A DNA stretch of 64,000 nucleotides from an uncultured cyanobacterium. GTDB lineage: Bacteria; Cyanobacteriota; Cyanobacteriia; PCC-9006; JAAUQQ01. Within the stretch, counting starts at the first letter, position 1. Every line of letters starts with the position of its first letter. Positions 1 to 64,000 of this stretch are shown one piece after another. Where the stretch lies: the NCBI GenBank assembly GCA_963718615.1, contig OY970368.1, positions 1,472,001 through 1,536,000 of the forward strand, in the 5' to 3' direction. The notes under the pieces were generated by a model that saw nothing but the letters and a program-made list of their open reading frames with translations, did not search any database and was not told the DNA's origin. Position numbers and translations under genes: made by a program.

Positions 1-1735
1 CATAGTGCCCTCGCCTTTTCAGCTCTGTGGCAACAGCCGGTCCAGTTTTTGCAGCTCTCCTGGCTACAGGTAGCAGATTTACATCTGGTTTTGCCCCTGG
101 AGCTTTCTGCCCTAACGCTGGGGGCCAGTTTGGTGATTACGATTTTGAACCTCTTGGTTCAGATCTATGCCATTGGCTACCTAGAAATGGACTGGGGCTG
201 GGGTCGGCTCTATGCGCTGCTGGCTTTGTTTGAGGCGGGGATGACGGCGTTGATTCTGTGTGACTCGCTGTTCTTTAGCTATATCCTGCTGGAGATTTTG
301 ACCCTGGGAACCTACTTGATTGTGGGCTACTGGTTCAATCAGTCCCTGGTGGTGACCGGGGCGCGGGATGCGTTCTTGACCAAGCGGGTGGGAGATTTGA
401 TTTTGCTCATGGGCGTGCTAGCGCTTTACCCCTTGGCAGGAACCTGGAACTTTAGCGAGCTGGCCGTTTGGGCTCCGACGGCAGTGGTCGATCCGACGGT
501 GATGGCCTTGATCGGCATTGCGCTGGTGGCTGGACCCATTAGTAAATGTGCGCAGTTTCCCCTGCATCTTTGGCTCGACGAAGCCATGGAAGGGCCGTTG
601 CCCACGACGATTTTGCGGAACTCGGTGGTGGTGGCCACGGGGGCTTGGGTGTTGGTGAAGTTGCAGCCGGTATTGGCGCTGTCTTCGGTGGCGACGGGGT
701 TGGCGATCGCCATCGGCAGTCTCACAGCCCTTGGCGCAACCTTGATCGCAGCGGCCCAAATCGATGCCAAGCGGGTCCTCTCCTATTTGGCCAGCGCCTA
801 CATGGGCTTGATTTTCATCGCCGTCGGGGCCGGTTACGCAAACGCAGCACTGCTGTTGGTCTTTACCCACGCCGTTGCCACGGCACTGCTGCTGATGAGC
901 AGCGGCTCGATTATTTTGAATACGGTCACCCAGGACCTGACCCAAATGGGCGGACTCTGGAGCCGTCGCCCGATTACAGGATTATCCTTTCTAACCGGGA
1001 TTGCAGGCTTGATTGCGCTGCCCCCGTTCGGTGGGTTTTGGGCGCTGTTGGATTTAGTCAGTGGCCTTTGGGAAACGCAGCAGTGGGGCTTGCTCGGTGT
1101 CGTTGTTGCAACCAATGCCATTGCGGCCTTTGCCTTGGTGCGGATGTTTGGCTTGATCTTTGCAGGCGATCGCACCGCCATGACCGCCCGCGCACCGGAA
1201 CCGATTTGGCTGGTGGTGTTGCCGATGATGGCGATGACCGGGTTGACGTTACATTTGCCGATGGTGATGCATCAGTTTGCGTTGTTGCCAGAAGGGCACG
1301 TTGCTCTATGGTGCTTTGGGTTGGATTTTGTTGTGGTCTAGCGTTTTGGGAGGGGCGATCGCCACATTCTTCTACGTTTTCCCCCGTTCTGCCCAACCGG
1401 CATCGCTGTTGCCTCCGGTGCTCAATCGCTTGTTAGCCTACGATTTTTACACCCCGAAGGTTTATCAGGTGACGGCGATCGCAGCAGTGGATTTGTTGTC
1501 CAAGGGAACGGATTGGTTAGACCGCTATGTGGTGGATGGACTGGTGAATTTGGTGGGGTTAACGTCGCTGTTTAGCGGTGAAGCCTTGAAGTATGGCAAT
1601 AGCGGTCGGCTGCAGATTTATGCCCTAACGATTACGTTTTTTGTGGCAGTCATTGGCCTGTATATGGGGTGGAGTTATTTACCCAAATTAGTGTCCACCC
1701 ATCCGGCTTTAAATACCCTTTCCATTCAACCTTAA
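1..1735 (+). CDS. ndhF3: NAD(P)H-quinone oxidoreductase subunit F3 (CO2-uptake NDH-1); 5' end lies outside the window; apparent +1 frameshift at ~1294-1297
   Basis: Frame 1 is open from base 1 and has NdhF motifs (KCAQFPLHLWLDEAMEGP, RDAFLTKRVGD). The NdhF C-terminus (LLAYDFYTPKVY, WLDRYVVDGLVN, YGNSGRLQ) continues in frame 2 to 1735. Lies upstream of ndhD3-cupA-cupS. Confidence 0.9.
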
Positions 1736-1772
1736 TCCCTTTATTCATCCCCCTGATTTTCCTGAAGCCTCC

Positions 1773-3293
1773 ATGCTAAATCCTCTCATTTGGCTACCGG
1801 TTGCCGGAGCCCTGTTAATCGCCTTTATTCCGATTCAGATTTCTGCCAAAACCGCTCGTTCTACGGCCTTAGCCGTATCCGGGACCGTTCTACTCTGGAC
1901 GATTTGGTTGTTTACCCAGTTCGACCTTGCCAACGCCGAGTTCCAAATGCGGGAGTTCATGCCTTGGCTACCCATGCTGGGATTAAACTACGACCTGGCC
2001 TTGGACGGACTGTCGCTGATGATGGTGGTGCTCAACAGTTTGCTCACCTGGATTGCCATTTATAGCAGTTCCAGCGAAACCGAACGGCCTCGGTTTTTCT
2101 ATTCCCTGATTCTGCTGGTCAGCGGTGGCGTTGCCGGGGCCTTTTTAGCTCAGAATTTGCTCTTGTTCTTCCTGCTCTTTGAAATCGAACTTGTCCCCCT
2201 CTATTTCTTGATTTCGATTTGGGGCGGCGAGAAACGGGACTATGCGGCGACCAAGTTTTTGTTGTATACGGCGATCGCCGGAGCCCTCATCCTTACTGGC
2301 TTCCTCGGTACCGTTTGGCTGGGCGGTAACCTCGATTTCTCCTACGCCAACGTCCTGCAACTGCAACTGCCCTGGGCCAGCCAAGTGATTCTGCTGGGAA
2401 TTTTGCTTGTGGGCTTTGGCATCAAAATTCCCCTGGTTCCCTTCCACACCTGGCTCCCCGACACCTACGTCACCGCCTCGCCTCCCGTTGCGATTTTGCT
2501 CGGTGGTGTTCTCGCTAAACTCGGCACCTACGGCATTTTTCGGTTTGGTTTAGGGCTATTTCCTGAGGCTTGGGCGGTTTTATCCCCCGGTTTAGCGGTG
2601 TGGGCAGCGATTAGCGTGTTGTATGGGTCGGTGACGGCGATCGCCCAGAAGGATATCAAACGTATGGTGGCCTACAGCTCCATTGGTCACATGGGCTACG
2701 TCATGCTGGGCGGTGCAGCTTTTACCGAACTCAGCCTCATCGGTGCCATTTCCCAAATGGTCTCCCACGGGTTGATTCTGGCGTTGCTGTTTCATCTCGT
2801 TGGTCTGGTCGAAGCCAAGGTCGGCACCCGCCAATTAGATGTCCTGAACGGTCTAATGAACCCGCTCCGGGGTCTCCCCATGGTCAGTGCGTTGCTGGTC
2901 CTCAGCGGTATGGCCAGCGCTGGCATTCCCGGATTGGTGGGCTTTATCACAGAATTTCTAGTCTTCCAAGGCAGCTACAGCGTCTTCCCCGTTCAAACGT
3001 TGCTCTGCGTGGTGGGCACTGGTTTAACCGCTGTGTACTTCGTGATTTTGATCAACCGCACCTGCTTCGGTCGTTTGGATAGCCAAAAAGCCTACTACGG
3101 CAAAGTTAGCTTCGACGAACGTATTCCGGCCCTAGTTTTAGCAACGTTGGTCGTTGCCTTGGGTTTACAACCCAATTGGTTAGTTCACTGGAGTAGTGCA
3201 ACATCCGCCTCCTTAGTGGCCGCCGTGCCTCATTTTGAAGCGGTGCAAGTTGCCGATGCAAATGGAATGGATTCAGATCTCAACATCCCCTAG
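1773..3293 (+). CDS. ndhD3: NAD(P)H-quinone oxidoreductase subunit D3 (NuoM family)
   Basis: Motifs KIPLVPFHTWLPD, LAKLGTYG, KRMVAYSSIGHMG; operon context. Confidence 0.92.
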   Translation: MLNPLIWLPVAGALLIAFIPIQISAKTARSTALAVSGTVLLWTIWLFTQFDLANAEFQMREFMPWLPMLGLNYDLALDGLSLMMVVLNSLLTWIAIYSSSSETERPRFFYSLILLVSGGVAGAFLAQNLLLFFLLFEIELVPLYFLISIWGGEKRDYAATKFLLYTAIAGALILTGFLGTVWLGGNLDFSYANVLQLQLPWASQVILLGILLVGFGIKIPLVPFHTWLPDTYVTASPPVAILLGGVLAKLGTYGIFRFGLGLFPEAWAVLSPGLAVWAAISVLYGSVTAIAQKDIKRMVAYSSIGHMGYVMLGGAAFTELSLIGAISQMVSHGLILALLFHLVGLVEAKVGTRQLDVLNGLMNPLRGLPMVSALLVLSGMASAGIPGLVGFITEFLVFQGSYSVFPVQTLLCVVGTGLTAVYFVILINRTCFGRLDSQKAYYGKVSFDERIPALVLATLVVALGLQPNWLVHWSSATSASLVAAVPHFEAVQVADANGMDSDLNIP

Positions 3294-3324
3294 TGGTCAA
3301 TCGAACTGACCCCACCCAACAGCC

Positions 3325-3347
3325 GGACGAACGCAGTTCGTCCCTAC
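3325..3347. repeat. REP-like palindrome GGACGAAC-GCA-GTTCGTCC-CTAC
   Basis: 8-bp stem with a CTAC (GTAG) foot; the same family recurs at 48009-48079. Confidence 0.6.
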
Positions 3348-3369
3348 GCCCCATCACCCCATTGTCCCA

Positions 3370-4665
3370 ATGCCCACCGCAACCTTAACCGCCCCAATTA
3401 TCCCCCCCTCCACCCACCCCTTCGCCGACATCATCCATCGCCTCGAAGCCGGTGGTTCGATGTTGCCCGATACCCCCGATAACCTCAAGCAAATTATCGG
3501 CATTTACAAAGCCTATGCCGTCCCCATGGACTTCTACTGGCGCGACTTGTTGTATATCGCCGAGCGGGTATTTCTCAACCCCTTACCCGCCTTCAAATAC
3601 TTCATTTCTCAAGATTATCTCGATCGCCCTAATTGCTATGCCGGAGACAGCGCCGACCTGCGCATTTGGCGAGGTGAGGCCGATGCCCATCCCGAATTAC
3701 GGGAGTTTATGGACCAGGGAGAGGCTAAACGCAAACTGCCTCGGTTGCTGCATCATCTTTGGCATGATCGCGTCAATATGGAATTTGCCGAAGCCTGTAT
3801 GCAGGCGATGTTTTGGCATGAGGATATCAATCCGAGATTCAACGAATATCTCGACAGTGACGAATATAAAGCCAACGCCGATCGCGCCATCCGCGCCTAT
3901 TTCAAAGGCAATCCAGTCATGCTGGGGCTTTATAAACTCTTTCCAGAAATGTTCCTAGAGCAGGTCAAACGCCTGTCCTACTACGCCAATCTTGGCCTGT
4001 TTTGGGAAGTTATGGCTCCGGTCTTTTTTGAAATGAGTGACCTGTACGACGAAGGGAAACTCACCAGCGTGCCTGAAGCCATGCAATTCCTAGTCAATGG
4101 AATTTTCGCCGTAGCCGGTCGCCCCATTTACCATCACGTCTACATCGGTGGCCAATGCTTTGAAATCATTCCCAAAGCCCAAGGCTTCACCTGGCTCTAC
4201 GAAGCCGCCCTGCCCTACGTCGAAGCCGTGTTTTACCGCACCGCCCCCTTTCGCGGCACCAAATCCTATAACGCTCAGGCCGGTCAGGTCCCCAGCAAAC
4301 AAAAGGATTTTCACTACGGCATCCTCTACGCCGATGTCTTTCCTGTCGGTAGTGCAGGCATTCCCCCAACGTTGCTGATGCAAGATATGCTCCACTTCCT
4401 GCCCGACTACCTCGTGGAAGAATACCGCCAACACAGCCGGGGCGAAGACGACATGCTAATTCAGCTGGGCATCACCTTCCAGCGGTCCATGTACAACGTC
4501 ACCTCCGCCGTCATCCAAGCCCTACGTTGCGCTCTACTCTATCCCCTGGACGACCCCAATCCTGAACACCTCAAAGCCAATCGTCAGTTCTTTGAGCAAC
4601 AGATCGATCGCTTCACCCGCCCTGAAGCTCGCCTCCGCGATGTTCAACGTCAGGATTACCGCTAA
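3370..4665 (+). CDS. cupA: CO2 hydration protein CupA/ChpY
   Basis: Motifs IHRLEAGGSMLPDTP, EFAEAC, FRGTKSYNAQA; 431 aa fits the CupA size class; followed by cupS. Confidence 0.93.
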   Translation: MPTATLTAPIIPPSTHPFADIIHRLEAGGSMLPDTPDNLKQIIGIYKAYAVPMDFYWRDLLYIAERVFLNPLPAFKYFISQDYLDRPNCYAGDSADLRIWRGEADAHPELREFMDQGEAKRKLPRLLHHLWHDRVNMEFAEACMQAMFWHEDINPRFNEYLDSDEYKANADRAIRAYFKGNPVMLGLYKLFPEMFLEQVKRLSYYANLGLFWEVMAPVFFEMSDLYDEGKLTSVPEAMQFLVNGIFAVAGRPIYHHVYIGGQCFEIIPKAQGFTWLYEAALPYVEAVFYRTAPFRGTKSYNAQAGQVPSKQKDFHYGILYADVFPVGSAGIPPTLLMQDMLHFLPDYLVEEYRQHSRGEDDMLIQLGITFQRSMYNVTSAVIQALRCALLYPLDDPNPEHLKANRQFFEQQIDRFTRPEARLRDVQRQDYR

Positions 4666-4686
4666 CCCCATTCCCCCATCCTCCCC

Positions 4687-5085
4687 ATGGCCAACATTGT
4701 TGAAATCGCCGTAAACACCCCTGGCTTCTCCACCCTCGTTGCAGCAGTGCAAGCAGCGGGGCTCGTCGAAGCCCTTGCCTCTCCGGAACCCTTCACCGTC
4801 TTTGCCCCCAATGACGACGCCTTTGCCAAGCTGCCCCCTGGCACCGTCCAAACCCTGGTGGATAACCCGCCCCAGCTTGCCCGGATTTTGAAATACCATG
4901 TCGTTTCCGGCATCTATTCGCAAGAACAACTCGCCACCGCTAGCCCGTTAACCTCCCTAGAAGGCTCGCCCATCCCCGTTCGTCTCAACCCGTTTGAGGT
5001 CAAAAATGCGACGGTTTTAGCCGCTGACATTGAGGCGGACAATGGCATTATCCATGTGATTGATACGGTAATATTGATGGGATAA
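4687..5085 (+). CDS. cupS: Fasciclin-domain protein CupS
   Basis: FAS1 motifs [11 protein letters not shown] and [10 protein letters not shown]; directly after cupA. Confidence 0.9.
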
Positions 5086-5213
5086 GTTCTCTGATTCAGT
5101 TGTCTGATAGGTTCTCCAATGATTTTCGTTGGTATAATCAGAATGATGGGTGAGACAGACTGTGTCTCTAGCCTTGTCTAGCAGCGTCTTTGGAGGCTTC
5201 TGCGGAGCAGTCT

Positions 5214-5309
5214 GATAGACCGAAAAATTCGGCTTTTGCTCTGGGGATATACAGAAAAGTTCTGCCTATCTCCCTTTCTGGGGGTGATATACGGAAAAAT
5301 TCTGTATAC
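5214..5309. repeat. Three imperfect palindromic repeats, consensus GATA(T/G)ACNGAAAANTTC(T/G)G
   Basis: Copies start at 5214, 5246 and 5286, upstream of the KAP NTPase gene. Confidence 0.55.
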
Positions 5310-5707
5310 TGAATTGTTATGCTCTCAGAAAAACTGTGATCACGACAGTTCAGTCTACGAGTACATTTTTTGGGGTTTGACCATCATCAAAGTCGTGCCA
5401 GTCTGATTTTTCTAACAAAGATAATACCTATAAGAATCATGGAAGACTCCGCTAGAAAATATCAAGCAGGTTTGGATTGTAAAAAAGCAGAAGAAGCACT
5501 TGAAGCATTTCTAGAAGAGTCGAATGACAAGGCTAAAGTATTTGCCATTAAAGGAGATTGGGGAATCGGGAAGACACACTTAGTAAAAGCATTTCTGGCA
5601 AACAGAAAAAAAGAGTATCATTATGCCTCTGTTTTCGGAGTTTCAACTGTTGACGAATTAAAAGTGAAATTATGGAGCAATTTTAAGTCAGACAAACAAG
5701 AAAAAAG

Positions 5708-6566
5708 GGTAGTGCCTTTAGCTGGGGGATGAGTATGTTGTGGCCATTAGAGAAAGAAAAAGCAAACTGGGTAAGACCCTTCTGTGCCAATTGCGATGAC
5801 TCAAGAGCTGCTTCATTGTCCTAACTGTCTATCTGAAGATATCAGCCGTAACGGCTTCAACGATCGCGGTACTCAAAGCTATAAATGTCGAGATTGCCAT
5901 CGCCGGTTTGTCCTGACTCCGAAATCCCTTCCCTTGAGCGATGAAGAGATAGCCTTGCTCGAACGTTTATTGCTTGAAAGGCTGGCCATTGCTGGAATTG
6001 CTCGGGTGATGCAGCGCTCCGAGAGCTGCATTCAGACCTACGTCAACGCCAAAGCTAAAACCGTTGCTCGGGAGGTGGAAGTGACGAAGAAAGTAAAAAA
6101 GCTCTGACGGTCCAGATGGACGAACTCTGGTCGTTCGTGGACCATAAAGGAAATAAACAGTGGGTTTGGATTGCTCTAGATGCGGACACTCGCGAAATCA
6201 TTGGCCTTTATATCGGGGACCGAAGTGCTAAATCTGCCGAAGCTTTATGGCGGTCTCTACCGGGAGTGTACCGCCAATGTGCAGTCATCTACACCGATTA
6301 TTGGGAGAGCTATGCCTGTGTGCTTCCTAGCCAACGCCACCGAGCGGTTGGGAAAGAAAGCGGGCTGACGAGCTACATCGAGAGGTTCAACTGCACCCTG
6401 CGGCAAAGGGTGTCGCGCTTGGTCCGAAAGGCGCTCTCGTTTTCAAAGAAACAAGAGAACCACGAGGCTGCGATCTGGAATTTCGTTCACCATTACAACC
6501 AGCAATTGCGCCTTAAGCAGGCTCATGCCGCTTCATTCTCTCCAGCACCCACATAATTGGACTACC
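5708..6566 (+). mobile_element. IS1-family insertion sequence (859 bp) with 8-bp target-site duplication GAAAAAAG
   Basis: Ends GGTAGT...ACTACC; GAAAAAAG at 5700-5707 and 6567-6574; contains insA and insB. Confidence 0.93.
5796..6556 (+). CDS. IS1 transposase InsA-InsB joined by a programmed -1 frameshift
   Basis: InsA has a zinc ribbon (CPNC...YKCRDC) and stops at 6107. InsB has the DDE region (MDELWSFV, YTDYW, IERFN). A slippery A-AAA-AAG at 6095-6101 joins the two frames as ...KKALTVQMDELW. Confidence 0.88.
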
Positions 6567-8152
6567 GAAAAAAGCAGTGAAGCCAATAGATCTAACCTTA
6601 GAAGTTGGTTCAAACCTATAAAAGATAATTCGCAAAACATAGGAAGTCTGATAGAAGCAATTTCGACAAAAAGAGAATATGGGGCTGGATTTACACTAGC
6701 AATTAGTGCATTACTAAGCAATCTTGTGCTTAGTAATGCACTTCAGAAGAAATTGATCTGCATTGATGATCTTGAAAGAAGACCAGGGAAATTTTCCCTG
6801 GATGAACTATTAGGGTTTATCGAAAATTTAGCGGAAGAGAAGGAATGCAAAGTCATACTCATTTATAATGAAAGCAAAATAGTCGAAGATCCTCAGGCGA
6901 GTAATACTTTAAAGGAATATAGAGAAAAGGTAATCGACTACGAAATAAAATTAGATCCTGACTCGGTTGAGAACTTTCATATTGGTTTCGGAAATACTGA
7001 TCCCGATGAAGATATAGTTTTGAATTATCTCAGCAAAGAAAATATTCAAGTTAATAATATTAGGGTTTTCAAAAAGCTGAAATGGAACCTGGACAAGTTC
7101 AGGCCCCATATTGCTGATTTTTCGCCCAGGGTTCGAGAGCGAATAATCAACGAAATAATTTTTATATCTTTATCAAAGCTAGACAATAATTTTCCTGTCA
7201 ATCTAGACGAACTAGTGTCACTAGGGGACTTCTCAAAACTCTTATCTGAAAGAGAAGAGGAAGGGCGAGATATTTATCTTTTGGCTATCAATCTCGGCTA
7301 CACAAATTCAGAAATCAGCAGTGAAATAATTTGTTTGGTTGAAACATCTTTTTGTGATTATCAAAGATTCTGTGGAGAGGGCAAAAGACTAAACGACAGA
7401 GAAATCCAACATGAGATTAGAGAAAAACTTCATGAGGCTTATAGGCCATACTTAGAGTCTTTTGAATCTGTTGAAGATGACCTTCAAAAGAATTTAACAG
7501 AATTTCTCGATAAATACTGTAAGTATCTGGATTTTCAAGAACTTCAAGGACTTAAAAGTATTTCAGAGGCAATCGACATAAACATTAACAGCTATGTCGA
7601 TACATGGATTAAACATCAAATTAATTGCTCTGATAAACTTGATGACTTATACAGATTGAAAGAAACTCTTCAGGATAATCATGCTTATGATAATAAAGAA
7701 TTAATTACTGAACTTGAAAGTAAGATTTCTGATTTTGAAAAGGATATAAGTATTGATGCAATACTTGTTCGAACTCTAACCGAGAAAAGGTGGTCCAGAA
7801 AAGACGTTAGCTTTTTGGATGCACGTACCCCAACACAGTGGGAACAATGGCTGTTGGAACGGCATCCTGATAAAGGCTTTATGGTTAGACAAGGGCTTAG
7901 CATGGAAGAGGAATTTTCTGAAACCTTAAGGGAAGTCATCATTGAGCTAGCGAAGAAAAGTAAGTTAAATGCCATGAGAGCAGAAAAGATTTGTAGAATA
8001 GACCTCTTGCATAAATCATGAAACTTAACGGATTCAATAGGGTTGCAGCCTTCAAGAGGGTATTCGTGCAAGAGGTCTAATCAGTTCTCCAACCAATAAG
8101 TTCTCTAAAAGTTCTCCAATGTGTTGATTTGGTTCTGCCAGTACACTAGGGC

Positions 8153-10108
8153 CTAGGTCGTACTCTTATAGGCTTCAAAGCGGCTGCGCAATTCTGCCAC
8201 CGTCAGGTCCTGGGACCAATACTCCACCAGTCCATGACCAAAGGCCCAGGCATCTCGCGTCACGGTCGTGGAGGTATCCTCTATGGAAACTGCGTCTTCT
8301 AATAAGAGGGGCCAAAGTCTGAGTAAGTCAAATCCGAGGGGACCCGCTTCTGGCTTTAGGAGCGCGAATAAATCGTAGGCCATTTGTAGTTTACCGACGA
8401 CGATGGGTACTTTTTCTACCGGTATCTGTTGCAATAACACCTGGGCTAAAGCCGGGGAGCCCGTAGTCAAGGTTGAAAGAAACTGTAGCACCGGGCTCTT
8501 GAGGAGGGCGGTGAGCCCCTGGGTGGTTGCCATTTGGAAGACGTACTGATCAATGATCTTGGCGGTGGCCACCGTTCGGGCTTCTTGGTTGCGCAAAAAT
8601 CGCGCCAGCCGTAGTTGCTTTGCGGGGTCAATGGTTTCCAGGAGAACCAGGGCTAATGTCTCCGCATTCCAGGCGGCTCGGTCGCTTGCGCGATCGCCCG
8701 TCACCACGGGCAACACCTGTTCAGACAGCGCCCCAAACTGTTCGATGCGATATTGCGTTGCCTCGCGAATGGCGCGTTCCTTGGGGCGATCGCCCCCCAG
8801 CCAATCGTAGGGCGGTTCCCACTCTCGCACGGGCCGCAAGCGATCCACCTGGGTCAGAATCACTAACACCGGCAAATCCGCCATGGAGTCCCGCAGGGTC
8901 TGCAAAAAATCGACATCCATCTGCAACGCCGGATCCAACGCCGGGGTGACCAACAGCAGCAAATCCGCTGTCTGGGCATAGTCTAAAACCAACTCCCGCA
9001 GATCGGCCCGCTGTACCTGTTCATACCCCGGTGTATCCCAAAGATTGAGTGTTTCAGCCTGAATCTGCCAGGAATAGTTTTGGATCTGGTCGGTGCTGGG
9101 CAAGACATCTACTACGGCCTGGTCCGTGGAGAACAGTGTATTAATCACACTGCTTTTGCCCGCTCCCGTGCGGCCCACGAGCAAAATGTTTAGCGGTTGC
9201 TGAACCATCTGTTCGGTCGGCTCGGCTCGATCCAAAATAGCTCGTAAGGTCTCAGTTTTAGCCTGGGGCAAGGTTGCTGGCAGCGGCTCCGGCGCAACTG
9301 CCGAGCGGGGTAAACTGTCGCCGCTATAGAGAACGATCGCCTGCTGAGCCAAATTTCGTAATGCCGCCTCGCGCAAAAGCTGACTCAGGTTGAACAGCAA
9401 CTGTTGGTTGGCACGAGTACCATAGTTCTGGCTGGCCGTGCGGGCGATCGCCGCTGCCGGGTTTACCACCCACTGGACCCAAGTCCAAGCCTTCCAGAGC
9501 TTGCGGGCCGAGGGTTCCAGCTTTCGATAGGTTTCATAGGCTTGGTAGGCTTGTCCCACGGTCACTTGGTTGAGCGCCGGGGCCAATTTTTGCATCCACT
9601 GATCCATATCATCGGTGGTGCCGCGAATCAGCGCGTAGGCTTGGGGCACATAGATGTTGAGCAGCGGATATTTGACTTCTGGGTGGTAAATGTGGGCAAT
9701 TTCCACCACCACGCTGCGGCAGCGCTGCCAAAACGTCGGCCAGTCTTCCCAGAGGGGGCGATCGCCCTGGGTCATTTGCAAAATCCTTTGGAGTGCCGCT
9801 TCCGCCTGCTGGACCTGATTCCGTTGAGCTGGGCTGCCTTCCACAGTTGCATTAGCAAAGGCTTCAGCGGTGGCCTCCAGTTCTTCGGTGACCGCCTCCA
9901 ACGTCGACTCGATTTGGGCAAATCCCGACCGCGTCCAGCGCACCAGCAGCCAGCGCCAGCCCACCAACACCAGGGTAAACAGCGCCCAGATCCAGGTTAG
10001 TCCCCAAGCTTGAATCTGGGAGCCTGCCGCGATCAAAATGAAGAGGGCGATCGCCCCGATCGGAGCCACTAAAACCGCCCACTGCCAAGCTTTGAGCCGA
10101 ATTCCCAT
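8153..10108 (-). CDS. Membrane-anchored GTPase-domain protein (MMR_HSR1/YcjF-like)
   Basis: Two N-terminal TM segments; G1 GRTGAGKSS, G3 DTPG, G4 TQVD. Confidence 0.8.
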   Translation of the reverse strand: MGIRLKAWQWAVLVAPIGAIALFILIAAGSQIQAWGLTWIWALFTLVLVGWRWLLVRWTRSGFAQIESTLEAVTEELEATAEAFANATVEGSPAQRNQVQQAEAALQRILQMTQGDRPLWEDWPTFWQRCRSVVVEIAHIYHPEVKYPLLNIYVPQAYALIRGTTDDMDQWMQKLAPALNQVTVGQAYQAYETYRKLEPSARKLWKAWTWVQWVVNPAAAIARTASQNYGTRANQQLLFNLSQLLREAALRNLAQQAIVLYSGDSLPRSAVAPEPLPATLPQAKTETLRAILDRAEPTEQMVQQPLNILLVGRTGAGKSSVINTLFSTDQAVVDVLPSTDQIQNYSWQIQAETLNLWDTPGYEQVQRADLRELVLDYAQTADLLLLVTPALDPALQMDVDFLQTLRDSMADLPVLVILTQVDRLRPVREWEPPYDWLGGDRPKERAIREATQYRIEQFGALSEQVLPVVTGDRASDRAAWNAETLALVLLETIDPAKQLRLARFLRNQEARTVATAKIIDQYVFQMATTQGLTALLKSPVLQFLSTLTTGSPALAQVLLQQIPVEKVPIVVGKLQMAYDLFALLKPEAGPLGFDLLRLWPLLLEDAVSIEDTSTTVTRDAWAFGHGLVEYWSQDLTVAELRSRFEAYKSTT

Positions 10109-10150
10109 AGTCTCATCCCCGCTGCTAGCGTTTTCTCTCTCCCTCCCCGA

Positions 10151-11338
10151 TTAAAGCGTGACGAGGGGCCGCTGGCGAGAACCGCTCCAAACACAGAAGG
10201 CTGCGATCGCCAAGGCCAAACATCCCCCAATCACCGTCAGCGTCGGCGACAGGTTTCCCCCCAATTGCTTCAGCAACACGCCTGCCAAACCCACTCCCCC
10301 AAAGTACATCCCAACGCCGAGGGCGCTGCGATCGCTCGGTACTGCCCCCAGGGCAAAGGGAATCGTTCCATTTTGAATGAAGCTAAAGGCGATTCCGAGT
10401 AGCACGGTCACCCCTACCGCCGACCCCGGAATCTCGCCGTCCACGCCACTGAGTCCCAGGGCTGCTAATCCCAATGCCGCCGCCCCAGCCCCCACCGCCA
10501 GAGCCGGTCGAGCGCCCGTCTGTCCTGCTACCCAGCCTGCGGGTAAGACGCTGAGCAAATGGGTAATTGTAAAGATCGTGACTAAACCTAGGGTCGTTTG
10601 GGCGGATTGGAGGGGCGATCGCATTAATCCCAACCCCACGGTTAAAGCGGCCCCGGCGGCAAAGACCCAGAGCAGATTTTGTTTGGGTAGCGCCCGAAGG
10701 GGCGTGAGCTGGGTGCTCTGTTCTACGAGGATTTGTTCATCGGGGGCGGACCAGCGCAGAACCAAGGCCGCGAGCAAGAGCACCGCCGAAGAAATACCAA
10801 AAGCCATGACCGGCCCCAAACTCAAAATCCAGTTGCGGGCAAACAGGCCCGTGCTGCCTGCGATCGCCCCAAACAAAATCACAATACTGACCGCCTGAGC
10901 CAGCCCGGAGCCGACGGCATATTGGGCTAAGAGTCCGAGGATGGGGCTACGGAAGATCGTCATGGCGATCGCCCAAGCCACCAGGGCAATCGGCAACAGC
11001 AACCCCAGCCCTCCGACCACGCTGGCACTACCCCCGGCAAGCAAAGGAATCACCATGAAAATCAGGGCTGCGAGCCCAATGCCCAGGGCAATAAACGGAA
11101 AACGCGACCCCATCCACACCCTAGCCCGTTCTGAAAGGGCTCCCATGGTGGGTTCGAGGGGAATGGCGAGCAGCGCTTCGAGGGTCAGTACGCGGTTCGC
11201 GAAGTCATCGGGGTAGCCCGCTTGTTCCAAAAGTTGGGGAATATAAAGGCCATAGGTGACCCAGGCGAGGGAGATAGAAGCCTGGACCGCTGCGACGCCG
11301 CAGACCTGCGCCCAGAGAATAGATTGCCGTTGCATCAT
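10151..11338 (-). CDS. MFS transporter
   Basis: About 12 hydrophobic segments with an MFS loop motif (GALSERAR...SRFP); start taken at ATG 11338. Confidence 0.75.
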   Translation of the reverse strand: MMQRQSILWAQVCGVAAVQASISLAWVTYGLYIPQLLEQAGYPDDFANRVLTLEALLAIPLEPTMGALSERARVWMGSRFPFIALGIGLAALIFMVIPLLAGGSASVVGGLGLLLPIALVAWAIAMTIFRSPILGLLAQYAVGSGLAQAVSIVILFGAIAGSTGLFARNWILSLGPVMAFGISSAVLLLAALVLRWSAPDEQILVEQSTQLTPLRALPKQNLLWVFAAGAALTVGLGLMRSPLQSAQTTLGLVTIFTITHLLSVLPAGWVAGQTGARPALAVGAGAAALGLAALGLSGVDGEIPGSAVGVTVLLGIAFSFIQNGTIPFALGAVPSDRSALGVGMYFGGVGLAGVLLKQLGGNLSPTLTVIGGCLALAIAAFCVWSGSRQRPLVTL

Positions 11339-11397
11339 GTCACAGCGTTTCTCCCTCAAGATAAGCTAATCGCGTTAATATCAGGGTTCCCGTGAGT

Positions 11398-12354
11398 TTA
11401 AACCTTCGGATCACCGACGATCGCCTTAACCCCTTCGATGGTCGCCGGAATATTACCCGGATCCATAAACATCACCTTACTGCTACTACTTTCGCCGATT
11501 TTCTGACCCATTTCGAGATAATGCTGCGCCACCAGGAATTGCAAACTTTCCGCACCCTTGGGATTCTGCTGCAACGCCTCACTGACGATTTTGAGCGCCT
11601 CCGCCGTAGCGTGGGCTTTGAGGACTGCCTCCTGCCGAATCGCTTGGGCACGCATGACGATCGCCTTCTGTTCCGCTTCCGCATCGAGCAAAACGGATTT
11701 TTGCCGCGCTTCCGCATCCAAAACGCGGGCTTCAGCTTGCCCCCGTGCGCTGTTGATGGCGGAATCCTTTTCCCCCTCCGAAGTCAAAATTGCTGCCCGC
11801 TTGCGCCGTTCCGCCGCCATTTGCAGCTCCATGGAATCCAGCACCGCCTTCGAAGGCACAATGTCCCGCAGCTCCACACGGGTTACTTTGACACCCCAGG
11901 GATCCGTAGCAATATCGAGCTCCCGCAGCAGCACTTCATTGACCGCCGCCCTTGCCGTAAAGGTTTCGTCCAGCTCCAGCTTGCCCATCTGCTCCCGAAT
12001 CTGGGTCAGCACCAGGTTAACCATGGCCGCCTGCAAATTTTGGACCTTGTAATAGGCCTTTTCCAAATTCATAATCCGCCAGTAGACGACCGCATCGGCG
12101 GTGATAGAAACGTTGTCCCGCGTAATACAGTTTTGGGGGGGAATATCCAGCACCCGCTCCCGCACCGTTTCCTTGGCGACAATTTGATCAATAAACGGCA
12201 CAAGAAAATTAAGACCGGGCTCTAACTTTTTGCCATTATATTTACCGAGGGTTTCCACAAGGGCCTGGTTGCCCTGGTTGATAATTTTGACCGAACTGGC
12301 GAGGACGCTACCGCCCAGCGCCAGGGTGATTAACATACTGATGAAGCTGCCCAT
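11398..12354 (-). CDS. SPFH/stomatin-like (band 7) protein
   Basis: Motifs [35 protein letters not shown]; N-terminal TM. Confidence 0.92.
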
Positions 12355-12474
12355 GGTTGGGATCTCCTATGTGAATGGATCAGGGGGATGCAGATTGAAC
12401 AATGAAAAACGGAAGATGGAAGATGAAAAAGGTGAAAGCTGGAAATGGAAGAGGAAAGGAATTAGCCAGCGGGG

Positions 12475-12906
12475 TTAGGGGAGGAGGTATTGAGGGAGGA
12501 CAATGAGGGTGGTGCCTTCTTGGCGCAGAACCGCAACGGGTTGGTTGGGGGCGATCGCCTCATCCGGATCCGCACAGCGGGCCTGCCAAGAATTGCCTTC
12601 ATAAAGCACCCGCCCCGTAGCTCCAGCGGGAATTTCGGTCAAGGTTTGAGCCTCCAGCGCATCCATGGATGATCCCTGGCGACGATGACCGAGGGAGAGA
12701 CGACGAAATCCAAACAGCAGAGCCGTAGAGAGGACTAACCAGAGAACAACCTGGAGCGTCAGTGACGGAATCAGAAAGGCAACAAAGGCAACAACAAAGG
12801 CACTGAGTCCTAAGGCCGATTCAACAAAGGCCGTTGGAATCAACAGCTCCATCAGGCAGAGGAGGAGGCCAGCGATCGCCCAAACATAGGCAGGATTCAT
12901 AGTCAT
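12475..12906 (-). CDS. NfeD-family protein (short form)
   Basis: TM hairpins plus OB-fold motif GRVLYEGNSWQA; directly upstream of the SPFH gene. Confidence 0.88.
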   Translation of the reverse strand: MTMNPAYVWAIAGLLLCLMELLIPTAFVESALGLSAFVVAFVAFLIPSLTLQVVLWLVLSTALLFGFRRLSLGHRRQGSSMDALEAQTLTEIPAGATGRVLYEGNSWQARCADPDEAIAPNQPVAVLRQEGTTLIVLPQYLLP

Positions 12907-13215
12907 GGCTGTGGATGTGCGCCGGGATGCCTAGGTAATTGGAACTACAGGGGCGATCGCCCCCATTTCGGTCGACTTCTTTCTATCAACTTCTTCGGTC
13001 AACTTCAAAACGCGCTTCTTTCAGTATAGTGTGGCCCCAAATAGACCGTTGGGCGGCTTTCCAAGAGCAGAGGCAACGCAATGCGGCGAATCTGCTCTAC
13101 ACTAAATGCCTTGAGAGCAGGCTTGCTGAGGTCGGTCGTTTTCCCGTTTTTTCCCGGTGATCTGTTCTCTAACCTGCGGTGAGTTGTCGTTTATTGATTT
13201 CCCCTTTTCCAACCC

Positions 13216-15249
13216 ATGACCGGCGTTGAACCTGTAATTAATCCTTACCTTTGGGCTTTGGGAGATGCGGCCTTGGACCTCGCACCGGGGGCAGAGGTGG
13301 CGGGTCGCTATCGGGTGATTGCGCCGCAGGTCTGGCTCGATACCCAGCCGGAAGTGCCCATTGAACCGCCGGATGAGATTCATCGGGAACTGTTGCCCTA
13401 TCTCTATCTTTATCCCCAGCGGCTGCATCTGCCGATTGTCTATGATGTTTGCACCGTGGAGGACTATCCCTCCCCCGTAGTGCTGCTGGAGAATGTGCCG
13501 CTAGAGGGAGCCGGAAGCCTGCAGCCCTGCTTTTTGACCCAGATGGAACAGGCGAGTACGCTACGGCAAATCTCTTGGTTTGCGCAAATTTTAGACCTTT
13601 GGGAGCCGTTGTCACAGTTGGGCGTGGCGGCGAGCTTGCTGGTGGATGACAATCTGCGGGTGGAAGGCTGGCGGATTCGGCTGCGGGAGCTCTATGCGGC
13701 CCTGGGAGAGGATTCGCCCCTGGGGACCGGGTTGGGGAAAAACCGCTATGTGGGGGAGGTGCAACTGCCGGAATTGGTTCATTTGGGCGATCGCTGGCTG
13801 AGTTGGGCCGATAAGGTCGATCCTCGTATCCAGGCAGACCTCAAGGCCATAGGTGAACGGTTACGGGATGTGGATGCAGAGCTTAGCGATGTGGCGCAGC
13901 AGTTGAATGTGCTATTGCTCAAGCAGACGGCCCAGTTTCCGCTCCGGATTCAGACCGCCGGCCAAACGGATCCCGGACCCCAGCATCGCCAGAACGAAGA
14001 CACCTGCTATCCGCTCCCCAGTGATCTCAAAAATCGCGGCGTGTCTCCAGATAGTCTTTTGATTCCCCATGTGGCGATCGTCTGTGATGGCATTGGGGGT
14101 CATGAGGGGGGGGAAGTGGCCAGCCAGATGGCGGTGCGATCGCTCAAACTCCAGCTTCAAGCCTTTCTGGGCGAATTTTCCCATAGCACAACGCCCCTAC
14201 CGCCTCAGGTGATCATGGAGCAGTTGGCCGCCAGCGTCCGCGTCGTCAATAACCTGATCAGCAACCAAAACGACTCCCAGGAGCGGGAAGCCCGTCAGCG
14301 AATGGGCACAACGCTGGTGATGGCGGTGCATGTGCAACAACCCTTGGCCGCAGAGGGTCCGTTTGGCCATGAGATTTATTTGATCAATGTGGGCGATAGC
14401 CGCGCCTACTGGATTACCCAGCGCTATTGTCAGGGGTTGACGGTCGATAATGATGTGGCCTGCCGGGAGGTGCGTCTCGGTCGCGATTTGTACCGCAGCG
14501 TTCTGCAACGGTCCGATTCAGGATCCCTCACCCAAGCCTTGGGAACCCGCGACGGTCAATATTTACAGGTGACGGTCCAGCGGTTGATTTTGGATGAGGA
14601 CGGCCTTTTGCTCCTTTGCTCCGATGGGCTGAGCGACCATGGTCAGGTGGAAATGGCCTGGGCCGATTCGGTGGCGACGACGCTGAGTGGTCAGATTGCC
14701 CTGGAGGAAGCAGCCCAAGACTGGGTGGACATTGCCAATGAGCGCAACGGCCACGATAACGTTTCGGTGGTGATTAGTCGCTGTCGGGTGTCGCCGGATT
14801 ATCCAGTGGTACTGGATTCCGGGGCGATCGCCACCACCGCTCCGCCTGCCGATGCCCTCACCGCTGCCTCCGAAGCGCTCTTGGCCGGGGTTCCTGCTGC
14901 CAGCGACCCCGATACGGTTGTGAAGCCCCCCAGTCGGGTGCTGGCGTTGCTCAAGGGAATTTTGGCCTTTTTGATCATGCTGGGTCTGGGTGGACTGATT
15001 GGCTATGTGGCCTTCAAGCAGTTGCGGCCTAGCGAACCTCAACCTGGAGAAGTCTTACCCGGAGAACCCTTACCGGGAAATACGCCGCTGCCGCCAACAC
15101 CGGGGACACCGCTCTCGGAACCAACGCCCCTGAATGGCAATCCATCGAGCGAGACGCCAAACGAAACCCCCGGTGAAACGCTTAATGAAACACCTGGTGA
15201 AACCCCCAGCGAAACCTCGCCGGACAATCAAGAACCTGCTGCCCCCTAG
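13216..15249 (+). CDS. PP2C-family Ser/Thr protein phosphatase with N-terminal extension, a TM helix and a Pro/Glu/Thr-rich tail
   Basis: Motifs RQNED, VCDGIGGH, NVGDSRAY, LCSDGL, HDN; ETPx tandem repeats at the C-terminus. Confidence 0.88.
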   Translation: MTGVEPVINPYLWALGDAALDLAPGAEVAGRYRVIAPQVWLDTQPEVPIEPPDEIHRELLPYLYLYPQRLHLPIVYDVCTVEDYPSPVVLLENVPLEGAGSLQPCFLTQMEQASTLRQISWFAQILDLWEPLSQLGVAASLLVDDNLRVEGWRIRLRELYAALGEDSPLGTGLGKNRYVGEVQLPELVHLGDRWLSWADKVDPRIQADLKAIGERLRDVDAELSDVAQQLNVLLLKQTAQFPLRIQTAGQTDPGPQHRQNEDTCYPLPSDLKNRGVSPDSLLIPHVAIVCDGIGGHEGGEVASQMAVRSLKLQLQAFLGEFSHSTTPLPPQVIMEQLAASVRVVNNLISNQNDSQEREARQRMGTTLVMAVHVQQPLAAEGPFGHEIYLINVGDSRAYWITQRYCQGLTVDNDVACREVRLGRDLYRSVLQRSDSGSLTQALGTRDGQYLQVTVQRLILDEDGLLLLCSDGLSDHGQVEMAWADSVATTLSGQIALEEAAQDWVDIANERNGHDNVSVVISRCRVSPDYPVVLDSGAIATTAPPADALTAASEALLAGVPAASDPDTVVKPPSRVLALLKGILAFLIMLGLGGLIGYVAFKQLRPSEPQPGEVLPGEPLPGNTPLPPTPGTPLSEPTPLNGNPSSETPNETPGETLNETPGETPSETSPDNQEPAAP

Positions 15250-15369
15250 AGTAGGCTCAACTCAAAACGTTACAATACCCCAACACTTTGTAGCTCAGGC
15301 GACGATTTTGGCGGGCCTGACTGCTTGAATCTTGTGTCTCATTTGGTTGTTGTCTAGAGGAGAAAGTCC

Positions 15370-15603
15370 ATGAAAGTTGGCGATCGCGTGCGGGTAAAAG
15401 AGTCGGTCACGGTGTATCACTATCCGCAGAAGGTGCATCAACCCATCGATATCCAAGGATTTGAAGGGGAAGTCGTCGCGATCGCGACGGAGTGGCATGG
15501 TAAACCCATCAGCGCCAATTTGCCGGTTTGCGTCAAGTTTGATGTCAATGGCAAACCCCTGCGCACCCATCTGCGGGAGGATGAGATCGAAGCGTTGGGT
15601 TAG
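15370..15603 (+). CDS. ftrV: Ferredoxin-thioredoxin reductase variable chain
   Basis: MKVGDRVRVKESVTVYH...W(H)GKPISANLP...HLREDE; GAGGAG ribosome-binding site. Confidence 0.88.
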   Translation: MKVGDRVRVKESVTVYHYPQKVHQPIDIQGFEGEVVAIATEWHGKPISANLPVCVKFDVNGKPLRTHLREDEIEALG

Positions 15604-15827
15604 AAATGTCGGCCCAGGAAAAATCGGAAGAGGTTGAATTCGCCCCGCATTTGCTCCAGCTCCTGGCGATTTTGCTGGGCGATCGCCTCGTACCAGTTGC
15701 AATAGTCTTCAAAGGCTTGGCGCTGACCCACTTCGTGCCGAAATTCAACGGCTAACTGGTGCCCTTGAAACTGCTCCGGCGCAATTTCAGGCAAGGGCAC
15801 AATGGACTGCAGGGGTTCCTGGGCCAT
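15600..15827 (-). CDS. Small conserved cyanobacterial hypothetical protein
   Basis: MAQEPLQSIVPLP...EFRHEV...FEDYCNWY; convergent with ftrV with overlapping stop regions. Confidence 0.6.
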   Translation of the reverse strand: MAQEPLQSIVPLPEIAPEQFQGHQLAVEFRHEVGQRQAFEDYCNWYEAIAQQNRQELEQMRGEFNLFRFFLGRHF

Positions 15828-15864
15828 AACCGCAAGGGGAGAATAAAGAGCAAATATCTTCAGT

Positions 15865-16815
15865 TTAGCCCTGTTGCCTAGCTTGGCGACTGGCAACCCC
15901 CCGCATCATTTCTCGATGGAGCGTTCCTGCAATTCGCTTGGCGACGGTATCGCTGCTCCAATAGCTGCCGTGGGCATTGCCCCCGTTAATCAGGGCTAGA
16001 AACGACCCCTGCAAGAGCCAAGCCAAAATTTCTAAAGGTCCTCGACCCTGAACTAAAATATCATCCACCTTTACCGATGGACCCACGAGACCGGGTAAGA
16101 GCCGTTCTAAGGGCCAAGCAATGGGATCGCCGGGATGGACAAAATTGAGCCAAGGGATCCGGCCATTGAGCCGAGCGCTCTGCTCTAGCAACTGCACCAG
16201 TTCCAGACTGATGTTGTGGCTGCTGTCGGGCCCGGTCTCATTGATGAGACTAAACAACACCAAGGGTGAACCCAGGGTCGAAATGCTGGTGAGCAGCAAA
16301 CCGGTCTCGGGGTCTTGACCCATGCCAAAGACACGATCGCGCACTTGTTGCACCAACTGCCGTTCTTCCTCGCTCAAGCTGATGGATTCCCAGCGATTGG
16401 CAAACAGGATGTCAAACAAGATGGCTGTTCCCCAACTGTGGGTGACGAGGTGGAGGCGATCGCCCGGTTGGGCATCTGCGATGCCTGCGGCAGCTTGACG
16501 GGCCAATTGGCTCACGGTTTCAAACCCCACATGCCGACTGATATAAAGCGCTGCATCGCCCACAAACTCAAGGATTTCATCCAGCCGAAATGGACGGAAC
16601 CAAAATGATTGCCAAGTGCTCGTTTGCGTAATCTGAGGTCGTAGTTGCTTGAGACGATTCTCCACCACATCTCCCCAATAGAGAGGCACATAGCGGGCTT
16701 GGGTGGGTACGGCAGAGCGCTGGATGGTGCGATCCAAGGCGGCAATCAGCTTTTCGGCATAGTGGCGATTGCGAACATTCACACCATGGATAAACAAAAA
16801 GTAATCGGTGGTCAT
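15865..16815 (-). CDS. Alpha/beta-hydrolase-fold hypothetical protein
   Basis: Motifs FIHGV, THSWG nucleophile elbow, TLGSP, GDPI, HGSYW. Confidence 0.7.
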   Translation of the reverse strand: MTTDYFLFIHGVNVRNRHYAEKLIAALDRTIQRSAVPTQARYVPLYWGDVVENRLKQLRPQITQTSTWQSFWFRPFRLDEILEFVGDAALYISRHVGFETVSQLARQAAAGIADAQPGDRLHLVTHSWGTAILFDILFANRWESISLSEEERQLVQQVRDRVFGMGQDPETGLLLTSISTLGSPLVLFSLINETGPDSSHNISLELVQLLEQSARLNGRIPWLNFVHPGDPIAWPLERLLPGLVGPSVKVDDILVQGRGPLEILAWLLQGSFLALINGGNAHGSYWSSDTVAKRIAGTLHREMMRGVASRQARQQG

Positions 16816-17062
16816 GGTTCCCCTGGTAAAGAAAGATAAATTTAGTTGTCGAATTTGTTGCAAAGATCGCCTGACTCGTTATTTCCGTTGCGTTTCGTTG
16901 CCGCCGGTAGGTTTTCTTTGCCCCGTTTGTCATGATAAACCTCAGCAAAGCGCGACGTTGGTCAAGGGTGATGTGGTAGTCAACCCTGGCATTGCTCGGC
17001 AGGGCTCTACCCATTCCAGGAGGCCCTGCTATTTTTCGGGTTTTTCAGGGGGCTTAGACCTC

Positions 17063-18037
17063 ATGGTTCGGGGAAAAAAACAAGATTCTTTGACGTCGGA
17101 GCCGCGTCGTTGCGCCGAAGTGGCCCAGGGGGCGATCGCGCAAACCCTAGACCAGCTCAGTCGCTATTACACACTGGTCCTGGCGGATCAAGACCCGGAA
17201 CCCCTGCATCAAATGCGAGTCAACCTACGACGCTTGCGAACGCTACTGGTCACCTTTGAGGTCGTCCTAGGGCTGCCTCGGGAGCGAACCCTCAAACAGA
17301 TTCGCAAGCTCAATCGCGTTCTGGGGGCAGTTCGAGACCTTGATGTTTTGCACGAGGGTTTAAAGTCTGACTATGGACCGTTGATGCCGAAGTCAGAGCA
17401 GGCCCCCTTGCGGGAGCTGCGCCAGCAACTCAAGCATCAGCGAAAACAGCGGTTTCGGAAACTGCATGAGGCCTTGGAACAAGCGTTGGAACCCCAACTC
17501 CAAAATGAGAGCCAGAGTTCACCGGGCGCTGCGGAAGGAGGCTTGAAGCAATCGATCGAGGCTTGGCTGGCGGATTCCCCTGGGATCTCATCCCTGGGTG
17601 ACTATTCCGTGGAGGCGATCGCCCCCGATTTACTCTTGCCTTTGCTCAGCCAACTATTCTTGCATCCGGGGCTGCATCTCCCGATTCCGGGGCGGCGGTC
17701 CTCACTCCAGCCGGAGCAGGTGCGATCGCTCCATCAGTTGCGCAAGCAGGTCAAGTCCACTCGCTATCCCCTCGAACTCCTGCGGGAAATGCAAGCCGTG
17801 AATGCCGAGGAATTGCTGGCACTACTCAAAGACAGTCAGAAAATTCTAGGCAAGCTTCAGGACTTGGCCGTTTGTCGTGAATTTGCCGAAGCGGTATTGG
17901 ACCAAGCCCTAGAATGCAAAATGCCCACCTTTGCCCAACGGCTCCATCAGCAACAAACCGAGATTCTGCAAGCTTGGAAACCGCTTCAGTGCCAGTGGGT
18001 TGATCCGGAGGTCCGGGCGAGACTGCGTCAGATTTGA
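17063..18037 (+). CDS. CHAD-domain (polyphosphate-binding) protein
   Basis: Motifs LHQMRVNLRRLR, LGAVRDLDV, LHQLRKQVKSTRY, LGKLQD; start uncertain. Confidence 0.85.
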   Translation: MVRGKKQDSLTSEPRRCAEVAQGAIAQTLDQLSRYYTLVLADQDPEPLHQMRVNLRRLRTLLVTFEVVLGLPRERTLKQIRKLNRVLGAVRDLDVLHEGLKSDYGPLMPKSEQAPLRELRQQLKHQRKQRFRKLHEALEQALEPQLQNESQSSPGAAEGGLKQSIEAWLADSPGISSLGDYSVEAIAPDLLLPLLSQLFLHPGLHLPIPGRRSSLQPEQVRSLHQLRKQVKSTRYPLELLREMQAVNAEELLALLKDSQKILGKLQDLAVCREFAEAVLDQALECKMPTFAQRLHQQQTEILQAWKPLQCQWVDPEVRARLRQI

Positions 18038-18050
18038 AGGTGCGATTTCG

Positions 18051-19319
18051 CTAATGCGATTTTGCTAAAAAATATCCGAGCAAATAGAGGGAGCCGCAGA
18101 AAACAATGCAGTCCCCAGGCTGATTGTGGGTGGCGAATGTCAGGGCCTCAAAAATGTCCAGCGTTGCTTGACTGACGGCGAGATCAGGACAAACTTGTAA
18201 GGCCAACGCACTCAGCTCACCAGGGTCTGCTGAGCTATGGTCTGGGACTGGCGCGGTGTAGAGGCGATCGCCCCCCCGCAACAAAGCCCGCAACACTGCC
18301 TCATGTTCCTTGGTACTCAGCATGCCCATCACCCAGGTTACCGGCTGTCCGGCTTGAACCGACGCCAATGTATCAACATAGGCTCTGAGTTCCACCGCTG
18401 CGGCAGGATTGTGAGCGCCATCCGTGAGGATTTTCTGGCCTTGCCAGTGGAGCCATTCCATCCGTCCTGGCCAACGGGTTTGGGCCATGCCTTGGGCGAT
18501 CGCCTCGTCTGGGATGGTCCAGCCTTGGGAGCGGAGGGATTGGAGGGTGGCGATGGCGATCGCAGAATTGGTTAACTGAATCGGCCCCAACAGCGGCAGC
18601 GGATAGCGAATGCCATAGGCTTGAACGGTTCTCGTGTCTTGATCGACTTCTACTGCCGGTTCAACCCAGGTTGCAGGACAATTGAGGGCGTCAATTCGCG
18701 CTTGCACAACTTGCTGGGCTTCTGTCGGCAGAGGACCGATAATCGCGGGGCAATGGGGTTTAAGAATTCCGGCTTTTTCCGTCGCAATTTTGGTGAGCGT
18801 ATCCCCCAGCACTTGCCAATGTTCTTTGCTAATTGAGGTAATGACGCTGGCCAGAGGTTGTGTACACACATTGGTGGCATCCAGCCGACCGCCGAGACCC
18901 ACTTCAATCACGGCAACCTCCACCCGTTGCTGAGCAAAGTAGAGCCAAGCCGCAGCGGTGACGATCTCAAAGAGGGTCGGCGTGGGCTGCTGCGGATCCA
19001 CGGCGGCGATAACTTGCTTGAGAATGGTTTCAAGCTCTGTTTGGGTAATGGATTGCTGATTGAGACAAATCCGCTCGGTCCAATCGATCAGATGGGGGGA
19101 GGTATAACGCCCTGTGCGATACCCCGCTGCGGTTAGGACTGACGCCAGGTAGGCACAGACTGACCCTTTGCCGTTGCTTCCCGCCACATGGATGAGAGGA
19201 ATCTGGTGATGGGGAGCCCCGAGGCGATCGAGCAAATGCTCAATGCGGCTTAAGCCAAGGTTGACGCCAAATTGCTGAAAGGGTTGAAGCAGTTGATCAA
19301 TGCTGGACGGGTATGTCAT
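18051..19319 (-). CDS. folC: Dihydrofolate synthase/folylpolyglutamate synthase
   Basis: Motifs HVAGSNGKGS, YTSPHL, EVGLGGRLDATN, DGAHN. Confidence 0.95.
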   Translation of the reverse strand: MTYPSSIDQLLQPFQQFGVNLGLSRIEHLLDRLGAPHHQIPLIHVAGSNGKGSVCAYLASVLTAAGYRTGRYTSPHLIDWTERICLNQQSITQTELETILKQVIAAVDPQQPTPTLFEIVTAAAWLYFAQQRVEVAVIEVGLGGRLDATNVCTQPLASVITSISKEHWQVLGDTLTKIATEKAGILKPHCPAIIGPLPTEAQQVVQARIDALNCPATWVEPAVEVDQDTRTVQAYGIRYPLPLLGPIQLTNSAIAIATLQSLRSQGWTIPDEAIAQGMAQTRWPGRMEWLHWQGQKILTDGAHNPAAAVELRAYVDTLASVQAGQPVTWVMGMLSTKEHEAVLRALLRGGDRLYTAPVPDHSSADPGELSALALQVCPDLAVSQATLDIFEALTFATHNQPGDCIVFCGSLYLLGYFLAKSH

Positions 19320-19359
19320 ATGAAATACGTGCGATTCCAGTAAGCGTATGTGAAAACAC

Positions 19360-19384
19360 AATCAAGAATCAAGAATCAAGAATC
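19360..19384 (+). repeat. Heptamer tandem repeat (AATCAAG)x3 (STRR-type)
   Basis: Read directly from the sequence. Confidence 0.7.
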
Positions 19385-19450
19385 TCTGGAGAGGCTGAGA
19401 CCTCTTGAATAAGTCTCAAGCCAAAGCGACAACGTCGATTGCGAAATCCC

Positions 19451-20692
19451 CTAAGAAAAATCCTCAAACCACCCCTTTCGCCAGAAAAACACCACCAATC
19501 CCCCCGCGATCGCCCCCATCCCCAACAAACAAGCCGGATAGCCATAGGCCCAGTTCAGCTCCGGCATATTCCAGCGCGAGACCTCTGGATTAAAGTTCAT
19601 TCCATACAGCCCCACCACAAACGAAAGCGGAATGAAAATGGTCGAGATAATCGTCAAAAACTTCATCACCTCATTCATTCGATTACTCACCGAAGATAGA
19701 TAGATATCCATCAACCCCGTCGCCAACTCCCGATAAGACTCCACAATATCCAGAATTTGCACCACATGGTCATAGCAATCCTGCAAATGTAACCGCACTT
19801 CCGACGAAATCAGCGGACTGCCATCACGAATCAGTTGAGTGAGCATTTCCCGCTGAGGCCAAATGGCGCGACGCAAAATCAAAAGCTCTCGCCGCAATCG
19901 ATAAATTTTTTTGACCGTCACCTTGGAAGGATGGCTAATGACTTCGTCTTCCAAATCTTCAATAATTTCACCATAGTCCTCTAGCACCGGGAAAAACCCG
20001 TCAATAATCGCATCTAACAGCGCATAGGTGAGATAGTCCGGTCCCCATTGACGAATTTGGCCGCGATCGTGGCGGATGCGATCGCGCACTGGCCCAAAGC
20101 AATCCAACTCCGGCTCCTCTTGTACCGTCAACAAATAATGGGGACCGAGAATAAAGCTCACTTGCTCGTTATAAAACTTGCGACCGCTGGGATAGGGCGT
20201 TACCATCCGGGCAATAATCACCAACTGATCGGGATACTGTTCCACCTTCGGGCGTTGCGGCACATTCACCACATCCTCCAACACCAGCCGATGAAGACTA
20301 AACGTATCCCCCACCTGCCGCAACACCGTTTCGCTCCCTAGCCCACGTACATCCAGCCAAGACACCTCTTCACTGGTAATGGCTTCGGGTTGGAGCTGCC
20401 CAATTTCAATGGTTTGGGAGTAAGCTCCCTGCTGGGAATATTCGATCAAGACTAGCTCCGGGGGGGTCGCGTCCTCCTCGATGTAGAGCGTGCCTGGAAC
20501 ATCGCCAATGTCATCGTAATAATCTTCAAAATATTCGTCTTCGTCCTCCGGATCGGGAGGGAGCGGAGCCGGTATTGTGGCCTGCAAGGTGGGGGTTGGG
20601 GGGCGATCGCCAGCACTGCCAGCACCATTACGCTGCTGAGCAAAGAAACGTCGAGCAAAGGGCAGCCAAGGGCGCTGGCGAGAATAACGCAT
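19451..20692 (-). CDS. corA: Magnesium/cobalt transporter CorA
   Basis: YGMNF and MPEL motifs; two C-terminal TMs. Confidence 0.95.
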   Translation of the reverse strand: MRYSRQRPWLPFARRFFAQQRNGAGSAGDRPPTPTLQATIPAPLPPDPEDEDEYFEDYYDDIGDVPGTLYIEEDATPPELVLIEYSQQGAYSQTIEIGQLQPEAITSEEVSWLDVRGLGSETVLRQVGDTFSLHRLVLEDVVNVPQRPKVEQYPDQLVIIARMVTPYPSGRKFYNEQVSFILGPHYLLTVQEEPELDCFGPVRDRIRHDRGQIRQWGPDYLTYALLDAIIDGFFPVLEDYGEIIEDLEDEVISHPSKVTVKKIYRLRRELLILRRAIWPQREMLTQLIRDGSPLISSEVRLHLQDCYDHVVQILDIVESYRELATGLMDIYLSSVSNRMNEVMKFLTIISTIFIPLSFVVGLYGMNFNPEVSRWNMPELNWAYGYPACLLGMGAIAGGLVVFFWRKGWFEDFS

Positions 20693-20767
20693 GGCAAGTC
20701 TATCGAACTGGCAAACGAGAGGATCAAGACAATTATCCCAGCTCGTTTAGCCCCATGGTCTCTCTCT

Positions 20768-21055
20768 TTATTCCGGCTTCGGCTTGCGTTTCTTGGTATT
20801 AAACAGGCTAGACATGCTGAGTCCCGTCACCAGGAGGCCAATTAAGCCGAGGCCATTGAGGATAGGATAGACCGCTTCAAGATGGAAAATCTCCCCCGTA
20901 TGAATCTCCATCAACCAGCGTGGAGAGAGGCCAATATTCAGCCCCCATTCCCGTACAAAGGTCGCGGCCATCCCCGTAATCACCGTCAAGAAGACAGGAA
21001 TAGCAACCACTAAGGCAAGCCAGCGATGATACTTGCGAAATAGACGTTTAATCAT
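20768..21055 (-). CDS. Small PepSY-associated TM-helix membrane protein
   Basis: Motifs FRKYHRWL, LMEIHTG, LLVTGL; 95 aa from ATG 21055. Confidence 0.7.
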   Translation of the reverse strand: MIKRLFRKYHRWLALVVAIPVFLTVITGMAATFVREWGLNIGLSPRWLMEIHTGEIFHLEAVYPILNGLGLIGLLVTGLSMSSLFNTKKRKPKPE

Positions 21056-21137
21056 GGATTTCAATGACGTTGAGGGTCTAATGAGGAGGCCAAGGCGATC
21101 GCTAGGAAATGCACCAAGAAATGCGCCAAGAAATGCG

Positions 21138-21593
21138 CTAGGGAATGCTTTGGATATGGTCATTCATGGCTTGCAGCGCCGTTAAAGCATTGTCCGATTT
21201 CCCTGCTTTGAGGGCATTGGAAACCTCATCCATGTCTTTTTCAATTGCATCATAGCTGCTGCCAGACTTTTGCTTCACTTGATCTTCCACCGGTTGCCAA
21301 GCGGATTCAAATTTTTCAAACTCCTGCTGAGCTTTCGCAAAATCTTTCAGTTCCACCGCCGCTTTGGTTTGAGCGACCACCGTCGATAAACCTGGATAGC
21401 CCGTGGTGGCTGAGGTGGCTGTTGAAGTCGTTGCTGAACTGGCAGTGGTCGCTGGACTGGTCATGGTGTCAGGAGCCTGGGCCTGGGGTTGCTGGGCACA
21501 TCCCACCAAAAGCACTAGGGCAATCAGACCCGTGCCAATACCCGTGCCAATACCTGTGCCAATCTCCTTACCCAGAAAAGCGTTGAGTCGCAT
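21138..21593 (-). CDS. Lipoprotein, DUF4363-like helical bundle
   Basis: Lipobox LVGC, Ser/Thr linker, FESAWQPVEDQVK...YDAIE. Confidence 0.65.
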   Translation of the reverse strand: MRLNAFLGKEIGTGIGTGIGTGLIALVLLVGCAQQPQAQAPDTMTSPATTASSATTSTATSATTGYPGLSTVVAQTKAAVELKDFAKAQQEFEKFESAWQPVEDQVKQKSGSSYDAIEKDMDEVSNALKAGKSDNALTALQAMNDHIQSIP

Positions 21594-21681
21594 AGCTAAT
21601 CCTTTGAAGTCTTAATGATCTGTGAATGTTCACAGCCTAAGGGAGGGCTGGTAAAAAACTCGGAAAGATCCTGAGCTTTTG

Positions 21682-23097
21682 TTACACGGTTGGCAGACTA
21701 ATCTGGAAACAACTGCCTTGGCCCAGCCGACTCTGCACCGTAATCTCTCCTTGGTGGCGATGGGCGATGACCTGGGCGATCGCCAATCCCAGCCCTGTAC
21801 CGCCCTCCCGATAGGCGCGAGCCTGGTCTGCTCGCCAGAACCGATCGAAGACATGGGCTAAATGTTCAGGCTCAATACCAATACCTGTGTCCTTAACCTG
21901 AAGGGTGACCCAGGGGCCATCGACTTGAACCGCCAGTGTAATTTGGCCCCCACTGGGAGTATATTGCAGCGCATTGGCAATCAGATTTCCCAGCAGGCGC
22001 TTGAGCTGAGAGGGATTGCCGACAATGGAGGCTGGGGTGCGAATATTGGCCACAAACTCAATTTGCTGCTGTTCCGCCTGAAGCAGAAATTGATCCACCA
22101 GTTCCTCCAGCAACTCTTCCACCGGAATGATCGTCCCCTGGGAGATCCCTGGGCGTTCGCGATCGCTTCTGGCCAACCAGAGCAAATCATCAATCAATTG
22201 TCCCATTTGGCCCGTGGCGCTGGCGATCGCTGCAAGTTTTTCCTGATCCGATGGTTCTAGGCTGCCTGCACGACTTTGCAGCACTTCCGTTGAAAGCTTG
22301 ATCGCCGTCAGGGGATTGCGCAGTTCGTGGGAGGCATCGGCGGTAAACTGCTTGAGCTGTTCTAGGCTGCGGGCGATCGGCTGGAGCGACTGCCGGGTGA
22401 GCCACCAACTGCCCAGGCCCGAGAGGACTAGCGCCAAAAGACTCCCCGATTGTAGGCCCAAGCGGAGCCGCTTGAGTTCTTCCTGGGTTGCTCGACTGGA
22501 CTCGCTAACGCGGACATAGCCGATCAGGCTGAGCGTCTTAGCGTCAAGGGTCTTTTGATAGGCCGGGAGGGTGAGGACATGCAGCTGATCGTCCTGGGGG
22601 CGATCGCCCTCTTGCTCCAAGAACGCTTCGTCTGGGCGCTCCAGACCGGTCCCCTGGAGCTTCTGTTGAGAGGCAGGTTGAGAAGTAACTTGAGAAGCAG
22701 GTTGAGAGGCAAAAATCGACCCCGATCGCCCTAGCAGCTGCCCCTTTTCATCAAACCATTCCAATCCCTGTTCCGCCTGTTGAAGCGATTGCCAAGGTAA
22801 ATCCAGATCCCCATCGTCATCGAGTTGTTTGGAATTCGATGGATTAAAATTCGATGGATGGATGCGATTCGGATTGGCTTTAATCTCCGCCAAACTGTGA
22901 ATCGCTGCATCTCCCAAGAGTTTGAGCCGCCGGTCCGCTCGACGCTCTAGGGTATGGGCAACAACTTGATAGACCACGAGTGAAAAAACAATTACCGTAC
23001 AGCAGATCACCCCTAGGGATGACAACAGCAGTCGCCAGCCTAAGGTGCTGAGCAGTGGATTGGTTGCAAAGGGAGACCAGGTTTTTACCAATTTCAT
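21682..23097 (-). CDS. Membrane sensor histidine kinase (OmpR-partner class)
   Basis: Two TMs; H-box FTADASHELRNP; N, G1 (DTGIGI), F and G2 (GTGLGL) boxes. Confidence 0.93.
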   Translation of the reverse strand: MKLVKTWSPFATNPLLSTLGWRLLLSSLGVICCTVIVFSLVVYQVVAHTLERRADRRLKLLGDAAIHSLAEIKANPNRIHPSNFNPSNSKQLDDDGDLDLPWQSLQQAEQGLEWFDEKGQLLGRSGSIFASQPASQVTSQPASQQKLQGTGLERPDEAFLEQEGDRPQDDQLHVLTLPAYQKTLDAKTLSLIGYVRVSESSRATQEELKRLRLGLQSGSLLALVLSGLGSWWLTRQSLQPIARSLEQLKQFTADASHELRNPLTAIKLSTEVLQSRAGSLEPSDQEKLAAIASATGQMGQLIDDLLWLARSDRERPGISQGTIIPVEELLEELVDQFLLQAEQQQIEFVANIRTPASIVGNPSQLKRLLGNLIANALQYTPSGGQITLAVQVDGPWVTLQVKDTGIGIEPEHLAHVFDRFWRADQARAYREGGTGLGLAIAQVIAHRHQGEITVQSRLGQGSCFQISLPTV

Positions 23098-23109
23098 GAT
23101 CGACCTGGG

Positions 23110-23781
23110 TTAGTGAGGTTTGAGGCGATATCCCACGCCATAAACGGTTTCAATCAGCTCCGGAGCCCCGGCTGCGGCAAGTTTTTGACGGAGCGATCGC
23201 AGATGCACTTTCACCGTTTCTGCCCCTGGCGGATCCACCGAAGACCACAACTGCTCCACAATCATACTGCGACTCAGCGTCCGCTGGGGCTGACGTAGGA
23301 AGAGTTCGAGCAGCTGATATTCTTTAGGCGTGAGCTGCAGGGAATGGGGGCCATAAACAACGATTTTGCTGCCAGGGTCTAACTGCAATTGTCCCCAGGA
23401 TAGAACCGGAGGTAAGCTCAGATTACTACGCCGCAAAAGCGCCCGAATTCGGGCCAGAAGTTCGGTGAGTTCGAAGGGCTTAACCACATAATCATCGGCT
23501 CCAGCGTCAAGACCCATGACTTTATCGGTACTGGTATCTTTGGCGGTCAGCAGGAGCACTGGCGTTTGCAACCCTTTTTGGCGCAGTCGCTGACAGAACT
23601 GAATGCCATCGAGCTTCGGCAACATCCAATCTAGCAAAATCAAGCTGTACTCATAAACCTCAACGAAGTCCCAACCCGCTTCACCATCATGGGCCACATC
23701 AACCGCGTAGAGCTGCGCCGTCAGGGCTTCTGCCAGCGCTTTTGTAATTCGTTCGTCATCTTCAACGATCAAGATTTTCAT
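23110..23781 (-). CDS. OmpR-family response regulator
   Basis: Receiver domain (EDD, LDWMLP, KPF) plus winged helix (IETVYGVGY). Confidence 0.95.
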   Translation of the reverse strand: MKILIVEDDERITKALAEALTAQLYAVDVAHDGEAGWDFVEVYEYSLILLDWMLPKLDGIQFCQRLRQKGLQTPVLLLTAKDTSTDKVMGLDAGADDYVVKPFELTELLARIRALLRRSNLSLPPVLSWGQLQLDPGSKIVVYGPHSLQLTPKEYQLLELFLRQPQRTLSRSMIVEQLWSSVDPPGAETVKVHLRSLRQKLAAAGAPELIETVYGVGYRLKPH

Positions 23782-23917
23782 AGAAAAATTTTTACCATGG
23801 TCTTCACGCTTCTAGAGGAGTTCTAGGTTTGATTCTAGGCCAGCCCCCGGTCTGGGCAATCTAAGGGAGGTGAGGGTGCAGCGAATTTCGTTAGTTACTG
23901 AAGCTTACGTCGCTGCA

Positions 23918-25309
23918 ATGATAGGTAATTTTAAGGAGTGGGTTCCTGCGGGAGCCTGGAAGGGACTACTTGCCCTCGCCCTCGTGGGGGGCGGCATGGT
24001 CTATTGGGGACGAACTGCGTCTGAGGGGACTAACGGGGCTAACCCGTCTGGCGATCGCCCCCCTAAAACAGCGCTACGGGCCACAGCGCTGCGGGCCAAG
24101 GTATTGGAGAACCTTAATCGCGATCGCCAAAACCAAGGTCTTTCCCCCCTGACCCCGGATCCTCGCCTTGACCGCGAAGCCCAAACCTACGCCGAGGCGA
24201 TCGCTCAGGGAATCCATGACCGGGGCGATCGCGAGAATTCCCCTAACCTCAATGACACCCACTTTGGCTTTGGCCTTGCCACAAACCCTAAAACGGGTGA
24301 CTTCTATGTGGTGCAACTTCTGAGCGGTCCAGCGGTTGATCGGCTGTTGCCTGTGGAACTTCCGGCAAGACCCCCGGCAAGACTTCCGGCAGGACGCCCT
24401 GGGGCCGATCCCTTCCGCGATGCCGTCAATACAGCCATGGCAGCGGCCAAGCTGACGCAAACCGCTAAAACCCAAGCAGAATGGGCGACTGTGGTGGAAC
24501 ATTGGACAGTGGCGATCGCCCAAATGCAAGCCGTCCCGACCCAGCATCCCCGCTATGGGGTAGCGCAGCACAAAGCCAAGGAATATACCAATAATCTCAA
24601 CTATGCCGAGAAAAATGCCGAGAAAAATGCTGATGCCCAGAATAAGACTGGGACGGCTCTGGGTCTGCCAGCCACATCTGTTTCTCCAGCCTCTGGCTCC
24701 GGCCATGGGTTCCCCGATGCCTCTCAGTCTTCATCACAATCCCCAGGACTTGCCATTGCCCAAGCGGGAGGAGATGTTGATGCATCCTTCTTACCTGGTT
24801 CTACAAATCCCTCCTCTTGGTTGATTAGCTTGGTCGGTGGCGGATTTCTGGTCTTGGTCATGACCGCAGGCCCCTTGGGTCTTTTTGAACGGCGGGGAAA
24901 GGGCGATTTAGATGGTCAAACATCTTTCTCTCCTTCTAGAAATTCTAGAGATTCTGCAAGTTCTGCAAAATTATCCTGGAAACCCACCTTCTCCAACCCC
25001 ATTCAAGATTGGTTGGAATCTCAGTCGTTTTTCCCCTTCAGTCGTCACCACAACGGTTCCTCAACGGCTTCTGCCCATCAGCTGCAGCGCAAGCTTTATC
25101 GGCGTCTGTTGACCTTGACGAAGGACCAGGCGATCGCCATGCATCTGATCAAAGAAAACCTGCGCCGCCACCCCAAAAAATCCGTCAACTGGTGTTGTGA
25201 GCAGGCCATTCGCGATTTGGAAAAGCAACGGCAGCGTGAGGAACAGCTCAAACTGCCGCCCCGTCCGCCTCTTGCGGAGGAACCACCGGAGACTTCTGGC
25301 TGGGGATAG
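23918..25309 (+). CDS. Hypothetical membrane/exported protein with a partial CAP/SCP-like segment and a helical repeat domain
   Basis: N-terminal TM; LNRDRQNQGLSPL...THFGFG...YVVQL resembles the two ends of a CAP domain with the middle missing; a W...AIAQMQAVP...AQHKAKEY helical motif and a second TM follow. Start uncertain (23870 or 23918). Confidence 0.6.
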   Translation: MIGNFKEWVPAGAWKGLLALALVGGGMVYWGRTASEGTNGANPSGDRPPKTALRATALRAKVLENLNRDRQNQGLSPLTPDPRLDREAQTYAEAIAQGIHDRGDRENSPNLNDTHFGFGLATNPKTGDFYVVQLLSGPAVDRLLPVELPARPPARLPAGRPGADPFRDAVNTAMAAAKLTQTAKTQAEWATVVEHWTVAIAQMQAVPTQHPRYGVAQHKAKEYTNNLNYAEKNAEKNADAQNKTGTALGLPATSVSPASGSGHGFPDASQSSSQSPGLAIAQAGGDVDASFLPGSTNPSSWLISLVGGGFLVLVMTAGPLGLFERRGKGDLDGQTSFSPSRNSRDSASSAKLSWKPTFSNPIQDWLESQSFFPFSRHHNGSSTASAHQLQRKLYRRLLTLTKDQAIAMHLIKENLRRHPKKSVNWCCEQAIRDLEKQRQREEQLKLPPRPPLAEEPPETSGWG

Positions 25310-25380
25310 AGCCCGCGAGGGAAAGGGGACGTTATCCTAGACCTCAGACTTTATCTTGAACAGATCCCGAGATCCCGCCC

Positions 25381-26052
25381 ATGGCTCCCTTTGACGATCG
25401 CGATTCAACCCAGCCCCAGCCTCCTACGGACCCCTTTGCCGCTGCCGGGGAAGCGGCCCATCAGGCCCTGCAAGACGCCACCGAATTTTTAGGCAAAGGG
25501 GTTGAACCCTTAGCTAGTAGCCCCTTTATGGATTGGGTTGCTCGGTTTCCCGGCATGGGATGGATTTTGGCGGCCCTGGGGCGGGTCAATACGGCCAAAA
25601 TTACGGCGGAGGTGGCGCAACTGCGTGCTGACCATCCCCTGGAAACTGCGGCGGAACTGAGCGATCGCATCATCAAAAGCGCCGCCCTCACCGCAGGCAG
25701 CATCGGTCTATTGACTAACTTTGTTCCTCCGTTGGCGCTGACGCTCTTTGCGGTGGATCTATTAGCGGTGGCGATGCTGCAAGCCGAAATGATTTACCGA
25801 GTGGCGGCGGCCTACGGTTTTTCCCTCCAAGATCCCGCCCGTCGAGGAGAAGTGTTAACGATTTTTGGCTTTTCCCTGGCGGCTTCTAGTGCGATTAAAA
25901 CAGGGCTGAGCGTGGTGGAGATGGTTCCTGTGGTTGGCACAGCGTTGGGGGCCACGAGCAACGCAGCCTTGATCTACACCTTGGGCAATGCCGCCAAACA
26001 GTTCTATGCCGGGAAGGCCAACAAGATTCCGGTGACGACCCCCGACGTCTAG
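25381..26052 (+). CDS. EcsC/DUF697-like membrane protein
   Basis: Motifs LQAEMIYRVAAAYG...DPARRGE and VPVVG. Confidence 0.7.
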   Translation: MAPFDDRDSTQPQPPTDPFAAAGEAAHQALQDATEFLGKGVEPLASSPFMDWVARFPGMGWILAALGRVNTAKITAEVAQLRADHPLETAAELSDRIIKSAALTAGSIGLLTNFVPPLALTLFAVDLLAVAMLQAEMIYRVAAAYGFSLQDPARRGEVLTIFGFSLAASSAIKTGLSVVEMVPVVGTALGATSNAALIYTLGNAAKQFYAGKANKIPVTTPDV

Positions 26053-26084
26053 CTCAACCCGCTCAACCCGATCCGCTCAATCCG

Positions 26085-26492
26085 CTAGGTCAACGCCTTA
26101 CTCAAAATCCCCACGACTTGTCCGCCAGCCTTGGTTTGGGCAAAGCTGAGAATGGTTGGCATGAATTTAGAAATCATGCTGGGATCCATGCCGAGTTTGG
26201 AGAAGCCTGCTGCGAGGCCAATCATATTGGTGACATTGCTGGCCGCGCCTCCGGCCTTGCCCCCCATGCCGCCGGCCAGTCCGCCTAGGGCTCCCATGAG
26301 TCCACCTCCCCCTTTCTTTTCGCTGGGAGCGGCTTGGAGCAGTTCCTGGACACCGGGCAGAGCCTGAGCCACTTGGGCAAATTCATGGTCTTCAAGTTTT
26401 GCCTTGGCCATTTGCATGATCAAGCCTGCGCCGCCTTTGGCCTGTTCTTCCTGGACGCCAAGACTTTGGACGAGATGCTGAACGAGTTCCAT
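26085..26492 (-). CDS. DUF2780-family protein
   Basis: MELVQHLVQSLGV..QAKGGAG; FSKLGMDPSMISKF. Confidence 0.7.
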   Translation of the reverse strand: MELVQHLVQSLGVQEEQAKGGAGLIMQMAKAKLEDHEFAQVAQALPGVQELLQAAPSEKKGGGGLMGALGGLAGGMGGKAGGAASNVTNMIGLAAGFSKLGMDPSMISKFMPTILSFAQTKAGGQVVGILSKALT

Positions 26493-26611
26493 GGGAGTTT
26501 CCTGGAGTTCTTGGGTTGGTATTGTTAGTCTACTGCTTTTACTTTGATAAGGTTTATCGATCGTTACGGGGCGTTACGGGGTGATGACGAGATTAAGGGA
26601 CGGCATAGGCG

Positions 26612-27028
26612 CTAATCCCATTCAACTTTGCCCCGGTTGGCTTTGAGATGCGATCGCTTGGTTTTGCTATCTAGGCGTTTTTTCTGAGCGGTTTTGCTAG
26701 GTTTGGTGGGTCTACGGGCTTTCTGGACAACCATCACGCTTTGAATCAGCAATTTTAGCCGAGCCAGGGCGGCTTCTTTGTTTTTCTCTTGGGTGCGGTG
26801 TTCTTGGGATTTCAGGACGATCACGCCGTCTTTGGTGATGCGTTTGTCGTTGAGGGCAAGGAGTTTGGTTTTGTAATAGTCGGGGAGGGAGGAGGCGTGG
26901 ATATCGAAGCGCAGATGAATTGCGGTTGCAACTTTATTAACGTTTTGCCCCCCGGCTCCCTGGGCGCGGACGGCGTTGAGTTCGATTTCGGTTTCTGGCA
27001 GGGCGACGGTTTTGGAAATGCGCAGCAT
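26612..27028 (-). CDS. arfB: Alternative ribosome-rescue factor B (YaeJ)
   Basis: GAGGQNVNK (GGQ) motif and a basic C-terminal tail. Confidence 0.95.
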   Translation of the reverse strand: MLRISKTVALPETEIELNAVRAQGAGGQNVNKVATAIHLRFDIHASSLPDYYKTKLLALNDKRITKDGVIVLKSQEHRTQEKNKEAALARLKLLIQSVMVVQKARRPTKPSKTAQKKRLDSKTKRSHLKANRGKVEWD

Positions 27029-27174
27029 GGTAATACTGTAACGGACTTAGGGTGGGGTTGAGCCGATAAGACCGCCAGCATGATGTGAGGCTGTCGCTGT
27101 TTCAGCAACAAAACCTGCCTTGGCGATCGCCCATCCCCCAAATCCCATTCCCCATCGGTCGCGTGGATCATGAT

Positions 27175-27238
27175 GGGCGGGTTTTGGCGTTAAATTTGTG
27201 GGGAGTCGTCAATGATTGTTTGCTAAACCCGCCCCTAC
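27175..27238. repeat. REP-like long hairpin (GGGCGGGTTT...AAACCCGCCC-CTAC)
   Basis: Inverted arms with a CTAC foot. Confidence 0.6.
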
Positions 27239-27252
27239 GGGACGCTGAACCG

Positions 27253-27690
27253 ATGAACCCACCCATGGACAAACCCACGAACCAAACTGAACTCCTCCGA
27301 CTCATCGACCAGGCGGCGGCGGGCTGGACGGAGCTGGATTTGGCGGGGTTGGGGTTAACGGAGTTGCCGGAGGCGTTGGGGCGGTTGGTGACGTTGGAGC
27401 GGTTGGTTTTGGGGAAGTTAGATGAGGAGAAGGGAGAATGGGTGGGGAATGGGTTGGTGGAGTTGCCGGGGTGGATTGGGCGGTTGGAGAATTTGCGGGT
27501 GTTGGAGGCGAGGTATAACAAGTTTGAGTTTTTTTCCCAGAGGCGATCGCGCAGGTCCAAAACCTTCAGACACTCTATTTATTCAACAACTAAATCCCGG
27601 AGATATCCGAAAAGATCGCACGACTTCACAATCTTTAAGCACTTGATTTAGTTAACAAAAAATCACGGATACACCTCAGGCGATCGCAGT
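27253..27690 (+). pseudogene. N-terminal LRR fragment of a Roco (LRR-Roc-COR) protein
   Basis: ELLRLIDQAAAGWTELDLAGLGLTELPEALGRLVTLERLVLG is a typical cyanobacterial Roco start. There is a frameshift in the T7 run at 27529-27535, then PEAIAQVQNLQTLYLFNN*IPEISEKIARLHNL*ALDL with TAA at 27591 and 27636. Confidence 0.8.
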
Positions 27691-27694
27691 ATAG

Positions 27695-28600
27695 CTAAAC
27701 ATGAAGGATTGCCTTCAAATAAGCATCAGCTTTATTTATGGCTTCGTTGCTTGATTGAGACAATTCGTCACGAAATTCTTCTGCGCTAGATACATCTCTA
27801 AGAACAGTCAATGCTTGTAGAAATTCAGAGTTTAGATTGTCATCTAATAAATTAAACTCTATGTCTATCAAGCAATCTCGAATTGCATAACGTAAATCGT
27901 TTAAAGTCTGCTCCCCATCTTTGATCAACCCTTCTATGCTTGACACAACAGTTTCATAGTCTGAAGTGGTTGGCTTGACTTCTCTCTCAGTAGTTACTGC
28001 ATAGGCTTTTACCCTTAAACCTTCTTCTTGCTTTCGCATTATTTTCATTGACTTCTTTACACTACTATACCTTCTAAGCATTGAGCCAATGTTATTGTAA
28101 ATTTGGAAATGTGTATGATTTTCTGAGGGAATCATCAGATTATCAATATTAAAACTATCTGTCTTTATACTTACACTGTAAGCTTTAGAATCTAGGTTAG
28201 ACGGGAGAGATACTAAATAAGCTTGTATATTATCCTTGTTTTGAAAGCAAAAAGGGAAAATCTCCTTATGTCCTTCGCTAGTTTTAAATAAGGCAAAGCC
28301 TATATCCTCCATTTTTTTTACTTTCCGATCTCTGTCTGTCTCGGTCCAAACCACTGAAGCTATGGCTACAAGAGAAGTTATTAATAGAAATTTTAAAAGA
28401 TACCCGGTCCCTGTCAGTAGCAGTTTTAGAAAGTGATCAAAGACTAGAAAAGGAATATGGAGAATGTAGTTAATCAATGAAATTAGTGCATTACCAGCAA
28501 AAACCGACAGTGAAATTAGTGTGCTACCAACAAAAGTTGACATTGCAGCAATAAGGACCAAACAAAGAAGTGTTAGAAATAAGTTTGCCATCATTTTCAA
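27695..28600 (-). CDS. Orphan AT-rich membrane protein (N-terminal TMs, helical C-terminus)
   Basis: Intact 301-aa ORF; low GC; no HIP1; no family recognised. Confidence 0.65.
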   Translation of the reverse strand: MKMMANLFLTLLCLVLIAAMSTFVGSTLISLSVFAGNALISLINYILHIPFLVFDHFLKLLLTGTGYLLKFLLITSLVAIASVVWTETDRDRKVKKMEDIGFALFKTSEGHKEIFPFCFQNKDNIQAYLVSLPSNLDSKAYSVSIKTDSFNIDNLMIPSENHTHFQIYNNIGSMLRRYSSVKKSMKIMRKQEEGLRVKAYAVTTEREVKPTTSDYETVVSSIEGLIKDGEQTLNDLRYAIRDCLIDIEFNLLDDNLNSEFLQALTVLRDVSSAEEFRDELSQSSNEAINKADAYLKAILHV

Positions 28601-28658
28601 TTTGAGTTAAATACAAAAGCTCTTTTCTTTTTGATATTCGTAAAGCGATTGAGAAATA

Positions 28659-29518
28659 GGTAGTCTACTTTAGTAAAGGATGGAGAAAATATCATTGGGC
28701 TGGTTGTTCAGCATCTTTATCTCTGATTAGACGGTTGTACTCATGAATGAAATTCCAAATTGCACCGATATAATTGTCCAGCTTCTTCGAGAAAGACAAG
28801 GTTTTTCTCACTAGGCGCAAAACCCTCTGCCTCAGAGTGTTGTTGAATCTTTCTATGTAGCTGGTCAATCCACTGTCTTTGCCGACGGCACGATGACGCT
28901 TCGCTGGAATCACACTCTCGTAGGCTTCTCCAAAATCCGTATAGACCGTGGCACATTGCCGATACACACTCGGCAAGGATTGCCATAACGCCCTAGCTGA
29001 GTCTCGGGAAGGGTCGCCGATGTGACAGCCAATCACCTCTCGGGTATCAGCATCCAGGGCTAGCCAGACCCATTGCTTGTTGCCCTTATGGTCCACAAAC
29101 GACCATAGCTCATCCATTTGCACCCTCAGCTTTCCTTTTGCTTTGGGCAGCACCTCTGCCTTTTGAGGCACCGCTTTATAGTATTTATTGACGTAATCTT
29201 GCAGCCAACTACTCGAAACGCCCGGCGCTCTAGCAATCCCTGCCAGTGGAATTTTCTCTAGCAACAGCAGGTTGATCAAACTCTGGGTATCTTTGTCTTT
29301 CGGCTTCCACTGGGGGTCTTCGACAAACTGTCGGTTGCAGTCTCGGCATTTGTAGTTTTGTTTGCCTCGGCGGGTTGTGCCGTTCTTGGAAATGTCGTGG
29401 GAGCCACAGGTGGGGCAAGTACGTTCTATGGTCATCTTTTCCTTTCTCCTACAACCGCTCCTGGTTTCTACAACAGCTTTTCCTTGTTTTCCTTTATCCT
29501 TTACACAAAGGCGTTACC
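28659..29518 (-). mobile_element. IS1-family insertion sequence (860 bp)
   Basis: Imperfect inverted repeats GGTA...GTAAAGGAT at both ends; flanks GAGAAATA and CAGAAATA match at 7 of 8 positions. Confidence 0.88.
28692..29435 (-). CDS. IS1 transposase, InsA-InsB in a single frame
   Basis: CPTC...YKCRDC zinc ribbon, HTH and MDELWSFVDHKGNKQWVW DDE region in one 247-aa ORF. Confidence 0.9.
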   Translation of the reverse strand: MTIERTCPTCGSHDISKNGTTRRGKQNYKCRDCNRQFVEDPQWKPKDKDTQSLINLLLLEKIPLAGIARAPGVSSSWLQDYVNKYYKAVPQKAEVLPKAKGKLRVQMDELWSFVDHKGNKQWVWLALDADTREVIGCHIGDPSRDSARALWQSLPSVYRQCATVYTDFGEAYESVIPAKRHRAVGKDSGLTSYIERFNNTLRQRVLRLVRKTLSFSKKLDNYIGAIWNFIHEYNRLIRDKDAEQPAQ

Positions 29519-29899
29519 CAGAAATATAGTTTTCTATGATTGACAAGGTAAGAGTATCGATTAAAATTCTTTCACCGCAAGAATGATTGTCATCTCACGG
29601 CTCAGGGATTCAGGAAATGCTATGGTTTTTCTATGATAGATGGGGTACAGGATAATGCTTGAAACCTTCATAAGGCAAAGAACTTCTGTATCTCACCAGA
29701 CTGGGAAACTCTATATAAGAACTTCTTGCGTCAATCGAGCTTTTGAGCGTAACAACAAGGTTTCCAGTCGTCGGAGCAACATTTGAGTAAGAGAGCTAAG
29801 ATATTCATTATTTTAAGGATTCCATGCTTACAAGGGTTTGAGTTCAGTATTTTTAGGTAATTTCAGTAGATTATAAATCTTCAATAGTCCGGATGCTTT

Positions 29900-30014
29900 T
29901 CTAGGCAAACGCTGAAACCCTTGATTTCTCGTCGGCTAGACAACCTTGGAAGAAGGCTAGGATCCTCATTCTACCGTTGGCTCCTAAAAACTGTCCAATG
30001 CAGAAAAACGTTAG
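29900..30014 (-). mobile_element. Probable solitary IS end (IS4-like) abutting the COR remnant
   Basis: The minus strand reads CTAACGTTTTTCTGCATTGGACAGTTTTTAGG..., which resembles cyanobacterial IS termini as I recall them. It ends where COR-like coding sequence starts. No partner end or transposase was seen. Confidence 0.35.
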
Positions 30015-30402
30015 CAGATCTAGCACCCGCCGCGTTTTCCTCAGCATCCTGCGCCACAGCTTCGCCAAAATCCACAGCGCCTTCGCCAACCCTGACGACA
30101 TCACCGAATGGGTTCCCGTCCCCGGCCATCCCAATGCCGACCCGTTGGAATACAAAGAACTACTGGGCCTAGAGGAAATGGGCGAAACCACCGTGCTGAT
30201 CGGTAAACTCAAGCTACGGCTCGACTTGCGCCAACTGCTCGACGGCTACGAAGCGCGGGAATCACGACAGCAGCGGCAGTATCGGGACCGCATGGGAATT
30301 CATATGCCCGTAAATGTGGAGGTGAATCCGGTTTTTCAGATGGGTGAGGGGGATAATTTTGGGGGCGATCAAATTCGCGGCAACAAGATCTCAGGTCAAT
30401 GA
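30013..30402 (+). pseudogene. C-terminal COR-domain fragment of a Roco protein
   Basis: STRRVFLSILRHSFAKIH...EWVPVPGHP...LEYKELLGLEEMGE...LRQLLDGYE is the cyanobacterial COR tail. Its stop overlaps the next start (ATGA). Confidence 0.75.
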
Positions 30403-31577
30403 AAATCCCCAACGCAGAATCAAGAGACATCATGGCCACTACAATTCTCAACACACTCAATTTGCTTGATGTTGTTGTTCTCACAGAAGACCTGCCACAA
30501 AACGCCCTCGTGCGGGGTCAAGTCGGTACTATCGTTGAAACCCTAGCCCCTGATATCTACGAAGTTGAGTTCAGCGATGACGCGGGGCAAACCTACGCTA
30601 TGCTTCCCCTCCACTCCAGCCAACTCTTATTGCTTCACTACCTACCCATCAAGACATCAGGGCAATCCGATAAACCCAAAGAAGATGCACAAGAAACAAC
30701 CATGGGAAATATCTATCAATTTGGCAAACGCGACAATATTGCAGGCGATCAAGTCAACCATCAAAACAATTTCAACGGTCCCATGTCTGGCCAAATCGGC
30801 AACACCTTCAACGACAACGCCCAAGCCAGCGACAACACCTTCAACCAAACCCACGAAAGCCAAACCCACGAAACCGCACCCCTTCCTCCCCTCGCCACCC
30901 ACGAACACCCCCTCGCCAACGCCAAAACCATTCTCTTCCTCGCCTCCAACCCCAAACAAACCGGCAGACTCCGCCTCGACCAAGAACTTCGCGACATCGA
31001 CGAAAGCCTCCGCCGCGCCCAACGCCGCAACCAATTCAACCTCGAAAACAAAGGTGCAATCCGCCTCCGTGACTTCACCCGCGCCGTCCTCGACCACACC
31101 CCCCAAATCCTCCACTTCTCCGGCCACGGCCTCGGCACGGCTCCCTCCACCGAACCCAATCCCCGCAAACCCATCGCCATCCCTAACCCCAACCGTCCAG
31201 ACCCCGAAGGCTTGCTCTTTGAAGACGATCAAGGCAACCCCAAACTCATCCCCAGCGAACAACTCGCCGCCCTTTTCGACCTCTTCTCCGACACCGTCGA
31301 ATGCGTCATCCTCAACGCCTGCTACTCAAAAAATCAGGCCGAAGCGATCGCCCAACACATCCCCTACGTCATTGGAATGGAGCGGTCCATTAGCGATCGC
31401 GGAGCCATTGAATTTGCCATCGCCTTCTACGACACCCTCGGCGCAGGCAAAGACATCGAATTCGCCTACAAACTGGCCCGTATCGCCCTCATGGAAAGCA
31501 ACGAGCAAGATATTCCTAAACTGATTCATAGCAAAAAGCGATCGCCCTCCGAAGAGAGCGATCGCTCGACAACCTAA
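30399..31577 (+). CDS. DUF4926 - N/Q/G-rich linker - CHAT (caspase-like) protease fusion
   Basis: DUF4926: LLDVVVLTEDLP...RGQVGTIVE...YEVEFSD. CHAT: ILFLASNP, LRLDQE, ILHFSGHG, VILNACYS, with the His/Cys dyad intact. Confidence 0.85.
   Translation: MKIPNAESRDIMATTILNTLNLLDVVVLTEDLPQNALVRGQVGTIVETLAPDIYEVEFSDDAGQTYAMLPLHSSQLLLLHYLPIKTSGQSDKPKEDAQETTMGNIYQFGKRDNIAGDQVNHQNNFNGPMSGQIGNTFNDNAQASDNTFNQTHESQTHETAPLPPLATHEHPLANAKTILFLASNPKQTGRLRLDQELRDIDESLRRAQRRNQFNLENKGAIRLRDFTRAVLDHTPQILHFSGHGLGTAPSTEPNPRKPIAIPNPNRPDPEGLLFEDDQGNPKLIPSEQLAALFDLFSDTVECVILNACYSKNQAEAIAQHIPYVIGMERSISDRGAIEFAIAFYDTLGAGKDIEFAYKLARIALMESNEQDIPKLIHSKKRSPSEESDRSTT
31533..31566 (-). terminator. Intrinsic terminator of psbA
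   Basis: The minus strand reads AGCGATCGCTCTC-TTCG-GAGGGCGATCGCT-TTTT: a 13-bp stem with one G-U pair, a C(UUCG)G loop and a U tract. Confidence 0.85.
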
Positions 31578-31615
31578 CTTATTCAGTTGTATGAACTCAA
31601 GCAATCAAGCAGTCA

Positions 31616-32698
31616 TTAACCGTTGATAGCAGGAGCAGTCAGAGCCACAGGAGCAGCATCACCGGAAGCGAGGTCGAGGGGGAAGTTGTGAGCGTTGCGT
31701 TCGTGCATCACTTCCATACCCAGGTTCGCACGGTTCAGAATGTCCGCCCAAGTCGACACCACACGCCCTTGGCTGTCAATGATCGACTGGTTGAAGTTGA
31801 ACCCGTTCAGGTTGAACGCCATCGTCGAGACTCCCAACGAGGTCATCCAAATACCCACCACAGGCCAGGCTGCCAAGAAGAAGTGCAGCGAACGGCTGTT
31901 GTTGAACGAAGCGTATTGGAAAATCAGACGACCAAAGTAACCGTGCGCGGCAACGATGTTGTAGGTCTCTTCTTCTTGTCCAAACTTGTAGCCGTAGTTC
32001 TGAGATTCTACTTCAGTGGTCTCACGCACCAAGGAAGAAGTCACCAACGAACCGTGCATTGCGGAGAACAAGCTTCCACCGAAGACGCCAGCCACACCGA
32101 GCATGTGGAAGGGGTGCATCAGAATGTTGTGCTCAGCCTGGAACACGAACATGAAGTTGAACGTACCGGAAATACCCAGGGGCATACCGTCAGAGAACGA
32201 ACCTTGACCAATGGGGTACACGAGGAAAACGGCACTCGCTGCTGCTACAGGTGCAGAGTAAGCAACGCAAATCCAAGGACGCATGCCGAGGCGGTAGGAG
32301 AGTTCCCACTCACGACCCATGTAGGCAAAGATGCCGATGAGGAAGTGGAACACCACCAATTGGTAAGGGCCACCGTTGTACAACCACTCATCTAGAGAAG
32401 CTGCTTCCCAGATGGGGTAGAAGTGCAGGCCAATGGCGTTGGAAGAGGGCACAACCGCACCAGAGATGATGTTGTTGCCGTAGAGCAAGGAGCCAGCAAC
32501 AGGCTCACGGATGCCGTCAATGTCGACGGGGGGAGCTGCAACAAAGGCGACGATGAAGCAGACGGTCGCTGCGAGCAGCGTGGGGATCATCAGGACGCCG
32601 AACCAACCGATGTAGACCCGGTTATTCGTGCTGGTGACCCACTCACAAAACTGCTGCCACACCGACGCGCTTTCGCGACGTTGAATCGTGGTAGTCAT
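31616..32698 (-). CDS. psbA: Photosystem II D1 protein (360 aa, Glu130 form)
   Basis: Canonical D1 sequence; YMGREWE; Mn-cluster ligand motif [14 protein letters not shown] intact. Confidence 0.99.
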
Positions 32699-32751
32699 TT
32701 CTTATGATTCCTTAATGGATGATGAGTGAACACTTCGTTCGCTCTGCACAT

Positions 32752-32780
32752 ACATTAGCAAGGTTCTAAAGTTTTGTAAA
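32752..32780 (-). promoter_or_regulatory. psbA promoter with an overlapping HLR1-like (RpaB) site
   Basis: TTTACA-17 nt-TAATGT; the direct repeat TTTACAAA-ac-TTTAGAAC overlaps the -35 box. Confidence 0.6.
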
Positions 32781-32822
32781 CAAAGTTTGCTAAACCTAAC
32801 GACTGATTTCTCATAAAACCTT

Positions 32823-32860
32823 AAAAAATAAGGGGCTCAACCCCTGCGAGTCTAGCCCCT
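32823..32860 (-). terminator. Putative terminator downstream of the HIT gene
   Basis: AGGGGCT/AGCCCCT stem followed by a T-rich tract on the minus strand. Confidence 0.5.
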
Positions 32861-32918
32861 AAGTCCTTTCTGGCCATTGCATCAACGACAGCAGGAATTG
32901 TTAAGTTGTGCAAAACGA

Positions 32919-33305
<387 letters not shown>

Positions 33306-33346
33306 TTATCCATGGCTGCTATCCATGGCTGCCTGTGGGGAGAGTG

Positions 33347-33943
33347 TCAATGGGAAATTGACTCGGAACCAATATTGGGAGACAGGGCCAGTTGAGTGGC
33401 ACCTGCTTGCATCTGGATCATCTCCGCCTCTGTCCAGACCCGAGGACCCCGGCATTGATGGGCGACGAGGAGTCCCCAGAGGGTATTGGGCTTCGTCAAC
33501 ACAGGAACCACAAGGTTGGCTTTGACTTGGATACTGTGGAGAAATTCAAGGTGGCAATCGCGGAGGTTGGCGGCATCAACGTCGGCAGTCGCTTTCACCC
33601 GCCCCTCCAGATACATTTGGGCATAGTCCTGATTAAAACAGTCATCTGCACCGGTCATGCCGACGATCGACAAAGACGCATCACTGAGGGATTCGAAGGT
33701 CACTTGACCTCTCCACCGCCGATAGAAGTAGTAGAGAACGACGCGATCGCTTTGCAGCTCTTGCCGCAGTTGCTCAATCACATGATAGACCAGCTCGTCT
33801 TGGGAAAGTTTCTGAGAAAGGCGTTGGACCATCCGCTGTAGTCCCGGTTGAGAGGATCCGAGGGGAAGTTGTTTCTCTAAGCCAGGCGTGTTTTTAGGTT
33901 CGTTTTGAGGCATGGACAGGGGATGGGAAGGCTCAGGAGGCAT
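33347..33943 (-). CDS. Stand-alone GAF protein, probable dual-Cys (DXCF) cyanobacteriochrome
   Basis: DRVVLY, DDCF, DCHLEFL, VKANLVVP, LWGLLVAHQC; no output domain. Confidence 0.8.
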   Translation of the reverse strand: MPPEPSHPLSMPQNEPKNTPGLEKQLPLGSSQPGLQRMVQRLSQKLSQDELVYHVIEQLRQELQSDRVVLYYFYRRWRGQVTFESLSDASLSIVGMTGADDCFNQDYAQMYLEGRVKATADVDAANLRDCHLEFLHSIQVKANLVVPVLTKPNTLWGLLVAHQCRGPRVWTEAEMIQMQAGATQLALSPNIGSESISH

Positions 33944-34031
33944 GGAAAAAACGGATAGATTGCATCAATGGGGCGCATTGTTTTTAGTGTAGTGCAGCGG
34001 ATCAAACCCGGCAGACTCAAAACCGGCAGAC

Positions 34032-35087
34032 TCAAAATCTGGTTCCCCGATACAGCCGCTGCTGTCGCTGGGCCAACCGTCGCGCGAATTGGGGTAAATC
34101 GCCCCGCCGCCCCATGACAATGAGTGTATCTCCTTCATGTAAAAATACTTCGGGACTCGGGTGAATCACCATTTGCCCATCCGCCCGCCGCAAGGCCACG
34201 ACAATAAATGAATTCTGTCCCCGCACTTCCACCGTGCCGATGCTTGCCCCTGCTAGCTCCGACTGCGGCGTAATCGGCAGCTCATCTAGTTGAACATGCA
34301 CCTGGGAGAGAATCTCATTCAAACTGGATAAGCTGTTGCTGGTATCCAAAAAATCTAGAGAAGCAGGATGGGTAATGAGGTGGGCCATGCGGGTTGCGCC
34401 GATCGCTGCGGGCAATACCACCCGATTGGCCCCCGCTTGTAGCAGCTTCTTCTCCGTGGACGATTGCTCTCCCCTCGCCAAAATCATGAGCTGTGGATTG
34501 AGATCCCGAGCCGTCAGCGTAATAAATACATTGAGCGCATCATTGGGTAGCACCGTCGCCAGAGCGGTTGCGCGGGCAATCCCCGCGTCTTGCAAAATCC
34601 GTTCATCCGAGGCATCGCCCAAACGCACCAAATAGCCCAGGGCTTGGGCCTGCTCAATGCGTCCCTCATCCCGGTCCACTACCACAAACTGCTGTTTGGC
34701 CTCCACCAATCGTCGGGCCAAGAGCACCCCCATTCGTCCAAACCCGCAGATAATCACATGGCGATTTAACTGTTCAATGTCCCGCGTCATCCGTCTTGCC
34801 CCCAAGGCGCGATTGATTTCTCCTTCCGTCACCATCTGCAAAAAACCGCCCACGATATAAACCGCTGAAGAGGTTCCTGCGATGATGACAAACATCGTAA
34901 AAAGCCGCAGTTCGGGGCTGAGAATCGGCTTGACTTCCCCATAGCCCACTCCAAAAATCGTAATCACGACCATGTAGATGGCTTCCATCCAGGTCCAGCC
35001 CGCCAGCCGATAGCCTGCCACCGCAATCAGCAACGTCAATACAAAAAAGACCGCACCCACAAGGATGCGCTGAAGCGAAGTCTTCAT
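34032..35087 (-). CDS. Potassium channel protein with RCK (TrkA-N/C) domains
   Basis: Two TMs with TIFGVGYGE filter; CGFGRMG Rossmann motif; TrkA-C domain. Confidence 0.9.
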   Translation of the reverse strand: MKTSLQRILVGAVFFVLTLLIAVAGYRLAGWTWMEAIYMVVITIFGVGYGEVKPILSPELRLFTMFVIIAGTSSAVYIVGGFLQMVTEGEINRALGARRMTRDIEQLNRHVIICGFGRMGVLLARRLVEAKQQFVVVDRDEGRIEQAQALGYLVRLGDASDERILQDAGIARATALATVLPNDALNVFITLTARDLNPQLMILARGEQSSTEKKLLQAGANRVVLPAAIGATRMAHLITHPASLDFLDTSNSLSSLNEILSQVHVQLDELPITPQSELAGASIGTVEVRGQNSFIVVALRRADGQMVIHPSPEVFLHEGDTLIVMGRRGDLPQFARRLAQRQQRLYRGTRF

Positions 35088-35324
35088 AGGCAGGGCGGAC
35101 CCCAGCAGGGTCAAGGACAGGGTCGAGAACGGATACAGGAGGGACGATGGCAATCATGCTCCCTATGGTGCAGCAAAGGCCCTGGGCGATCGCGTATCTA
35201 AAGTTACTAAAGCAAGTTACTCAAGCAAAACTCCCCTAAAATTAAGACCGTGGTTGAGGGTAAGGGTTTTGGGATCGCTTAGGAGATAATAGAAAGCACG
35301 TTATTACTGCGCTGCCATTCTTCT

Positions 35325-36536
35325 ATGAGTCCGAACTTTCAATCCCTGGCCGATCGCTACAAAACGGCACTTCTAGAAGATGTTTTGCCTTTTTGGCAGC
35401 AGCATTCGTTGGACCAGGAATTTGGGGGATATTTTACCTGTCTCGATCGCGCAGGTCAGGTGTTTGATACGGATAAGTTTATCTGGTTGCAAAATCGGCA
35501 GGTGTGGCTGTTTTCAATGTTGTTTAATCAACTGGAGCCGCGCCAAGATTGGCTAGCCATGGCGAGTCATGGGGCGGAGTTTTTGGCGAAGCATGGGCGG
35601 GACGGGGTAGGAAATTGGTATTTTGCCCTCGATCGCCAGGGTCAGCCGCTGGTTCAGCCCTACAACATTTTTTCGGACTGTTTTGCAGCGATGGCCTTTA
35701 GCCAGTATGGGCGGGCGTTGGGTTCGGTACCGGGATTAGAGGGGGAAGCGGAGGGGGCGAAGGCGATCGCCCTCCAAGCCTACGAAAATGTCCTCCGTCG
35801 CCAGGACAATCCCAAGGGGCAATACAGCAAAGCCTATCCGGGAACTCGCCCGATGAAGTCCTTGGCGGTGCCGATGATTTTGGCGAATTTGACCCTGGAG
35901 ATGGATTGGCTGTTGTCGGGCGAACAGTTAGACGAGGTGTTGGACCAGACGGTGCGAGAGGTGATGACGGATTTTTATAGGGGCGATCGGGGTCTGCTGT
36001 TTGAAAATGTGGCTCCGGATGGGTCAAGAATCGATTGTTTTGAGGGGCGGTTGATTAATCCAGGCCATGGAATTGAAGCGATGTGGTTCATCATGGAAAT
36101 TGCCCAGCGGCGACAGGATCTGGTCTTGATTGAGGAGGCGATCGATCGGGTGATCAATATTTTGAAGTTTGGCTGGGATGAGCAATATGGCGGTATTTTC
36201 TATTTTCTGGATGGGGAAGGACGTCCGCCCCAGCAATTGGAGTGGGATCAAAAGCTGTGGTGGGTCCATCTAGAAACGCTGGTGGCGTTGGCGATGGGAT
36301 ATCGGTTAACGGGTCGGCAAGATTGCTGGGCTTGGTATGAAAGGGTGCATGACTATACCTGGAATCATTTTGCGGATCCGGCGCAGGGGGAATGGTTTGG
36401 TTATCTCAATCGGCAGGGAGAAGTGTTGCTGAACCTCAAGGGAGGGAAGTGGAAAGGATGTTTTCATGTGCCTCGGGCGCTGTATTTATGTTGGCAGCAG
36501 TTTGAGGCTTTGGACCAGATTCAAACGTCTCGTTAG
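35325..36536 (+). CDS. N-acylglucosamine 2-epimerase (AGE family)
   Basis: Motifs [36 protein letters not shown]. Confidence 0.92.
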
Positions 36537-36554
36537 AGGTTGCTTTCGACTCAG

Positions 36555-38042
36555 CTATTTAGGGGGAAGCAGGCGAGCACGCTGTTGAACAGTGGTATCA
36601 ATTCTCCGCAATATATTTGCACCCAGGGTGTAAGCGTATAGGCTGGCTGGCTCAAATTGAAATCGCACCCCCTTATATAAAAAGTTATTATCCCTAACGG
36701 TTCGACTCGTGATTAAAATTGGCTGGGATACACCAGGGTTCTTCTTGACGAATGCTATACAGTTTTCAAGCTCAGCGTGTGAATTATAGGGACGGTCACT
36801 CCACTTAACTTCGACCATCCAGGATGGTGATTGGTGTGCTTGATCTAAATGGACAATATCAATTTCTCCTTTATCCCAGCGAGCATAGTAAAGCTCAATG
36901 ACTTTGCTATGTTGCCACTGGCTAAAAATAGCAGTTTCTGTCAGCGCCCCCATAGCTTCAGAGTTTATTTCTAGCTGTCCAAACAAAGCTGCCCGCATAG
37001 ATGGATTAGTCAAATAGACTTTGAAGCACATTGCCCTCTTGAATCGCTTTGCATTTTGATCAATTCTCTCAACACGGCGGATTAAGAACGCAGCTTCTAG
37101 ATATTCGAGATAACGCTTAATGGTATTCTTGGCCACACCAGAGGATTTTGACAACCCTTCTAAACTCACTTCGTTACCAGAGTTATACGCCAAAGTCGTG
37201 AAAAGTCTATTCAGTTCTTGGATGTCGCTAATCCCATAAAGACTGGGCAAATCTCGCAGCAAAACTTTATCAATAATGTCGCTTTTAATATACTGACCAG
37301 GGTTTTGCCGAATCGTTTCTGAAAAAACTGCTTCTGGATATCCACCGAAATTTAGATAGTTGACAAATTCATCATTTAATTCCTTAATATTTCGAGATAA
37401 ATATTTGTATTTTTGCGGAGCATATTCATAGTCTTCCTGATCATACAACTCAGATAGAATTAGTTCATCTTCTTTTTCGATGAACATCAAATATTCAGCA
37501 AACGTTAGTGGAGGTAAAACATAATCACTGAATCGACCAGCTCCGGATTCAGTACTTTTCAGGCGTAGTGCAGCTGCGGCAGAGCCTGTAGCAATGAAAC
37601 GGTAGCGAGGAAATGAGTCAACGAGGGACTTAAGATGGATTTCCCATTCACGCAAATACTGAATTTCGTCAAAAAAAACAAAGAGCTTTGAATCACGTTC
37701 ATGATTAAATAACTCTTGAAAATAACTGAGTATTCGCTCTAAAGCCAGTCCGGTATAGATCGGGGTTTCGAGGGACACATATAAAACTTTTCTGGCGTTA
37801 ACACCAGAATCTAAGAGCATCCGAATACTGTGATAGACCATGACCGTCTTACCGACACGCCTCGGTCCCATGAGAACGATTGCTCTATTTATACTTGCAT
37901 CTAGAATATTCTGAGAGAAAGCCTCAAAGTACTTTCGCCGTGGTGTCTCCTCGTAGAGGATCTTTCCTTTAGCACCGTCCTCCCACCAAGGATTATCAAA
38001 TTGAAGGCGAGATATGATGTCTTCTTTGGCGATCTCAAGCAT
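36555..38042 (-). CDS. AAA_14 ATPase with DUF4143 C-terminal domain
   Basis: Motifs GPRRVGKT, FFDEIQ, ATGS, GGYPE, EID...EVKW; AT-rich, no HIP1. Confidence 0.88.
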   Translation of the reverse strand: MLEIAKEDIISRLQFDNPWWEDGAKGKILYEETPRRKYFEAFSQNILDASINRAIVLMGPRRVGKTVMVYHSIRMLLDSGVNARKVLYVSLETPIYTGLALERILSYFQELFNHERDSKLFVFFDEIQYLREWEIHLKSLVDSFPRYRFIATGSAAAALRLKSTESGAGRFSDYVLPPLTFAEYLMFIEKEDELILSELYDQEDYEYAPQKYKYLSRNIKELNDEFVNYLNFGGYPEAVFSETIRQNPGQYIKSDIIDKVLLRDLPSLYGISDIQELNRLFTTLAYNSGNEVSLEGLSKSSGVAKNTIKRYLEYLEAAFLIRRVERIDQNAKRFKRAMCFKVYLTNPSMRAALFGQLEINSEAMGALTETAIFSQWQHSKVIELYYARWDKGEIDIVHLDQAHQSPSWMVEVKWSDRPYNSHAELENCIAFVKKNPGVSQPILITSRTVRDNNFLYKGVRFQFEPASLYAYTLGANILRRIDTTVQQRARLLPPK

Positions 38043-38205
38043 GGATCTAAGATTAGAGCTCTAATCTTAGCTTAGTCAAAACAAGTACTAGAGTCAATCG
38101 ATTAATCTTAACTTTGCAATCTTAATCTTGTAATCTTAACTTTGGAACTAGGCTTCGGCACGACTGATACAACCTAATTAGATCAATCGTTCTATTCCGA
38201 TTGCG

Positions 38206-39195
38206 TTAAGCTATCCCCTCCGTTCGAAACCAATCCACGGCATCAGCCACCGCTTCGCGAATTGACGACTGTGGCAACCCCAACGCTGCGATCGCCTTCC
38301 CCGCATCGTAATACATTCGCTGTGACGACATCCGCACCCCATCCAACGGTACCGTCGGGTCATACCCCAGTTTAGCCAGCAACTTTTCTTCTGTCCAAGC
38401 CACCGCCAGCGGTAGCCACAGCGGTACTGTCGTCTGCGGAGCAGGTAGGCCCGTTACTTCTCCCAGCAACTCTAGTAACGCCTTCAGGGAAGTATTTTGA
38501 TGCCCCAGAATATACCGCTCTCCCGATCGCCCCTTTTGTAACGCCAACCAATGGCCCATCGCCACATCCCGCACATCAATCAAGTTTAACCCCGTATCCA
38601 CATAGGCCGGCATCTGTCGTCGCAAAAACCGCAGAATAATATCCCCCGTTGGTGTCGGCTTTAAATCCCGAGGACCAATCGGCGTTGAAGGATTCACAAT
38701 CACAATATCCTGCCCCGCCTGAGCCGCTTTGACGGCTTCCTGTTCCGCCCAGTATTTGGATTTTTTGTAATCGCTGATCAACTTTTCCGGTGGTGATTGA
38801 TAGGCTTCATCCGTAATCTGACCATCGCCGCGCACCCCGATCGCCGCCACAGAACTCGTATAGACGGTCCGTTCAATGCTGCCAGCCTCTTTTGCTGCTG
38901 CAAGGACATTGCGGGTGCCGAGGACATTGGCTGCTTGGAGGTGGGGGCGATCGCGCTGCCACAAGGAATACAACGCCGCCACATGGAAACAATACCGACA
39001 GCCTTTCATCAACTCCGCTATTTTCGGATCATTGAGCGACCCTTTGACAATTTCTATATCCAATCCAGCCAAGTTGCTCAGGTCACTTTCAGGCCGTACC
39101 AGTGCCCGAACCAAGCAGCCTTGTTCCAGCAACAACCGTACTAAATTTGCACCCACAAACCCAGTAGAACCTGTGACGAATACCCGATCATTCAT
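38206..39195 (-). CDS. hpnA: Hopanoid-associated sugar epimerase (extended SDR)
   Basis: Motifs TGSTGFVG, HVAALYSLW, YKKSK, KPTPTG. Confidence 0.85.
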   Translation of the reverse strand: MNDRVFVTGSTGFVGANLVRLLLEQGCLVRALVRPESDLSNLAGLDIEIVKGSLNDPKIAELMKGCRYCFHVAALYSLWQRDRPHLQAANVLGTRNVLAAAKEAGSIERTVYTSSVAAIGVRGDGQITDEAYQSPPEKLISDYKKSKYWAEQEAVKAAQAGQDIVIVNPSTPIGPRDLKPTPTGDIILRFLRRQMPAYVDTGLNLIDVRDVAMGHWLALQKGRSGERYILGHQNTSLKALLELLGEVTGLPAPQTTVPLWLPLAVAWTEEKLLAKLGYDPTVPLDGVRMSSQRMYYDAGKAIAALGLPQSSIREAVADAVDWFRTEGIA

Positions 39196-39261
39196 TTGTC
39201 TTTGCTTATTCCCTCGTGATCCGATTCTACACCCAGGAGAATGATGTGTTGTTTCTTTATG

Positions 39262-39573
39262 CTATAAAGCGTTGATCTTGTCGGTCAGATGCTGATCGTG
39301 AAACAGGTCTATTCCTACCGCTGACTTGATTAAATAGAGCAGGATTGCCAAACTCAGACTGACAAACACATTCAGACTAATTAATAAAAATGCCGCAACC
39401 AGTCCATTCACGACTCGCTCCGTCCCCGTGAGTTGGCGATCGCGACTCTTCTCCCGTCGCTCTTTCCCCATCAACAAAACTACATAATAGCGAGACACCA
39501 AAAGATTGATCCCAAACCGGACATCCAACACCTTATTTTTAGTATCCGTATCTGTCAGAGGGCCGTCTGTCAT
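39262..39573 (-). CDS. Small membrane hypothetical protein
   Basis: MTDG...LDVRFGINLLVSRYYVVLLMGKERR...LYLIKSAVGIDLF; ATG overlaps the upstream TGA. Confidence 0.65.
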   Translation of the reverse strand: MTDGPLTDTDTKNKVLDVRFGINLLVSRYYVVLLMGKERREKSRDRQLTGTERVVNGLVAAFLLISLNVFVSLSLAILLYLIKSAVGIDLFHDQHLTDKINAL

Positions 39574-40016
39574 ACCAACCACCCTAGGGCCAAAGCCCCG
39601 CCCCACCAGAACGTCAATAAATATCGCCAAATTTGTGCAGGACCCCGCCGTTGCCACAGTTGAGACGTAAACGCCAGTAGGTTCAACAACAACATGCCCA
39701 AAAACCACAGCAGAAGCAGCGTCATCGCCCATTGAGACGGTGCATTCCAGGGAGAGATCGCCTCCCAAGGCCCTGGCCAAGGCCGACGGGCTACGGCAAC
39801 CCACAGCAGCAGGGTGAGGCCAAGATTAGACAAGAAGATCGATTCAGTTGTCGTCCAAACAATATACAGGAGGACGAGGAACGTGGCGATCGCCAAGCCC
39901 TCAGGAGCCTCAAACAGCCGCAAGAGCCATCCCCCCGCGAAGCAACCCAGCGGAGCCAAAACCAGGCCGATTTGACCGAGGAAAAGAGCAGGGTATTTTT
40001 TTGCAGAAAGCTCCAT
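39570..40016 (-). CDS. Hypothetical membrane protein
   Basis: Trp/Leu-rich multi-TM ORF, translationally coupled to the next gene. Confidence 0.6.
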   Translation of the reverse strand: MELSAKKYPALFLGQIGLVLAPLGCFAGGWLLRLFEAPEGLAIATFLVLLYIVWTTTESIFLSNLGLTLLLWVAVARRPWPGPWEAISPWNAPSQWAMTLLLLWFLGMLLLNLLAFTSQLWQRRGPAQIWRYLLTFWWGGALALGWLV

Positions 40017-40093
40017 GCAACCCCATGAGACTGAATCAACGCCCCTAGCCTAGACAATCGCAGCGGGTCTCCCCAGTGGGGAATTACGGACGT

Positions 40094-40966
40094 TTAGACA
40101 GTGGCGAGTTGGCGATCGCGAGGGGATGCGGAGGGGGCTTGGGCAATCGACCGACCGAGGGCCGCAGCAAGGGGACGCAGGCTTTCGATCAGGTCGGCCA
40201 TGGCTTCGAGGGACAGGGTTTGTTGGGCATCGGAAATGGCTGCGTCGGGGCGAGGGTGACATTCAATGATCAGACCATCGGCTCCAGCGGCGATCGCAGC
40301 CTTGGCCAGACCTGCCACGAGGTCACGCCGTCCGGCAGCATGGCTAGGATCAACGATGACCGGTAAATGGGTGAGCTGTTTGAGGGCGACAACGGCACCG
40401 AGGTCTAGAACATTGCGGGTGTAGGTGTCGAAGCTGCGAATCCCCCGTTCGCAAAGAACCACGTTGGGGTTGCCATGGCTGGCGATATATTCTGCGGCCA
40501 TGATGAATTCTTCCAGCGTGGCGGCAAGACCCCGCTTGAGCAAAATCGGTTTGTCGGTTTCGCCGAGGGCCTTGAGCAGGTCGAAGTTTTGCATATTGCG
40601 GCTGCCCACTTGGAGCATATCGGCGGCATCGGCGAGGGTTTCAATTTGGGAAATCGCCATGACCTCGGTGACGACCGGTAAGCCTTGGCGTTGGCGAACC
40701 TGACGGACAATCTCCAGTCCCGGTGCGCCTACACCTTGGAAGTCGTAGGGAGAGGTGCGGGGCTTATAGATACCGCCACGCAAGGCTTGAATGGGGGCGG
40801 GTTTGAGGGTTTGGGCGATTTCTTCCATGATCTCAAGGCTTTCGATCGCGCAGGGACCCGCAGCGATGAAGAGTTCTGGGCCACCGATGAGGATGCTGTC
40901 GCTGAGGGCGATCGGGGTGGTGGGGTGGGTAGGGGTGGGTTTGCTGACGAGGGGTGCGGGTTTCAT
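40094..40966 (-). CDS. aroF: DAHP synthase, type I-beta, without an N-terminal regulatory domain
   Basis: Motifs AGPCAIES, YKPRTSPYDFQG, QVGSRNMQN, LLKRG, CERGIR, DPSH; 290 aa. Confidence 0.93.
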   Translation of the reverse strand: MKPAPLVSKPTPTHPTTPIALSDSILIGGPELFIAAGPCAIESLEIMEEIAQTLKPAPIQALRGGIYKPRTSPYDFQGVGAPGLEIVRQVRQRQGLPVVTEVMAISQIETLADAADMLQVGSRNMQNFDLLKALGETDKPILLKRGLAATLEEFIMAAEYIASHGNPNVVLCERGIRSFDTYTRNVLDLGAVVALKQLTHLPVIVDPSHAAGRRDLVAGLAKAAIAAGADGLIIECHPRPDAAISDAQQTLSLEAMADLIESLRPLAAALGRSIAQAPSASPRDRQLATV

Positions 40967-41035
40967 GGTTGTGTTCTCGGTGATGGGGTAGTGGGGTGAT
41001 GGGGTGATGGAAAAACTGGGGAGGGCTGGGGCATT

Positions 41036-41063
41036 AAAAAACCGCAGCCCTTGGACTGCGGTT
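41036..41063 (-). terminator. Attenuator terminator upstream of aroF
   Basis: mRNA reads AACCGCAGTCC-AA-GGGCTGCGGTT-TTTT, ending ~70 nt before the aroF ATG. Confidence 0.85.
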
Positions 41064-41113
41064 CACCTGGAGAGTTTTGGGTATCAGCGCTTAGCGCTCA
41101 CTCCAGGTGAACC
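41060..41113 (-). promoter_or_regulatory. Antiterminator hairpin of the aroF leader
   Basis: Perfect 13-bp inverted repeat GGTTCACCTGGAG / CTCCAGGTGAACC (41101-41113 and 41060-41072). Its 3' arm overlaps the terminator 5' arm; its 5' arm lies in the last leader codons. Confidence 0.8.
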
Positions 41114-41151
41114 TCCATAAACCAAAAAAAGTAAAACTTGTTAGAAAACAT
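41098..41151 (-). CDS. Aromatic-amino-acid leader peptide MFSNKFYFFWFMEVHLE
   Basis: ATG TTT TCT AAC AAG TTT TAC TTT TTT TGG TTT ATG GAG GTT CAC CTG GAG TGA; six consecutive Phe/Tyr/Trp codons upstream of DAHP synthase. Confidence 0.82.
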   Translation of the reverse strand: MFSNKFYFFWFMEVHLE

Positions 41152-41229
41152 GATGGGTGCGGGTTTGGGTTGACTTTTCGCCAAAATGAAAATTCTTGTG
41201 CCGGGACAATCGCTAATGTCCTTGTCTGT

Positions 41230-41259
41230 AAGGTAACAACTGTTTTTGGCAATTGTCAA
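41230..41259 (-). promoter_or_regulatory. Sigma70-type promoter for the aroF leader
   Basis: TTGACA-18 nt-TACCTT with a TGn extended -10. Confidence 0.6.
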
Positions 41260-41468
41260 ACGTTTGATCGGTCTTAATTTGGGGCTAATTCACGCTAGCG
41301 CCTCAGAGTCCTTGCATGAAAGCGATTTAGCAACTCTTCAGCAAACCCTGTAGCCAAGCTCAGGGTTCTCTCATCTTTCCCTAGGACCCTGCGGCTACAT
41401 TAAAGCCATCGCATGAGAGCTATCGCATTAGCCCACCCACCCCAACCACTTGAAATCAGCTAAGACCC

Positions 41469-42182
41469 ATGGCACAACCAAAGAGTAAGTTTCTAAAATA
41501 TATCGTGATTGGCACTGTCGTTGCTGGGCTCCTCGTCCTGGCGAAGCAATTTGATCTCCAAACAGTTTTTCACAATGCTCTGCTCTGGGTCGATAGCCTC
41601 GGTGCTTGGGGGCCGATCGCCTTCATCATCATCTATAACCTCGCGACCATTTTGTTCCTGCCCGGATCGCTGCTCACCCTCGGCGGTGGCGTGCTCTTCG
41701 GCGTGGTCAAAGGTTCCCTCTACGTTTTTATGGCTGCCCTCGTTGGAGCCACCCTCGCCTTTTTGATTGGTCGCTACGTGGCGCGGGGCTGGGTCTCGGG
41801 CAAGATTGCCGGGAATCAGAAATTTCGGGTGATTGATGAGGCGATCGCCAAAGAAGGTTTCAAAATCGTTCTCCTCACCCGCCTTTCCCCCATCTTCCCC
41901 TTCAACTTGCTCAACTATGCCCTCGGCCTTACCCAGGTTTCTCTCAAGGATTATGTCCTGGGGTCCTTGGGGATGCTACCGGGAACGATTATGTATGTTT
42001 ATATCGGTTCCTTAGCCGGTAGCCTTGCCACGATTGGCATGGAAACCATCGATCCCCAAACGGCACGCATCCAGTGGATTATCCGCATCGTCGGTTTTAT
42101 CGCCACCGTCGCTGTTACCCTCTACGTCACCAAAGTTGCCAAAAAAGCCCTAGACAACTCGGTTGAAAATGCAACCTTATAA
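41469..42182 (+). CDS. TVP38/TMEM64 (DedA/SNARE-associated) membrane protein
   Basis: Motifs LPGSLLTLGGG and LTRLSPIFPFNLLNY. Confidence 0.9.
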   Translation: MAQPKSKFLKYIVIGTVVAGLLVLAKQFDLQTVFHNALLWVDSLGAWGPIAFIIIYNLATILFLPGSLLTLGGGVLFGVVKGSLYVFMAALVGATLAFLIGRYVARGWVSGKIAGNQKFRVIDEAIAKEGFKIVLLTRLSPIFPFNLLNYALGLTQVSLKDYVLGSLGMLPGTIMYVYIGSLAGSLATIGMETIDPQTARIQWIIRIVGFIATVAVTLYVTKVAKKALDNSVENATL

Positions 42183-42289
42183 GCCAATTCAGCAATTTGT
42201 AGGTTATTAAATTCATGATCCTTAGCTAATGATTTGAACCGAAAACCCTCTGCCTACTTTTCCACTCCCCTTTATCCCAAAACATTCCC

Positions 42290-43846
42290 ATGAGCCAGTC
42301 CTACGCCTTCCAATCCCCCGTCGAGTTCCCCCCCTACGATCAATACAATCAGGAACTCATCTCCCACGTTCATCCCCCCAATTGGACCAACCCGCAACCC
42401 GCTAAAATCTATGATTTAGTTGTGATTGGAGCAGGCACCGCTGGCCTAGTTGTTGCCGCTGGAGCTGCTGGTTTAAACCTGGGTCTTAAGATTGCGCTAG
42501 TTGAAAAACATTTGATGGGGGGAGACTGCTTAAATGTGGGTTGTGTTCCTTCCAAATGCGTGATTCGTTCCTCCCGCGTTGCTGCCGATATGCGCAATTC
42601 TCTGCCCTATGGCATTAAACCTCCAGCCCATGTGGACGTCGATTTTGCAGCGGTGATGGAACGGATGCGGAAGCTACGGGCAGGCATTAGCCACCACGAT
42701 TCTGCTAAACGGTTTCAAAACTTAGGAATTGATGTTTTCCTGGGTAATGCTCAGTTTACGGCAGAGGGGCAAGTGCGTGTGGGCGATCGCAATCTCTCCT
42801 ACAAAAAAGCCGTTATCGCCACTGGAGCAAGAGCGGTTCGTCCCTCGGTACCGGGACTGGCAGATGCCGGATTTTTAACCAATGAAACGGTCTTTTCCTT
42901 GACTGAGTTACCCAAACGAATGGCCGTAATTGGCGGCGGCCCCATTGGTTGCGAATTGGCCCAAGCATTTCATCGGCTAGGTTCCCAGGTAACACTAATC
43001 CATAAAAATAGTCATTTGCTCGACAAAGAAGACGCCGATGCCGCTGAAATCGTCCAAAACCAGCTTAAAAAAGATGGCCTAGAATTTGTCCTAGGCGCAA
43101 AGCTAACGCGAGTCGAAACCACCACCGCAGGTAAGGTACTTTACTACGATTTAGGTCATGGTAATACAGGGTCAGTGATGGTCGATGAAATTTTAGTGGG
43201 TGCGGGTCGTCAACCCAATGTGGATGGTTTGGGGCTAGAAACCGTAGGTGTTGAATACGATCGCCGCAAAGGAGTTAAAGTCAACGATTATCTGCAAACT
43301 ACCAATCCCAAAATCTTTGCAGCGGGCGACATTTGCATGGATTGGAAGTTCACCCATGCTGCCGATGCAGCGGCTCGAATTGTCATCAAAAATACGCTAT
43401 TTTCCCCCTTCGGCATGAGTAAATCTAAGCTCAGTAGTCTAACTATGCCCTGGGTCACCTTTACCACTCCTGAAATCGCCCATGTAGGGATGTACGAGCA
43501 AGAGGCCAAACAGCAGGGCATTGAATACGAAACCATTCATATTCCCATGAGTGGGGTGGATCGGGCGATCGCCGACGGAGAAACCGAAGGCTTCCTCAAA
43601 ATCCTGCACCCCAAAGGGTCTGATAAAATTCTAGGAGCCACGATTGTGGCAGACCATGCTGGGGAAATGATTAGTGAAATTACGACGGCGATCGTCACCA
43701 AACAGGGGTTGAAAAAACTATCAGGTGTTATCCATCCCTATCCCACCCAAGCAGAAGTTATTAAGAAAGCAGCAGATGCCTATCGTAGAAAGCTGCTAAC
43801 ACCGACCAATCAGACGCTACTCAAGTTTTTGAGTCGTCTTTCTTAA
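42290..43846 (+). CDS. FAD-dependent pyridine nucleotide-disulfide oxidoreductase (MerA/LPD-like)
   Basis: Motifs GAGTAG, GGDCLNVGCVPSK, GGGPIG, IHPYPT; no C-terminal Cys-Cys pair. Confidence 0.88.
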   Translation: MSQSYAFQSPVEFPPYDQYNQELISHVHPPNWTNPQPAKIYDLVVIGAGTAGLVVAAGAAGLNLGLKIALVEKHLMGGDCLNVGCVPSKCVIRSSRVAADMRNSLPYGIKPPAHVDVDFAAVMERMRKLRAGISHHDSAKRFQNLGIDVFLGNAQFTAEGQVRVGDRNLSYKKAVIATGARAVRPSVPGLADAGFLTNETVFSLTELPKRMAVIGGGPIGCELAQAFHRLGSQVTLIHKNSHLLDKEDADAAEIVQNQLKKDGLEFVLGAKLTRVETTTAGKVLYYDLGHGNTGSVMVDEILVGAGRQPNVDGLGLETVGVEYDRRKGVKVNDYLQTTNPKIFAAGDICMDWKFTHAADAAARIVIKNTLFSPFGMSKSKLSSLTMPWVTFTTPEIAHVGMYEQEAKQQGIEYETIHIPMSGVDRAIADGETEGFLKILHPKGSDKILGATIVADHAGEMISEITTAIVTKQGLKKLSGVIHPYPTQAEVIKKAADAYRRKLLTPTNQTLLKFLSRLS

Positions 43847-43986
43847 CCAGTAGGTTGCGAGGGCGATCGCCCACTGGGCATAGCGAGGAATCGCCTCCGC
43901 ATCGTCATAATACCGCGAGAGGGGCGAAAACAAGCCACAATGGTCAACGAGAGGAACTTGATATGTTGTGATTTCTGCGTTGTGAT

Positions 43987-44265
43987 ATGCGTTGTGAACT
44001 GTGCGATCGCGATTGTCCCCAGCTAACCGTTCATCATCTGATTCCGCGCCAATATGCTAGACGCAAAAATCTTGAAATAGGCCCCACAATTGACCTTTGC
44101 GCCCCTTGCCACAAACAGATCCATACACTGTTTGATAACAAACGTCTGGCACAAGAACTCAATTCCATCGAGCGGCTGCGAGCAACCCCCGAGCTAGATA
44201 AATTTCTCGGCTGGATTCGCAAACAAGACCCCGCGAAGCAGGTGCGCGCCTATCGTCATCGTTAA
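43987..44265 (+). CDS. Small HNH endonuclease-family protein
   Basis: Motifs CELC...HHLIP...CAPCHKQIH. Confidence 0.8.
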   Translation: MRCELCDRDCPQLTVHHLIPRQYARRKNLEIGPTIDLCAPCHKQIHTLFDNKRLAQELNSIERLRATPELDKFLGWIRKQDPAKQVRAYRHR

Positions 44266-44414
44266 GCCCTCTCCGCATTCCCCCGCAGTTCAAACCGTTG
44301 CCCCAGTCAACTCCGGCAAAAACCCTGAGACCATCGCCAAAATCACCGGGCAATCTAAGCCTAACCTCTGGAAACGCGCCAGAGCCATGACCCAGCATCG
44401 GGGTTAACTCAGGG

Positions 44415-45620
44415 ATGAAACGGACGACCTTTGCACTCATTGCGCTCTCCGGGCTTCTGGGTGCTGGCAGTGCTGCGGGGGCGGTTGGCTATACTCAGCT
44501 TAAAACCGCTCTCCTGCGCCACACCCCATTTTGGGCAAAGCCTCAGCCTGCGATTCCTCACACCTTGGCGGGGCTTGATCTGAGCCAATGGCCTCGACAT
44601 TGCCGAGACCTGCGTCGAGATTTACGTCGAGACCTACACCAAAATTTACGTTTACGCCGAAATCTACGCCGAGAAGCACAGAACAACGCTTCTGCCGCTT
44701 TTAATGCCTCCAACCTCTCCAACCTCTCCAACCTCTCCAACCTCTCCAACCACTCTGCGGGGCCGGTCCAAATTACCTATCAACCCCGCCCCATCCAACC
44801 CTTTGTGGCCCCAGCCTGGAAATTGCGATGGCAGGGTACAACCCTAGCCATTCCAGCAGCCCCCTATCATGAACTGACACTGCTGCGTCGCTCTTCCCAT
44901 GACTTTACCCTAGCCCTGCGGACTGCGGGATCTGACCCAGTTCAAGTTGTCTTAACAACCTTAACCCCCAACCCCACTCCCCCCCCTCTATTGGCCAGTG
45001 CTGCCCTCGCCGGGTTAGCCTCCGAACCCCAGTCAGCCCGTCGAACGCGATCGCCTCAACAACAGGAAAAAAAACAACAGCGCCAAGAGGAACGCTTAGC
45101 GCAGCAACTCTTTGGCGATCGCCTCTCCCAAACCCAGCTCCTCGACCTGGCCTATCACCATCGCCCCGAAGATTTAGACTGTACGCCCGAACAATGGAGC
45201 CATGACATTCCCTTGGCGATCGCCCTAGAAACCAAACGTCAGGAAAAGCCAACACTGATCGCCGCCTATCCCAGCGTGGGCGATCGCCCCGGTCGCGTTC
45301 TCCACCATCGTCGCTGGATCGCCGCTACAACTTTCAGCGAATGGCAAATTCAACTCACCGATCCCAACCGCCCTGCCGAATTGTGGATTTCTTTACCCGA
45401 CACCCATCCCAGTGCTGCGGTAGGATTAGGAGTGGGTCAAGAGAATTGGTGGGAAGCACCCCATCGGCCTAGTTGGCTCGATGCCCTTGAAGGGGTTCTC
45501 GCAAATCCAGCCTCAGCCTCGGCTGAAGATTGGCAGCGGCTGACCGTCAGCTTGCAACAGGCCCACATGAGTCCGCAAAGTTTGGCCGCAGTGCGGGCGA
45601 TCGCCACAAAACAGCCCTAA
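44415..45620 (+). CDS. Hypothetical exported protein with internal tandem repeats
   Basis: Signal-like N-terminus; RRDL and SNL repeats; HIP1 sites present. Confidence 0.6.
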   Translation: MKRTTFALIALSGLLGAGSAAGAVGYTQLKTALLRHTPFWAKPQPAIPHTLAGLDLSQWPRHCRDLRRDLRRDLHQNLRLRRNLRREAQNNASAAFNASNLSNLSNLSNLSNHSAGPVQITYQPRPIQPFVAPAWKLRWQGTTLAIPAAPYHELTLLRRSSHDFTLALRTAGSDPVQVVLTTLTPNPTPPPLLASAALAGLASEPQSARRTRSPQQQEKKQQRQEERLAQQLFGDRLSQTQLLDLAYHHRPEDLDCTPEQWSHDIPLAIALETKRQEKPTLIAAYPSVGDRPGRVLHHRRWIAATTFSEWQIQLTDPNRPAELWISLPDTHPSAAVGLGVGQENWWEAPHRPSWLDALEGVLANPASASAEDWQRLTVSLQQAHMSPQSLAAVRAIATKQP

Positions 45621-45889
45621 ACGGTCTCGCCACCCCTCAACGGTTCAGTCGAACCGAACCGCGATCGCGCGGAAATCCGTCGGGCACTCTGCCCGACAAT
45701 GTGAACAATATTGAAATAATATAAATAGTGCTCAACAGAGTGCTCGACAACCGGGTACTCGACAACCGGGACGCCAGCCCACGCTGTCTCCAGGGATTTG
45801 GGAATTCACAGAAAATCGCCCAGAATCCGCTCTGAGTAACGCTTGAAGGTGGTCATCAACGGTAGTAATACTTTTAGTCAAAGACAATC

Positions 45890-47974
45890 ATGAAAGACCT
45901 GACTCGTTATCGCAATATTGGCATCTTTGCTCACGTGGACGCGGGCAAAACGACCACCACGGAGCGGATCCTCAAGCTGACCGGCAAAATCCACAAAATC
46001 GGCGAAGTCCACGAAGGCGCAGCGACCACCGACTTCATGGAGCAGGAACAAGAGCGCGGGATCACGATTCAATCCGCTGCCACCTCCTGCTTTTGGAAGG
46101 AGCACCAGCTCAACATCATCGACACCCCTGGACACGTGGACTTCACTATTGAGGTTTACCGTTCGCTCAAGGTTCTAGACGGGGGGGTCGGGGTGTTCTG
46201 CGCCTCGGGTGGTGTGGAGCCCCAATCCGAGACCAACTGGCGCTATGCCAACGACTCGAAGGTCGCTCGGATTATCTATGTCAATAAGCTGGACCGAATG
46301 GGGGCAGACTTCTTCCGGGTTGCCAAACAGGTCAAAGAGGTTTTGGGTGCAACCCCGCTAATTATGACGCTGCCGATGGGCAGCGAGACTGATTTCGTCG
46401 GTGTGGTGGATCTGCTCACCGAGAAAGCCTGGATTTGGGACGAATCGGGTGATCCGATGAACTACACCATCCAGGAAGTTCCAGCGGACATGAAAGAAGA
46501 TGTCGCCACCTACCGCGAGGCGCTGATCGAGACTGCTGTCGAGCAGGATGATGAGCTGATGGAGAAGTATCTGGAGGGCGAAGAAATCGCCATTGAAGAT
46601 CTCAAGCGTTGTATCCGTAAGGGCACTCGCGATCTGGCATTCTTCCCCACCTATTGTGGCTCTTCGTTTAAGAACAAGGGCGTACAGTTGGTGCTGGATG
46701 CGGTGGTGGACTATCTGCCGAACCCGATGGAAGTCAAGCCCCAGCCGGAAACCGATCTAGAGGGTAACGAAACGGGCAAATTTGCCATCGTTGACCCGGA
46801 GAAGCCGCTGCGGGCGTTGGCGTTCAAGATTATGGACGATCGCTTTGGTGCCCTGACCTTTACGCGGATCTACTCCGGCACCCTCAACAAGGGCGACACC
46901 ATTCTCAATACCGCCACGGGCAAAACCGAGCGAATTGGCCGTTTGGTGGAAATGCATGCGGACTCCCGCGAGGAAATCGACTCTGCCCAGGCCGGGGACA
47001 TCATCGCCATCGTGGGTATGAAGAATGTCCAGACAGGTCATACCCTCTGTGATCCCAAGAACCCGGCGACCCTAGAACCCATGGTTTTCCCGGATCCGGT
47101 GATCTCCATCGCCATCGCCCCGAAGAAAAAGGGCGCGGACGAGAAAATGGGCATGGCCCTTAGCAAGATGGTCCAAGAAGATCCCTCGTTCCATGTGGAA
47201 ACCGACCAGGAAAGTGGTCAAACCATCATCAAGGGTATGGGCGAACTGCACTTAGACATCAAAGTGGACATCCTCAAGCGGACCCACGGGGTGGAAGTGG
47301 AAGTGGGCAAGCCTCAGGTGGCCTATCGGGAGTCGATTACCAAGGCCATCCAAGATACCTACGTCCACAAGAAGCAGTCTGGGGGTTCAGGTCAGTACGC
47401 CAAGATTGACTACACAATCGAGCCCGGTGAGACCGGCAGCGGCTTCCTGTTCGAATCAAAGGTTACGGGCGGCAATGTGCCTCGGGAATATTGGCCTGCG
47501 GTTCAAAAGGGCTTCGAAAACAGCATCGACAAGGGCGTTTTGGCGGGATTCCCCTGCGTAGATCTCAAGATTACGCTCTCCGATGGGGGCTTCCACCCGG
47601 TGGACTCCTCAGCGATCGCCTTCGAAATCGCAGCCCGAGCGGGCTATCGCCAAACCCTACCCAAGGCGGCTCCCCAAATCCTAGAGCCGATCATGAAGGT
47701 GGACGTGTTCACGCCCGATGACTACATGGGCGATGTCATTGGTGACCTCAACCGTCGTCGCGGCATGATCAAGTCCCAGGATGCAGGCGTCATTGGCGTG
47801 CGCATCAAGGCAGATGTGCCCTTGAGCGAAATGTTTGGCTATATCGGTGACCTGCGGACGATGACCTCCGGTCGGGGCCAGTTCTCCATGGAGTTCTCTC
47901 ACTATGCCCCTTGCCCCAGCAACGTGGCCGAAGAGGTGATTAAGGAAGCCAAGGAACGCCAAGCCGCCGGTTAA
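45890..47974 (+). CDS. fusA: Elongation factor G (additional copy outside the str operon)
   Basis: Motifs [39 protein letters not shown]; no rpsL/rpsG/tuf neighbours. Confidence 0.96.
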
Positions 47975-48008
47975 TTCCCAACGCCCATTACAAAACCCCA
48001 CAAAACCC

Positions 48009-48079
48009 GTAGGGACGAACCGCGTTCGTCCTTGCGGTTTGCTAGGCCCCAGCCGGGACGAACGGCTGTTCGTCCCTAC
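48009..48079. repeat. Inverted REP doublet between the convergent fusA and gamma-CA genes
   Basis: GTAG-GGACGAAC-cgc-GTTCGTCC ... GGGACGAAC-ggct-GTTCGTCC-CTAC. Confidence 0.7.
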
Positions 48080-48630
48080 AGTTGTGGGATTTGGTCTACA
48101 AACCCTAGGGATTCGCCTTTTCCGGCATGGGCGATCGCTAGGGTTTCGTACTTGCGGGCATGTTCAATTAATTCTGCGGCTTCTGTTTCCGAGAGGGATT
48201 TTTTCACCTGGCCAGGAATGCCAAGGACAAGCGATCGCGGCGGTACATCCTTCGTCACCACGGTACCTGCCCCCAAAATACTACCCGCACCCACCCGGAC
48301 TCCATTGAGAACGATCGCCCCAATTCCCACCAAGACGCCCCGTTCAATATGGGCCGAATGAATCACCGCCCGATGGCCCACGGTCACATAATCTTCCAAC
48401 ACCGTCGGCACCCCCGGATCGCAGTGCAAAATCGCCCCATCCTGGACATTGCTATGGGCACCGACCGTAATTTTTTCTAAATCTCCACGAATGACGGCCC
48501 CCGGCCACACACTCACCCCAGTTTCCAGAACCACACAGCCCATCACCGTTGCAGCCGGTGAAACATAGGCAGCAGCAGCCAGATCCGGCTCAGGCCAAAG
48601 GGACATTGTCAAAGCTCCAGATTCCATCAA
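48076..48630 (-). CDS. Gamma-carbonic-anhydrase-family hexapeptide protein
   Basis: Motifs IRGD, NVQDGAILH, TVGHRAVIH; start may be 48606. Confidence 0.9.
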   Translation of the reverse strand: MMESGALTMSLWPEPDLAAAAYVSPAATVMGCVVLETGVSVWPGAVIRGDLEKITVGAHSNVQDGAILHCDPGVPTVLEDYVTVGHRAVIHSAHIERGVLVGIGAIVLNGVRVGAGSILGAGTVVTKDVPPRSLVLGIPGQVKKSLSETEAAELIEHARKYETLAIAHAGKGESLGFVDQIPQL

Positions 48631-48687
48631 TATTGGGGCTCATCTATAATAGATTTCATCTGCCCCTAAGGAGTGACACGGTACCCG

Positions 48688-49197
48688 ATGTTCGACTCGA
48701 TTTCCCAGTTCCCGATTTTTGGTCCGGAAATTCGATGTCCCCATTGTCGGCAAGTAATTCCGGCACTGACGCTTACGGATACGTACCTTTGCCCGCGCCA
48801 TGGGGCCTTTGAAGCGGACCCCAAGACAGAGGATTTGGTGCATTTGCAGTCCGGTCGGCATTGGCGGCTGTGGGAGGAAGAATGGTATCGCCAACATACC
48901 CATGCCGATGGGATTCGGTTTGAAATCCATGAAGCGCTCGATCGCCTCTATACCCAAGGTTTTCGGGCCACTCGGGTGATTATTGCCGAGCGCTACGAAA
49001 GCCTGATTAGCTCCTACTTTCAGCGCAGTACCCCCTGGCAAGGTCATCACGAGGATAAATCTCCCCGACTCTATGGATTGCCGGTGGAATTTAGTCCAGC
49101 TGCCGAGGACAACCCCTGTTGGGGCGTGATTAATTTTGATTTAGAAAAAGAACCGGGTGTCCCGGTTCACTATCGCTACTTTCGCTTGTCCGAATAA
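48688..49197 (+). CDS. TIGR02652-family conserved cyanobacterial protein
   Basis: PIFGPEIRCPHCRQVIPALTLTDTYLCPRHGAFEADP. Confidence 0.85.
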   Translation: MFDSISQFPIFGPEIRCPHCRQVIPALTLTDTYLCPRHGAFEADPKTEDLVHLQSGRHWRLWEEEWYRQHTHADGIRFEIHEALDRLYTQGFRATRVIIAERYESLISSYFQRSTPWQGHHEDKSPRLYGLPVEFSPAAEDNPCWGVINFDLEKEPGVPVHYRYFRLSE

Positions 49198-49206
49198 GTA
49201 CGGCCC

Positions 49207-49638
49207 ATGCACCACGCCTCTATCCGGACTGCCGATATTCACCGGGCGATCGCCTTCTACGGATTGCTAGGGTTCGAGCTGGAGGTGCAGTTTACTACGG
49301 GCTACACCTTGGCCTGCTGGATGACGGGGCTCGGGGGGCGGATTGAACTGATTCAGATTCCTCAGCCGGCTCCAACGCCGGATGCCTTTGGGGATGAACA
49401 TTACACGGGCTACTATCATTTGTCCTTTGACCTCACCCCCCAAACCCACAGTCTGCCCGTCTGGTTGAAAACCGTGCAAAAGCGGTTTACCGATGCTACC
49501 GAGACCCTGCCGCCGTTGGCGGTTTTGCTAGCGCCCCAACAGCAAATGATTGGCGATCGCCTCTACGAAGTCACCTTCATCGCCGATGCCGATGGCCTGC
49601 CGCTGGAGTTTATCCGGGAACTGGACCATGGTGGATAA
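49207..49638 (+). CDS. VOC/glyoxalase-family protein
   Basis: Motifs MHHASIRT, GYYHLSF, DADGLPLEF. Confidence 0.85.
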   Translation: MHHASIRTADIHRAIAFYGLLGFELEVQFTTGYTLACWMTGLGGRIELIQIPQPAPTPDAFGDEHYTGYYHLSFDLTPQTHSLPVWLKTVQKRFTDATETLPPLAVLLAPQQQMIGDRLYEVTFIADADGLPLEFIRELDHGG

Positions 49639-51163
49639 AGCCCCGAGCGATCGCCCAGGAGAGTCGTCCGGGGGCCGTGAACCCAAGATTTTGCCCTTTG
49701 CAGATAACTGGACCTATATCAAAACCGAGTTGCAGTGGCTCGATCGACTGTTGCTCTTGGCGGTGGGCAAGCATCGGCGGGAGCGGCGAGAAACCGATCG
49801 GATTAGCCATAGTCAGCGCGATCGCCTGACGCGGCACTGGTGGAAAGGTATTGTTACTTTAGATACTCCACCCGTCTACGACGACGTGCGTCCGGCGGTC
49901 ACGGATGCCCCGAGCAACTATCAGCAGCAGCTCGAAGCCCGAATTCGGGCCAGCCAAAATCAAGGGGTTATTCTGGGATTACCGGCCCTGCGCGATCGCC
50001 TCTCCCTCAGCCTTTTCGAGAAAAATGTGGTGCTTTTGGGACTCGCGCCGGAGGTCAACCAGCGCTACGGTCGTCTCTACGGTTTTTTGCAAGAGAGCGA
50101 AACCACGACGCTGCCCCAGTTTGACCTGGCGCTAAAGTTGCTGTGTCGCAATGATCAAGAGTGGCAGAAGGCCCGTCTCCGTCTCGCCGAAACCTCTCCC
50201 CTGGTTCAAACAGGGCTCCTGCAATTTGTCGCAGCGGCGGACCAGCCCCTGTTGACCCATGCCCTCAAACTTTCAGATACCCTCGTCAACTATCTGCTCA
50301 GTAGTCCCCTAGAACCTGGAAAACTCGAAACGATTCTGCAAAATCTCTCTCCTCCGTCCGGCTCTCCTGGGTTGTCTTCGCCTCCGGCTGTGCCTGCCCT
50401 TTTATCCCCCACCCCCACCCCTCTGGTTCCGCCCTTCCCCACCCCGCAACAGCCTCCGGCCATAGCCTGGGACCAGCTCGTGGTGCCGCGATCGCTCAAA
50501 CAGGAACTCCAACACCTCAGCCAACGCTTGATGCTTCTGGCCCTAGAGCCTCTGCCGGCAACCATGGCCCATGCCCCCGGTACGGTTGTTGTCTGCTCAG
50601 GTCCCCAGGGCACGGGAAAGACGATGGCCACCCACGCGATCGCCCACGCAGCCCAGACCCAGCTCACCACCGTTGCCCTGCATCGCTATAACCCCATCGG
50701 CCTGACGCTGCTGTTGGCACAACTTCTCCAGCAGTCACCGACCCTTTTGCTGTTTCAAGAGGCTGAGCTCCTCTGGGGTCCCCAAAGCCCGGTGGCTTCG
50801 CATCTGCTCGAAGAATTTTGGCGGCAGCGACAGGCCCGCCCCTGCTTGACGATTCTGAGCACAACCCTTCCGGCTCGGATTGCCCGCAACTGGCTGCAAC
50901 GCTGCGATCGCGGTCTCGATTTTCCCCGTCCCGACACCGAAGCGCGCACCCAGCTCTGGCGACAGGCTTTTCCGCCCGAGGTGTTGCTCGATCGACGGAT
51001 TTCTTGGTCCCAGCTAGCACATCAGGGCAAACTCACCGGGGGACAGATTCAGGCGATCGCCCGTGACGCCTTGCTCTACGCCAAAACCGAGCAGAAAACC
51101 CGGATTACCCTGAGCCACATTCAGCGCGCCTGGGCTCAGCAGCCCCGATGGGACAGACTCTAG
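49628..51163 (+). CDS. AAA+ ATPase with N-terminal winged-helix region and a degenerate Walker B
   Basis: Motifs GPQGTGKT, LLFQEAE, FPRPD..R..LW, LTGGQI. Confidence 0.75.
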   Translation: MVDKAPSDRPGESSGGREPKILPFADNWTYIKTELQWLDRLLLLAVGKHRRERRETDRISHSQRDRLTRHWWKGIVTLDTPPVYDDVRPAVTDAPSNYQQQLEARIRASQNQGVILGLPALRDRLSLSLFEKNVVLLGLAPEVNQRYGRLYGFLQESETTTLPQFDLALKLLCRNDQEWQKARLRLAETSPLVQTGLLQFVAAADQPLLTHALKLSDTLVNYLLSSPLEPGKLETILQNLSPPSGSPGLSSPPAVPALLSPTPTPLVPPFPTPQQPPAIAWDQLVVPRSLKQELQHLSQRLMLLALEPLPATMAHAPGTVVVCSGPQGTGKTMATHAIAHAAQTQLTTVALHRYNPIGLTLLLAQLLQQSPTLLLFQEAELLWGPQSPVASHLLEEFWRQRQARPCLTILSTTLPARIARNWLQRCDRGLDFPRPDTEARTQLWRQAFPPEVLLDRRISWSQLAHQGKLTGGQIQAIARDALLYAKTEQKTRITLSHIQRAWAQQPRWDRL

Positions 51164-51316
51164 ACGGGCTCTGGTGCTTGCGTATTTAAATCGATTAATG
51201 TATAAATTAAAATTCTTTTTTCGGATAAATACGTGTTATCCCGAGGATCTCAGGGCATACTAGAAAAGCAACTTTGTTTGCTTCCCAGTTTGAGTAGGTT
51301 AGCATCCACCCTCTTT

Positions 51317-51349
51317 AAAAGCGCGTACCTTGCATAGGGACGCGCTTTT
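51317..51349. terminator. Bidirectional intrinsic terminator
   Basis: AAAAGCGCGT-a-CCT...AGG-g-ACGCGCTTTT between convergent genes. Confidence 0.75.
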
Positions 51350-51372
51350 CTGTTGGGTCACTGGGAGTTGGT

Positions 51373-53247
51373 TTACTGGGATAGGTTATGAGATAAGTCA
51401 TCGAAGAATACAATGCTGTCCGCGACTTGGTCCGGTGTCAGACGAACAGGGGGCTGGGCGGGGAGAACCGTGGGCTGAACGCTGGAGCGGCGCTCAAGAA
51501 GATCCTGGAGATCGCTGGGCACAGGCGGAAGGCCTGGGGTTGTTTCGGAGCGGGGAATGGCAGGGGCTTCCAGAGGAGGAGCGATGGGGATTTCCGGTTC
51601 TGGCGTCGAAGGCTCTGAAGGCAATGAATCTGCCGAGTCCAGTGAATTTTCAGGAAAATTAGAAAAAGGGTCCTCAGAGGAATTCTCAGGAAAATCCTCA
51701 GAAAAGTTCTCAGGAAAATTCTCAGAAACCGCTGAAGCGGAATCTGAAGGGATAGACCAGGCTGGCACGGTTTCTAGGGCGGTTTCTAGCGCTGTTTCTG
51801 GCACGGTTTCTGAAGAAGCCTCTGGAGAAGCCTCTGAAGCGATCGCTGGAGCCGTAACGGGGAAAGAGGACTGACGCAGGAAGGCATCCACGCCCAAGAT
51901 TTCGGCTTCCATGATCGGATGGGCGATCGCCAGAATCTCGGAAGAAATCGGAGGCGCAAGCTCTGGGGGCTGGATGACGGGGCTGGGCGCGATCGCAGTC
52001 TCTTGAATCGGCATCGCGGGACCGGGTAGCGCAGGAACAGATATTTCTGAGAGGGGTGTTTCTGGAAGGGGGGCCGGGATGGGCAAAAGCGGAGTCGAGT
52101 CAACGGCCAAAATTGTTTGGGCAATCTCGTCTGCCTCGGTTGTATCTTGGGCGAGGGCAGTGGCCAGTTCGGCATCGAGTTGGGCCTGATGAGCCTGGTC
52201 TTGCTGGGTTTCGGCAATCAGGGTGGCGAGGGGTTGCTCCACCGGAATTTCAAAGGGGCGAGGCGCGAATCCGGCGGCGATCGCCGCTCCTGCCTGCGCC
52301 AAATCCTGGGCTACGGCCAAGCTCCAAGCGGCATCCTCCGGCCTGTCTAGGGGAGCCTGGGCGAGGGCTTGCGGATTGAGCTGATCCAGTGCAGTCGGAC
52401 GTTGCCGTTCCTGTTCCAGGACCTGCTTGAGGGCATCGGCGCGGCGGCTTTGGTCATGCACAATCGAATCGTAGGTATTGCCTAAACCGGGGGCATCCCA
52501 GCCCTTCAGCGTCGGGTGCCAGTAGGACCAAGTGCGGGCGTAGCGGATTTGGGCATCGGGATCCGTATCGAGCCGTTTAGCTTGGGCCAGGCGATCGATA
52601 TAACCCCAACGGTCTAACGCCGCCAACTCGCTTTGGTTGGCCAAATCCAAGCCATTGAGCAATTCCAAATCGGAAAGCACCAAGCCCCGCTGGCGAGCCT
52701 GGGCCAAAAGTTGATCGTGAAATCGCCTCAAGCGCTCCAATTGACGGCGATCGGCCACCTCGGGCAGTGCTCGACGAGCCGAAACCCAACGTTTGTCGTC
52801 GGAATCCTCTTGGGCATACACCACCGCCTTTTCGCGCGGGTTCAAGTGCTGAAAACTAAAGCTGCCAAAATTATCAGCGGCATTTCCTGGATCGGCGTGC
52901 CAATAATAGGCCGCTGTGCGACCGCCATCCGCTAGACGAGTGCCTTCTGCGGCACCAATGGCGATCGCCACGGGCGAATCCGACCCCTGCTCCCACCAAT
53001 GCAGCGGCAGAGGGGTCTCGGCCTGTTGGGCATATTGGGGAGCAACCCAAACCTGCTGAAAACTAAACCGTGAACGTTCTCCATCCTGCGGCTCTCGGCC
53101 CAACCCAGTCCCGGAGGCGACATCAGGTTCAATCTGCCCCTGCAAGGAAAACAGTCCTGAAAATTTAGCCTGGGCGGGCGGTGCAAAGCTGGTTGCACAG
53201 GCCAAAATGCCACTTGTCCAGCGAATAGTATCCCTGGCAGATTTCAT
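51373..53247 (-). CDS. Hypothetical exported protein with a long acidic Pro/Glu/Ser-rich tail
   Basis: Signal peptide; AIGAAEGT...HADPGN...FGSFSFQH core; GAGGAGG ribosome-binding site; 4-aa tandem repeats. Confidence 0.7.
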   Translation of the reverse strand: MKSARDTIRWTSGILACATSFAPPAQAKFSGLFSLQGQIEPDVASGTGLGREPQDGERSRFSFQQVWVAPQYAQQAETPLPLHWWEQGSDSPVAIAIGAAEGTRLADGGRTAAYYWHADPGNAADNFGSFSFQHLNPREKAVVYAQEDSDDKRWVSARRALPEVADRRQLERLRRFHDQLLAQARQRGLVLSDLELLNGLDLANQSELAALDRWGYIDRLAQAKRLDTDPDAQIRYARTWSYWHPTLKGWDAPGLGNTYDSIVHDQSRRADALKQVLEQERQRPTALDQLNPQALAQAPLDRPEDAAWSLAVAQDLAQAGAAIAAGFAPRPFEIPVEQPLATLIAETQQDQAHQAQLDAELATALAQDTTEADEIAQTILAVDSTPLLPIPAPLPETPLSEISVPALPGPAMPIQETAIAPSPVIQPPELAPPISSEILAIAHPIMEAEILGVDAFLRQSSFPVTAPAIASEASPEASSETVPETALETALETVPAWSIPSDSASAVSENFPENFSEDFPENSSEDPFSNFPENSLDSADSLPSEPSTPEPEIPIAPPLEAPAIPRSETTPGLPPVPSDLQDLLERRSSVQPTVLPAQPPVRLTPDQVADSIVFFDDLSHNLSQ

Positions 53248-53709
53248 CGGTTGAACCTCCTCACCCCCGAACTGGCGATGTCACGGAACGGATACCTGGA
53301 GTGGACTTTAATCAAGTCCGCCTCAAAATAAAGTTAAATCGGATACTACGTGTTTAGAGTTGTTTAAGATTTGAAATATTCTGACAGAGATTGGTTCTGC
53401 CGCAAACCGAGCGCTATGAAATCCTCTCCTGACAAGGATCTTCAGAAGAAGAATCAATCCGAGCTCTAACGATGGGAAGAGGAGGATCCGCGATCCTAGT
53501 CAGTGGCGCTCTAGCTGAACCTAATATTTATTTCTTGGAGTTAAAATGCCATCACATCATTTCGGACGTGGCTCTCCTGGCTTTTACGGACAACAGTGCT
53601 GTCGTAACTCAGGTATCAGACTTTCATATCGATCCCATGGAAGGATAGAACGGTCAAACATAGAATGGTCAGACTATCAAAATAACGATCCAGAATATAG
53701 GCTGATTGT

Positions 53710-54711
53710 ATGAGTAAAAAGAATTCTAGCGCTAGCACGACGAAGCAACCTCAGCGGACGAAAAATTCTGACCGTCAAGAGCCGGATCAAAGCCAGAAAA
53801 GTAGCCTAAAAAGCGACGTTAGCAAAACAAAGAAGTTGGGAAAAAAGCACAAGTCAAAAAAACAGAAAGAGACGAGTCCCACAGCGGCTGAACGGCGAGT
53901 TTTTTACCATATTTCTGAGGCAGAAGGAAGCTCTAAGCTGTCAAGAAAAGCCTATGAAAAAGAGCTAGCTCGGCTGCAGCTTGAACTGGTAAAAATGCAA
54001 TATTGGGCAAAGCATACCGGTGCGCGGATTGTCATTGTGTTTGAAGGACGAGATGCAGCGGGTAAGGGGGGGACGATTAAACGGGTGACTGAACCGCTGA
54101 ACCCACGGGGATGCCGCGTTGTGGCCTTGGGAACGCCGAGCGATCGCGAAAAGACCGAATGGTATTTCCAGCGCTATGTTGCCCATTTGCCTGCCGCTGG
54201 TGAAATTGTTTGCTTTGATCGCAGTTGGTACAACCGGGCAGGCGTCGAGCATGTCATGGGGTTTTGTAGCGAAGTCCAATACCAAGAATTTCTACAAACC
54301 TGTCCCGAATTTGAGCAAATGTTAGTTCGCTCCGGCATTCTGTTGCTGAAATATTGGTTTTCAGTCAGCGATGAGGAACAGGAACGGCGGTTTCAGTCTC
54401 GGATTACGGATCCGGCACGGCGGTGGAAAATTAGCGTGATGGATTTGGAATCTCGCGATCGCTGGGTGGAATATTCCCAAGCGAAGGATACGATGTTTGC
54501 CCACACCAATATCCCGGAAGCCCCCTGGTTTACGGTGGAAGCGGATGACAAAAAACGAGCTCGGCTCAATTGCATTAGCCACATTTTGACCAAGATTCCC
54601 TATGTGGATATGACCCCCGAACCGCTGGACCTAGCCCCCCGCAAAAGCGCTCCCCAGAACTACGTGCGCCCGCCTTTGAATGAGCAGTTTTTTGTTCCTC
54701 AATTGTATTAA
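53710..54711 (+). CDS. ppk2: Polyphosphate kinase 2
   Basis: Motifs FEGRDAAGKGG, FDRSWYNRAGVE, DDKKRARLN. Confidence 0.95.
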   Translation: MSKKNSSASTTKQPQRTKNSDRQEPDQSQKSSLKSDVSKTKKLGKKHKSKKQKETSPTAAERRVFYHISEAEGSSKLSRKAYEKELARLQLELVKMQYWAKHTGARIVIVFEGRDAAGKGGTIKRVTEPLNPRGCRVVALGTPSDREKTEWYFQRYVAHLPAAGEIVCFDRSWYNRAGVEHVMGFCSEVQYQEFLQTCPEFEQMLVRSGILLLKYWFSVSDEEQERRFQSRITDPARRWKISVMDLESRDRWVEYSQAKDTMFAHTNIPEAPWFTVEADDKKRARLNCISHILTKIPYVDMTPEPLDLAPRKSAPQNYVRPPLNEQFFVPQLY

Positions 54712-54742
54712 ATCAGCGATTCAATGAGCCCTAACGTAGTGT

Positions 54743-56254
54743 TTATGGCTGCTCGAAAAGCTGAGGATCCAGATAGCTAATGCGGGCGGCTGGACTGAGG
54801 GCGGCTAGGATTTGTTTCCCATAACTGCGGTGCAAAACCCTGGTATCCAGCAATGCTACTAGTCCTTGGGATTCACGGACGGGGGCGATCGCCCGCTGCA
54901 GATTGCTCAGACATTGGGGCAATAAATAATGACGAAACCAGTCTTCCCGCCGCCGTTTGTAATACTCCACCCGTCCGGCCACCAGGGGATGTTCTAGGGT
55001 GGGGAAGGGCAGCGTCGCCATCACGAGCAAACGTGGTGCGGGCAAAACGCTTTGGTGAGTTTGCCAAAAATCCCAGCCGCTAATCAAAATACTGTGGTCG
55101 TCTAAACAGGTGCGTTCGACCTGGACCCGTGAGCCAAATTCTGCTGCCAACGCAGCGGCGACCTGGGATTTGAGCGGCAAGTCATTGACCAGCAGGACCA
55201 CTGGTCCTGGAGCCGTGTCGCTGAGGGTTAGGAGCCGCCGCAGTTCGGTCAGCAAAGCGCCTTGAAATCGAGGGGTATTGGGGAGCGGCAGATGATCGGG
55301 AATATAGAGCTGGACCAGGGACGTTTGTCGGTCTGGAGAGAATTTGACACAGGTTAGGTCGCCCAGGCCCAAATGCTGACGAAACAGTTCCGCATCCGGT
55401 TCTAGGTCTAGGGCTTCTCCCATTAAAACCAGGGGTTGCCGTTGCCAAATCGGAGCCAATAGTGATGCCAGGGCCAGTCCCCGTCCGGCCAAGCTAAACT
55501 GCCCCTGTTCCCGATGGACCTCGGCCCACAGCAACAAATCCGGCTGATCGAGCAAAGCCTGAAGCCTGGACCAAGGCTCCGGTAGGGGAGGCTCGGGAAA
55601 ATCTAGATATTCGTAAAGGCCTGTGAGCAGATGGCGATCGCCCTCCTCCAACCGATAACAGTCGTAGGGATTAGGGGGGCGTTGAAACAGATGGTGGGTG
55701 AGCTGTACCCGCGTTTCGCGAATAATATCGCTGTGGAGCGGACAGGCCAGCATTAGAGTTTCCCAATCCTGGGGTTCGATGCGCAGGGTGCGAATGGTGT
55801 TGACCCAAGACTCTAGGTCATCGGCTCCATCAATCAGCGTGGCAATGCCATCGGGGAAACGGTTTTGCGAGAAGAGGCGATCGCCCAACCAAGCTTCCGG
55901 GGTTGTGAGCAAGAGACCTTGGAAATTGTCCTGGGGCCAGCGATCGCCCTGCTGAATCGACTTGGGCGTGGGCATCCACTGGCGCAGCCGGGGAATTTCA
56001 ATGCGTAGGAGCCGCTGCTGAACCGCTGCGGGAGCCACCAAAATCGCCGGGTCAGGCCACAGCAAGAGCGGCGTCAAATAGCCGAGTCGATAGCTGCGGT
56101 AGCTACGGGTTGGGACCGTCTGAATCAAGGCGCTGCGACCGAGGCGCAGGGCACGAGCCACCAGCCGCGCCAAGGTAAGATGGTGAGGCCAGTGGGACTC
56201 TCCCTGATCCCGCAGAAAGGCCCGCAATTGCTGGTGGACTTCGACTTCTATCAC
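54743..56254 (-). CDS. DinG-like helicase C-terminal-domain protein (cyanobacterial type)
   Basis: MIEVEVHQQLRAFL...WPHHLTLARLVARAL; TLPFP; LLDTRV..RSYG. Confidence 0.8.
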   Translation of the reverse strand: MIEVEVHQQLRAFLRDQGESHWPHHLTLARLVARALRLGRSALIQTVPTRSYRSYRLGYLTPLLLWPDPAILVAPAAVQQRLLRIEIPRLRQWMPTPKSIQQGDRWPQDNFQGLLLTTPEAWLGDRLFSQNRFPDGIATLIDGADDLESWVNTIRTLRIEPQDWETLMLACPLHSDIIRETRVQLTHHLFQRPPNPYDCYRLEEGDRHLLTGLYEYLDFPEPPLPEPWSRLQALLDQPDLLLWAEVHREQGQFSLAGRGLALASLLAPIWQRQPLVLMGEALDLEPDAELFRQHLGLGDLTCVKFSPDRQTSLVQLYIPDHLPLPNTPRFQGALLTELRRLLTLSDTAPGPVVLLVNDLPLKSQVAAALAAEFGSRVQVERTCLDDHSILISGWDFWQTHQSVLPAPRLLVMATLPFPTLEHPLVAGRVEYYKRRREDWFRHYLLPQCLSNLQRAIAPVRESQGLVALLDTRVLHRSYGKQILAALSPAARISYLDPQLFEQP

Positions 56255-56377
56255 AACGGAGTTACGCCGATTTTAAGGCACAATTTTTACTCACTTCCCT
56301 ATTAGGATAGCGATTGCACCCCAGTCGGCAAGGATGGGTCTAGGCAGCGATTTGTCTAGGGAGGGGCTTAAACCCGA

Positions 56378-57850
56378 TTAAACTTCAAAGAGATAAAAGC
56401 CCCGCAGAAATTCTCGGGCTTGCTCAGCCTGGATGCGAGCCGTGCGGCGGGCTTCACTGGGGAGACCCACAGACCGGGTAATGGCTCCAGAAATATTGAC
56501 AATGCGTTTGCCAAACTGGGGATGTTGATACAGCGTCAGGCTCTGACCGCTGGAGTTTTGCAGCAGCACCTGAATGGGCGCATCAAAAAAGCCGTTGCCT
56601 GCGGCGTTGGCGGGCATCTGGACGGGCTTCAGCTGACCGACGAGGGGTTGAAGCACCTGGGTGGCCTGGTGAATTGCCTGCTGCTCCTGAGGAGACAAAT
56701 CGTTGAGTCCCTGGAGGGTTTTGAGCAGGGTGACGAGGTTCGTTTGGGCGGCTTTGGCCTCTTTGAAGGGTTGGACCATGAGATAGGCGATCGCCAACAA
56801 ATGATTTTCCTGGGACAGATCAAACGTCAACGTCGTTCGCCGTTGGGAAACCTGGATGCTGGGTGGAAATTGCAACAGCGCAAAGCGTCGCGAAATCTGG
56901 TGATAAAAACTGGCAATCACCACATGGTCATAGGGTTCAAGACAGGCATCCACCAGGACCCGAACCAACGGCAGCGACGGTCGGAAAAAGCATTGGGCCT
57001 GTTCGGGAGAAAGATGGCGGACTTGGCTGCGATCGCCCGTCACGCTCAAATCCACCCATTCACAGACCAGCTCATCGGTTTTGAGGCCAAAGCGAGGTGT
57101 TTCGTGGAGTTTGGCCCCGGTGAGTGTCGCCTGGGTCAAATCCGCCCCGACCCAGTGGACCCGGTTGAGCTGGGTATGGGAGAGATTGGCATGAATCAAG
57201 GAAGTTTCCGACAAAATAGCGTTGCTCAAATCGGCCCCCGTCAGGTCCACCCCACTGAGCCGAGCCCCACTGAGATCCGCCCAGCGTAAATTCGCACCAC
57301 TGAGGTCTGCCCAGCGCAAATTGGCCCCACTCAAATTAGCGCCACTCAAATTGGCCCGTTGAAAGTTGCTGTGGCGCAGCTCGGCAAACCGCAGGTCCGC
57401 GCCGCTCAAGACCGCCTGGGTAAAATCCGCCCCCTTCAAGTTGGCATGTTCCAAATTGGTGGCGATCAGCGAAGCCCGCCGCAGGTCTGCCCCTTCCATT
57501 TGGGCATAGGCCAAACAGGCCTGTTTGAGCTTGGCCTCTCGCAAATCGGCCCCTTGCAAAAAGGCCCCCTGCAAATCAGCCCGCTTAATCCAGGTCTGAA
57601 ACAATTGAGCTTCGGACAAATGGGCATTGACCAACAGCGCATTGGACAAATTGCCCTGGCTAAAATTGGTCTGCTGTAACTGGGCCTGACTCAAATTGGT
57701 GCCGTTAAAATCCGCTCCGCTTAAATTGCGGCCCTGCCAACGCACACCGCGCAGATGGGCTCGAATAAACTGGCGCTCTCCCTGGGCATAGCTATGGAGA
57801 ATCTCTTCACCTAGAACTGCCGGGTCGGTGCTTGGCTGCGCTAAATCCAC
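56378..57850 (-). CDS. Pentapeptide-repeat protein with a C-terminal domain
   Basis: A(D/N)LxGA repeats over ~250 aa; start GTG 57850 is inferred. Confidence 0.88.
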   Translation of the reverse strand: MDLAQPSTDPAVLGEEILHSYAQGERQFIRAHLRGVRWQGRNLSGADFNGTNLSQAQLQQTNFSQGNLSNALLVNAHLSEAQLFQTWIKRADLQGAFLQGADLREAKLKQACLAYAQMEGADLRRASLIATNLEHANLKGADFTQAVLSGADLRFAELRHSNFQRANLSGANLSGANLRWADLSGANLRWADLSGARLSGVDLTGADLSNAILSETSLIHANLSHTQLNRVHWVGADLTQATLTGAKLHETPRFGLKTDELVCEWVDLSVTGDRSQVRHLSPEQAQCFFRPSLPLVRVLVDACLEPYDHVVIASFYHQISRRFALLQFPPSIQVSQRRTTLTFDLSQENHLLAIAYLMVQPFKEAKAAQTNLVTLLKTLQGLNDLSPQEQQAIHQATQVLQPLVGQLKPVQMPANAAGNGFFDAPIQVLLQNSSGQSLTLYQHPQFGKRIVNISGAITRSVGLPSEARRTARIQAEQAREFLRGFYLFEV

Positions 57851-57862
57851 AAGTAACCCCTT

Positions 57863-57899
57863 AAACAACCGTTCACAAAAACAACCGTTCACAAAAACA
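57863..57899 (+). repeat. 16-bp tandem direct repeat AAACAACCGTTCACAA x2
   Basis: Read directly; lies in the divergent intergenic region. Confidence 0.7.
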
Positions 57900-58022
57900 G
57901 TAGATGGCTGTAGATATCAAACCCCGGTGAATAGGCCCATAATTCCCGCAGCGCAGGTCAAAGCTTGCAGCAAGTTGGTCGAGGGGGGTTTACTGGTTAG
58001 CGGTGGTTTAGCCGCAAATATT

Positions 58023-58865
58023 ATGACTCGGACCGTTGGAATTGTTGGGTTAGGTCTAATTGGAGGGTCCCTGGGGCTAGATTTGCGCCAGCGGGGCTAT
58101 CGGGTTTTGGGGGTCAGTCGTCGGCCCGAGACTTGCGATCGCGCCCAAGCCCGAGGCGCTGTGGATGCCGCCAGCGATGACTGGGCGCTCCTGGCCGCTG
58201 CGGAGGTGATTGTGCTCTGTACACCTCTGGATGTCTTGACCCAAACCGTCGAACAGCTCCGGCCCCATTTGCGGCAAGAGACGGTATTAACCGATGTGGG
58301 TTCGGTCAAGCAGCCGATTGTGTCGGCGATCGCCCCCCTCTGGCCCAATTTTGTCGGCGGTCACCCCATGGCTGGCACCAGCGATCAGGGCATCGAAGCG
58401 GCCCAGTTTCAGCTTTTTGCCCATCGGCCCTATGTCCTGACCCCGACGCCGGAAACCCCCGCCGGGGCGATCGCCCCAGTACAAACCCTGGTCGAAGATC
58501 TCGGGGCCAAGCTCTATCTCTGCGACCCAGCGGAGCACGACCGTGCGGTAGCCTGGATTTCCCATCTGCCGGTCATGGTCAGCACAAGCTTGATCCAAGC
58601 CTGTCGGCAAGAGCCCAGCGCCACCGTGCGGCAGCTAGCCCAACAGCTAGCAAGCTCTGGCTTTCGCGACACCAGCCGAGTCGGCGGCGGCAATTCGGAG
58701 CTGGGTCTCCTGATGGCCCGATATAACCGCACTGCTCTGTTAGACAGCTTGCAAGCCTATCGCACCACCCTTGAGCAGGTGACCGCCAGCATCGAAGCCG
58801 AAGATTGGTCTGCATTGCAAACCCTTTTGGAACAAAGCCATGGCGATCGCCCTCAATTTCTCTAA
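58023..58865 (+). CDS. tyrA: Prephenate/arogenate dehydrogenase
   Basis: Motifs GLGLIGGS, DVGSVK, HPMAG, HDRAVAWISHLP, GFRDTSR. Confidence 0.93.
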   Translation: MTRTVGIVGLGLIGGSLGLDLRQRGYRVLGVSRRPETCDRAQARGAVDAASDDWALLAAAEVIVLCTPLDVLTQTVEQLRPHLRQETVLTDVGSVKQPIVSAIAPLWPNFVGGHPMAGTSDQGIEAAQFQLFAHRPYVLTPTPETPAGAIAPVQTLVEDLGAKLYLCDPAEHDRAVAWISHLPVMVSTSLIQACRQEPSATVRQLAQQLASSGFRDTSRVGGGNSELGLLMARYNRTALLDSLQAYRTTLEQVTASIEAEDWSALQTLLEQSHGDRPQFL

Positions 58866-59199
58866 TTGCTCCCCACCTGCTCACGGGCTCGGATTATGTG
58901 TTATTTTGAGCACCCAGCAACCGCAGACAGCGATTCAATCTTGCAGGGGTCAATTTTGAAAACGTCAATCTGAAAGGGCCAAATGACCCATTGGCAAACG
59001 ATTGAAGTCCGGTACGCTGAATAAGAGGAGCGGAAAAGACTAGAGAACAGGAAAAGTCAGGTTATAAAAGAGGGGTTTATTTCTAATCTCGCCCTTAGAT
59101 CGATTTACCCTTATCGTCCCTTGGCCGTCCCGTTCTGCCGTCCCGTTGCGTTCTATCCAGCGTTATGCGCGCCCTCTCTCAGCGGTTTCCAGTGACTCC

Positions 59200-61326
59200 A
59201 TGACCCTGAACCAGCCCCTTAACCCTAATTCATCTTCCCGCCCGGCCAGAAAATCCGGTAAGCGTCCCCTATTTTCTGGAAAACGGAGCGCAGAACCTGA
59301 GGGAAAAGCCGCCGCGATCGCAGATCCCATTCATTCAAAAACCGATCGTCGTCAACCCCAGTCCCCTCAGCCGCAGCGCTCGGGGCGAGGGTCAGACCGC
59401 CGCCCAAGCCTTGGCACGCGGTTGTTGTTAAGTTGGCAGCTTTGGATTTTGCTGGCGATGGGTTGTGTGGGAACCACAGGTTCCTTGGCGGTTCTGTCGC
59501 TGTTGCGCTTGCCCCAGGCTTGGGAATGTCCTCGGGTCTTTTGGCCGCTGGCGTCGGCGTCGCTGCGGGTCTACTGTGCCCAAGCGGCAGCAGATCAACA
59601 TACCCACCGGGGCCTGCTGGATGCCATTACGTTGGTAGAGCCGCTGCCTGAAAATCATCCCCTGCGTCCGATGGTGGATCGCAATCTGCGCCGCTGGTCC
59701 TTGGAGCTCATGGATGTCACCGAGCAATTGTTTCAAGACGGCAATCTCTCGGATGCCTTAGCGACTGCCGATAAGATTCCCTACAAATACCTACCCTGTA
59801 ATGATACGGAATGCCCCAAAGAGGTGATGGAGCGCCGTAAGAAACGCTGGAAAAAAGTATGGGAACAGGCGGAGAAAATTTTTCAAGATGCTGAAAAATC
59901 CCTCATCAATCAAAAATGGACCGAGGCGTCTGAAATTGCGGCGGAATTGTTGTCGATTGAAAACCGCTACTGGCGAACGACCAAGTACGAAGAGCTGAGC
60001 AGCCAAATTCAAGAGGTTCGAGGCACCAATAGCGTTCTGGCAAAGGCTCGTCAATTGGCCGAGAAAGGGGATGTGGAGAATATTCTCCAGGCCATTAAAC
60101 TAGTCTCTACCATTCCGGCCAGTAGCCGCCTCTATCCGGTGGCCAAGGGGTCGCTGTCGCGGTTTGGGCGTCAGCTCATGGATTTGGCTGAGCAGGCGCT
60201 CGATAGCCAGGATTTATCGGAAGCGCTTTCGATCGTCGACCAGATCCCCGAACAGGCCAACCTCAAGAAAGAAATTAAGGATTTCAAACTATTGGCCCGT
60301 GCCCAGGCTCGGACCTGGAGCGGTTATATTCCCGATCTCCAGGCGGCGATCGCCGATGTCAAGCTCATCAGTATCGATCGCCCACTCTACAGCAAGGCCC
60401 AGCAACTCATCGTTCGCTGGCAAACCGAAATTGAAGACATTACCCGGTTAGATAAGGCTCAAAAACTGGCGTCTGAAGGTAGTATCCCGAGCCTGATAAC
60501 GGCGATTTCCGAAGTATCGCTGATTCCCAAGACCAATCCCCGCTGGGATGAGGCCCAGCGCTTAATTAATCAATGGTCCAGCACGATTCAGACCCAGGAG
60601 GATAGTCCGTTCCTCGACCGGGCAGAGCGTCTCTCCCAAGGGGCCAGCATCGAAGCCTATCAGGCGGCGATCGCCGAGGCCAGCCGCATCGGCAAGGGCC
60701 GAGCCCTCTATGACCAAGCCCAAGGCCGGATTAGCGATTGGCGTGACAAGCTAGAGTGGCTCCAGGATCAGCCCTTCTTGGCCCAGGCGCGAGCGCTGGC
60801 GGCTGCGGGCAATTTGCAGGGGGCGATCGCCACCGCGCAACAAATTGGGTCTGGACGCCGCCTCTACGGGGAAGCTCAAGATGCGATTGGGGGCTGGCAA
60901 AGTCAGGTCGATTCCCAGGGGAGTTTGGCCAAAGCCCGCCAATATGCCCAGGACCGCGATAACCCCGATGCCCTGCTCCAAGCGATTAAGACTGCCGATC
61001 GTGTGCCGACATCGAGTAGTCTGCGCTATGACGCGGATCTCGACATCGAAACCTGGAGCAATCGAATTTTGCAAATTGCAATTAGTCGGGCGGATTCTGA
61101 CCTCTACAGCGCCATTGACATTGCCCAGCTCATTCCCTCCTGGACCGGGGCCTACGGAGCCGCTCAGTCTCGGATTTCCGGCTGGCAGGAGCTGTTACAG
61201 CCGGTGATTCCCCCTGAGCCGGTTTACGAAGCACCCATCCCTGCCCCGCCCCCTGCACCCGTGGAAGAAGAACCTGCACCTGTGCTGGAACCGCTGCTGG
61301 ACGAGGCTCCTGCGACTAATCCTTAA
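59200..61326 (+). CDS. Conserved cyanobacterial membrane-anchored helical-repeat protein (often labelled chromosome segregation ATPase)
   Basis: TM helix; C..VFWPLASASLRVYCAQ; repeated AI..A..I....LY..AQ..I..W units; no Walker motif seen. Confidence 0.75.
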   Translation: MTLNQPLNPNSSSRPARKSGKRPLFSGKRSAEPEGKAAAIADPIHSKTDRRQPQSPQPQRSGRGSDRRPSLGTRLLLSWQLWILLAMGCVGTTGSLAVLSLLRLPQAWECPRVFWPLASASLRVYCAQAAADQHTHRGLLDAITLVEPLPENHPLRPMVDRNLRRWSLELMDVTEQLFQDGNLSDALATADKIPYKYLPCNDTECPKEVMERRKKRWKKVWEQAEKIFQDAEKSLINQKWTEASEIAAELLSIENRYWRTTKYEELSSQIQEVRGTNSVLAKARQLAEKGDVENILQAIKLVSTIPASSRLYPVAKGSLSRFGRQLMDLAEQALDSQDLSEALSIVDQIPEQANLKKEIKDFKLLARAQARTWSGYIPDLQAAIADVKLISIDRPLYSKAQQLIVRWQTEIEDITRLDKAQKLASEGSIPSLITAISEVSLIPKTNPRWDEAQRLINQWSSTIQTQEDSPFLDRAERLSQGASIEAYQAAIAEASRIGKGRALYDQAQGRISDWRDKLEWLQDQPFLAQARALAAAGNLQGAIATAQQIGSGRRLYGEAQDAIGGWQSQVDSQGSLAKARQYAQDRDNPDALLQAIKTADRVPTSSSLRYDADLDIETWSNRILQIAISRADSDLYSAIDIAQLIPSWTGAYGAAQSRISGWQELLQPVIPPEPVYEAPIPAPPPAPVEEEPAPVLEPLLDEAPATNP

Positions 61327-61364
61327 AGTTCAGGCAAGGACCAAGGATTTAAGGGGGAGAGGAT

Positions 61365-62909
61365 TTAGGGGGGAGACGACTCCTGTAGAATTTGCCGGAC
61401 CACCGTCAGGGCCGAATAACTGACCCCCGCCGTGCCTTCGCCGGGATGGGTGGAATCGCCCACAAGCCAAAGGCCAGGAATTGGCGTGCGGTTGGCAAAG
61501 CCAAAGGGGCCGAAGTTAGAAAGCCGCTGACCAATGCCGCCGACAATCCCTTGATCGCGTGCGGTGTAATGGGCAAAGGTGCGAGGCGTTGCGGCTTCAC
61601 AAACGAGGATGTGTTGGGGCGAAAGATCAAAATAGCAGCTGAGACGGGCGATCGCCCCCTCTATATACCCCTGTTTCAAAGCCTGATAATCCGCCTCACT
61701 CCCCCGCCACCATTGCCGAATATCCGTAAACGACGAAGCAATAATCGTGGCCTTGCCCGCCGGTGCTCGCCCATCTCCAGGCTGGCTCACCGAGACAAAC
61801 AGAGAATTATTTTCGGCGATCGGCCCTTCATAATCGTAGAGAAACTGCAAATGGGGTGGACAATTTTGGGGAATGGCTGCCGCTTCCACCCCCAAATAAA
61901 TTACAAATGCGCCCGAGCCCTGGGGGAGCTTATCGACGCGATAGCGATAGCCCTGGATTAGCGCTTTTTCGATAGGACCTTGAGCGATCGCGTCATCCAG
62001 CAACGGGATCAAATTTTGCACCGGCACATTGGCGACGATATGGTCCGCCGCCACCCGTTGGACCTCCCCCGTTTTTTGATCGCGGACAGTTACGGCCTGA
62101 CGATGGATCCCTTCGACCCGCTGGCCGAGGTGGAGTTCACCCCCGTTTTGTTGAAGGGATTGGCAGAGGCGATCGCTCAACGCCTGCATACTGCCCTCCA
62201 GATGAAAAAGCCCCTGGGGCTCCTGGGAAACCGCCAGCGCCGTTGCCGCATAGAGCAACGCTGTTTCCTCCGCATCGACCTGAGAGTAGAGCTTGAGCTG
62301 AAGATCCAAAAATGTCCGCAATCGTCGGTCGTCCCCTAGACCCCACTGACGTAGGGCATCCCCCACGGTCGTCAGCAGGTAGGGCACCGTTTTAAACGTA
62401 TCGAACCGTAACGCTTTAGCGAGCTGGAGCAAATCCCAAGGGCTGCGGGGGGGCAGTATGGGGTCGCGGCTTTGGAAGGCCCAACTGGCTTGGAACAGCT
62501 CTTGTAGAAGTTGCCAGAAGGGTTCGCTGCCGGGGAAATGACGCGATCGCTCTGCTCGCCACCGTTCCGGATCCCGCCACACCGAAATCGGCTCCGACTC
62601 CCCCGGCAAAAACACCGCACAGGCCGGATCACAGGGCCGCGCCTGCGGCAGATCAATGCCCAACTCCGCAAAAATCCGCTGATGAATGCCCCCCGGCTCC
62701 AACCCCGCCACCTGGGTTGCCCCGACGTCAAACGTAAACCCCCGTCGCCGAAACGTGGAAGCACAGCCCCCCGGCACCCAAGCCTGCTCAAACACCTGCA
62801 CCCGATAGCCGTAATGGGCCAAGAGTGCCGCCGCCGTCAGGCCACCGATCCCTCCCCCGACTACAACGACCGAAGCGGAAAGCGATCCAGGAGTCGCAGC
62901 TAGAGACAT
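61365..62909 (-). CDS. crtD: Carotenoid C-3',4' desaturase
   Basis: Motifs GGGIGG, FDVGATQVAGLEPGGIH, GDSTHPGEGTAGVSYSA. Confidence 0.88.
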   Translation of the reverse strand: MSLAATPGSLSASVVVVGGGIGGLTAAALLAHYGYRVQVFEQAWVPGGCASTFRRRGFTFDVGATQVAGLEPGGIHQRIFAELGIDLPQARPCDPACAVFLPGESEPISVWRDPERWRAERSRHFPGSEPFWQLLQELFQASWAFQSRDPILPPRSPWDLLQLAKALRFDTFKTVPYLLTTVGDALRQWGLGDDRRLRTFLDLQLKLYSQVDAEETALLYAATALAVSQEPQGLFHLEGSMQALSDRLCQSLQQNGGELHLGQRVEGIHRQAVTVRDQKTGEVQRVAADHIVANVPVQNLIPLLDDAIAQGPIEKALIQGYRYRVDKLPQGSGAFVIYLGVEAAAIPQNCPPHLQFLYDYEGPIAENNSLFVSVSQPGDGRAPAGKATIIASSFTDIRQWWRGSEADYQALKQGYIEGAIARLSCYFDLSPQHILVCEAATPRTFAHYTARDQGIVGGIGQRLSNFGPFGFANRTPIPGLWLVGDSTHPGEGTAGVSYSALTVVRQILQESSPP

Positions 62910-63077
62910 AGCGTTACATTTCTTAAAAATCCTTTGATTCCTAGTTTAGCGCTTGTTTGGGAAGGATTTGCTGAGGTTAGGACGGTCACAAAAATCGCCC
63001 AATCTCCCCAAGAATAGGGATCTGGCAGCAGAAGCATCTCTGCTAAAATAACGAGGTTGTTTAGGGCTGTATCACTT

Positions 63078-63581
63078 TTGAGTCGTTCGCTAGACCTTCC
63101 TAAAATTGATGAGTTGGCGCAAGAACTAGCTGCCATCCAGCAAACCGGATCCAAACGCATCGCCGTGCTGGGGTCGCGCCATGTGCCGATCACCCACCAG
63201 CAACTCATCGAAATGATGACCTATGCGCTCGTCTTGGGCGGCAATCGACTCATCACCTCGGGTGCTCAGGGAACCAATGCCGCAGCCATTCGGGGTGCGA
63301 TGCGGGCTGATCCGAACCTGTTGACCGTGATTTTGCCCCAAAGTCTCGATCGCCAACCGCGCGAATCTCGAGAGCAGTTGGAGCAGGTTATCCATCTGGT
63401 TGAAAATCCAAGCAATAACGAAATGTCCCTGGCGGAGGCCAGTTCTCTCTGCAATCAGGAAATTGTTTCCCGCTGTCAGCAGTTGATCTGTTTTGCGTTT
63501 CACGATAGCAAAACGCTCTTAGAAACAGCCCAGTTTGCCGAGGACCAGCGGCGGGTTGTGACGCTGTTTTATTTTGACTAG
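63078..63581 (+). CDS. Conserved DprA/Smf-like (SLOG) small protein
   Basis: Motifs IAVLGSRHVP, TSGAQGTN, FAFHDS; TTG start inferred. Confidence 0.8.
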   Translation: MSRSLDLPKIDELAQELAAIQQTGSKRIAVLGSRHVPITHQQLIEMMTYALVLGGNRLITSGAQGTNAAAIRGAMRADPNLLTVILPQSLDRQPRESREQLEQVIHLVENPSNNEMSLAEASSLCNQEIVSRCQQLICFAFHDSKTLLETAQFAEDQRRVVTLFYFD

Positions 63582-63645
63582 TGTCTTCAATAGTCTGCTC
63601 AATTGCAGTAATGGCTTGACAATCTCATACTGACGACCTAACACC

Positions 63646-64000
63646 ATGGCAAGCTACTCTTTCGATGTGGTCAGCGATTTCGACTACCAAGAACTTGTGA
63701 ATGCCGTTGATCAATCCCGTCGGGAAATCCTCACGCGGTACGATCTAAAAGATACAAAGACCGAAATTGATCTGGAGCCGTCTAAGCTGACGATTCATAC
63801 CGATAGTGAGTTTACGCTCGATGCGATTCAAACGATTTTGCAAACCAAATCCGCTAAGCGAAATCTACCGTTAAAGATTTTTGACTATGGCAAAGTCGAA
63901 TCCGCCAGCGGGAATCGAGTTCGTCAAGAAATTATGCTAAAAAAAGGCATCGATCAGGAATTGGCAAAAAAGATGTCCAAGGCCATTCGAGACGAATTCA
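63646..64000 (+). CDS. yajQ: YajQ-family nucleotide-binding protein, 3' end outside the window (absent from the ORF track)
   Basis: [38 protein letters not shown]... Confidence 0.9.

Follow-up and report, generated by a model that had tools for sequence, protein, structure and literature searches.

The window analysed here, a stretch of 64,000 nucleotides, carries on its minus strand a gene that profile matches assign to type I-beta DAHP synthase (aroF). Upstream of this gene lies a compact leader comprising a promoter, a short upstream open reading frame (uORF), two competing helices and a putative intrinsic terminator (Table 1). The promoter, the 17-codon uORF and its six aromatic codons, all described in an earlier note on this DNA, were recovered base for base, as were the perfect 13-bp hairpin whose 5' arm is formed by the last uORF codons and the AACC that this hairpin has in common with the terminator. 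The gene itself, expected about 70 nt further on, starts with its ATG at 40966, 69 nt past the end of the T run. One figure needed correction, as the terminator stem, originally counted as 8 bp, comprises 10-11 bp; it is GC-rich and followed by T6.

Transcription of the leader is predicted to start near 41223. The -10 hexamer agrees with TATAAT at three of six positions, and a scan of 40000-42500 for consensus promoters and terminators returned zero sites of either kind. This result was not considered decisive, because the -10 belongs to the extended type and has a weak hexamer, and because folding and covariation back the terminator. Moreover, the promoter is conserved: in 114 of 129 related loci, TTGAC-N17-20-TAnnnT occurs in the 160 nt that precede the leader ATG, compared with 1.6% in a shuffled control, and TGn is present in 97 of these 114 promoters. 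A bidirectional terminator serving the neighbouring gene was rejected as an explanation of the stem-loop, since the VTT/DedA gene is divergently oriented and begins, rather than ends, on this side.

Table 1. Features of the aroF leader and its surroundings in the window.
Feature	Position	Strand	Sequence or remarks
Promoter, whole	41230..41259	-	
Promoter -35	41259-41254	-	TTGACA; read from the sequence
Promoter spacer		-	18 nt, between -35 TTGACA and -10 TACCTT; read from the sequence
Promoter -10	41235-41230	-	TACCTT; preceded by TGT, giving the extended -10 TGT-TACCTT (41238-41230)
Leader uORF	41098..41151	-	MFSNKFYFFWFMEVHLE; 17 codons plus TGA; ATG at 41151, TGA at 41100-41098
Regulatory codons (putative)	41119..41136	-	FYFFWF, TTT TAC TTT TTT TGG TTT; Phe, Tyr, Trp
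Antiterminator 5' arm	41101..41113	-	GGTTCACCTGGAG; last uORF codons, adjoins the stop codon
Inner hairpin	41086..41098	-	AGCGC-UAA-GCGCU; apical part of the antiterminator, begins at the last base of the stop codon
Antiterminator 3' arm	41060..41072	-	CTCCAGGTGAACC; 13 bp with the 5' arm, perfect
Shared AACC	41063-41060	-	End of the antiterminator 3' arm and first four bases of the terminator
Intrinsic terminator (predicted)	41036..41063	-	AACCGCAGUC / CAAG loop / GGCUGCGGUU plus T run
Terminator 5' arm	41063-41054	-	
Terminator loop	41053-41050	-	
Terminator 3' arm	41049-41040	-	
T run	41041-41036	-	
Terminator span	41063-41040	-	AACCGCAGTC / CAAG / GGCTGCGGTT
aroF, type I-beta DAHP synthase (regulated gene)	40094..40966	-	290 aa; profile matches
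VTT/DedA-domain protein	41469-42182	+	Sole neighbour; divergent

Distribution of the leader

When the leader was compared by BLAST with 40 related genomes, the block 41136-41036 was found at 83-92% identity in six of the seven genomes of the same family, and weaker matches were obtained in other families. At all loci of relatives that hold the gene, the leader block lies upstream of the aroF orthologue. The alignment also yielded a degenerate pattern, which was run against 185,579 species, each represented by one genome, and matched at least 120 stretches. Among the 120 matches listed, 119 contain an aromatic leader, the exception being a chance match inside a long ORF in a record labelled Gammaproteobacteria (L089). 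An aroF orthologue is located 90-770 nt downstream on the same strand in 112 of the matches listed; the other seven pattern loci listed lie at, or at most about 400 nt from, the end of the fetched locus. At least 119 public records, with cyanobacterial labels in nearly all cases, have the leader in front of the orthologous gene. A record of Nostoc punctiforme (L124) holds the element, and carriers among the matches listed include Nostoc, Calothrix, Scytonema, Fischerella, Coleofasciculus, Leptolyngbyaceae, Nodosilinea, Stenomitos, Laspinema, Moorena, Symploca and Trichodesmium erythraeum IMS101.

Five carriers are labelled Obscuribacterales, Melainabacteria, Bryobacterales or Proteobacteria, for the most part one of the first two, and have assemblies of 4.4-6.4 Mb. 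No match to PF00124 (photosystem reaction centre) was obtained in these five assemblies, whose completeness is not stated, and the control genome of Synechococcus elongatus did match. The leaders of these five make up a separate subgroup, characterised by an EVHL[GA] ending, and likewise occur in tandem with the second leader described below.

To assess copy number and gene linkage, a covariance model (R1) built from the alignment was run on 151 genomes drawn evenly from the class. It gave exactly one match in 54 genomes, or in 46 of the 132 of high quality, and one match in the window's own genome. No second copy was found in the latter by either R1 or BLAST, the next best BLAST match having an E value of 0.11 over 18 nt. 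A close aroF orthologue (E <=4e-107, 64-100% identity) is present in 55 of the 151 genomes, namely the 54 holders of the element and one additional genome, G125. Comparison of these sets by hand places the element in 54 of the 55 genomes with the close orthologue versus 0 of the 96 without it, so that the linkage to this isozyme is exclusive. A paralogue of about 50% identity, encoded by ORFs of about 350-380 aa, is found alone or additionally in many other genomes and in many holders as well.

Conservation of the uORF as a putatively translated frame

The frame of the uORF was evaluated in 133 sequences, consisting of the 119 pattern loci and 14 loci from relatives, with a few duplicates and from genomes that are related to one another. 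An ATG ORF of 12-30 aa is present in the Val-His frame in 130 of the 133 and in the remaining two frames in 0 and 3, respectively. The earlier note had proposed to align the regions upstream of aroF homologues and look for such an aromatic uORF; it is conserved in many families. The position of the stop codon is fixed as well, beginning at +13 from the first G of GGTTCAC in the 5' arm in 130 of the 133 sequences, and the stop is TGA in 130 and TAG in three.

Leader length is 16-21 aa in 130 of 131 leaders. Over the same 131, the residues at positions -8 to -3 before the Val codon are, in order, Tyr 86/Phe 34, Phe 98/Tyr 26, Tyr 98/Phe 29, Phe 102/Trp 16/Tyr 8, Trp 120 and Phe 111/Tyr 12. These six positions are thus about 95-100% aromatic with Phe and Tyr interchangeable, and the N-terminal residues are variable. 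Phe, Tyr and Trp are all present in 128 of the 131 leaders, and 103 have at least six aromatic residues in a row. Within the window's 6.1-Mb genome, such a six-residue run was found in 2 of 53,783 short ATG ORFs (10-40 aa, six frames), one of which is the uORF itself. Upstream of aroF there is therefore a short uORF in which codons for the pathway's end products are enriched, a defining trait of leader-peptide attenuators.

No Shine-Dalgarno sequence precedes the window uORF. This absence, raised as a caveat in the earlier note, extends to the whole family, with SD-like sequences upstream of only 9 of 131 leaders. Many genes in Cyanobacteriota lack a Shine-Dalgarno sequence. Being a family trait in a phylum in which many genes do without one, the missing sequence is no argument against translation of the uORF.

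Four other aromatic-rich short ORFs in the genome (C1:8368-8469, 2235243-2235296, 5907528-5907617 and 4026329-4026367) were inspected by eye and discarded as chance occurrences, having no hairpin with a T run in the downstream sequence inspected. No aromatic-pathway gene was found downstream of any of the four, and the 464-aa ORF downstream of 2235243-2235296 matched no NCBIfam family.

Folding and covariation of the competing helices

The 211-nt leader folds with a z score of -3.56, and none of 200 shuffled sequences folded as well. Covariation was analyzed in an alignment (A2) of 85 non-redundant sequences, which come from related genomes and are not independent. In the 76 pattern-derived rows of this alignment, GGTTCAC and GTGRACCGC are fixed by the search pattern, so that invariance there is by construction and the evidence lies in the free columns. 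Both stems covary, as the earlier note had asked of related leaders. In the antiterminator, 90.2% of cells are paired and 76 cells show double changes, versus 29 in shuffles, none of 500 shuffles reaching as high; shifting one strand by 1-3 columns makes pairing collapse to 32-53%. In the terminator, 93.9% of cells are paired, with 34 double-change cells versus 8.9 in shuffles and again none of 500 as high.

The AACC shared by the two helices is of particular interest. Its first base is paired with a U in the antiterminator (UA in 73 and UG in 12 of the 85 sequences) and forms AU in 72, GC in 11 and GU in one with its terminator partner, the last sequence being unpaired. Changes from A to G are accompanied by U to C in the terminator, and U-A or U-G is kept in the antiterminator. 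One nucleotide is thus under constraint from two partners, as expected of a switch.

Folding of the window leader with the 5' arm free yields the 13-bp antiterminator and a residual 6-bp hairpin as the minimum free energy structure (-41.0 kcal/mol), the latter still forming before GGUUUUUU. Forcing the full terminator gives -39.5 kcal/mol, a cost of 1.5, and when the arm and the stop region are masked, the leader folds into an 11-bp terminator stem abutting the U tract. The same comparison, with and without the 5' arm, was another check put forward in the earlier note; over 131 members, the antiterminator forms in 116 with the arm free, versus the full terminator at the U tract in 121 with the arm and 9 nt past the stop masked. 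The energy gap between antiterminator and terminator has a median of -1.0 kcal/mol over these members (range -2.1 to +2.0).

Bottom pairs next to the U tract are especially important for terminators. The overlap between the helices is only 4 nt, and we agree with the earlier note that this is small, but it covers exactly those bottom terminator pairs. As the two folds are nearly iso-energetic, the predicted switch must be kinetic and must rest on these pairs. A predicted intrinsic terminator thus lies between the uORF and the structural gene, and it is mutually exclusive with a putative antiterminator whose 5' strand would be within reach of a ribosome ending the uORF; both are hallmarks of the attenuator class. 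A 1:2 pause or anti-antiterminator hairpin, the fourth segment of the trp type, was not found upstream in the window leader.

The 1:2 hairpin marks the trp-type layout, not the functional class of attenuators. Just after the stop codon, relatives have a hairpin of differing sequence, with a minimum free energy of -3 kcal/mol or lower in 94% of 131 members and a median z of -1.6. This small inner hairpin is a possible pause or synchronising hairpin.

The putatively regulated gene encodes a barrel-only DAHP synthase

The aroF product matches PF00793 with 257 bits, TIGR01361 with 357 bits (cut-off 267.75) and NF006421 with 394 bits (cut-off 335), the last over profile positions 71-336 of 338. A reading as KDO8P synthase was rejected, as TIGR01362 scores 129 against a cut-off of 314 and all KDO8P models remain below their cut-offs. 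By these profile scores the gene is a type I-beta 3-deoxy-7-phosphoheptulonate (DAHP) synthase. Residue 15 of its product aligns with residue 91 of a 355-aa cyanobacterial paralogue that spans the full-length DAHP synthase models, and the N-terminal extension of about 75-90 residues seen in this paralogue is missing. Together, profile coverage and alignment indicate that the aroF product is a bare catalytic barrel. In Thermotoga-type enzymes the N-terminal extension is an allosteric domain that carries feedback inhibition. Since the regulated isozyme lacks this extension, a transcriptional sensor makes sense.

The genome encodes a second DAHP synthase, of type I-alpha (TIGR00034, 505 bits); no DAHP synthase of type II was found in it. 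The assignment of DAHP synthase as the entry step therefore stands in the form of a type I-beta enzyme, with the modification that the regulated gene is one of two entry enzymes and not the sole one. No aromatic codon run was found in 401 nt around the start of the type I-alpha gene (378 nt of them upstream).

Neither the longer paralogue nor the type I-alpha enzyme of the window's genome has a leader of this kind.

A second aromatic leader in tandem

A second aromatic uORF is located between the first terminator and the gene in 107 of the 112 pattern loci listed with a downstream orthologue, and in 103 of 131 if ATG starts only are considered. The typical second leader reads M-T-Y-F-S-S-W-F-Y-G-F-Y-F-W-P-R-x-S-S-G. 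Its last codons, GTTCCGGG, together with the stop are nearly a copy of the 3' arm of the terminator, and a middle segment, GCCCGGAAC, is complementary to both the end of the uORF and the terminator 3' arm. From this arrangement, the second element is a predicted three-segment attenuator with full overlap. Covariation of the middle segment with each of its two partners was seen in 40 sequences, with pairing of 91.1% and 93.9% and, in either case, a covariation score that none of 500 shuffles equalled.

A model of the second element (R2) matched 48 of the 151 genomes, namely the 47 holders of the first element outside the window's family and G125, which has the second leader type only. In the window's family, R2 matched none of the eight genomes, that of the window among them. 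Two loci labelled Pseudanabaenaceae (L058 and L079) carry the first leader type only, as in the window. The second, different aromatic leader, which stands in tandem in most lineages, shows that one regulatory logic arose, or was retained, two times at aroF.

Proposed mechanism and alternative readings

Comparison across genomes strongly supports the attenuator interpretation put forward in the earlier note. With high confidence, based on sequence comparison, we propose that the element is a ribosome-mediated leader-peptide transcription attenuator controlling the barrel-only type I-beta DAHP synthase. From the conserved layout we infer that the uORF is translated, that ribosomes stall on it, that transcription ends at the U tract and in which direction the system responds, as follows. 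Transcription would begin at the conserved extended -10 promoter, and a ribosome would translate the 17-codon leader while RNA polymerase makes the next ~80 nt. When Phe-, Tyr- and Trp-tRNA are plentiful, the ribosome would arrive at the UGA and cover the 13-nt 5' arm, which ends at the stop. The 3' arm would then stay single-stranded, allowing AACC to join the downstream GC-rich stem; the resulting complete 10-11-bp terminator against the U tract would end transcription near 41036. When any aromatic aminoacyl-tRNA is scarce, on the other hand, the ribosome would stall on one of the FYFFWF codons, at a distance of 5-20 nt upstream from the arm. The free arm would pair with the 3' arm once this is made, withholding the four bottom terminator pairs, and polymerase would read into aroF. 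The antiterminator would form first and take exactly the pairs needed next to the U tract. The element thus most likely switches on the first enzyme of aromatic synthesis only when Phe, Tyr or Trp is short.

Judging from ribosome dimensions as generally known, a ribosome at the stop codon would cover the whole arm and one on the first four aromatic codons would leave it free. However, a ribosome whose A site holds the last Phe codon, or perhaps the Trp codon, may cover GGUU of the arm. Since a stall at Trp or the last Phe may cover the first bases of the arm, sensing of Trp is geometrically the least certain.

This geometry bears on an alternative that we regard as improbable, namely that the element is a translation-coupled attenuator that reports general translation capacity, or Phe (and Tyr) only, rather than all three amino acids. 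Phe codons dominate the run, the single Trp codon would lie near the edge of the arm-free range, and aroR of Corynebacterium glutamicum (Phe-Tyr-Phe) answers to Phe limitation and not to Tyr, according to the account given in PMC11802643. Against it, Trp is the most conserved position (120 of the 130 leaders in which this position is occupied), two positions retain Tyr and all three aromatic residues recur in nearly every leader (128 of 131).

A second alternative, which we hold to be very improbable, is that the short transcript constitutes a small gene of its own, producing a hydrophobic micro-protein and/or a trans-acting sRNA, with constitutive read-through into aroF. The leader unit does have its own promoter and terminator, the length of the peptide is conserved (16-21 aa in 130 of 131), and terminated attenuator leaders act in trans in some bacteria, as described in a passage of PMC13613805. 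Yet the N-terminal residues are not conserved, Phe and Tyr are freely swapped at the aromatic positions, and the apparent conservation of the peptide's C-terminus coincides with the RNA arm. Moreover, the element is always single copy and never found apart from one isozyme, being present in 54 of the 55 genomes that have this isozyme and in 0 of the 96 that lack it. The 5' arm, stop and terminator overlap are placed to the nucleotide, a precision that a free-standing gene would not need.

Finally, an RNA switch sensing a protein, uncharged tRNA or metabolite, with the uORF incidental or merely tuning, would account for the very high nucleotide conservation from the aromatic codons through the terminator and for a conserved inner hairpin that has no assigned role, but we deem it very improbable, as there is no T-box, riboswitch or other Rfam match at E <=10 beyond weak chance-level ones, the leader offers one hairpin and a terminator rather than a multi-helix ligand-binding architecture, a frame-specific ORF with fixed stop and conservation by amino-acid class would be left unexplained, and a second, unrelated leader at the same gene likewise encodes an aromatic run.

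Relation to known attenuators

The region 40000-42500 was searched by Rfam cmscan with 4,227 families at E <=10. Only chance-level matches to snoRNA and miRNA models and to sbrA were returned, the last with 22.4 bits against a gathering score of 45. Neither the Rfam leader families (Phe_leader, Trp_leader, the leu/phe leader and others) nor the T-box matched. Phe_leader and Trp_leader represent the pheL-pheA and trpL-trpEDCBA leader attenuators of Escherichia coli.

The proposed device shares with E. coli pheL and trpL, in so far as these are covered in passages of PMC11802643, a short uORF with end-product codons, mutually exclusive antiterminator and terminator helices, a decision made by ribosome position and an aromatic-pathway gene as target. 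In contrast, there is no similarity in sequence or model. The cyanobacterial element has three segments with a 4-nt overlap, whereas the E. coli trp type has the four-segment 1:2/2:3/3:4 arrangement; without translation, the former is predicted to read through rather than terminate. Furthermore, codons for all three aromatic amino acids are combined in its leader and its proposed target is the first step common to their synthesis, whereas pheL and trpL control a branch.

The aroR-aroF attenuator of C. glutamicum (Neshat et al. 2014), as summarised in part of PMC11802643, is functionally similar in placing an aromatic-codon leader before a DAHP synthase operon, with stalling raising read-through. 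It belongs to another phylum and, in that summary, aroR has a run of three residues without Trp, unlike the six aromatic positions and the usual second tandem attenuator of the cyanobacterial element; the likeness is one of function only, taken from the description. The uORFC-13-1 motif (Brewer et al. 2021, PMC8632094) likewise combines a predicted uORF containing Phe codons with an adjacent terminator stem, and it is located exclusively upstream of aroF. According to passages of that paper, however, its consensus differs and its 24 representatives are from Acholeplasma and environmental sequences only, none being placed in cyanobacteria. Within cyanobacteria, Sml0012 of Synechocystis 6803 is a small ORF before a shikimate-pathway gene, aroQ, and its authors suggested an attenuator peptide (10.64898/2025.12.20.695498). 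In contrast to the present leader, passages of that report describe a stable 45-aa protein (western blot, mass spectrometry) at another gene with a proposed effect on translation, and these passages contain no terminator/antiterminator pair or aromatic codon run.

A search in the full text of freely accessible papers found no description of the element. The kind of device is known from trpL, pheL and Corynebacterium aroR; the present family, its wide distribution, its occurrence in tandem and its link to a single isozyme seem not to have been described. The short transcript may nevertheless be listed, as an sRNA or 5' UTR without a name, in subscription-only papers or in supplementary tables of cyanobacterial transcriptome studies.

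Implications

The earlier note remarked that there is scarcely any documentation of classical attenuation in cyanobacteria. This is in line with a comparative study from 2016, which in the passage concerned speaks of no reliable data for attenuation in this group (PMC4833913). Against that statement stand the conservation of a reading frame, covariation of both helices and association with one gene in about one third of the genomes sampled. On balance, though by no great distance, we favour the view that leader-peptide attenuation is old and widespread in Cyanobacteriota, where it would gate an allosterically blind isozyme through two leaders in series in most lineages. Since the same tandem pair is found in five carriers without photosystem reaction-centre genes, it may predate the split from non-photosynthetic relatives.

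Attenuation needs a ribosome that keeps pace with polymerase. If our reading is true, ribosomes in Cyanobacteriota follow RNA polymerase closely enough for classical attenuation, and a conserved attenuator would make this coupling directly testable. To our knowledge, Cyanobacteriota have no Rho. The pairing of a barrel-only isozyme with control at the RNA level suggests a division of labour in feedback between allosteric and transcriptional regulation.

Little is understood of how cyanobacteria regulate the shikimate pathway, which is a metabolic engineering target for aromatic products. The element is a likely native control point and could supply a ready-made sensor part for aromatic amino acids. 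Additionally, the two unrelated aromatic leaders at one gene offer a natural case for serial attenuators, as do the lineages with a single leader.

A probable second attenuator in tandem upstream of aroF

At 107 of the 112 loci at which, among the matches listed, the degenerate leader pattern (one genome per species) is followed by an aroF orthologue, a second aromatic leader attenuator lies between the first terminator and aroF. This second attenuator is unrelated to the first leader, with which it stands in tandem, and its uORF encodes a peptide resembling ..SWFYGFYFWPRxSSG*. Its arms, GTTCCGGG / GCCCGGAAC / GTTCCGGGC, overlap fully, and the middle segment displays covariation with both partner arms. 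No second leader is present in the window, whose family lacks it. Conversely, the sampled genome G125 carries only a leader of the second type upstream of its aroF orthologue (MIVRASWFYGFFYWLPEGSGQS), and thus mirrors the window's family, in which only the first type is found.

A variant of the leader is seen in the Trichodesmium erythraeum IMS101 record (L133), in which a TAG stop is located just 5' of the GGTTCAC arm rather than 3' of it, so that the leader ends four codons early. A scripted search of this record for an in-frame ATG of the usual length found none.

Five carriers of the tandem leaders gave no match to PF00124, the photosystem reaction-centre family. The majority of the five are labelled Obscuribacterales or Melainabacteria. 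These results suggest that the device is also present in apparently non-photosynthetic relatives.

Other candidate sites in the genome of the window

Besides the aroF product, the genome of the window encodes one further DAHP synthase, a type I-alpha enzyme of 354 aa that scores 505 bits against TIGR00034. No aromatic leader was found in the 401 nt around the start of its gene, 378 nt of which lie upstream, and a search of the genome for a type II enzyme found none. Apart from the leader uORF of the window, only one short ORF of the genome contains six consecutive aromatic residues (..QYFYWFF). No hairpin followed by a T-run is visible downstream of it in the printed sequence, and its occurrence is probably due to chance.

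Surroundings of aroF in the window

In the minimum free energy fold of the long leader, the region of the terminator 3' arm (AGGGCUG..GGU) is paired with a downstream GCC..CAGCCCU; this predicted pairing could form in read-through transcripts only. The 69-nt spacer separating the terminator from the aroF start is rich in C and A and contains repeats of a CCCCATCAC-like word (ccatcaccccatcaccccactaccccatcacc). Downstream of aroF lies a 180-aa ORF without a Pfam match, and the divergent neighbour encodes a membrane protein with a VTT/DedA domain.

Coordinates of leaders, genes and other features (L, fetched loci; positions without prefix, window)
Feature	Position	Strand	Genome or remark
Second leader, example	L008:1332-1423	minus	
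Second-type leader alone	L156:470-610		G125
Tandem-leader carriers without PF00124 match	L081, L116, L108, L041, L127		G151-G155
Type I-alpha DAHP synthase gene	L141:678-1742		own genome, outside window
..QYFYWFF ORF	C1:8368-8469	minus	own genome
Terminator 3' arm region and downstream partner	41021-41050	minus	
Spacer region with repeated word	40975-41019	minus	
180-aa ORF	39262-39804	minus	
VTT/DedA-domain protein gene	41469-42182	plus
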